Origin: a virus
Length of the DNA stretch: 18,036 bases
Strand: one strand, 5' to 3'
Virus record (IMG/VR): IMGVR_UViG_3300045988_022824
Coordinates: 1 to 18,036 of that record
Within the stretch, counting starts at the first letter, position 1. Each line of letters starts with the position of its first letter. Below the pieces are notes generated by a model. The model was not told the DNA's origin. It searched no databases and worked only from the letters and a program-made list of their open reading frames with translations. The translations under genes were made by a program, and so were the position numbers. This document shows positions 1 to 18,036 of the stretch, piece by piece.

Positions 1-207
1 GTTGTTGTTCTTTGTTCTTTGTTTTTTATCCTTGTTCTTGTTCTGTTTCTTGTTGTCGTCCTTGTTGTTTTGTTTTTTGTTGCGTTCTTTTCTGTTGTCG
101 GTTTTGTGTGTTGTTGTGTTTTATGTTTTTTGGTGTGTTGTTTTGTTCATGGTTTGAGTGTGTTGTTTTTTGTGTTGTTGGGTGTGTTGTGTTTTGTGGT
201 GTGGTAT
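1..207. repeat. Left inverted terminal repeat (207 bp, perfect)
   Basis: I reverse-complemented 17830..18036 block by block and it matches 1..207 at every base. The first mismatch is at 208, with a patchy imperfect extension to about 227. By my count the top strand has only 5 A and 15 C in 207 nt. It begins GTTGTTGTT. Confidence 0.95.
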
Positions 208-210
208 TAT
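202..210 (+). promoter_or_regulatory. Candidate extended -10 promoter element (TGgTATTAT) reading inward from the left ITR edge
   Basis: TG at 202-203 and TATTAT at 205-210 straddle the ITR boundary, about 30 nt upstream of the first plus-strand ORF. A mirrored TGgTATGAT sits at the right end. No good -35 was seen. Confidence 0.35.
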
Positions 211-238
211 GTGGTTGTCAGCCAAGGGACAAGAAAGG

Positions 239-484
239 ATGGTGGTTGATATGTGGTATTGTTTTACTGTTGTTGACACGTATACTGGGTTGGACCGTGG
301 TTTTCGGTGGCGTGAGGCGGTTTGCGGTTACTGTGGGGTTGATTATCGGTTTGAATTGTATGATGGTATGTGTGGCCGTTGGGTTCTGGTGGGTGATTTT
401 GTTGATTTGAATGATGGTTTTGAGTATTGTCGTGATTTTGATTTTGAGGAATTTTATAGGACTTATGGAGAACGGTGGGTGTGA
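239..484 (+). CDS. Hypothetical small early protein (left end)
   Basis: This is the inner part of track ORF 158..484. ATG at 239 (alternative ATG at 251), TGA at 482-484, purine-rich AAGAAAGGA just upstream. The protein is rich in V, G, F, D, Y and C because the coding strand has roughly 7 percent C. No family recognised. Confidence 0.5.
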   Translation: MVVDMWYCFTVVDTYTGLDRGFRWREAVCGYCGVDYRFELYDGMCGRWVLVGDFVDLNDGFEYCRDFDFEEFYRTYGERWV

Positions 485-490
485 TTGAAA

Positions 491-760
491 ATGTTTAAGG
501 TTGTGGTTGATATGTTTGAAGTTAAGGCTTATGTTACTGAGATTGAACCGGGTCGTGTGTATTTGGTTGATGTTGACGGTTTTGAGAAGATTGTTACTGC
601 TTGTGAGGGGATTGATAATGGCGTGGTCACGTTTGAATCGGCTCTTACTAGGGTTCTTGAGCATGATTATGGTGATTGTGATTTTGATTTTGTGTGTTGT
701 GGTGTTGAAAATGGTGTTGCTTCGTATGTTGTCTCATTTTATGACCTTGTTTATGAGTGA
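491..760 (+). CDS. Hypothetical small acidic early protein (left end)
   Basis: Track ORF 485..760 starts at TTG, and an ATG lies at 491 (MFKVVVDMFEV...). TGA at 758-760 is followed by the terminator hairpin at 798..833. No family recognised. Confidence 0.6.
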   Translation: MFKVVVDMFEVKAYVTEIEPGRVYLVDVDGFEKIVTACEGIDNGVVTFESALTRVLEHDYGDCDFDFVCCGVENGVASYVVSFYDLVYE

Positions 761-797
761 GGTTGATATCTGGTTAGGGGTTTGGGTTAAGATATAG

Positions 798-833
798 AAA
801 GCCCCCCTAGGTTATATGCCTAGGGGGCTTTTT
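798..833. terminator. Bidirectional intrinsic terminator between the convergent left-end and main operons
   Basis: AAA-GCCCCCCTAGG-TTATATG-CCTAGGGGGC-TTTTT. The stem is 10-11 bp and GC-rich with one bulged C. It is flanked by an A-run on one side and a T-run on the other, and it lies between the stops at 760 (+) and 857 (-). Confidence 0.8.
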
Positions 834-856
834 GAGTCTCAATTCTCAAGTGGTAA

Positions 857-1234
857 TCAGTTTTGGCGTAGTGGGTTGTATGCTACTCCGAACCCTCCGG
901 CGATAATGCCAGCGGCAGTGCTGATGAACCCGCCGATATCGGCATGTCCGAAGCTCATGAGGCCCAAGCCGACCACGGATGCGGTCAAAGCGGCGATGTA
1001 GATGATGGTGCGCACGGTATCGCTGAAGACTGGCGTATAGCCGTCTGTGTTCTTGGCCTTGTCTACGTTCGCGCTCCAAGCGTTGAGCACTTTGTCTATG
1101 TCGGTACTGGATAGTTTTGTGACATTAGGCGTAGTGTCCGTCGTTGGGTCGTTTACCGTGTTGGCAATGAAACCGTCAACGCTGGTCACGTCGGCAGTGG
1201 TGGTGTTCTGGTCTGTCATAATTCCTTCTTTCAT
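857..1234 (-). CDS. Membrane protein downstream of the endolysin (possible second holin or antiholin)
   Basis: ATG at 1234 abuts the endolysin TAA (alternative ATG at 1219, preceded by GAAGGAA). The stop is TGA. Two C-terminal hydrophobic segments are present (TIIYIAALTASVVGLGLMSFG and IGGFISTAAGIIAGGFGVAY). The functional call rests on position in the lysis cassette only. Confidence 0.6.
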   Translation of the reverse strand: MKEGIMTDQNTTTADVTSVDGFIANTVNDPTTDTTPNVTKLSSTDIDKVLNAWSANVDKAKNTDGYTPVFSDTVRTIIYIAALTASVVGLGLMSFGHADIGGFISTAAGIIAGGFGVAYNPLRQN

Positions 1235-1957
1235 TTATTTCAAGGCTTCTATAAGTCGGGTGGCCCACGGCGCGTTTTTGCTTCCCAGAGCGAAGCACGG
1301 CAAGGTGTGTCCGCACTGTTTGGCAACCATTTGCAGGACCTTAACTTGGTCTGGGTGTGTCAGATTATGGATACGTTGGCCGTCAAAATATACCAGACGG
1401 CTTTCTCCATTGGGCTGAATGATACACTGCATCATATCCTCCTCATTAGTGTTAGTGGTTGTTGCTTGTAATAGTTGGTTTGCTTTGTTGATTACATAGT
1501 TGACGTCAAGTCCGTTGGGGGCTAGGTCGGGGCACCCGGCGTGGTTGGTTCCCGGCACTTCTCGGTGTAACCAGACGTTGCCGTTGAGTCCGTCGTGCCA
1601 TAGGTGACTCCAGCCGTATCGTCGGGCGATATCGGCGCAGAGTGCGGCGGACGCGTCCATGCAGGCTTGAGTGCAGGGGATTCCCTCCATTCCGCCTTCG
1701 TGTTCAATGCTGATGGTTCTGTTGTTGCTGGCGTAGTTCGCGTCACTCCAACTGCCGTCTGCTTCGCTCACGTATTGGTGTATTTCGCCGTTTCCTCCAA
1801 TGCCGTAGTGGGCTGATGCCGAGCTTGCGGGTAATTGGAAATAGTTGTCTGCGCTGGTTAGATAGCCTACCATGATGTGTAGGGTGATGTGGTCTACGTG
1901 GTATCCGTCCCGTCCGTTGTAGTAGTTGGGGGAACCTATCCATGTAATGCCATCCAT
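1235..1957 (-). CDS. Endolysin, N-acetylmuramoyl-L-alanine amidase (Amidase_2 / PGRP-like) with an unassigned C-terminal domain
   Basis: The N-terminal ~165 aa carry typical Amidase_2 features (HITLHIM, AHYGIGGNGEIHQYV, ISIEHEG, LHREVPGTNHAGCPD, i.e. His/His/Cys zinc ligands). The C-terminal ~65 aa (MMQCIIQPNGESRLVYFDG...) form a separate, presumably wall-binding, module. It lies next to the holin. Confidence 0.9.
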   Translation of the reverse strand: MDGITWIGSPNYYNGRDGYHVDHITLHIMVGYLTSADNYFQLPASSASAHYGIGGNGEIHQYVSEADGSWSDANYASNNRTISIEHEGGMEGIPCTQACMDASAALCADIARRYGWSHLWHDGLNGNVWLHREVPGTNHAGCPDLAPNGLDVNYVINKANQLLQATTTNTNEEDMMQCIIQPNGESRLVYFDGQRIHNLTHPDQVKVLQMVAKQCGHTLPCFALGSKNAPWATRLIEALK

Positions 1958-1960
1958 TGC

Positions 1961-2332
1961 CTAACTCTCCTTACCGTTGTTTTCTTTTTCGTCGATGTTG
2001 AAGATGTTGAGAATATTCGAGCTGGATAGTTCGGGGTTGATTTTCACGCAGTTTTCGATGATTGATGTGATTTCAGTCAGACAAATGCCTGCGCAAGCGG
2101 GAATGAATACGGGTAGTTCGATTCCAAGATTGATGTATTCTGAACCGTATTCTACGATTAACGCAACGCAAATCACTACCAGATACGTGAACTTGTGGCC
2201 GAGTCCCTCCCTCATTTTCCTGCTGGAAAGTTCGCCGTGCATGATTGCGTTGACTACTCCGGTGATGTAGTCAATCAGTCCCAATAAGAATACAATGCCG
2301 ATAACGATTAGCTCTTGGATTGACATGAACAT
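1961..2332 (-). CDS. Holin (Phage_holin_4_1-like)
   Basis: 123 aa with hydrophobic helices and the family-typical segment ITGVVNAIMHGELSSRKMREGLGHKFTYLVV. It sits immediately upstream of the endolysin. The stop is TAG at 1961-1963. Confidence 0.85.
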   Translation of the reverse strand: MFMSIQELIVIGIVFLLGLIDYITGVVNAIMHGELSSRKMREGLGHKFTYLVVICVALIVEYGSEYINLGIELPVFIPACAGICLTEITSIIENCVKINPELSSSNILNIFNIDEKENNGKES

Positions 2333-2335
2333 TCC

Positions 2336-3442
2336 TCACTTTCTTATACCTGATTGCTGTAACAGGCCGCCAAGTATCATGCTAAACTCCGCCTTGATTT
2401 GCGGTGTTTCGAAACGTAGTCGTCCGACGCGGTAGGCGCTTAATATTTTCTGTGTCATGTCGTCGGAACGTTTGAGCATGATGCAATCATTATCGACCAG
2501 TCGGTAGTCAAACGTAAAATCACGGGTGATTTTCGGCTGTTTTTTGGTGATTATATATAGTACTTCGTCGGTATCGTTTAATTGTTGGTATACGTTGAAA
2601 ATACCGTATTCCGTGGTTCTTAGCGTGAAAGCATAACCAGCGTTGTTAAAATCACTGATAAGGGTATTGGCATTGTCCCTAAAATCATTATTGATTGCAT
2701 AATTCGCATAATTTTCGTCATATTCGCGTAAAAACTTTCCGAATCTCGATGTGGCCACCTTTGCGCTGAACCCGCCGTAGTCGGCCAGTTCCACCATGAT
2801 GAACCCGTTGCAATAGCGTTGGTATTGCGTATGATTGTCCAATTGTGGTTTCAGGTTGATATTGAATGCGCTGAAATACGGGTTGGCCAATGTTACGGCG
2901 TTACTGCACATGATAACGCGAACCCTATCATTCCAACGGTCAACCGTATTATAAAACTCCTCCAGCGCGGACACTTCACCGCCCAAATACCGCATATTAT
3001 CGGGGAATATCTCATCAAAGACAATGGTGCGCACTTTGGGGTAGGCGACTGATTTCACTTGTCCGGCCTGACTGAGGGCAATGAAATACCCCATGATATG
3101 CCATGTGGGGCGCGTCTTGCCGTGTTTGTCCGTGATGGCGTCCCTGTCGTCCAACCAGTGACATTCTGCTTGATTGCCGGATACGCGAAACTCAAGTTCC
3201 GGGTATTGTTCCGCTATGTCCGCGCACCATGTGCCCTTGTTTTTCTGTTCCTCTGCGGTACGTCTCAGATAGATGAATTGCCAGCGTTTTTTAATCCAGT
3301 CGCCTACGACCAGTTTTTTGGCTCCGTAGGTTTTTCCGAGACCTCGTGCGCCGACGATGAACATCCAAGGCGCGTGATAGGATAACACGCGCCCATAATC
3401 ATAATAATCACCCTCGGCTAACAGTTTATCCATATGTACCAT
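2336..3442 (-). CDS. DNA encapsidation (packaging) ATPase, phi29 gp16-like
   Basis: Walker A is IVGARGLGKTYG and Walker B is RTIVFDEIF. It is colinear with remembered phi29 gp16 (LSYD..FVIGARGIGKSY, STIVFDEF, EVSALL, NAVS..NPYF). Track ORF 2336..3805 has an R/K-rich N-terminal extension that overlaps the upstream gene, so I start at ATG 3442 (MVHMDKLL). ATG 3433 (MDKLL, like the phi29 gp16 N-terminus) is equally possible. Confidence 0.9.
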   Translation of the reverse strand: MVHMDKLLAEGDYYDYGRVLSYHAPWMFIVGARGLGKTYGAKKLVVGDWIKKRWQFIYLRRTAEEQKNKGTWCADIAEQYPELEFRVSGNQAECHWLDDRDAITDKHGKTRPTWHIMGYFIALSQAGQVKSVAYPKVRTIVFDEIFPDNMRYLGGEVSALEEFYNTVDRWNDRVRVIMCSNAVTLANPYFSAFNINLKPQLDNHTQYQRYCNGFIMVELADYGGFSAKVATSRFGKFLREYDENYANYAINNDFRDNANTLISDFNNAGYAFTLRTTEYGIFNVYQQLNDTDEVLYIITKKQPKITRDFTFDYRLVDNDCIMLKRSDDMTQKILSAYRVGRLRFETPQIKAEFSMILGGLLQQSGIRK

Positions 3443-3464
3443 TATGGCATGACATGCGGACTTT

Positions 3465-4682
3465 TTAGAAGTTCGGTGGGGCACTAGCGCCGTCCCATAC
3501 GACCAGCAGATTATACACAGTCCGATATCGGCTCGGGTATTGCCCGAAAACACCGTCGTTAAGCAGATTATCCAATAAGCCGCCCAATGTGGTTGCCTTC
3601 GGTAGCGCCTCGGCGTATGCCGGGCCTTGATGATATGCCGACGCCCATAGTATTTGCATTTTCGCGTCCGAGTAGACTTGCGGATAATTGTTGTAATCCG
3701 TCTCGAACTGGTTGCGTTGTCCCTGATGTGATTCGGCGCGTTGCGCCCATGTTTTGAACGCCGCCGATTCTGTGGGGGTAAGGGGGCGTGTAAACGTCCC
3801 GCCATTGCTCATGAGCGCCGCTATCTCGGGGCATGTTTTCGCAAACGTCGCGTAGCCTGTCGGGTCGGCGGTTTTCATTGCGTTCAACACGTCCAACCGT
3901 CTGTTAAACGACCATTGCGCAATCCCTATGCCCTGCCTGTTGGCTAATTCTACCGCGTCCCATTGCAATGAGCTTTCCACCGTGCCGATGCAGTAGAGCG
4001 CGTAACTGTTTTTGCCGTTGCCTGTGGATGGCGTGGCTTGGCCGCCCGAGTCACTGGGCGCTTTAACACTACCCTTGGCCTTCCATGTTTGGGCTGTGGT
4101 TTTGTAGAACATCATGGTACCCGCGCCACTGTCGTTGTCGCGGTAATGGTAGATAAGATTGTCGCCCTGTTGTTGTATCCATGTGTCACTGCTGGATGTG
4201 CTACCCGGGTTGTTCGAGCCGGTAGGGTTCGAGCCGCTGTCATTGTCGCCGCCGTCCGGTTTTTTGCGCGGGTGCAGATATCCGATATACGCTTTTTGCA
4301 GTGGGAGTAGTTTATGTACGCTTGGCTCGGGGTTTTGCGTAATCACGTCGATGGAATCGCCCTGTATTCCATCAACGACAATGGCCACGTGTGTTGACGG
4401 GTAATTGGGATAGCAGACCTGCCATATGGCAACATCACCGGGCATAGGGTTCCACGTGTTGTCTTTTTTTTCGAAAATCTCCCCGACTCTTGCGCTTACG
4501 GGATGATGCGTGTATAATCCACCGGCCCAACCGGTAGGGGTGATACAATCCTGAACACTACACCCGTACTCGTCCATGCAGTACTTGGCCCACAAGTCCC
4601 AGCATTGCGGGCCCCAACTGCCGTCCATATCCCAAAAGTGGTTTTCGGTCTGTTTCACCCATGTCTTAAAGCCAACTGCCAT
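3465..4682 (-). CDS. Tail-associated peptidoglycan hydrolase: N-terminal CHAP peptidase plus C-terminal lysozyme/transglycosylase-like domain (phi29 gp13 analogue)
   Basis: CHAP signature: the Cys in GPQCWDL and the His in STHVAIVVDG. A G/S/N-rich linker follows. The C-terminal domain has an ES-type motif (IGTVESSLQWD, GIGIAQWS). It occupies the phi29 gp13 position between the fibres and the lysis/packaging genes. Confidence 0.8.
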   Translation of the reverse strand: MAVGFKTWVKQTENHFWDMDGSWGPQCWDLWAKYCMDEYGCSVQDCITPTGWAGGLYTHHPVSARVGEIFEKKDNTWNPMPGDVAIWQVCYPNYPSTHVAIVVDGIQGDSIDVITQNPEPSVHKLLPLQKAYIGYLHPRKKPDGGDNDSGSNPTGSNNPGSTSSSDTWIQQQGDNLIYHYRDNDSGAGTMMFYKTTAQTWKAKGSVKAPSDSGGQATPSTGNGKNSYALYCIGTVESSLQWDAVELANRQGIGIAQWSFNRRLDVLNAMKTADPTGYATFAKTCPEIAALMSNGGTFTRPLTPTESAAFKTWAQRAESHQGQRNQFETDYNNYPQVYSDAKMQILWASAYHQGPAYAEALPKATTLGGLLDNLLNDGVFGQYPSRYRTVYNLLVVWDGASAPPNF

Positions 4683-4692
4683 ACATACCAGT

Positions 4693-4720
4693 ATACCCCA
4701 CGGCGTCGGCCGTGGGGTAT
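4693..4720 (-). terminator. Perfect 12-bp stem-loop downstream of the fibre gene
   Basis: ATACCCCACGGC-GTCG-GCCGTGGGGTAT lies between the TAG at 4725 and the ATG at 4682. No clear U-tract follows on the minus strand, so it could be a factor-dependent or partial terminator, or an mRNA stabiliser. Confidence 0.5.
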
Positions 4721-4724
4721 GGTG

Positions 4725-5735
4725 CTAGGCGATTGGTGTCAGCGTAGTAGCCAAGTACAGCGATTGGGGGAATGCCGCGTAAACCCTGTCCTGACCTGCG
4801 CACCAATTTGCGCCCTGCTTCGGTAAGACTGAATTATATTGAAATGTGGCCTGAACCCGTCCGTCGGTCGTGACCTTGAACGAGGCGGGCCAGCCACCAA
4901 TACCATGAGATGGGTTCGGGATATTGGCGATATTGGAATCACCCGCCACATAAAAACCCGCGCCAACATAGTAGACGTCCGCGCTTGGACGCATGGAATC
5001 GGGGAGTTGCGCCGCAAGCGTGAAGGAAGCGTTAGACTGGTTCAATCCGCTGATGAGCGCCGCTCCGAAGAATTTAAACGCTCCGATGGTTTCATTATAC
5101 ATGAAGTGCATTTGAGAATTATTCTCTATAAGCGTCACGCCTGAAGACCCTGAATGGGACACGGTTCCCGTTTTCCAGCCTTTAAGCCAAGCGTCACGCC
5201 ATGCCTTAAGCGCCGTAAGCCCTGAAGTGTTGGCGGCGATAAGCTGGTTAAGGTCCTGCGCGGTACCCGGGTATCCGCCCTGCTTGGTAAACGTTGTATC
5301 GGCCTGCGCTCTGGTATACACCTCGGAGGCGTTCGCCTTGCCGTCCACCCTGCCGGAAAGCGAAGACACCGTGCCTTGCAATGCCGTTAACGCGGTGTTT
5401 TCCGCCTTGCCGTTGATAGTGGACATGAGCGATTGTGTGGACGGCAGTGACGTAACGCCGAGCGCATTGAAATAACCATCCAATTCGGTGATATCGCTCT
5501 TGTTGGTCTGCGCAAGCCCTGCCGCATTGTCAGCCGATTTCTTGGCCTCGTCCGCCGCTGTTTTCGCGTTGTTCGCCGCCGCCGTCGCCGTGGTGATATT
5601 GGTAGCGTTCGTGTACATCTGATTATCAATCGCAGTCATGGCGTCGGTGAAGTCACCGCGCCATGATGGCCTATCATTCGGATTGTCGCCGAACGTCGGC
5701 AGATTATAATGACCGGTGTGCTGTGTAGTAGACAT
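4725..5735 (-). CDS. Tail fibre / receptor-binding protein
   Basis: Track ORF 4725..5795 was trimmed to ATG 5735 (MSTTQHTGHYNL...). GGGAG lies 7 nt upstream, and ATG 5741 is an alternative. The N-terminal ~45 aa are paralogous to the gene at 5752..6120. An Ala/Asn/Thr-rich helical segment and a C-terminal globular domain follow. Position is as for the phi29 appendage genes. Confidence 0.7.
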   Translation of the reverse strand: MSTTQHTGHYNLPTFGDNPNDRPSWRGDFTDAMTAIDNQMYTNATNITTATAAANNAKTAADEAKKSADNAAGLAQTNKSDITELDGYFNALGVTSLPSTQSLMSTINGKAENTALTALQGTVSSLSGRVDGKANASEVYTRAQADTTFTKQGGYPGTAQDLNQLIAANTSGLTALKAWRDAWLKGWKTGTVSHSGSSGVTLIENNSQMHFMYNETIGAFKFFGAALISGLNQSNASFTLAAQLPDSMRPSADVYYVGAGFYVAGDSNIANIPNPSHGIGGWPASFKVTTDGRVQATFQYNSVLPKQGANWCAGQDRVYAAFPQSLYLATTLTPIA

Positions 5736-5751
5736 TGTCATTCTCCCTTTG

Positions 5752-6120
5752 CTAGTTCTTGTTACCGACGCGGACGATGCCGTTCTCGTCCGCAAACATG
5801 TTGTCCAATTGCTTGGCGGTCAACCCCAATGTTCCCGGCTGGCTTGCGGTTTTCGGCGCTTTGCCGTCAATCTCGGTCTTGAGCGACTTCGCCGTGTTGG
5901 TATTGGTGAGGCCTCCCAGTTGCAGATATCGTTGGTCGGCCGCCGTCTGAGTGATGCCGGGGTTTTCGGCAACATGTTGGATGGCGTCGGCGTTCTTCTT
6001 CATCTGCCCGTCGATTTTAGCCATGTCCCCGTTATAGTCGCCGGACCATGTAGGCCGGTCGGTTTCCGCGAACTGGCTTAACTCGTAGTGTTCGGTGTGG
6101 TTGGTTGCGGTCATGGTCAC
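5752..6120 (-). CDS. Short fibre-like protein sharing the fibre N-terminal module
   Basis: GTG at 6120 overlaps the upstream TGA (GTGA), and ATG 6114 is an alternative. The N-terminus MTMTATNHTEHYELSQFAETDRPTWSGDYNGDMAKIDGQM parallels MTMSTTQHTGHYNLPTFGDNPNDRPSWRGDFTDAMTAIDNQM of the next gene. Confidence 0.6.
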   Translation of the reverse strand: MTMTATNHTEHYELSQFAETDRPTWSGDYNGDMAKIDGQMKKNADAIQHVAENPGITQTAADQRYLQLGGLTNTNTAKSLKTEIDGKAPKTASQPGTLGLTAKQLDNMFADENGIVRVGNKN

Positions 6121-6755
6121 ACCCCGCTGGTCTCGAAGTTCGATACGGTCGGATTACGTTCAACATAGCGCGCGTCCGCCTCGGATTGCGTGATAAACGC
6201 CATGTCCGCCACGGGATTCTCCGGCATACTCTTACCGTAGGGGAATTGGGAGCGGCCCGGAAAATCACCGGGCACGCAATTATCCACGGCGGTGGCCTTC
6301 AAGTCATATTCGCGTGCCTTAAGCGACAACCCGTCATACTCCTGCGCGGTCAACTGCATGTTATCGTAATCACCCCAGAACAGTCCATGATTACGCGCAT
6401 TATCGTACATGCCGCCGAGTACATCCCCAAGCGGTTGTACGGTGCCGTACACCGGGGAGGTTGCCGCGCCCTGCTGTTCCATCCGATGAATCAGTTCAAG
6501 CATTTCCGAGCGTAGGTCGTTCATGGACTTGTTGACTTGCGCCACGGTATCCGCAAGAGCCTTGTCCACGGATACCGCAAGGTCGCTGGTGACTCCCTCC
6601 AGCCTGCTCAAATCGCATTGGAGGGTATCGAGATTATGACGTAGACATTCAATCAACTGCAACGTAGTCAATCCGTCCCGATACGTGAACGGCACGGACG
6701 TGGGCACTCCGTCGTACAGGCGTTGCCGTGGAATCAGCGCGTTAATGGCAACCAT
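6117..6755 (-). CDS. Tail/appendage structural protein (coiled-coil, function unassigned)
   Basis: ATG at 6755 (MVAINALIP...) has GGGAG 5 nt upstream, inside the end of the preceding gene. The stop is TGA at 6117-6119. A central heptad-like helical region is present (LDTLQCDLSRLEGVTSDLAVSVDKALADTVAQVNKSMNDLRSEMLELIHRME). It lies between the lower collar and the fibres. Confidence 0.6.
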   Translation of the reverse strand: MVAINALIPRQRLYDGVPTSVPFTYRDGLTTLQLIECLRHNLDTLQCDLSRLEGVTSDLAVSVDKALADTVAQVNKSMNDLRSEMLELIHRMEQQGAATSPVYGTVQPLGDVLGGMYDNARNHGLFWGDYDNMQLTAQEYDGLSLKAREYDLKATAVDNCVPGDFPGRSQFPYGKSMPENPVADMAFITQSEADARYVERNPTVSNFETSGV

Positions 6756-6757
6756 GA

Positions 6758-7552
6758 TTACTCCCATTCTCCATAATTATAGCAGTTACTGAAAATAGTA
6801 TCATACGACCCCCACACCTGCATGAAACACGGTTCGAGACTCCTCACGACTTCCATGTCCACGTTGATAATCGCCTGCCGGTACTCCTGTATCAGACTCA
6901 CGGCGCTCTGACTACGCCCGGTCACATGACTCCTGCCCTTGGAATTGCTTGAATCATGCTGGTAGTCGGTCGCGCTTTGCGCCGTGGTGTGGCTGGTTGA
7001 ATCCTGCGAACTGGACGCGGTGCCGGAACTGTCCGCCTGCGACTCGTTGGCATGGCTGGCGTAGCGGGAAAAATCGCCTTGCACGCCGGTCTGCGGCACG
7101 TCGCTATCGAAACTTCTCGACGTGGTGGTGCTGGAATTATCCGACTTGCTGGTGCTGTTGCTGGTGGAATCCTGCGTACTGGACGCCTTGCCCGACGACT
7201 GGGATTCACTGCCGTTCTCGCTGTCCGTCGTCATGTCCATAGAGTCCAGCGGGTTATATTCCATGTCCAATGTCCGATAGCGCTCATTGAAATACGGCAT
7301 GATTTCCGCCATAGTCATACCCAAGTAGAAGACGAACATCTGCGCGGTTTCCTGACCAATCTCCCTCAGCGCATAATGTCGGATGATTTTCTCATTCAAC
7401 TCCGCGCGGTGGTTCTCATCGTGAATCGGGTAATAGTCTGCGCTGAGATGTAGTTTAGTGTCCGTGTCGTAGCCCATGTTAATGAGGTTGCCGAGGGTTT
7501 CGGTGTACTCCCCCGGCGTTGTCATTGCATAGGCGCTGAAGTCCTGTGTCAC
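6758..7552 (-). CDS. Lower collar protein (phi29 gp11-like) with an S/T-rich C-terminal half
   Basis: The segment YPIHDENHRAELNEKIIRHYALREIGQETAQMFVFYLGMTMAEIMPYFNERYRTL matches the pattern I remember for Picovirinae lower collar proteins. It lies directly downstream of the portal gene. GTG at 7552 overlaps the portal TGA (GTGA), and ATG 7525 is an alternative. Confidence 0.7.
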   Translation of the reverse strand: MTQDFSAYAMTTPGEYTETLGNLINMGYDTDTKLHLSADYYPIHDENHRAELNEKIIRHYALREIGQETAQMFVFYLGMTMAEIMPYFNERYRTLDMEYNPLDSMDMTTDSENGSESQSSGKASSTQDSTSNSTSKSDNSSTTTSRSFDSDVPQTGVQGDFSRYASHANESQADSSGTASSSQDSTSHTTAQSATDYQHDSSNSKGRSHVTGRSQSAVSLIQEYRQAIINVDMEVVRSLEPCFMQVWGSYDTIFSNCYNYGEWE

Positions 7553-8499
7553 AACACACCTCCGATACCCGCATCATATGAGGCGGGCATGTCAATATCA
7601 GTAGTACCGCCGGCGCTGGAATCAAGCGCGTTGGGCACGCCGGAGCTTTGCGCGTCCGCATACTCAACCCAGATGTTCAATTGCGGCCACAATCGGTTAA
7701 TCTCGGTCGCCGCCGCCTGCCGTGCCTTAAGAAAACTCAACCGGAACACGTCCGTTTTCTCATTAGCCTGCGCCACCTCATCGGAAATAAGCCGTTCCTT
7801 TTTCTCGGTGCCGCTGGACTGGATGCCGAGATACCCCAGTACCTCGTTGGTCACTTGGGTTTTCTGCTGGATGAACTTGTCCAACAGATACGGCGTCGTG
7901 TTGGGCCACGGCTGGAACATGCTACCGGGGTCGAGCGAGACGTAGCCTATGATATAATCCTGACCATCCTGTCGCTGTTGCAACATGTTCTGCACGGTGA
8001 GCTTGGTGCGTGGGTCGGCGGTGATGATGGTCGGCAGTTTCAGACTCTCCAAGTTCACGTCATACGCCTTGTCGATATCCGCCAAGCGTCGCGCGTACTG
8101 CCATAGGATATCCTTGAAACTCATGCGCATACGATTATCCCAAATCGGGATGCACTCGCGGCCCGCCTTGAGTTGCTTGTAATGATAGTTGACGCCAACC
8201 GGCTCAAATGAGGTAGGATTATTGTACACGTTCAACCGGCCTTGATATCCGGCTTGTGTCACGAGGAACCTGCCGATACGCTTGTCCTCGAAGAACAACG
8301 CGCACCCGTATTCACAGAGACACATTTCCAACCATCGTTCATCCACGGTGGGCGGCAACCCCCGCCAACTGAACCGGTTCAACGCCAGTTCCGCCAGCAA
8401 ATGATAGTACATTGCATCAAGGTCGGCGGCGCGCGTTTTCGCGTAATTGCCACGCGGATGCAACGCGCCCCCGACCCTGTTTTTTCTAGACCTGCTCAT
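7549..8499 (-). CDS. Portal / upper collar connector protein (phi29 gp10-like)
   Basis: Colinear with remembered phi29 gp10: basic N-terminus MSRSRKNR; FSWRGLPPTVDERWLE versus FEWENLPPTINPSFLE; GTEKKERLISDEVAQANE versus LEKKERMVTDEVSSNDE. Similar length (316 aa). Confidence 0.9.
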   Translation of the reverse strand: MSRSRKNRVGGALHPRGNYAKTRAADLDAMYYHLLAELALNRFSWRGLPPTVDERWLEMCLCEYGCALFFEDKRIGRFLVTQAGYQGRLNVYNNPTSFEPVGVNYHYKQLKAGRECIPIWDNRMRMSFKDILWQYARRLADIDKAYDVNLESLKLPTIITADPRTKLTVQNMLQQRQDGQDYIIGYVSLDPGSMFQPWPNTTPYLLDKFIQQKTQVTNEVLGYLGIQSSGTEKKERLISDEVAQANEKTDVFRLSFLKARQAAATEINRLWPQLNIWVEYADAQSSGVPNALDSSAGGTTDIDMPASYDAGIGGVL

Positions 8500-8511
8500 A
8501 CTACCATCATA

Positions 8512-10839
8512 TCACTCATAGCTGATGCCCGGCAGTGGCTCATTATCCGCCCAGTCGGTCACACCAATATACTCGGGCTTGCTCCATACGGTCACACCCC
8601 GCTCGAACATGCCCTTGATAGTCAAGCGGTATTCCTCCGGCAGAGTGCCCCTCACATAAGCCCCCTGCATCTGCCAAAAAGTGAATTTCTCCATGCATTC
8701 CAACGAGGCGGGCGGGGTAATGAAACGTTGGACAAAATACCCATAGCGTAGCATGTACTCGCCTGCGGCCCTCAGAGCACTGGGGGCGCACGTCTTGAAC
8801 CTGACCAACACGCCCATGATGCCATTGCTCAGGTTGAACATGTCACCACCGAGCGCGCCCGAAGTGGTTGGCGGCGTCAACTGCATTTGCTGGACTTGCG
8901 CGTTGATTCCCGCAATGGCGTTCTGGTAGTCGCCTTGTGCGGCGTAGGCGGCCAGACCGTAATTGGCCTGTGAGGTGATGGCATTGAGTTGGTTGCCCAA
9001 TGCGGTTGCGCCGCTTGCATAGGCGTTCGCCTGTGAGGTTGATGCCGTATTGGTGGCAATCTGATTCGCCGTACTGGCCGCGGCGGTCGAGTTTGAAATC
9101 GCCGCCGAGGAATTGATGCCGTGGTTGGCTATGTCCATTTGCGCGGTGCCGAGGAACGCGCCGCCGATGGCGTTCGCCACCCCCAGCGGGTTACGAGAGG
9201 CAATGGCGTTCAGGCTGCCGCCGATGGCTCCCGCCATGCCATTGAGATTGTTGCTGCTGATGTTCTGCTGCACCTGCAAACCGGCCATCTGACTGGTTCG
9301 GTCCTGACTGATGGCAAGGGACTGGTTCAACGAGTTTGCCGCAATCGCATTGCTGGCGGTGCGGTTCTCGTTGCCCAAGTTGGTTTGCCGTGCGGCGTAT
9401 TCGCGTTGCCACATTGCGTTTGAATTGGCGACATCCGCGGACGCCAATGCTTTTTGTCGTGTCCATTGCGCGGATTCCTGAGCGTAGGCGCGGGTGTATG
9501 CACTGTTCGCCATAGCCAATGCGCCGCCGTTGTTGACAACGCTGAAATGAGGGAGGTTGGTGACGCCGAAGCTTGCGTTAAGCATTTCACCGCCGTCAAT
9601 CGGCAGACCACACCCCTGATTGTTGATTTGGAGTGGGGTCAGCGTGTCCGCTCCGGCCTCATTGTATCCGGGGATGTAGAAATTGATTCGTGTACCGGAC
9701 GGGGCATAGGTGTATGTTTCCCTGATAGTGAGGTTATCTGACTGGATATCCTCCGGTCGATAGTTGACTGTCGTGCCGTTGAGGCAACTGCATTCCACGA
9801 CGCAATAGGGATAGCAACGGAGTTTACGGAGGTTGCGGTAGCGTTGCGGGATATTGAAAAGACTTCTGAAATTGTCTACCGTCATGATATCCTCGTAACG
9901 CATGTCCGAGTCCACGCCGCTTTGGAAACCATAGACTCGTCCATGTTGCGCGTCAACCGACTGGCCGTAGATTTGTGTTACCTCCTGACCATAGCGGTTG
10001 ATGTAATCCTGTGGGATTTTCGGCACCATGTACACGGCGCAACTGCCTTGGGTAATCCACGGGTATGATGTGCCAGCCGCCATGATGTTCCATACGTAAC
10101 TCATTCGGGAGTCACAATAGTAGACATTGCATCCATCCGTCGCACCCTCGAATATGCTGCCCGTCGCCGTACTCAAATCGGGTTTCGACTCACTGCCGGG
10201 GGATTTGGTCAAATCCGTGGTGCTTACGATGATAACGCCATAATCAACCCAATTCAATCCACCATGCACGGTGTCCAAATGCTCCCCGGATATGATGGAA
10301 TGATACCGTTGCGCCGTCGTCACCATTTCACTGCCGGTGTCCAGACCCTCCGGCAGTGCCAGATAGGTGCGCCCGTAACCATTCCACTGGCGTTCATTGG
10401 CCACACCGATGTGACCACGGGTCACATAGCAACTGCCGAACGTGACATCATGCTGGAAACTCTGCCACACGTCCAGCATCAAAACCAGTTGCGTGCAATG
10501 GGCGTTGACGTATTCGACGCGCTGGATGAAGTAATACCATGCGCGCGGCCCCTCCAACCCGGGGTAATCATTGTAGGCCACCAGATAATTCCAGTTCGAC
10601 GCCTCATTAAATGGGAGTTCGACGCGGGCGGGCGCGTTGAAAATATGCATGGTGGCCGGACGGCATTCCACGCCATCCAGCTTGTCAAACCATTGTTCTT
10701 GTGTTTCACGTGAAACAAACCGCACTACATCCCGGTAGGATGCATCCCACGGGACACGGCAGAGTTTCAACGTGGTGTTTGGCGTCCATTCTGCCCATGA
10801 AAAATTAGCTTCTACGTAGGGGTTTGCGTCGTCAATCAT
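8512..10839 (-). CDS. Tail knob / distal tail tube protein (phi29 gp9-like)
   Basis: Track ORF 8512..10947 was trimmed to ATG 10839 (MIDDANPY...). GGAGG lies 7 nt upstream, and ATG 10845 is an alternative. The N-terminus LCRVPWDASYRDVVRFVSRETQEQWF resembles the gp9-type start. It sits between capsid and portal as in phi29. A long A/N/S/Q/G-rich insert spans about 8870..9510. Confidence 0.8.
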   Translation of the reverse strand: MIDDANPYVEANFSWAEWTPNTTLKLCRVPWDASYRDVVRFVSRETQEQWFDKLDGVECRPATMHIFNAPARVELPFNEASNWNYLVAYNDYPGLEGPRAWYYFIQRVEYVNAHCTQLVLMLDVWQSFQHDVTFGSCYVTRGHIGVANERQWNGYGRTYLALPEGLDTGSEMVTTAQRYHSIISGEHLDTVHGGLNWVDYGVIIVSTTDLTKSPGSESKPDLSTATGSIFEGATDGCNVYYCDSRMSYVWNIMAAGTSYPWITQGSCAVYMVPKIPQDYINRYGQEVTQIYGQSVDAQHGRVYGFQSGVDSDMRYEDIMTVDNFRSLFNIPQRYRNLRKLRCYPYCVVECSCLNGTTVNYRPEDIQSDNLTIRETYTYAPSGTRINFYIPGYNEAGADTLTPLQINNQGCGLPIDGGEMLNASFGVTNLPHFSVVNNGGALAMANSAYTRAYAQESAQWTRQKALASADVANSNAMWQREYAARQTNLGNENRTASNAIAANSLNQSLAISQDRTSQMAGLQVQQNISSNNLNGMAGAIGGSLNAIASRNPLGVANAIGGAFLGTAQMDIANHGINSSAAISNSTAAASTANQIATNTASTSQANAYASGATALGNQLNAITSQANYGLAAYAAQGDYQNAIAGINAQVQQMQLTPPTTSGALGGDMFNLSNGIMGVLVRFKTCAPSALRAAGEYMLRYGYFVQRFITPPASLECMEKFTFWQMQGAYVRGTLPEEYRLTIKGMFERGVTVWSKPEYIGVTDWADNEPLPGISYE
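10702..10717. repeat. Perfect 16-bp palindrome TGTTTCACGTGAAACA (copy 1 of 3 of the core GTTTCACGTGAAAC)
   Basis: Read directly from the sequence. It lies inside the tail knob gene, where it encodes F-V-S-R-E-T on the minus strand. Confidence 0.95.
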
Positions 10840-10858
10840 TGTCATGCCTCCGGTACGG

Positions 10859-10899
10859 CAAGGCCCGGAGCGCTCACGTGGGTTGCGCTCCGGGCCTTG
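10859..10899 (-). terminator. Perfect 15-bp stem-loop just downstream of the capsid gene (possible partial terminator or mRNA stabiliser)
   Basis: CAAGGCCCGGAGCGC-TCACGTGGGTT-GCGCTCCGGGCCTTG. A second 8-9-bp hairpin (GAGAGAGT...ACTCTCTC) lies at about 10916..10946. No U-tract is present. It lies between the capsid stop (10952) and the tail knob start. Confidence 0.5.
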
Positions 10900-10951
10900 T
10901 ATTGCATCTCGCCGTGAGAGAGAGTAGCCAACCGGCCACTCTCTCATTATA

Positions 10952-12067
10952 TCACGCGGTCACGGTCACATTCTTCCTGCCGGATACGCCAAACAGCGTG
11001 GCGGTGATATCAGACGTGCCCTGCTTGACACCCTCGACGACACCCGACTCGGACACTGTGGCGTTGGCCGGGGTGCCGGACGTCCATGCGGCTTGCGCGG
11101 TCACGTCGGCGGTTCGCCCGTCAATCATGGTCGCCGTAGCGGTCGCCTGCGCCGTATGACCCGTGGCCACATTCGAGACGTTGACGGCAATCGATGCGAT
11201 AATCGACGGATTAAATCCGATAACACCCTCGCCAACCACCGGCACGTCCAAGGCGGCGGACACGGTGCCCGGCACCTCCGGTGTCGCCGGATTCGTGTAT
11301 AGGGCGGTCGCCGTCACCGGGATAGTGGTGTTCGGTTCGTCGAGACCGACGACCAGCACGCCGGTGGGTGAAATATACGTGTAATCACTCTTCGGCTTAA
11401 CGGTGTCTCCGATGGCGTACTCAACCGCATTCGACCGGAACGTAGCCGTGCCATCGTTGGAGATGGTCGTATCGGCAGTGACCTGCACCGCACCGCCACG
11501 CGCCACGTCCGACGGCGTGGTCGTGCCACCGCCGTACATGGTGAGCTTAAGTTCAAAGGTCGGCGTCTTGGCCGTCGTTCCGGTCGGTGCCGCCATCTTG
11601 GCGGTGGAGCCCGCTCCGGTCCAGAACATGACGGCGGGGGCGAAGCCGGACACGCTGATGATGTGCTGGACGTGCAGGTAATGGTTGACCGAGTTGATGT
11701 TCACCGGGTTGGTCTGCTGGGTCATCTCATTGATAACGGGAATATCAATGAGGAATTTGTCGGTGGTGAGGATGGCTTGCACGCCGTCCATGCCGAACCT
11801 GTCTTGTGGGATTACGATAATCCGGTCGATGGTCGGTTCCGCGTCCGTACGCTGGAACACGGTCGCGAGGCCCTGCACGTCAAGCGCGGACTTGACTTCA
11901 GGGGAGCAGAACAGTACGAGTTCGTCCGGGCGGGCGAACGTCGGCATGTGACGCGCGTTATACCGGGTGGATACGAATTTCAGCGTGTCCGCCCATGCTC
12001 GAATCTGGCGCAACATGTCGCGGGCGTCGGTTTCCGTCGAACCCATGTCGTTAAGGTCATGGTTCAT
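10952..12067 (-). CDS. Major capsid protein, C-terminal portion (phi29 gp8-like HK97-fold part plus C-terminal Big_2-type Ig-like domain)
   Basis: Colinear with the second half of remembered phi29 gp8 (e.g. HYLHVQHIISVSGFAPAVMF versus YYHVWQTLSVSRFANAVAF). The C-terminus VTAQAAWTSGTPANATVSESGVVEGVKQGTSDITATLFGVSGRKNVTVT is Big_2-like. This ORF is in the same frame as track ORF 12077..12382, separated only by a TAG and three codons. Confidence 0.85.
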   Translation of the reverse strand: MNHDLNDMGSTETDARDMLRQIRAWADTLKFVSTRYNARHMPTFARPDELVLFCSPEVKSALDVQGLATVFQRTDAEPTIDRIIVIPQDRFGMDGVQAILTTDKFLIDIPVINEMTQQTNPVNINSVNHYLHVQHIISVSGFAPAVMFWTGAGSTAKMAAPTGTTAKTPTFELKLTMYGGGTTTPSDVARGGAVQVTADTTISNDGTATFRSNAVEYAIGDTVKPKSDYTYISPTGVLVVGLDEPNTTIPVTATALYTNPATPEVPGTVSAALDVPVVGEGVIGFNPSIIASIAVNVSNVATGHTAQATATATMIDGRTADVTAQAAWTSGTPANATVSESGVVEGVKQGTSDITATLFGVSGRKNVTVTA

Positions 12068-12681
12068 ATGGACACGCTAGTAGCCGCCCAGCTTAGCATA
12101 CTCGACGAACTGGTGGCACATGGCCTCGAACAAGTCAACCTCGGCCGCATTGTAACAGGAGGTGAGAATCTGGGAGGTGAGCGAGGCCAGACCGTTTTCT
12201 GAGGTGAACGCGCGTTGTAGTGTCTTGTCGTCCGTGGTGGCGGGGTAGAAGTGGGCGAAGTCAAGACGGTGGTAGAGCTGTCCACGTCGATTTTCCACTT
12301 GCGGAAATTGTCCGCGCCCAAGTATTCCGCGTCGGGGTCGTACACCTGTGCGAGCGGCATACCTACGGCGATTTCCTGCCACGTATCACCATACGTCTGA
12401 GAGGCACGCTGGAACACGCCAAGAGGGTTGTTCCAACGCCATGTGTTCACGTAGGTGCCGCCGATACGGTTCACTAGCGCCGAGTAAAACTCGTTCTTCA
12501 ACTGGGTGGACGACATGAGGGTGGCCATCTGCCTGTCCATGTTCATTTGGGTGGCCGAGGGCATACGCCTCTGATATTCGGGGGATGCCTCGTTGCGAAT
12601 CATGTTGAGAATCTGCGCGTTGTTGAATTCGGTGAGCGGGCGCAACTGCTGTTTTGGCGTCACTACTGGAGTGGTTGGCAT
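12064..12681 (-). CDS. Major capsid protein, N-terminal portion (frame is lost after about codon 130)
   Basis: ATG at 12681 has AGGAAGGAA 8 nt upstream. The first ~130 aa align with the phi29 gp8 N-terminus (NMIRNEASPEYQRRMP..., NEFYSALVNRIGGTYVNTWRWNNPLGVF). After ...NFRKWK the translation turns into P/S/T/R-rich junk, while the homologous sequence continues in the -1 frame (track ORF 12077..12382: ENRRGQLYHRLDFAHFYP...YNAAEVDLFEAM...). Confidence 0.85.
   Translation of the reverse strand: MPTTPVVTPKQQLRPLTEFNNAQILNMIRNEASPEYQRRMPSATQMNMDRQMATLMSSTQLKNEFYSALVNRIGGTYVNTWRWNNPLGVFQRASQTYGDTWQEIAVGMPLAQVYDPDAEYLGADNFRKWKIDVDSSTTVLTSPTSTPPPRTTRHYNARSPQKTVWPRSPPRFSPPVTMRPRLTCSRPCATSSSSMLSWAATSVSI
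12077..12079 (-). other. In-frame TAG (amber) codon inside the capsid reading frame
   Basis: Minus-strand reading: ...GGC GGC TAC TAG CGT GTC CAT ATG AAC..., i.e. ...LGGY*RVHMNHDL..., with capsid homology on both sides. Confidence 0.9.
12291..12294 (-). other. Frame-change point in the capsid gene (A4 run in the mRNA sense)
   Basis: The minus-strand sequence AAG TGG AAA ATC GAC (frame A) has to become ...GAA AAT CGA CGT GGA CAG (frame B). One extra A in the run would give KWKNRRGQLYH and make the whole 10952..12681 span a multiple of three. Confidence 0.8.
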
Positions 12682-12703
12682 GATAATTATTCCTTCCTAA
12701 TCA

Positions 12704-13045
12704 CTAGTCTTCAAATAGGTCGTCGAACGTGGAATAGGTGCCGTTGTAGTCGTCGTCGGTCATTTCCGTGGCGTCCGGCCCCTCGTCGCCGTCCGGGCCG
12801 TCGTTCAGCACGTGGTCTGCGGCGGCGTCGCGCATTGCCTCAATGGTTTTGGATAGTTCCGCCACGGTCGCTTCCAAAGCGCTGAGACGGTTGGCCATGT
12901 CGGCGTCCTTGTCGTCGCCCGCATCCTCCGGTTCGGTGTCGTCCTGCGTTTCAGGCTCCGGGTTCGGCGTATTGTCGTCGGCGGTCGCGTCCGGTTCAAC
13001 GTCGGGCGTGGTGTCCGGCTTGTCGTCGGTTTCTGTGTCGTCCAT
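12704..13045 (-). CDS. Acidic helical protein, putative scaffolding protein (phi29 gp7 position)
   Basis: ATG at 13045 has AAGGGG 5 nt upstream (the track ORF starts at GTG 13051). The protein is 113 aa and extremely D/E/T-rich, with a central amphipathic helix (ANRLSALEATVAELSKTIEAMRDAAADH). It lies immediately upstream of the capsid gene. The stop is TAG followed by TGA. Confidence 0.55.
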   Translation of the reverse strand: MDDTETDDKPDTTPDVEPDATADDNTPNPEPETQDDTEPEDAGDDKDADMANRLSALEATVAELSKTIEAMRDAAADHVLNDGPDGDEGPDATEMTDDDYNGTYSTFDDLFED

Positions 13046-13051
13046 ATTCAC

Positions 13052-13093
13052 CCCTTAAAGGAAAAGGCACGGCGTCAATCACGACGCCGTGCC
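13052..13093 (-). terminator. Intrinsic terminator-like hairpin plus U-tract at the end of the replication module
   Basis: On the minus strand: GGCACGGCGTC-GTGATT-GACGCCGTGCC followed by TTTTCCTTT. The stem is a perfect 11 bp. The U-tract runs straight into the AAGGGG ribosome-binding site of the next gene. Confidence 0.65.
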
Positions 13094-13231
13094 GGATTGC
13101 TAGGCTGTGCGGGTTCCCTCGCCGTCGCTGGGCGCTGGCTACGCACGTCTACATCCGACCGAACCGCCTTACCGATTGCCTTACGGTCGGGCCACCGAAT
13201 CGACTTGGGACGCACACCCCGCTGTTAGTTA

Positions 13232-14692
13232 TTATAGCACGAAACTATGGCCGTCATCATTGAGATGGCGTGACCCCGGCAGAAACTCATCATAGGGGAT
13301 GGGGGCGGCACGATGCACGCCACTCAAACGCATTACCGTATCGCCACTCGTTTCCACACCGCAATATTTGCGATTGCCGAGAATACGGAGCCTCTCATAG
13401 GTGTGGTCGTTTTTCCACGCGCCTAGTTTCCGGTCATCCGTTTCGATTCCCATAGGCGCGTCCAGCCCCTCCAATATCATGCCGTCGGTATCGGCATAGA
13501 GCACGCGCCCGGCGTTCGCGTTCATGGCGCGGGATAGTATTTGCCGACCGTAGGCGTTTACATAAGCGGCGGTCGGCAACCACGCCAGACTGTTGGCCGA
13601 CTCGGGCTTGTCCACGGTAAAATCAACGCCCCCGTCCGCCGATGGTTTCGGATGCAACATGGGCCGGTAGAGCGAGGCCCCGAATTTCCCCACCAGCGAG
13701 TTCAACAACAGTTTCGCCATCTGCTTGCGCTCCCCGGTGGCGGTTTGTTTCACGTGAAACCATTTGTCCACGTATGAGTAGTAGAGTCCATGTGATTTGC
13801 GGAACTTCCAACCGCCGATATGCTCCCACACGTGGATATCGTAGTTTTCGGTCAGCGTTTCCAAGTCCACATCGGTGACTGGCATAGTGACGACGCCAAG
13901 CGTACTATCCAAGCGTTCACCCTCATACCCCCACACGGGTAGGATGTTAGTGAGCGTCGCCGTTTTCCCCGCTTTCAATCTTGCGTCAAACGCCATGACA
14001 TCGATATGGAGCGGATAATCAGAGTCGTGGTGATACTCCCCGTCATACCATATGGGTGAGCCTGTCGGCATGGGGGCGTCTCGCATGATACTCGGGTAGA
14101 GACTGTTCACGTCCCAACTCCTGCAATCCCGATATTCGCCCGGCTTGCTGTACACTATCGCCCCATAGTAGGCGGGACGCATCCGATGGTAAACCTCTTT
14201 ATCCAATGGCGGGAAATGCCGTCTGAACCCGGCGTAATCCCCGTCGATATAATCGGTCATTGCCATAGACGCTATGGTCGTGCCCTTGAGGTGCAGTGCG
14301 GCGCATTCCTGCGCGATATTCCACGTGGTTTCCAAATCATCCGCACCGCCAAATGTTTCACGTGAAACATCCAGTCCGTCATCACGCGTGACATTACGCA
14401 CGTCCAGAAAATCCACGGTGATGCCGCCCATGCGCACACGAAAACTATAGAAGTTGCCGCGAATGTTGAACGTGCCCCACACGCCGTCCTTGGCCGGGTT
14501 TGACTGCAAGGGGAGTCGTGTCAACAGTTCGGCGGCTATGGGCTTGATATCCTGCCATCCGTGGGCGCACCATACTCTCGTATGATGGTCAAGCATGGTG
14601 AGACGTATGATGGCGTTTGCCGTCAATGGTTCCGCGCCGTCATCCGTCAATAGTGTTGCGCCGTCTGTTGCCGCCGTCCGACGCTCTTTCAT
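13232..14692 (-). CDS. Protein-primed family-B DNA polymerase (phi29 gp2-like), short form
   Basis: Motif A is WDVNSLYPS, motif B is KLLLNSLVGKFG and motif C is LYADTDG. Strongly colinear with remembered phi29 DNAP in the TPR1, palm and TPR2 regions (DYPLHIDVMAFDARLKAG versus DYPLHIQHIRCEFELKEG; VDKWFHVKQTATGERKQMAKLLLNSL versus IDKWTYIKTTSEGAIKQLAKLMLNSL). It is only 486 aa, against about 575 for phi29. AAGGA lies 7 nt upstream of the ATG. Confidence 0.95.
   Translation of the reverse strand: MKERRTAATDGATLLTDDGAEPLTANAIIRLTMLDHHTRVWCAHGWQDIKPIAAELLTRLPLQSNPAKDGVWGTFNIRGNFYSFRVRMGGITVDFLDVRNVTRDDGLDVSRETFGGADDLETTWNIAQECAALHLKGTTIASMAMTDYIDGDYAGFRRHFPPLDKEVYHRMRPAYYGAIVYSKPGEYRDCRSWDVNSLYPSIMRDAPMPTGSPIWYDGEYHHDSDYPLHIDVMAFDARLKAGKTATLTNILPVWGYEGERLDSTLGVVTMPVTDVDLETLTENYDIHVWEHIGGWKFRKSHGLYYSYVDKWFHVKQTATGERKQMAKLLLNSLVGKFGASLYRPMLHPKPSADGGVDFTVDKPESANSLAWLPTAAYVNAYGRQILSRAMNANAGRVLYADTDGMILEGLDAPMGIETDDRKLGAWKNDHTYERLRILGNRKYCGVETSGDTVMRLSGVHRAAPIPYDEFLPGSRHLNDDGHSFVL
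13747..13760. repeat. Perfect 14-bp palindrome GTTTCACGTGAAAC (copy 2 of 3)
   Basis: Read directly from the sequence. It lies inside the polymerase gene, where it is read as W-F-H-V-K-Q, a different frame from copies 1 and 3. Confidence 0.95.
14353..14370. repeat. Perfect 18-bp palindrome ATGTTTCACGTGAAACAT (copy 3 of 3)
   Basis: Read directly from the sequence. It lies inside the polymerase gene (N-terminal domain), where it encodes D-V-S-R-E-T-F. Confidence 0.95.
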
Positions 14693-14704
14693 GATTCCAT
14701 CCTT

Positions 14705-15649
14705 TTAGTGTCGTGCCGCGCTGGTCATCCATTCATCAAGTCGTGTCTCTACATCTCCCGCATCCGCCTTGGTCTCCCATTTATGTGTCTTATCATTATA
14801 CCATGCGGCTTCACGTACCACGGTGCTGAAATTCGTGTTGTTTATCAGCCATCGTTTTTGACGGTTCGACAAAGACGCGAATCTTTGGGAGATGCTGGAG
14901 TCAAACGCTTCAAGTTGCTGTTCGACCCTATCAAAATCCGCAACCCCCTCGCTCTCGGGAATCTTTCCAGCACCTGCATGTAATGGCGCTCGACCTATAA
15001 GCCCGGCGTATTCGAGTATCTCCCGTTCAAGTTTCCTCCTACCTCCCTCTCGTATCATCGTACGCGCGTGGCTTATGCCACGCTCCGAGCCGAACACGTT
15101 AGCCCGAGTGCGTGTGAGTTCGTCACGCGCCGAACCGCCAACCGTATGAGTACCCAACACATCGAACGGCGACTCTCCAGCGCGTTCCATCTCACGCACT
15201 TCGGCTACGGTATAGCGGGCCAAGGTCAACGCCTCGAACTGTTGGGCGCGTTTGATTTTTCGCCGTGCCTCGATACGGCGGCGCTGTTGCTGTCGTAATG
15301 TTTTCCGACGTTTCGGCGGGGCGGCGGCGATTTCCGCGTCGGTAATCAACGGACGCGCCGCCAGTTCCCTATCGAGTTTCGTAATATGCACATCCGGGAC
15401 AACCTGATACGGCTCGTTATCCCGCGCCCTCAAGGCTTGCTGTTGTTCCCCAAACTCCCGTCCGACACGGCGTGCTACCTGTTCGAGTTGCTGGGCGCTG
15501 AGTTTTCCTAGGAACGTTTCGGTGATTTGCTTGGGGAGACGTCCAGTACTGTAATCTCTGACCGCTTGCTCTCGGCGTACCTGTGCCGACCTGATGGCGG
15601 CGTTGCGTTTCAGGTTGTTGGCGCGTCGATTGTTTTTACGTTTTGCCAC
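14705..15649 (-). CDS. Putative terminal protein (priming protein; phi29 gp3 position)
   Basis: It lies immediately upstream of, and is nearly contiguous with, the polymerase gene, as in phi29-like phages. The N-terminus is highly basic (MAKRKNNRRANNLKRNAAIR), there are Arg/Lys-rich internal stretches, and the length is 314 aa. GTG at 15649 has AAGGAGAG 8 nt upstream. The call rests on synteny and composition, not on recognised sequence similarity. Confidence 0.6.
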   Translation of the reverse strand: MAKRKNNRRANNLKRNAAIRSAQVRREQAVRDYSTGRLPKQITETFLGKLSAQQLEQVARRVGREFGEQQQALRARDNEPYQVVPDVHITKLDRELAARPLITDAEIAAAPPKRRKTLRQQQRRRIEARRKIKRAQQFEALTLARYTVAEVREMERAGESPFDVLGTHTVGGSARDELTRTRANVFGSERGISHARTMIREGGRRKLEREILEYAGLIGRAPLHAGAGKIPESEGVADFDRVEQQLEAFDSSISQRFASLSNRQKRWLINNTNFSTVVREAAWYNDKTHKWETKADAGDVETRLDEWMTSAARH

Positions 15650-15677
15650 GGCCCTATCTCTCCTTGCGAGTATGAAA

Positions 15678-15715
15678 CACCCCCCGCCGCCAGGATGGAA
15701 AAACGGCGAGGGGTG
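15678..15715 (-). terminator. Imperfect stem-loop between the SSB-like and terminal-protein genes
   Basis: CACCCCCCGCCG ... CGGCGAGGGGTG (12 bp with one mismatch, 14-nt loop). Only a weak U-tract (TTTCAT) follows on the minus strand. It could be an attenuator or a stabiliser. Confidence 0.35.
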
Positions 15716-15730
15716 AGTTTGGCGGCAACA

Positions 15731-15742
15731 TCCCTATAGGGA
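15731..15742. promoter_or_regulatory. 12-bp perfect palindrome TCCCTATAGGGA (possible operator)
   Basis: It lies in an intergenic region, starting 2 nt downstream of a candidate -10 hexamer on the minus strand. A related CCCCTATAAGG lies upstream of the SSB-like gene, near 16229..16239. Confidence 0.3.
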
Positions 15743-15743
15743 C

Positions 15744-15772
15744 ATTACAATACTATCATACGGTGCGGACAA
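15744..15772 (-). promoter_or_regulatory. Candidate sigma70-type promoter for the terminal protein / polymerase genes
   Basis: Minus strand: TTGTCC (15767-15772), a 17-nt spacer, then TGTAAT (15744-15749). This is pattern matching only. Confidence 0.3.
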
Positions 15773-15777
15773 TTAGC

Positions 15778-16215
15778 TTACTTGCGGTCTTTTTCCGACA
15801 CAAGTTCAAGGTCGAAAAACTTATAGCCACGGCGACTCTTCTTCTCAACCACCTTAAGCACAAGAGGATGGTCCCACGTGTCCGGCGTGCCGAAAATGGC
15901 GAACAGATTACCAAAAGCGTGCGCCAACGTGGGCGAGGCGGCGGCAAAGTCACCTTCCTCAGCGTGGATAACAACGCGGGTGGAGGAGTTGATTTCACCC
16001 GTCTCTTGATTGGCTACCTCGATGGCCTGCGCCAGCACATTAGTGACATGCAGTGGTTCATTGAGATGTTCATCAACCTTATCGGAGGTCTGCATGGCGT
16101 TATACAACGCCATTTTACCATCCATAGTGTCAGTGTTGAAGAAATGGGACACGGCGTTAGCACCGTTAGCCGCAAAATTGTTGCCGTTTGCTACGGTGAG
16201 TTCGTTGTCAGCCAT
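15778..16215 (-). CDS. Putative phage single-stranded DNA-binding protein (lactococcal-phage SSB-like family)
   Basis: 145 aa. The layout ...LHVTNVLAQAIEVANQETGEINSSTRVVIHAEEGDFAAASPTLAHAFGNLFAIFGTPDTWDHPLVLKVVEKKSRRGYKFFDLELV matches my recollection of the small phage SSB family found in Firmicute phages. Its position upstream of TP and DNAP parallels phi29 gp5. AAGGAAAGG lies upstream of the ATG. Confidence 0.5.
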   Translation of the reverse strand: MADNELTVANGNNFAANGANAVSHFFNTDTMDGKMALYNAMQTSDKVDEHLNEPLHVTNVLAQAIEVANQETGEINSSTRVVIHAEEGDFAAASPTLAHAFGNLFAIFGTPDTWDHPLVLKVVEKKSRRGYKFFDLELVSEKDRK

Positions 16216-16245
16216 GATTATTGTTGCCTTTCCTTATAGGGGTTA

Positions 16246-16560
16246 TTAATTATTTTCCTCGGAGATGATATCATCTTCAACCACGTTGCCGTTAACCGAC
16301 CCCGGATAGTCGATAATGGTATCATCCCCAAACTCACAATTAGCCCAATAGATAGCCTCATCCATGCGCGTAATCTGCGCATGATACTCGGCGGACATGG
16401 GGAGCATGTCCTTGTTAATCTTGCGGGCTTTTTTCATTGCCATGTCAGCCGCGCGACACGCGCCATCCACGACTACTTCGGCGTCCACGAGTTCCCCGTT
16501 TTCGCCGCGCGTAACACCGCGCACAATACTATAATGCTTAGCTCGCTTAATATATGCCAT
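16246..16560 (-). CDS. Hypothetical early protein with an acidic C-terminal tail
   Basis: Track ORF 16246..16566. The ATG at 16560 (MAYIKRAK...) has AAGGCGG 7 nt upstream, whereas the first ATG is only 1 nt from it. No family recognised. Confidence 0.55.
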   Translation of the reverse strand: MAYIKRAKHYSIVRGVTRGENGELVDAEVVVDGACRAADMAMKKARKINKDMLPMSAEYHAQITRMDEAIYWANCEFGDDTIIDYPGSVNGNVVEDDIISEENN

Positions 16561-16577
16561 AATCATACCGCCTTATT

Positions 16578-17087
16578 TCAATGTTGCTGTTTCCGTGACA
16601 TTCTTGCAATGTCCTCATCAGTATACCGTGCATCAGTCAGATTGTCAAAACAGAGACACGCAATTTTGATGATAGTCTGAGCGAACCCATCACACTCCCA
16701 CGTCTTGCACATCTCATAACATGACGCGCCCTTGACATGACAGACAGCACACCACGCCACCATAGCCGGACAGTAAATAAGCCCGGACAACATTTCAATG
16801 TCCTGAGTTCGTGATAATGCGGCGTACATCGACGAACTAGGCAAAATACTCAGACAAACGTCCGCCGCATGTTCGATACTATCAGCAAACGCCACCTGAC
16901 CACCCTGAGGCTTATAAAAGCCCTTAAGCAGTGCCACAGCACGGCAAAACGTTTCCCAATCACCCTCACCACGATTATATTCACGCAAGCGCAGATTACG
17001 CCGACGACCACGAACAACACGGCGCACACGGTCATCATCCAGCACGCCATCATCAAACCAATTCGTGCGGTCATCACTACTCTTCAT
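16578..17087 (-). CDS. Hypothetical early protein, cysteine-rich C-terminal half
   Basis: The track ORF starts at GTG 17096. ATG at 17087 (MKSSDDRTNW...) has GGAGAGG 8 nt upstream. The stop is TGA. There are many Cys residues (CPAMVAWCAVCHVKGASCYEMCKTWEC...IACLC). No family recognised. Confidence 0.55.
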   Translation of the reverse strand: MKSSDDRTNWFDDGVLDDDRVRRVVRGRRRNLRLREYNRGEGDWETFCRAVALLKGFYKPQGGQVAFADSIEHAADVCLSILPSSSMYAALSRTQDIEMLSGLIYCPAMVAWCAVCHVKGASCYEMCKTWECDGFAQTIIKIACLCFDNLTDARYTDEDIARMSRKQQH

Positions 17088-17089
17088 AA

Positions 17090-17332
17090 TCAACACCTCT
17101 CCACCAACAACGTATCAGCCAACGCCCTCGCATCAACCAGCATATGAGCCACCTGAGCATAATCACACGCATCAAACGTCACAGCCGACCAAACCAAACG
17201 ACGCCCGCCACTATCCTGAGACCGCACCGCATACCGCAGTTCATACGTCCGATTATGAGGACAATACACCAGACACACATCCCCAGACTCAAACTTGGAC
17301 GGGAACACGGACACAACCTCATCACTCGCCAT
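17090..17332 (-). CDS. Hypothetical small early protein
   Basis: This is the inner part of track ORF 17090..17596. ATG at 17332 (MASDEVVSVFPSKF...) is preceded by GGGGAGGAG about 10 nt upstream and overlaps the end of the upstream gene by 11 nt. The longer N-terminal extension is L/R/C/V-rich junk from the skewed composition. Confidence 0.5.
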   Translation of the reverse strand: MASDEVVSVFPSKFESGDVCLVYCPHNRTYELRYAVRSQDSGGRRLVWSAVTFDACDYAQVAHMLVDARALADTLLVERC

Positions 17333-17579
17333 CACACACACACTCCTCCCCGAAACACACCTCAACAACACCATACAAAAACCCCGCTTCAAAGTCAAAC
17401 GAAGAACAAGCAAAACCAATATACACACCAGACCCATAAAACACACAACGTACAACATCACGCACGCCATCCAACGCCTTCTTAACCGTATCCGCCGGAT
17501 ACGGGCCATACTTACACACATACGCGGGCGTGAGCTCAAACACCGTAAAATCATCAGGCGTAACAACAAAACACCACAT
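17322..17579 (-). CDS. Hypothetical small early protein
   Basis: This is the inner part of track ORF 17322..17648. ATG at 17579 (MWCFVVTPDDF...) has AGGGG 7 nt upstream. The coding strand is strongly G/T-rich. No family recognised. Confidence 0.5.
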   Translation of the reverse strand: MWCFVVTPDDFTVFELTPAYVCKYGPYPADTVKKALDGVRDVVRCVFYGSGVYIGFACSSFDFEAGFLYGVVEVCFGEECVCDGE

Positions 17580-17592
17580 TTGTTTACCCCTG

Positions 17593-17793
17593 TCACGCTT
17601 CTTCGAACGCTTCAATAAAATCATCATTCGGGAACGAATCGCAATCATTATAATCTTCGATAGTCATATTGTTAACCACCGCCACATAATGCAGATTCTC
17701 AACAATCACATCAATATCAAAATCGGCGAGTTGCTGACCACTATTCATAATGTAATCCTCGGCGTAATCCTTAATAATGCTATTGTTAATCAT
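17593..17793 (-). CDS. Small, very acidic early protein (first gene inward of the right ITR)
   Basis: A strong ribosome-binding site is present (AAGGAAGGAAG, then 6 nt, then ATG). The protein is 66 aa and very D/E/N-rich (…DFDIDVIVEN…EDYNDCDSFPNDDFIEAFEEA). The gene is locally AT-rich compared with its neighbours. No family recognised. Confidence 0.65.
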   Translation of the reverse strand: MINNSIIKDYAEDYIMNSGQQLADFDIDVIVENLHYVAVVNNMTIEDYNDCDSFPNDDFIEAFEEA

Positions 17794-17826
17794 TTTTTAC
17801 TTCCTTCCTTATCGGTTGATACTCAC

Positions 17827-17835
17827 ATCATACCA
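17827..17835 (-). promoter_or_regulatory. Candidate extended -10 promoter element (TGgTATGAT on the minus strand) reading inward from the right ITR edge
   Basis: It is the mirror image of the left-end element and straddles the ITR boundary, about 35 nt upstream of the ATG at 17793. Confidence 0.35.
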
Positions 17836-18036
17836 CACCACAAAACACAACACACCCAACAACACAAAAAACAACACACTCAAACCATGAACAAAACAAC
17901 ACACCAAAAAACATAAAACACAACAACACACAAAACCGACAACAGAAAAGAACGCAACAAAAAACAAAACAACAAGGACGACAACAAGAAACAGAACAAG
18001 AACAAGGATAAAAAACAAAGAACAAAGAACAACAAC
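17830..18036. repeat. Right inverted terminal repeat (207 bp, perfect)
   Basis: It is the exact reverse complement of 1..207, verified block by block. Confidence 0.95.

Follow-up and report, generated by a model that had tools for sequence, protein, structure and literature searches.

Chromosome-type parS sites on a phi29-like phage genome with a probable Bifidobacterium host

The genome of phage phi29 contains five parS sites, which are used together with Spo0J to bring the phage genome into spores (Meijer et al. 2005, as described in PMC2731898). Chromosomal parS is recognized as a 16-bp palindrome matching the consensus TGTTNCACGTGAAACA, usually with no more than two mismatches. This consensus is shared by Firmicutes, Actinobacteria and Proteobacteria, the parS of M. 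smegmatis being exactly GTTTCACGTGAAAC (PMC7022226), and it is also given in PMC10197239. Here, we analyzed a stretch of 18,036 nucleotides of viral DNA (hereafter, the window), which is a complete 18-kb phi29-like genome with inverted terminal repeats of 223 bp. Judged by its sequence, a palindrome repeated in this genome is the canonical parS of bacterial chromosomes, to which host ParB/Spo0J binds. A known kind of element, the phage-borne parS, is thus found in a new host context, a probable non-sporulating Bifidobacterium host.

Position and identity of the three sites

The core GTTTCACGTGAAAC occurs exactly three times, at 10703-10716, 13747-13760 and 14355-14368, and no additional site resembling it at up to two mismatches was found in the window. 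Extended to 16 bp, two of the sites match the parS consensus at 16/16 positions and one at 15/16. The site parS-1 (TGTTTCACGTGAAACA, 10702..10717) is a perfect match and covers codons 78-82 (V-S-R-E-T) of the tail gene. The 15/16 site, parS-2 (TGTTTCACGTGAAACC, 13746..13761), lies in the polymerase gene, where the minus strand reads W-F-H-V-K-Q, and parS-3 (again TGTTTCACGTGAAACA, 14354..14369) is a perfect 16-mer in the same gene, reads V-S-R-E-T and sits within the 18-bp palindrome ATGTTTCACGTGAAACAT (14353-14370). The first-pass annotation had described three palindromic copies of 14-18 bp, with V-S-R-E-T encoded by copies 1 and 3 and F-H-V-K-Q by copy 2; the positions, the extended palindromes and the frames were all confirmed.

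All three copies are located inside real minus-strand genes, at a density of about one site per 5-6 kb. The gene carrying parS-2 and parS-3 encodes a protein-primed family-B DNA polymerase (13232..14692, minus strand; PF03175, E = 1e-35; phrog_1907, E = 6e-54), and the gene carrying parS-1 encodes a gp9-like tail (knob) protein (8512..10947, minus strand; phrog_2248, E = 1e-84) with 47-49% identity to Bifidobacterium phage tail proteins. Several early proteins of this genome are without an assigned function. The early/late boundary is marked by a strong terminator-like hairpin with a 12-bp stem and a T-run (13066..13093, minus strand), 3' of the polymerase gene. The earlier placement of the sites around the early/late junction is only loosely true, as two of them lie 0.7-1.3 kb upstream of this terminator and one 2.4 kb into the late genes. 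The weaker CCACGT-type elements noted near the copies do exist as sequence, but they are not parS-like and are mostly not conserved: in relatives, synonymous positions change freely in two of them, and the third, CCACGTGG at 14321-14328, is moderately conserved and shares only the CACGTG core with parS.

The proposal that three copies are not due to chance was upheld by two kinds of shuffling. Dinucleotide shuffles (n = 200) contained 0.06 matches on average and never three or more copies (0/200). When the genome was shuffled with its proteins and codon usage kept (n = 2000), no 14-bp palindrome occurred three times, and the core GTTTCACGTGAAAC appeared singly in 151 shuffles and at least twice in none.

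It had also been stated that no such element was known in phi29-like phages. This is wrong, since the 16-mer is the canonical parS (PMC7022226) and phi29 has five such sites according to PMC2731898. Our control scan recovered five parS sites in phi29 (NC_011048), and two sites were found in B103 and one in Clostridium phage CI130P1; the window, with three, likewise carries several host-type parS sites on a protein-primed phi29-like genome. Based on this sequence identity, host ParB very probably binds the three sites. Among the functions suggested at first pass, an operator for a dimeric host regulator comes close, ParB being a dimeric host DNA-binding protein, whereas the hairpin and restriction/methylation readings are weak (see below).

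Conservation and placement of the sites in relatives

The two polymerase sites are kept in about 80 metagenomic relatives. Across the three motifs, 11 of 12 degenerate third-codon positions have a minor-allele fraction below 0.1, compared to background shares of such third positions of about 0.3 for the polymerase gene and 0.46 for the tail gene, and the sole exception is the 'N' of the consensus. At parS-1, the minor-allele fraction at third-codon positions is 0-0.03, while the local mean is 0.19. At parS-2, a single frequent variant, TTT -> TTC (~20%), falls on the 'N' of TGTTNCACGTGAAACA, and the remaining synonymous positions have fractions of 0.016-0.031. The four synonymous positions of parS-3 show 0.015-0.087, with all four bases present in the adjacent Gly codons, and the four-codon stretch at this site is the second most constrained among 215 in the polymerase gene. 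Across 69 unique polymerase sequences, T/C at the N of site 2 is the only variant above 10% and the other degenerate positions stay below 0.09, so that the tolerated variation matches the parS consensus, in which position 5 is free and the rest is fixed. In a few members of the lineage, the sites are degraded and show 2-4 mismatches. The F-H-V tripeptide at parS-2 is lineage-specific and falls at a variable position of the polymerase, at which relatives lacking parS show GDL, SGL, YKR or TYI.

The third site is found in alternative places. In 37 of 81 related genomes parS-1 is kept in the tail coding sequence with at most one mismatch, 38 genomes have instead an intergenic parS about 230 nt upstream, in a terminator-like hairpin that separates the capsid gene from the tail gene, and none has both. 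This intergenic version folds into a strong hairpin (-20.9 kcal/mol), after which comes a U-rich tract. Genomes can therefore exchange a site in one region for one in the intergenic region next to it. Moreover, a fourth, intergenic parS is present in MT836241 and in 17 relatives, 13 of which have the exact core. It sits in the equivalent of a hairpin that the window has at 4683..4727 (inverted repeat I22, minus strand), flanked by the presumed receptor-binding gene and the CHAP lysin gene; this fourth site is absent from the window. The relatives carry 3-4 parS sites per genome.

Together, the use of two reading frames, the near-fixed synonymous positions and the alternative non-coding placement point to selection acting on the DNA site itself. 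This agrees with the first-pass view that the palindrome is maintained at the DNA level and not as a peptide, and the check on synonymous conservation suggested there found motif positions nearly fixed and flanking ones variable. The sites described here are restricted to one lineage. No parS was detected in the sister BP1-like Bifidobacterium-phage lineage (80 loci, 1.18 Mb) or in the isolated phi29-like phages of Bifidobacterium, Actinomyces, Streptococcus, Staphylococcus and Arthrobacter that were examined; parS is therefore dispensable for basic propagation.

Predicted host and possible roles of the sites

The endolysin homology and the closest isolated phages allow the host to be predicted with high confidence as Bifidobacterium. 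Over its full length, the endolysin shares 60-71% identity with chromosomal amidases of Bifidobacterium species, its relatives in isolate genomes are all from Bifidobacterium except for one 37%-identical match in Eggerthella sinensis, and its catalytic domain is 77% identical to the counterpart from B. dentium phages. The nearest isolated phages are collinear Bifidobacterium podophages. ParABS homologues and consensus-matching parS have been reported for all 12 OMM12 gut genomes, one of which is a Bifidobacterium (PMC10197239), and identical parS has been reported from other Actinobacteria (PMC7022226). A search of isolate genome assemblies revealed no copies of this phage and no sign of a carrier state. 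Bifidobacterium is a non-spore-forming genus and, to our knowledge, is without Spo0A. Spo0A boxes (TGTCGAA), which in the phi29 strategy lie at early and late promoters and repress lytic growth, are not enriched in the window, where one was found against 2.9 expected, inside coding sequence. Because bifidobacteria do not sporulate, spore entrapment, the only experimentally supported role of phage parS, cannot apply in such a host.

We consider it likely that host ParB loads on the phage parS sites and couples the phage DNA to host segregation or retention. After injection, host ParB would bind the sites as a dimer, and a CTP-dependent partition complex able to engage ParA and SMC would form, as predicted from established ParB biology. 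The 18-kb linear, terminal-protein-capped genome would in this way be tied to the host origin-segregation machinery, and during delayed lytic growth the phage DNA may be positioned and retained and may reach daughter or dormant cells, as a sporulation-independent counterpart of the Spo0J/parS-dependent forespore trapping of phi29. That segregation or retention is the actual purpose, and not another ParB-dependent effect, is put forward tentatively, at slightly under an even chance.

One such effect would be titration, in which amplification of the phage genome supplies hundreds of additional parS copies that deprive the host origin of ParB (and, through it, of ParA and SMC loading), and disturbed host chromosome segregation, replication control or division favours the phage. 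The site identity and the selection would be expected equally under titration and retention, and the keeping of several copies, together with the replacement of a site by a nearby one, fits a dosage effect. The density of 3-4 sites per 18 kb, compared to 1-10 per bacterial chromosome (PMC10197239), also speaks for titration. However, parB mutations have mild effects in most bacteria (table in PMC7022226), so that the gain for the phage is unclear, no sites occur in the sister lineage, whose hosts are of the same genus, and the role demonstrated for phi29 is transport of the phage genome (PMC2731898), not titration; we regard titration as unlikely. Less probable still is a brake on expression, in which ParB loaded in the polymerase gene and at the start of the tail gene would spread or slide, damping transcription or replication and delaying lysis at high ParB levels or in a certain state of the host. 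It would suit the location of parS-2 and parS-3, which lie in the last early gene shortly before the early/late terminator, the incorporation of the relatives' third site into the terminator-like capsid-tail hairpin, and the silencing of adjacent genes by ParB spreading in plasmid systems, but transcription is usually little affected by chromosomal ParB, no site overlaps a promoter-like element, and the locations of the fourth site and of parS in other phi29-like phages are scattered.

The remaining explanations dispense with ParB. A perfect 14-18-bp palindrome conserved at the DNA level in a genome with several unassigned early proteins could also be the operator of a different dimeric regulator, a phage protein or a transcription factor of the host, that happens to have the same palindrome as its target. 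We judge this very unlikely, as the sequence is identical to the universal parS at every base and the variant that it tolerates falls at the parS 'N'. In addition, most unassigned early proteins are also present in relatives without the palindrome, the one early protein specific to the lineage (66 aa, 17593-17793) is strongly acidic, unlike a DNA binder, and no helix-turn-helix or ribbon-helix-helix domain or other recognizable DNA-binding regulator was detected in the phage proteins. An RNA or single-stranded DNA hairpin acting in processing or pausing, or marking the strand displaced in protein-primed replication, is scarcely probable. Although the relatives' intergenic version may double as a terminator and rare symmetric double changes are seen (e.g. 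GTCTCACGTGAGAC), the core alone reaches only -2.3 kcal/mol, the folding of sites 1 and 2 in context does not exceed that of shuffled sequence (z = 0.0 to -1.3), and with 25-nt flanks the hairpin of site 1 is absent from the minimum-energy fold. Furthermore, the most frequent variant (T to C at position 4 of the core) disrupts a stem pair, the 'loop' bases are as strongly conserved as the 'stem' bases, and no Rfam family was matched. The lowest probability is given to a restriction, modification or nicking target, or a chance or hitch-hiking repeat. The motif includes CACGTG, a type II restriction palindrome, but CACGTG is neither avoided nor enriched in the window (10 found against 9.4 expected) and conservation spans all 14-16 bases; chance is excluded by both kinds of shuffle, and common descent alone cannot explain the alternative coding and intergenic placements.

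Comparison with phi29 and other partition systems

The closest known system is that of Bacillus phage phi29 (and B103/Nf), whose parS sites are bound by host Spo0J for spore entrapment. The window belongs to the same family as phi29, with an 18-19-kb linear genome, a protein-primed polymerase and gp9/gp10/gp11/gp16-like genes, and its three host-type 16-bp parS copies compare with five in phi29 and two in B103. Both in phi29 and in the lineage of the window, parS sites are mostly in coding sequence, with one type beside or inside a terminator hairpin: the phi29 site at 17244 adjoins terminator TD1, and the window's relatives carry a parS in the capsid-tail hairpin. The locations are nevertheless different, with phi29 sites in genes 10/11, 12, 15, 16 (at its end) and 17, and those of the window in the polymerase and tail genes; such non-homologous positions imply independent acquisition. 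Different from the B. subtilis-type TGTTCCAC/GTGGAACA, the window has the variant TGTTTCAC...GAAACA, and its genes are all on one strand, unlike those of phi29. Finally, the phi29 strategy needs an endospore-forming host, which the predicted Bifidobacterium host is not.

Compared to the chromosomal ParABS centromere, the sites share the sequence TGTTNCACGTGAAACA, the palindromic form, the low copy number and the behaviour of the degenerate position. They differ in being on a virulent-type phage genome and not near oriC, in their density of about one per 5-6 kb, and in having no parA or parB gene on the same element. A self-encoded parABS partition cassette was rejected as a candidate, as searches with Pfam and PHROGs, lenient thresholds included, found no ParA or ParB domain in any ORF. 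P1, N15 and the mycobacterial extrachromosomal prophages likewise use a centromere-like site on a mobile element for inheritance, but they encode their own ParA and ParB and have element-specific parS. The window phage, which encodes neither protein, instead copies the host chromosome site and would, unlike those systems, depend on a host protein.

Identity of the repeated palindrome

The 14-mer GTTTCACGTGAAAC was found exactly three times in the window, at positions 10703, 13747 and 14355, and no further site resembling it was detected in the window with up to two mismatches allowed. With their flanks, the copies read TGTTTCACGTGAAACA (site 1, 10702-10717, tail gene), TGTTTCACGTGAAACC (site 2, 13746-13761) and ATGTTTCACGTGAAACAT (site 3, 14353-14370), the last two lying in the polymerase gene. 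The first-pass annotation had described three exact copies, assigned each to a gene and a reading frame, and argued that they were not due to chance, suggesting codon shuffling as a check; its copies, genes and frames proved correct. None of 200 dinucleotide shuffles contained three matches (mean 0.06). When synonymous codons were permuted inside each gene, a 14-bp palindrome reached three copies in none of 2000 shuffles, and the core itself appeared once in 151 of them and twice in none. A chance origin of the three copies is excluded by both shuffle tests.

The sites belong by sequence to parS, TGTTTCACGTGAAACA being the canonical chromosomal form and thus a predicted binding site of the host partition protein ParB (Spo0J in Bacillus). 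The parS consensus for B. subtilis and C. glutamicum is TGTTNCACGTGAAACA, the M. smegmatis parS is exactly GTTTCACGTGAAAC, and the Hyphomonas parS is TGTTTCACGTGAAACA (PMC7022226, a review). Five parS sites are documented in the phi29 genome, and Spo0J is involved in segregating that genome into the prespore (PMC2731898). Our positive control scan of phi29 (NC_011048) recovered all five, as four copies of TGTTTCACGTGGAACA and one site with two mismatches; the scan also identified two sites in B103 and one in the polymerase gene of Clostridium phage CI130P1. Since the palindrome is parS and was already described for phi29, the first-pass statement that no such element was known in phi29-like phages was wrong. 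Neither parS nor Spo0J is mentioned in a 2024 review of phi29-like phage diversity. The apparently mysterious repeat can now be given a name and a known protein partner.

Copies 1 and 2 (10703-10723 and 13740-13760) also have 21 nt in common in inverted orientation, GCGGTTTGTTTCACGTGAAAC, extending 6-7 nt past the palindrome. The CGGTTT/AAACCG flank involved is common, not fixed, in relatives, and the match may be accidental, follow from constraint on the R-F and Q-T-A codons or represent an extended contact.

Selection on the sites and their placement among relatives

A megablast search of the whole window against GenBank phages gave no match, and relatives were therefore found through proteins. 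At least 114 were found in IMG/VR, and the exact motif is kept at both polymerase sites in most of the best 80 of these, whose polymerase proteins are 88-94% identical. Since the relatives share descent, the figures below should be read as comparisons between sites of a common alignment, not as formal probabilities. Among 69 unique polymerase sequences, the minor-allele fractions at the third codon positions of site 3 were 0.029, 0.058, 0.087 and 0.015, whereas the flanking glycine codons showed all four bases, with fractions of 0.46-0.62. The four-codon window at site 3 ranked 2 of 215 by constraint in the polymerase gene, and that at site 2 ranked 11; in the tail gene, the four motif positions of site 1 had fractions of 0-0.028 compared with a local mean of 0.19. 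Synonymous positions within the motif are thus constrained while their neighbours vary, showing selection on the DNA; the first-pass annotation had suggested maintenance at the DNA or RNA level.

The only common variant, TTT to TTC in site 2 (~20%), falls on the "N" of the consensus and yields GTTCCACGTGAAAC, recreating the B. subtilis form. The tripeptide F-H-V encoded at site 2, flanked by an invariant W and an invariant K, stands in place of GDL, SGL, YKR or TYI of parS-less relatives, the polymerase protein sequence having been adapted to spell the site.

The placement of the third parS is replaceable. Roughly half of the relatives have another tail allele, F-E-S-P-Q-K (GAATCACCGCAGAA), where site 1 would lie. 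In these genomes a parS is located ~230 nt upstream, in the capsid-tail intergenic region, where it tops an extended perfect palindrome (aagggagtGTTTCACGTGAAACactccctt) with a T-run after it; this structure has a fold of -20.9 kcal/mol. Counted at up to one mismatch, the coding version was present in 37 genomes, the intergenic version in 38, both in none and neither in six, some of which are incomplete contigs. The simplest reading is selection for a parS in that part of the genome, regardless of coding context. Polymerase similarity and tail-allele type are uncorrelated among the relatives, which points to mosaicism.

A fourth, intergenic parS lies 3' of the presumed receptor-binding gene in 17 genomes, 13 of them with the exact core, and adjoins a hairpin equivalent to positions 4683-4727 of the window, where the window itself lacks this site. 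This cassette is shared with the faecal contig MT836241, which has a polymerase just ~35% identical to that of the window, and the cassette must therefore travel by recombination. We also noted that MT836241 and members of the window's lineage have an almost identical hairpin-parS-hairpin cassette preceding the CHAP lysin gene (10780-10920 in locus L085), which indicates a recent exchange of modules between lineages.

Genome, predicted host and distribution of parS

At 18,036 bp, the window is an entire linear genome, with 53% G+C and 223-bp inverted terminal repeats; all its major genes lie on the minus strand. These encode a phi29-type SSB (15778-16215), a 314-aa ORF in the terminal-protein position (14705-15649), the protein-primed family-B polymerase (13232-14692), the capsid (about 10952-12681), a gp9-like tail protein (8512-10947), the upper and lower collars (7549-8499 and 6758-7552), a CHAP lysin (3465-4682), a gp16-type packaging ATPase (within 2336-3805), a holin (1961-2332) and an amidase endolysin (1235-1957). 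Between the polymerase gene and the late genes stands a strong terminator-like hairpin (13066-13093). The terminal repeats (1-223 and 17814-18036) are 98% complementary and contain short G/T-rich repeats (GTTGTT, GTTTTTT), with an extreme strand skew reaching ~800 bp inwards; they are presumably the origins of protein-primed replication. A perfect GC-rich hairpin at 803-827, near the left end, has a terminator score on both strands, and the left-end genes may converge on it; the minus-strand ORF at 218-664 may be spurious and the real gene a plus-strand ORF (485-760 or 501-797), like that of BP1 and BD811P2. The packaging-ATPase ORF (2336-3805) overlaps the CHAP lysin ORF by ~340 nt, and its true start is probably near 3400, because the Pfam match begins at residue 134. 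No Rfam family, including the phi29 packaging RNA (pRNA), was matched in the whole window at E ≤ 1, and a pRNA, if present, is too divergent for the current model.

The major capsid gene of the window (10952-12681) is broken twice relative to ~79 relatives with a single 576-aa ORF: near 12279 one nucleotide has been lost (AGCC to AGC), and at 12077-12079 there is an in-frame TGG to TAG change. The window may thus represent a defective variant or contain sequencing or assembly errors; its parS sites are nevertheless corroborated by ~80 independent genomes.

The closest isolated phages are the collinear Bifidobacterium podophages BP1, BD811P1-3 and the BadAztec group, with 47-49% identity in tail proteins and ~36% in polymerases. 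Full-length comparison of the endolysin gave 60-71% identity with chromosomal amidases of B. bombi, B. aemilianum, B. margollesii and Bifidobacterium sp. SO1, and its catalytic domain shares 77% identity with the domain in B. dentium phages. Scanning genomes by endolysin alone gave no confirmed relative, and endolysin alignment gave Bifidobacterium matches: with one genome per species scanned, all isolate genomes containing an endolysin relative were Bifidobacterium, except for a 37%-identical match in Eggerthella sinensis. From these protein similarities, the host is very probably Bifidobacterium, a genus that forms no spores. ParABS homologues and consensus-type parS sites have been reported for all twelve OMM12 genomes, one of which is a Bifidobacterium (PMC10197239).

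A few MAG contigs assigned to unrelated taxa also matched the endolysin and look mis-binned. Contigs of ~30 kb (L220-L223) assigned to rumen MAGs labelled Ruminococcus, Bacteroidales and Fibrobacter encode endolysin relatives 52-53% identical and of similar score; most likely they come from phages and were placed in the wrong genome bins. An NCBI-sourced endolysin relative (P0014, 34.9-kb contig) was rejected as a phage-carrying isolate, being a metagenome contig in which the phage is apparently joined to another phage.

Within this group, parS is restricted by lineage: genomes of the window's lineage contain about three sites each, whereas no parS core was found, even at one mismatch, in the BP1-like sister lineage (L234-L313, 80 IMG/VR loci, 1.18 Mb), which provides a closely related natural control. 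Nor was any parS found with up to two mismatches in the isolated Bifidobacterium phages, Actinomyces phage Av-1, Streptococcus phage Cp-1, Staphylococcus phage P68, Arthrobacter phage Swim or Bacillus phage GA-1. The exact 16-mer occurs in at least 120 IMG/VR contigs, and about 17 of the 80 inspected encode a phi29-type polymerase, portal or ATPase. Several low-GC (37-41%) contigs carry 3-6 parS sites (L135, with six in 12.1 kb, L094, L101, L158, L153 and L159), and most of these encode such proteins, L094 having only a weak portal match. Judged from these sequences, parS carriage is recurrent but patchy in the phi29 supergroup.

Possible use of host ParB and comparison with phi29

It is established that ParB loads onto DNA as a CTP-dependent clamp and builds a partition complex able to engage ParA and SMC. 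Dimers of the host ParB would bind the phage parS sites, load as such clamps and assemble this complex, and the phage genome would thereby be attached to the host origin-segregation machinery, by analogy with phi29. Because the predicted host does not sporulate, we propose that the phage would gain by having its stalled genomes retained and inherited when cells divide or lie dormant, which we tentatively regard as the likeliest benefit, at close to even odds. Two alternatives also depend on ParB. Amplified phage DNA might titrate ParB, or bound ParB might act as a brake on early or late expression; the latter accords with the position of two sites just upstream of the early/late terminator and with one type of site being built into a terminator hairpin.

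Readings that do not involve ParB fare less well. No phage ParB, ParA or DNA-binding regulator was found in the window by Pfam and PHROGs at lenient thresholds. A regulator other than ParB could act at the palindrome from among the unassigned early proteins, but comparison of the lineages makes these poor candidates, as most are common to parS-less relatives. Just one early protein is specific to the lineage, a very acidic one of 66 residues (17593-17793, minus strand), highly rich in Asp and Glu and with no homologue in the Bifidobacterium-phage isolates. Small acidic DNA-mimic inhibitors are exemplified by phi29 p56, of which this protein is reminiscent. An RNA stem-loop, among the functions suggested in the first-pass annotation, was set aside on grounds of fold energy and variant pattern: the core hairpin reaches only -2.3 kcal/mol, sites 1 and 2 in context fold no better than shuffled sequence, the site-1 hairpin is missing from the minimum-energy fold with 25-nt flanks, and the TTC variant of site 2 breaks the stem. 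A methyltransferase or nuclease target was also suggested there; the restriction-site reading was discarded because CACGTG occurs at chance frequency. The nearby "CCACGT" elements were likewise rejected, both as parS half-sites and as conserved partners of the palindromes.

What is new here is the host context: parS is clearly selected for in phages whose host is most likely the non-sporulating Bifidobacterium. This raises the testable question of what a small lytic phage gains from recruiting the host partition protein outside sporulation. Host-type parS density is suggested as a genomic marker in gut virome screens for phages interacting with host chromosome dynamics.

To our knowledge, a use of parS on phage genomes has been demonstrated only for spore entrapment in Bacillus. 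The window resembles phi29 in carrying host-type parS sites on a phage genome, but departs from the spore-entrapment strategy in two of its defining features, a sporulating host and Spo0A boxes: the predicted host is non-sporulating, and Spo0A boxes are not enriched in the window, leaving the companion signal absent. None of the parS positions corresponds by homology to one in phi29, which implies independent acquisition. It is possible, if somewhat doubtful, that a phi29-like lineage of non-sporulating Bifidobacterium independently gained three to four copies of the host centromere and holds them under purifying selection, while a sister lineage infecting the same genus has none. If so, parS content could mark 'virulent' gut phages able to persist inside dividing cells, the sites possibly helping stalled genomes to be inherited in a carrier state or disrupting host segregation, and exploitation of host ParB would be a general, sporulation-independent strategy of small lytic phages rather than a Bacillus-specific means of spore entry.

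Follow-up and report, generated by a model that had tools for sequence, protein, structure and literature searches.

A phi29-type major capsid gene interrupted by two private lesions in an IMG/VR phage genome

The segment running from 12681 down to 10952 on the minus strand of the window (here, the whole 18,036-nt stretch of DNA that was analysed) constitutes one phi29-type major capsid gene, 576 codons in length, which is disrupted at two positions. We consider it highly probable (about 97%) that the two interruptions are non-programmed lesions within this one gene: a missing base and, about 200 nt further on, an amber codon, which as independent point lesions would inactivate the capsid gene as written. 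The window represents a complete linear genome with a G+C content of 53%, bounded at both ends by an ITR of 223 nt that is perfect over 207 nt. The minus strand carries all of its genes in a phi29-like order, namely those for SSB, a 314-aa product in the terminal-protein position, the protein-primed DNA polymerase, a 115-aa product in the scaffold position and the capsid protein, followed by the tail/gp9-like and connector genes and onward to the gp16 ATPase and holin. The remaining core and conserved genes are full length and occupy one frame when aligned with their homologues. The closest cultured phages are Bifidobacterium podoviruses, with which the capsid protein shares only 42 to 44% amino acid identity, while every close relative is an uncultured metagenomic contig; a megablast comparison of the capsid region with GenBank phages returned no match, relatives being present there at the protein level only.

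Assignment of the entire segment to one gene is based on capsid homology that extends, as the first-pass annotation had described, through three ORFs of the minus strand: ORF A (12681..12064; 205 aa), a middle-frame ORF (12382..12077) and the C ORF (12067..10952; 371 aa). Searched individually, ORF A covers profile positions 1 to 109 of Phi29_MCP (PF25622) and the C ORF covers positions 185 to 323, with scores of 88 and 113 bits, respectively. A conceptual fusion of the three parts matches positions 1 to 323 of 323 with 278.3 bits (cut-off, 27), to which the middle stretch (12080..12277) contributes about 78 bits. Because the fusion scores approximately 78 bits above the sum of the two separate pieces, the middle frame must be regarded as genuine capsid sequence. 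The product furthermore matches PHROG 2006 “major head protein” (2.4e-55) and, using phmmer, phi29 gp8 (6qvk; E = 1.7e-30), the alignment of query residues 22 to 413 with chain residues 18 to 402 being continuous across both lesion sites. Homology to intact relatives is likewise continuous (E = 0; 93 to 97% amino acid identity), and such continuity far exceeds chance.

The individual parts of the gene can be delineated with precision. Capsid codons 1 to 135 (M1..S135) are read in frame A at 12277..12681 (minus strand), and tblastn searches with the capsid proteins of relatives align query residues 1 to 135 to 12681..12277 with 98 to 99% identity. Codons 136 to 201 (LYHRLDF...AKLGGY; 12080..12277, minus strand) are readable in the −1 frame only, while codons 203 to 576 and the TGA stop (10952..12076, minus strand) specify the remainder of the HK97-type domain together with Ig-like domains at the C-terminus, this C-terminal part matching a Big-like Pfam family in addition to PF25622 positions 185 to 323. 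ORF A itself proceeds beyond the end of the homology into an out-of-frame tail (12064..12276, minus strand) of 70 Pro/Ser/Thr/Arg-rich codons followed by TGA. As it stands, the capsid gene is thus not a single uninterrupted ORF and would become one only with the addition of a base and the replacement of TAG by a sense codon.

The first lesion was mapped by means of a twelve-way protein alignment and a DNA alignment with 82 relatives. Across the site of the frame change, the relatives read KWKIDVDSLYHRLDF. In the window, frame A encodes KWKIDVDS (AAG TGG AAA ATC GAC GTG GAC AGC, 12300..12277), and the ensuing LYHRLDF is read from C12277 onwards in the −1 frame. Since homology switches frame only after AGC at 12279..12277, the codon for Ser135, the lesion corresponds to a base missing at 12277/12276 (minus strand), at the boundary AGC|CTC (Ser135|Leu136), where a C2 run has been reduced to C1 and the downstream frame thereby displaced by −1. 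The window reads GACAG-CTCTAC where the relatives read GAY AGC CTN TAY or GAY TCG CTN TAY; the additional base is present in 82/82 relatives, one of which matches the window over 40 nt at this site except for the extra C. The frame change had initially been located at UGG AAA AUC, within the A4 run at 12294..12291 (minus strand), an assignment which does not hold. This run lies 14 to 17 nt upstream of the lesion, homology persists in frame A over a further five codons, and A4 also occurs in most of the intact relatives, the others carrying AAG or AAAG. A homopolymer error at A4, as then suggested, is accordingly wrong in detail, the lost base being a C of a CC dinucleotide. The accompanying proposal that one extra base would restore the frame is correct as to length, 1730 + 1 nt giving 577 codons, but the base concerned is not an A of the A4 run.

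The second lesion is a TAG codon at 12077..12079 (minus strand) in place of TGG (Trp202), a single G having been replaced by A at 12078. The TAG lies in the same frame as both the middle and the C-terminal part, in agreement with the initial description. TGG is found at this position in 82/82 relatives, inside the invariant motif GGYWRVHM, and 12078 is one of just 5 private substitutions in the 1730 nt of the capsid gene.

Both lesions are private to this record within the public collections searched. The nearest relatives share about 90% nucleotide and 97% amino acid identity with the window; the comparison with relatives, which had been advised at the outset, showed a single unbroken capsid gene encoding about 575 aa in 82/82 of those fetched. 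Among the best 120 protein matches (574 to 600 aa; 76 to 93% identical), the capsid protein is also uninterrupted, with the exception of a few truncated or frameshifted products. Searches of viral and metagenome contig collections did not retrieve the exact 26-mer string of the lesion, and degenerate patterns for lesion 1 and for the TAG of lesion 2 each returned 0 matches in the same collections. No exact-product entry is on record for the products of ORF A and the C ORF, exact-product look-ups for five proteins of the window were all negative in the contig index, and a search of 5.8 billion protein clusters with the 70-residue out-of-frame tail retrieved no relative.

Such restriction to a single record bears directly on the possibility that the interruptions are programmed, i.e., that full-length capsid protein results from a −1 frameshift at A4 or at AGC in combination with amber suppression or readthrough. 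The sign of the frame offset is that expected of a −1 event, and a −1 shift immediately after AGC, with C12277 being read again, would produce exactly the ...DS-LYHR... of the relatives. However, an X XXY YYZ heptamer is absent both from the A4 site and from the true point of transition (GAC AGC|TC TAC, 12282..12272), and UGG AAA AUC is neither a 0-frame heptamer nor the place at which homology switches. Re-pairing from AGC to CAG is impossible, and that from AAA to GAA is mismatched at the first position. The downstream stretch of 120 nt (12300..12180) has a predicted minimum free energy of −21.6 kcal/mol, whereas shuffled sequences average −25.8 (z = +1.36), and thus folds less stably than the latter; the genome contains no Rfam match. 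Programmed frame transitions are, by accepted standard, recognized by being conserved among homologues (PMC3711429). Here, 0/82 relatives share the frame transition or the TAG, and such conservation is entirely lacking. Slippage of tRNA-Lys from AAA onto GAA, one of the explanations originally offered, is unsupported given that frame A remains homologous for five codons beyond it; a −1 slip on AAA would give KWK-(K/E)NRRGQ-LYH, which is found in no relative.

Suppression or readthrough of the amber codon, also put forward at that time, fares no better, the Trp codon being invariant in 82/82 relatives and a suppressor tRNA being absent, as ARAGORN identifies 0 tRNA genes in the genome. TAG terminates four other genes, as had been stated, and no other core gene contains an in-frame stop, which upholds the earlier argument against genome-wide reassignment of TAG. 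In-frame stops detected in the relatives all fall within the last 1 to 14 codons and represent natural length variation rather than lesions. Finally, hundreds of copies of the protein are needed per virion, more than two inefficient events in series could deliver. Programmed recoding is, therefore, deemed very improbable.

A further reading, in which the capsid gene is functionally split into products of 205 and 371 aa that are translated by ATGA coupling and co-assemble, is less probable still. ORF A closes in an ATGA overlap at 12067..12064 with the ATG of Met206 at 12067; this overlap was correctly noted from the outset, as was its consequence that gene callers would display two ordinary-looking ORFs. 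The Met at 12067 is conserved in the relatives, where it is the internal Met of “RVHM”. However, this ATG is not preceded by a Shine-Dalgarno sequence, the ATGA arises only from codon 207 being AAC (as is also the case in some intact relatives), and no relative is split at that point. Moreover, both products lack residues 136 to 205, which are among the most conserved of the family and align with approximately positions 130 to 200 of phi29 gp8, their place being taken by the 70 out-of-frame residues, for which no homologue exists. A functional split gene is effectively refuted, being excluded in practice by this missing conserved segment.

The extent of divergence between the two lesions provides an indication of their age. 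Relative to the 82 relatives, the 66 codons from 136 to 201, read in the −1 frame, exhibit a median divergence of 14.9% at the nucleotide level and 3.0% at the amino acid level, compared to 11.6 and 2.2%, respectively, for the N-terminal part. This ratio of nucleotide to amino acid divergence is typical of a gene under constraint and gives no hint that selection on the broken gene has been relaxed. The inter-lesion segment has evolved under strong purifying selection as part of a single frame, which, together with the small number of private substitutions, argues against a decaying pseudogene, and since such selection acted on the gene for nearly its entire history, the lesions must be either very recent or artefactual.

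Sequence quality across the window appears to be ordinary. Private substitutions amount to 2.76/kb overall, compared to 0.46 to 6.0/kb in 22 relatives analysed alike, and those in otherwise invariant columns amount to 1.14/kb, compared to 0.08 to 2.2/kb; no raised general error load was thus found, the private load being mid-range and the other genes being intact. The private substitutions comprise about 12 synonymous and about 19 other changes, a ratio that is biased by private-site ascertainment and was not used as evidence. The two lesions and a private change at 12218 fall within 203 nt, representing 3 private events where about 0.6 would be expected, a cluster which is not significant when scanning is allowed for, other small clusters of private changes existing elsewhere. 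The cluster is suggestive in that it would fit a locally weakly supported stretch.

Of the four explanations that the first-pass annotation had proposed, the two that invoke slippage on AAA and amber suppression are thus unsupported, and a base-call or assembly error and a defective variant are still live. Between these, a sequencing or assembly error at the level of the record, a technical cause which we infer, is somewhat favoured over a genuinely defective genome. The lesions would then be residual base-call or consensus errors, or the product of a poorly supported stretch in the assembly of a very strain-diverse population, and the real phage would produce a normal 576-aa capsid protein. 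Phi29-like phages are strictly lytic and protein primed, and a lethal double hit in the gene for their most abundant structural protein is not expected as a fixed haplotype. The record-error reading is preferred because a doubly lethal capsid allele is not self-sustaining in a strictly lytic phage, because the lesions recur nowhere and because the capsid gene shows no relaxed selection; it is also consistent with the intact capsid gene of the relatives and with the full length of the other core genes. Several observations stand against it. The ordinary private load and the lack of any other broken gene mean that there is no independent sign of low quality, and the deletion is located in a C2 run rather than in a long homopolymer and is, consequently, not a textbook platform error.

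The alternative, to which we assign a lower yet appreciable probability, is that the genome is genuinely defective: a real capsid-null variant, either as a transient dead end or as a “cheater” packaged in the capsids of co-infecting relatives, in which the second lesion was selectively neutral once the first had killed the gene. Indeed, either lesion renders the other neutral, and the frame containing the TAG is no longer read once the base has been lost. The otherwise ordinary quality of the sequence and its completeness, with both ITRs, are compatible with such a variant, and the existence of many highly similar strains with capsid proteins that are 90 to 97% identical makes trans-complementation plausible. 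Conversely, a search for the lesions in independent assemblies, as a test for a circulating capsid-null lineage, did not reveal another carrier, the capsid gene bears no mark of relaxed selection, and a capsid-null haplotype would need to dominate the reads of its strain in order to be assembled.

The wider clade furnishes a background against which both readings may be assessed. Sporadic, unshared frameshifts in essential genes, including that for the capsid, occur in roughly 5 to 10% of its public assemblies. In assembly L040, the 314-aa gene in the terminal-protein position has two 1-nt deletions and the connector gene has a 1-nt deletion; the polymerase gene has a 5-nt deletion in L003 and about 17 extra nt in L059, and the connector gene of L044 has a 16-nt deletion. 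The capsid gene is split into 498 + 87 aa by a 14-nt deletion in L083 and into 181 + 391 aa by a 13-nt tandem duplication in L084, the latter assembly also having a 10-nt deletion in the tail gene, while the capsid product of P0076 possesses a frameshift-like C-terminal tail. None of these frame-breaking lesions is common to two assemblies, and the window adds a further example to this background. That sporadic, unshared lesions are common in the clade (L040, L003, L059, L044, L083 and L084) is in keeping with an error in the record, and the 1-nt events resemble consensus errors. However, the indels of 5 to 17 nt in several relatives look less like base-call errors and resemble real slippage mutations or graph artefacts, and the 13-nt duplication, the 14-nt capsid deletion and the polymerase and connector deletions of 5 and 16 nt, respectively, being hard to attribute to base calling, lend weight to a defective genome. 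In view of the 5- to 17-nt events, real defective genomes may be common in the clade. Since the background mixes 1-nt and 5- to 17-nt events, it does not settle the choice between error and mutant.

A more specific version of the defective-genome reading holds that the lesions are real, that the capsid-null genome persists through the capsids of co-infecting relatives that are 90 to 97% identical, and that the lesions in roughly 5 to 10% of the clade constitute a standing pool of defective “cheaters”. This is considered unlikely; were it true, the phi29-like phages of Actinomycetota would, as a hyperdiverse population in nature, harbour defective genomes. If the lesions are real, the window would represent a natural capsid-null phage genome dependent on complementation, which would be moderately interesting to the study of phage populations. 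Evidence for a new mechanism of recoding is absent. For annotation purposes, 12681..12064 and 12067..10952 should be described as one disrupted major capsid gene and not as two genes, and the record deserves to be flagged as containing a probable error or a defective allele.

When compared with characterized systems, the repaired product resembles phi29 gp8 (PDB 6qvk and 6qyd; PF25622), both consisting of an HK97-type domain followed by one or more Ig-like domains. The gene of the window as written differs from that of phi29 in not being an intact ORF. The sus mutants in gene 8 of phi29 are suppressor-sensitive (amber) capsid mutants of a laboratory phage. Replacement of TGG by TAG in the capsid gene would similarly be a conditional lethal, which only complementation or a suppressor host could rescue; in contrast to these mutants, the kin of the window are uncultured metagenomic phages, and the frameshift is beyond rescue by any suppressor. 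The −1 frameshift of T7 gene 10A/10B and the readthrough that produces the A1 protein of Qbeta are conserved events that take place close to the 3′ end, at a defined slippery or leaky site, giving a minor extended product beside the major one. The likeness of the window to these cases, i.e., a capsid ORF extended by a change of frame or beyond a stop codon, is superficial only, as its lesions lie in the middle of an essential domain, occur in one record only and lack the associated signals. The closest parallel to the window in kind is with the sporadic frameshift and nonsense lesions of assemblies, such as those covered by the GeneTack survey (PMC3711429), with which it shares confinement to a single record, lack of conservation, lack of a slippery site and uninterrupted homologues, the sole oddity being that two lesions occur within about 200 nt while the other roughly 16 kb is unbroken.

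Disruption of essential genes is found elsewhere among the phages related to the window. The capsid gene is broken in two ENA scaffolds, L083 and L084, whose sample accessions both fall within the ERZ162682xx range, at sites other than those affected in the window. The capsid gene of L083 (positions 1390 to 3109) carries a 14-nt deletion at approximately codon 489, while that of L084 (positions 1927 to 3676) harbors a 13-nt tandem duplication, CTTCTTGCTATAA, at approximately codons 175 to 178; the tail gene of the latter scaffold (positions 3788 to 6105) is, furthermore, split by a 10-nt deletion. Such lesions could have arisen as artefacts of scaffolding or could mark genomes that are genuinely defective. 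Among the 82 IMG/VR relatives, 5 likewise have essential genes interrupted by out-of-frame indels, namely, at approximately 2500 and 9690 in L040, 4775 in L003, 4150 to 4190 in L059, 7450 in L044, and 1490 to 1505 in L052. Each of these indels, which measure 1, 5, 16, or approximately 17 nt, is private to a single contig; the affected loci are the DNA polymerase, connector, and p172 genes and the 314-aa gene at the terminal-protein position.

The window itself harbors private nonsynonymous changes in five genes at residues which are otherwise invariant across all aligned relatives: D to V in the connector (position 7940; 79/79 relatives), E to G in the tail protein (8663; 79/79), F to C in the ATPase (3225; 55/55), H to N in the polymerase (14455; 80/80), and E to A in a 356-aa protein (5632; 33/33). 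Because the number of such changes is typical of relatives analyzed identically, these substitutions may be real.

Several structural genes (corresponding to window positions 8512 to 10947, 6758 to 7552, 6117 to 6767, 3465 to 4682, and 4725 to 6120) come in two sharply distinct allelic types across relatives that otherwise resemble one another closely. For the tail/gp9-like protein, relatives share either ~95% or ~56% identity with the window copy, and the identities of the 264-, 216-, and 405-aa proteins extend from 58 to 72% up to 87 to 97%. The window capsid gene possesses just five private bases, yet its nearest relative is 90% identical. Such sequence comparisons indicate a heavily recombining, mosaic population. 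Variability within the genome peaks in the C-terminal parts of two neighboring TAG-terminated genes, of 356 aa (4725 to 5795) and 122 aa (5752 to 6120), which were termed fiber genes in the first-pass annotation and which have in common a homologous N-terminal domain (residues 1 to ~110 of the relatives match both). The gene following the holin, a position occupied in the window by a 240-aa gene (1235 to 1957), specifies a predicted Amidase_2 domain in relative L001 (16517 to 16907) versus Glyco_hydro_25 in L002 (15416 to 16483); judged by domain content, members of the clade exchange their putative endolysin module.

A noncoding gap of ~180 nt (13052 to 13231) separates the polymerase stop codon from the start of the scaffold-position gene, and gaps of comparable size are present in L001 (4620 to 4806) and L002 (4209 to 4395). 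An Rfam search of this gap returned no match, even at an E value of ≤1, and the phi29 pRNA was not found anywhere within the window. The gap could hold a gene for a packaging-RNA-like transcript, or the switch between early and late promoters.

The window is bounded by 223-nt inverted terminal repeats (1 to 223 and 17814 to 18036), which are 98% complementary, perfect over 207 nt, and composed of short G/T-rich repeats (GTTGTTGTTCTTTGTTC...); they far exceed the 6-bp inverted terminal repeat of phi29 in length.

Follow-up and report, generated by a model that had tools for sequence, protein, structure and literature searches.

The window, which is the whole stretch of 18,036 nt of viral DNA analysed here, encodes a phi29-type DNA polymerase with a shortened, degenerate exonuclease-like N-terminal domain (aa 1-139, equivalent to phi29 residues 1-189; 14276..14692, minus strand), as evaluated by hhalign, AF2/Foldseek and dN/dS analyses. 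The domain is homologous to canonical exonuclease domains, has suffered deletions and residue replacements, is under selection and is distributed throughout a clade of related phages. It has probably become an exonuclease-dead or severely impaired scaffold descended from a DEDDy 3'-5' exonuclease domain, and loss of normal proofreading would be the most likely reading of these data. In the literature searched, exonuclease degeneration was not found described for the polymerases of Bifidobacterium phages or of other phi29-like phages, an absence that is not proof of novelty.

The polymerase and its genomic context

The polymerase gene (13232..14692, minus strand) is an intact ORF of 486 aa, residues 1-190 of which are encoded by 14123-14692 (minus strand). 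Its product is the polymerase by which a gut Bifidobacterium podophage replicates its DNA through protein priming and strand displacement. The ORF matched Pfam family DNA_pol_B_2 (PF03175) with E = 1.2e-35 and 123.7 bits against a cut-off of 25.8, and phi29 DNA polymerase (1xhx) with E = 3e-44 (phmmer). These single-sequence searches of Pfam and of the PDB covered the polymerase half only and missed the N-terminal domain, for which profiles were required. A mixed profile (1xhx, E = 6.8e-152) aligned residues 4-478 with phi29 residues 6-552, and the AF2 model of the whole polymerase (pLDDT 91.4) was matched to phi29 DNA polymerase by Foldseek (E ~1e-39, TMq 0.83). A megablast search of the full window against phage records yielded no match. 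The start codon is secure, with the upstream ORF stopping 12 nt before it and an AAGGA ribosome-binding site ahead of it, and the length of 486 aa is common to more than 80 relatives.

As the sequence-only reading had recognized, motifs A, B and C are all present in the polymerase half. Motif A (DVNSLYP, aa 194-200; 14093..14113, minus strand) provides the catalytic Asp194 and the steric-gate Tyr199, and motif C (YADTDG, aa 399-404; 13481..13498, minus strand) provides Asp401 and Asp403. Together with Lys327 and Asn331 of motif B (KLLLNSLVGKF, aa 327-337; 13682..13714, minus strand), the catalytic residues of the polymerase are kept, the sole exception within the motifs being Val334 in motif B. 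This valine, which had already been noticed in place of the family tyrosine, stands at the position of phi29 Tyr390. The alignment of residues 156-443 to phi29 207-500 spans both TPR1 and TPR2 with short gaps only. A TPR2-like beta-hairpin insertion (aa 342-364; 13601..13669, minus strand) aligns with phi29 398-420, with strands 345-350 and 356-361 in the AF2 model. Like phi29 DNA polymerase (gp2; PDB 1XHX, 2PYJ), the enzyme is a protein-primed family B polymerase with motifs A, B and C, TPR1 and TPR2, and the same overall fold; unlike it, the protein is 89 aa shorter overall, with a shorter thumb and C-terminus. That figure had been assigned to the N-terminal part alone (~90 aa), which is in fact ~50-55 aa shorter, the exonuclease domain comprising 139 aa compared to 189 in phi29 and the motif A Asp lying at 194 compared to 249.

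Directly upstream of the polymerase gene lies an ORF of 314 aa (14705..15649, minus strand), a candidate terminal protein on grounds of synteny only, as it lies where phi29 has gene 3 and where terminal-protein genes are annotated in phages Curie and Thatch. It shares 32% identity with BadAztec1 gp16, and comparison with known terminal proteins (PDB, the phage Curie terminal protein and other sequence searches) gave no match. A phi29-type single-stranded DNA-binding protein is encoded at 15778..16215 (minus strand; PF17427, E = 1e-14; phrog_6243). The neighbourhood of single-stranded DNA-binding protein, candidate terminal protein and polymerase on a presumably linear genome with inverted terminal repeats (left, 1..223; right, 17814..18036) resembles that of phi29. 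The repeat, perfect for 207 nt, is unlike that of phi29, which has 6 nt. The extreme terminal composition (T 61%, G 28% in the left repeat) had been tentatively related to a high mutation rate; it belongs to the inverted terminal repeat as such and is no evidence of mutational load. A proposed connection between exonuclease loss and the lesion in the capsid gene is likewise unsupported, the lesion being one 1-nt deletion that is absent in relatives with the same kind of polymerase.

Remnants of the exonuclease sites

Comparing the N-terminal domains of the clade with canonical exonuclease domains, hhalign scored 98.3% locally (E = 1.6e-14) and 98.9% globally. The isolated domain was modelled by AF2 with a pLDDT of 91, its Foldseek matches in BFVD were pPolBs (N-terminal domains) with a TMq of 0.5-0.64, and the order of secondary-structure elements of a DnaQ-like fold is kept in the AF2 models. 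Since a Foldseek search of the PDB with the isolated domain returned nothing significant (best E 0.08, phi29 outside the top 50), the evidence for its fold rests on the BFVD matches and on profile homology. Profile homology and the residue losses described below support the earlier view of a shortened, degenerate exonuclease domain.

The positions of the three sites had to be revised. The by-eye alignment behind the sequence-only reading was anchored by equating RVWCAHGW with phi29 RVWAYGY and PPLDKEV with phi29 LDKEV. HMMER profile, MAFFT and hhalign all put RVWCAHGW on the ExoII strand (DLYFHNLKFD), and the match of PPLDKEV is coincidental, with an offset of 4 residues. As both anchors were wrong, the three strings reported as exonuclease motifs were mislocated, and the spacing between ExoII and ExoIII, given as ~45 compared to ~100 residues, was found to be 71 compared to 103 in phi29.

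The ExoI remnant is TDGAT (aa 9-13; 14654..14668, minus strand), in which Asp10 corresponds to phi29 Asp12, Ala12 to Glu14 and Thr13 to Thr15; HMMER profile, MAFFT and global hhalign are concordant here, with low per-column confidence in hhalign. Of the DxE signature the Asp is kept and the Glu replaced, this Glu being absent from 28 of the 29 clade members and kept by P0125 alone. The ExoII remnant CAHGWQDIK (aa 42-50; 14543..14569, minus strand) retains Asp48, equivalent to phi29 Asp66 and located in the first turn of helix 46-59 in the AF2 model, whereas the Asn and the aromatic residue of the Nx2-3(F/Y)D signature are lost. Phe65 is gone, and at the position of Asn62 the alignments place either His44 or Gly45, with a one-residue ambiguity between methods. 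The ExoIII remnant GGADDLETTWNIAQECAA (aa 115-132; 14297..14350, minus strand), which contains GGADDLETT (115-123) and forms helix 119-132 in the AF2 model, retains Asp119 as the equivalent of phi29 Asp169. Just upstream of it, a 27-residue (5 + 22) deletion removes the phi29 Lys143-Tyr165 segment, and with it both the tyrosine of Yx3D and the lysine of Kx2h. The equivalence of Asp119 and Asp169 is based on the gapless distance of 20 residues to Thr139 and Thr189, respectively, and on the hydrophobic pattern; a shifted ExoIII register with Glu121 as the true Asp169 equivalent was considered and rejected in favour of Asp119.

Ser122 (replaced by Val) and Leu123 of phi29 have also been exchanged, and none of the canonical strings DxE, Nx2-3(F/Y)D and Yx3D is present in the domain. 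Among 120 canonical representatives, Asn62, Lys143 and Tyr165 were each found in all 120 and Ser122 in 115. The roles of phi29 Asp12, Glu14, Asp66, Asp169, Tyr165 and Lys143 have been described (PMC4974454). The proposed loss of the ExoI, ExoII and ExoIII catalytic residues is therefore correct for Glu14, Tyr165, Lys143, Asn62, Phe65, Ser122 and Leu123 but not for the aspartates, as three of the four phi29 carboxylate positions are filled in this phage (Asp10, Asp48 and Asp119). An alignment with Asp or Glu at the metal sites, for instance through the DDLETT segment, had been named as a possible refutation of exonuclease loss; profile alignment placed the three Asp there and left Glu14 missing, a partial refutation after which the core claim stands in weaker form.

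Conservation and distribution of the degenerate domain

The N-terminal domain is not decaying as a whole, since its dN/dS ratio in a codon alignment (0.107 compared to 0.079 for the polymerase half) and its identity among 84 relatives (0.903 compared to 0.897) are close to those of the rest of the protein. Asp10, Asp48 and Asp119 are invariant in these 84 close relatives, with turnover between GAT and GAC codons at positions 48 and 119. Five of the 19 acidic residues of the domain are invariant, including all three Asp (hypergeometric p ~0.01). Asp10 and Asp48 are invariant down to 47% identity, and in the sub-clade of 47-77% identity, in which only 17% of the N-domain columns are invariant, Asp10, His44, Gly45, Trp46 and Asp48 all belong to these. 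The invariance of the three Asp suggests selection on a metal-binding site within the sub-lineage. Across the clade, no other acidic residue of the ExoIII helix is as conserved as Glu121.

The phi29 tunnel residues Tyr101, Thr189 and Asp121 are likewise conserved in this polymerase. Tyr82 (14447..14449, minus strand), the equivalent of the downstream-template tunnel contact Tyr101, is invariant in the mixed alignment and Tyr or Phe in 25 of the 29 clade members. Thr139 (14276..14278, minus strand), equivalent to Thr189 in the exonuclease-polymerase linker and template tunnel, is invariant in both the clade (29/29) and the canonical proteins (120/120). The loop Asp97-x-x-Asn100 (14393..14404, minus strand) corresponds to phi29 Asp121-Lys124 of the inter-domain loop (Asp121-Lys125), with Asn100 present in 29 and Asp97 in 20 of the 29 members. 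Asn100 and Arg103 are clade-specific invariants standing at canonical Lys124 and Pro127.

The degenerate domain is a trait of the whole clade, the cultured Bifidobacterium phages BadAztec1, BP1 and BD811P2 included, and ~50 of the ~175 sampled representatives, from several lineages, are exonuclease-degenerate. An exonuclease-dead version had been called unusual, a term that needs qualifying in the light of this distribution. The polymerases of BadAztec1 (Badaztecvirus), BP1 and BD811P1-3 belong to the same clade, share 34-37% identity and the same gene order with the present phage, and are short (469-471 aa), with the Lys143-Tyr165 deletion and Val or Ile for the motif B Tyr. They differ from it in having none of the four carboxylates, compared to three Asp here, and in some of them the first Asp of motif C is replaced by Asn (NTD). 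Neither their records nor the literature searched annotate or discuss these polymerases as exonuclease-deficient. The Lys143-Tyr165 deletion is common to the whole short clade and to a sister clade of 526 aa, while the remaining Asp positions decay differently among members, BadAztec1, BP1 and BD811P2 keeping no carboxylate at all. Because the deletion is clade-wide and the decay of the Asp varies, the pattern fits a single inactivation in an ancestor, after which constraint on the active site was relaxed.

The motif B change follows the same distribution. Val occupies position 334 in 81 of the 84 close relatives, and Tyr was found in 110 of 120 canonical but in only 9 of 52 exonuclease-degenerate proteins. 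Loss of this tyrosine thus accompanies degeneration of the exonuclease domain across the clade, and their joint loss suggests a coordinated relaxation of fidelity determinants.

A probable scaffold in place of a proofreader

The exonuclease domain of a phi29-type ancestor has been cut from 189 to 139 residues, losing the glutamate of ExoI, the tyrosine of ExoIII, the lysine of Kx2h and the ligands of single-stranded DNA. Given the loss of these catalytic and ssDNA-ligand residues, proofreading would be abolished or reduced by orders of magnitude; weak residual activity by way of the retained Asp triad is possible. As the catalytic machinery is mostly lost, yet selection on the domain is strong, its role is probably structural and no longer that of an error corrector. 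By analogy with phi29, the exonuclease domain of which helps to form the strand-displacement tunnel (PMC6351526), the present domain is probably retained by purifying selection because it walls off one side of the narrow downstream-template tunnel, to which TPR2, palm and fingers contribute as well. Such a tunnel would allow helicase-free strand displacement and processivity. The same study implicates Tyr101, Thr189 and the Asp121-Lys125 loop in downstream-template contact and inter-domain coupling. Searches of the other ORFs against Pfam, PHROGs and the PDB detected neither a separate, trans-acting exonuclease nor a helicase. The Tyr-to-Val change in motif B lies in the nascent base-pair pocket and, in combination with the loss of proofreading, predicts a replicase of lower fidelity, which may be tolerable for a genome of 18 kb.

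The retained aspartates might also be explained by a weakened or re-wired 3'-5' exonuclease in the sub-lineage, in which Asp10, Asp48 and Asp119 bind at least one metal and His44 or Glu121 substitutes for Glu14 or Tyr165. Their invariance in 84 relatives and their enrichment among the invariant acidic residues agree with this, as do the conserved Asp10, His44, Gly45, Trp46 and Asp48 of the 47-77% identity sub-clade and the prominence of Glu121 in the ExoIII helix clade-wide. We nevertheless regard residual exonuclease activity of this kind as unlikely: the equivalents of Glu14, Tyr165, Lys143, Asn62, Phe65, Ser122 and Leu123 are all gone, other members of the clade are viable without any carboxylate, and Glu121, two residues past Asp119 in the helix, points elsewhere. 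Moreover, the retention of the Asp can be explained without catalysis, since the same phi29 carboxylates also matter in strand displacement (PMC6351526), and a part in structure or strand displacement is the most likely reason why Asp10, Asp48 and Asp119 were kept.

Strong selection would also agree with a domain that has been repurposed and whose main role now has nothing to do with the tunnel, for example as a specialised docking surface for the 314-aa candidate terminal protein. The clade-specific Asn100 and Arg103 in place of canonical Lys124 and Pro127, and the lack of detectable similarity between the candidate and known terminal proteins, might be seen in this light. The proposal is quite improbable in our view, however, as the equivalents of Tyr101 and Thr189 are among the few exonuclease-domain residues kept in both the canonical enzymes and the clade, and the phi29 terminal protein reportedly has most of its contacts with TPR1, thumb and TPR2. 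Absence of the exonuclease motifs could also be an artefact of a wrongly called start, of faulty assembly or of a pseudogene in decay, and the 1-nt deletion in the capsid gene demonstrates that the window is not error-free. This explanation is effectively refuted and has hardly any probability left: the polymerase ORF is intact with its start fixed by the upstream stop codon and the ribosome-binding site, the short architecture recurs at equal length in more than 80 relatives from independent metagenomic clusters and is shared by three cultured phages, and dN/dS is ~0.1.

An inactive but structurally retained exonuclease domain as favoured here has parallels. Pol alpha and the Taq and Bst Pol I enzymes have lost the catalytic residues of the exonuclease but kept its fold in a structural role. 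An inactivated exonuclease domain is also mentioned for Pol zeta (PMC7544198). All of these resemble the present enzyme in retaining the fold, but they are members of other subfamilies of PolB or PolA, are primed by RNA or DNA and show no tunnel-type strand displacement. Further parallels are the pPolBs of Mavirus and polinton-like viruses, which carry an exonuclease-domain remnant or none and for which lower fidelity has been inferred by the authors (PMC11161782). Like the present enzyme, as predicted from its sequence, these are natural protein-primed PolBs without proofreading. In contrast to it, they are enzymes of eukaryotic viruses in which most of the domain has disappeared and a helicase (S3H or fused S1H) has been gained, whereas this phage keeps a compact exonuclease fold and no helicase was detected.

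Polymerases of the phi29 type are the textbook example of small, high-fidelity, proofreading replicases, and in phi29 itself the mechanism of strand displacement is bound up with the exonuclease domain. We tentatively suggest, while holding it somewhat doubtful as yet, that an abundant lineage of Bifidobacterium podophages of the human and bee gut replicates with a proofreading-free, miniaturised phi29-type polymerase that also carries a fidelity-relevant change in motif B. Amplification and sequencing chemistries now rely on the engineered D12A/D66A mutant, which is impaired in strand displacement; if the suggestion is true, the lineage would offer a natural, compact exonuclease-minus strand-displacing enzyme of 470-490 aa for such uses. 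The phi29-type strand-displacement tunnel would then function without an active exonuclease site, and natural evolution would have separated the structural (tunnel) and catalytic roles of the domain. A common group of gut phages would consist of dsDNA phages with a constitutively raised mutation rate, a prediction directly testable with the existing isolates BadAztec1, BP1 and BD811P1-3.

Polymerase gene and genome context

The segment 14123-14692, for which a by-eye alignment (the sequence-only reading) had reported a protein-primed polymerase apparently without ExoI, ExoII and ExoIII catalytic residues, does correspond to codons 1-190 of a 486-aa polymerase ORF (13232-14692, minus strand). 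The start codon is secure: it lies 12 nt beyond the stop of the upstream ORF, is preceded by AAGGA as ribosome-binding site, and gives a length equal to that of all close relatives. The protein matches Pfam DNA_pol_B_2 (E 1.2e-35) and phi29 DNA polymerase (E 3e-44), the latter from residue 156 to 443 along phi29 207-500, thereby spanning TPR1 and TPR2. Motifs A (DVNSLYP), B (KLLLNSLVGKF) and C (YADTDG) were all found, and the unusual valine noted earlier in motif B, where phi29 has Tyr390, is confirmed; 81 of 84 close relatives share it.

The window (18,036 bp) comprises an entire linear genome with inverted repeats at its ends (1-223 and 17814-18036; reported as 223 nt at 98%), which are perfect over the first 207 nt, all five mismatches falling within positions 208-221. 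On the 5′ strand the repeat is composed of T (61%), G (28%), C (8%) and A (3%). Many short TGTGTTGTT-like repeats occur inside it, and full terminal repeats are mostly missing from the contigs of metagenomic relatives. The minus strand carries all large ORFs, beginning with a phi29-type SSB (15778-16215, PF17427), a 314-aa ORF in the terminal-protein position (14705-15649) and the polymerase, followed by a 115-aa ORF, the major capsid protein gene (10952-12681), the tail protein, connector and further structural genes, and finally a CHAP-domain protein, Gp16-type packaging ATPase, holin and amidase. The 314-aa product has a basic N-terminus and 32% identity to BadAztec1 gp16; no similarity to known terminal proteins, Pfam, PHROGs or PDB was detectable. 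A separate exonuclease or helicase was not recognisable among the other ORFs of the genome, as compared with Pfam, PHROGs and the PDB.

The window has no DNA-level match to phage records. By protein, it comes closest among cultured phages to the Bifidobacterium podophages BP1, BD811P1-3 and the BadAztec group (polymerase identity 34-37%). Metagenomic polymerases with 87-95% identity form more than 80 clusters, nearly all of exactly 486 aa and located on 16-19-kb contigs; one cluster is labelled as derived from a Bifidobacterium breve MAG.

A perfect 14-nt palindrome, GTTTCACGTGAAAC, occurs three times (10703-10716, 13747-13760 and 14355-14368), with none expected from 200 shuffles. Two copies lie within the polymerase gene in different frames, at codons 312-315 (FHVK) and at codons 109-113 (VSRET), the latter inside 14123-14692; both sites recur at the same offsets in relatives despite a dS of ~1. 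The third falls close to the beginning of the tail-protein ORF (8512-10947, minus strand), which is listed at 811 aa, compared to 749-775 aa for its counterparts in relatives. Translation probably begins further downstream, and this copy may therefore lie immediately upstream of the tail-protein gene or where it starts. Among the contigs of fetched relatives, L009-L013 and L015 carry one to three exact copies each and L014 two-mismatch variants only; in L009, L010 and L013 another copy forms the apex of a hairpin, resembling a terminator, that closely follows the capsid gene. GTTTCACGTGAAAC is a motif at the DNA or RNA level. In the first 23 codons of the polymerase (14624-14692), dS among relatives was 0.23 versus ~1.0 in the rest of the gene, in a small sample, which hints at an overlapping constraint at the nucleic acid level.

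Exonuclease motifs and descent of the N-terminal domain

A search with 10,566 hits was reduced to 173 representatives at 50% clustering, which were aligned together with seven added cultured-phage polymerases. Four analyses of the N-terminal domain, namely MAFFT with relatives and phi29, a HMMER profile against the phi29 PDB sequence, and hhalign in local and in global mode, agreed on one register, which differs from the by-eye one. Both anchors of the latter were rejected: RVWCAHGW, paired with phi29 RVWAYGY, is in fact the ExoII strand (phi29 DLYFHNLKFD), and PPLDKEV lies four residues out of register with phi29 LDKEV.

The phi29 exonuclease site comprises the four carboxylates Asp12, Glu14, Asp66 and Asp169, Tyr165, which orients the attacking water, and Lys143 of the Kx2h motif (PMC4974454). 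In the agreed register, ExoI reads TDGAT (9-13), with Asp10 at phi29 Asp12, Ala12 at Glu14 and Thr13 at Thr15. ExoII reads CAHGWQDIK (42-50), with Asp48 at Asp66, His44 or Gly45 at Asn62, and Phe65 lost. ExoIII reads GGADDLETT (115-123), with Asp119 at Asp169. Directly upstream of ExoIII, gaps of 5 and 22 residues remove the segment with Lys143 and Tyr165. At phi29 positions 12, 14, 15, 62, 65, 66, 122, 123, 143, 165 and 169 the window thus shows D-A-T-H-Q-D-V-R-gap-gap-D. Among 120 canonical proteins, defined by D-E-D-D at the four carboxylate positions, Asn62, Lys143 and Tyr165 are each present in all, Ser122 in 115 and Thr15 in 112. The sequence-only reading is therefore partly confirmed: Glu14, Lys143, Tyr165, Asn62 and Phe65 are not kept, but aspartates occupy three ligand positions, one of them in the DDLETT segment that it had itself named as a possible site, which in part speaks against it. 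The catalytic equipment, as judged from the alignment, appears mostly absent. The N-terminal part is indeed shorter than in phi29, by about 50 rather than about 90 residues (139 versus 189, with Thr139 at Thr189), since 89 is the difference between the whole proteins; ExoII and ExoIII are separated by 71 residues, compared to 103 in phi29, and not by about 45.

By descent the domain at the N-terminus (residues 1-139) is an exonuclease domain. Aligned by hhalign, the profile from 25 N-domains of the clade scored 98.3% against that from 76 canonical exonuclease domains (E 1.6e-14, 131 columns) and 98.9% in global mode. The AlphaFold2 model of the polymerase (pLDDT 91.4, pTM 0.88) superposes on phi29 DNA polymerase over the full length (TMq 0.83), and its element order, b1-b2-b3-aA-b4-aB-b-b-b-a-a-aC, matches expectation for the exonuclease fold. 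A second model, of residues 1-160 and built from clade sequences only, has the same secondary structure (pLDDT 91). Its best matches among predicted viral structures are nearly all protein-primed polymerases, including those of BadAztec1, Sulfolobus ellipsoid virus 1, a tectivirus and Mycoplasma phage P1 (TMq 0.5-0.64, probability at least 0.97). No significant match was obtained for it in the PDB, and the fold has thus diverged appreciably.

Distribution among relatives

Exonuclease degeneration is a clade trait and no private lesion. A neighbour-joining tree built on the polymerase domain unites ~29 representatives in one block, among them cultured BadAztec1 (469 aa), BP1 (471 aa) and also BD811P2, and places a 526-aa clade (P0105, P0109, P0111, P0112, P0114 and P0146) as sister. 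The Lys143-Tyr165 deletion is common to all members of both, and the ExoI glutamate is missing in all but one (P0125). The 526-aa clade keeps 'ADIDNST' at ExoI and is without ExoII and ExoIII. The aspartate positions decay as a mosaic: BadAztec1, BP1 and BD811P2 keep none, the window's sub-clade three. Part of the short clade, namely P0094, P0099, P0121-P0125, P0132, P0140 and the cultured phages BP1 and BD811P2, has Asn at the phi29 Asp456 position (NTD in motif C), where the window has DTD. The full canonical set is found in other small actinobacterial, Eggerthella and Clostridium podophages (Curie, Thatch, LE1-1, CI130P1).

At least six further scattered degenerate lineages were present in the sample, although the tree is approximate and wrongly predicted starts may account for some of these calls (metagenomic polymerases P0134, P0159, P0173, P0182, P0188, P0190, P0208, P0212, P0216, P0230, P0233, P0241, P0243, P0244, P0254 and P0265). 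Natural exonuclease-degenerate protein-primed polymerases are hence less rare than had been assumed. One such lineage (P0182, P0216, P0190, P0254, P0241, P0243) has kept the motif B tyrosine. The near-canonical P0202, whose N-terminal part is ~27 aa shorter than that of phi29, retains 10 of 11 exonuclease-site residues; the exception is Ala in place of Glu14 (D-A-D-D), an ExoI state shared with the window. We found no paper describing exonuclease degeneration in phage protein-primed polymerases; a review of phi29-like phages covers Badaztecvirus and discusses the exonuclease for phi29 only, and mavirus is treated as the exception among these polymerases in a 2024 paper (PMC11161782).

Retained residues, fidelity and proposed role

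The N-domain as a whole is not decaying. Identity among 84 close relatives was 0.903 for residues 1-155 versus 0.897 for the rest, and dN/dS was 0.107 for residues 1-139 versus 0.079 for 140-486 at dS ~1 (codon alignment of the window and five relatives fetched from metagenomes). Five of 19 acidic N-domain residues (Asp10, 48, 94, 97 and 119) are invariant in the 84 relatives and include all three ligand-position aspartates (hypergeometric p ~0.01). At codons 48 and 119 both GAT and GAC are in use, and Asp10 and Asp48, together with His44-Gly45-Trp46, are invariant down to 47% identity. From these patterns, Asp10, Asp48 and Asp119 look selected in the window's own lineage.

Such invariance, with the GAT/GAC turnover, might reflect a metal site that persists, its nuclease activity being weak or altered. 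We consider this unlikely, as the phi29 carboxylates also serve strand displacement, which is defective in metal-ligand mutants such as D12A/D66A (PMC6351526), and on balance we prefer a structural and strand-displacement role for the retained aspartates. Their location in the AlphaFold2 model, at the N-termini of helices and in a beta-turn, is favourable and may have aided retention. When short and canonical proteins are aligned together, the only invariant N-domain columns are Tyr82, Asp97 and Thr139, corresponding to phi29 Tyr101, Asp121 and Thr189; Thr139 and Asn100 (phi29 Lys124 position) are each found in 29 of 29 clade members. In phi29, the exonuclease domain forms with TPR2, palm and fingers a narrow downstream-template tunnel that forces strand separation; Tyr101 and Thr189 contact the template, and the Gln183-Thr189 linker packs on the Asp121-Lys125 loop (PMC6351526). 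Since the conserved residues map to these contacts and to this packing, we propose that the N-domain would be kept as tunnel wall and inter-domain brace, no longer as a nuclease.

The motif B tyrosine is present in 110 of 120 canonical versus 9 of 52 exonuclease-degenerate proteins (Fisher p ~5e-22, ignoring phylogenetic kinship), and all of the short clade carries Val, Ile, Thr or Ala instead. In phi29, Tyr390 and Tyr254 occupy the insertion site in the open state. The homologous RB69 change, Tyr567Ala, reportedly lowers base selectivity. A probable loss of proofreading together with the motif B change would point to a lower-fidelity enzyme. The two genomic signs of a raised mutation rate suggested earlier do not hold. 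The capsid lesion is one 1-nt deletion at ~12280, which splits a 576-aa gene into ORFs of 205 and 371 aa; it is missing from three compared relatives, and five fetched relatives (six contigs) have an intact gene of 575-576 aa beside a polymerase of this kind. The deletion may stem from an error in sequencing or assembly, or mark a defective genome. The extreme composition at the termini is that of the inverted terminal repeat itself.

The interpretation of the sequence-only reading is thus supported in part. The protein is, as predicted from sequence, a miniaturised phi29-type polymerase whose exonuclease-fold domain would be catalytically decayed yet selectively maintained, and such a polymerase is characteristic of Bifidobacterium podophages.
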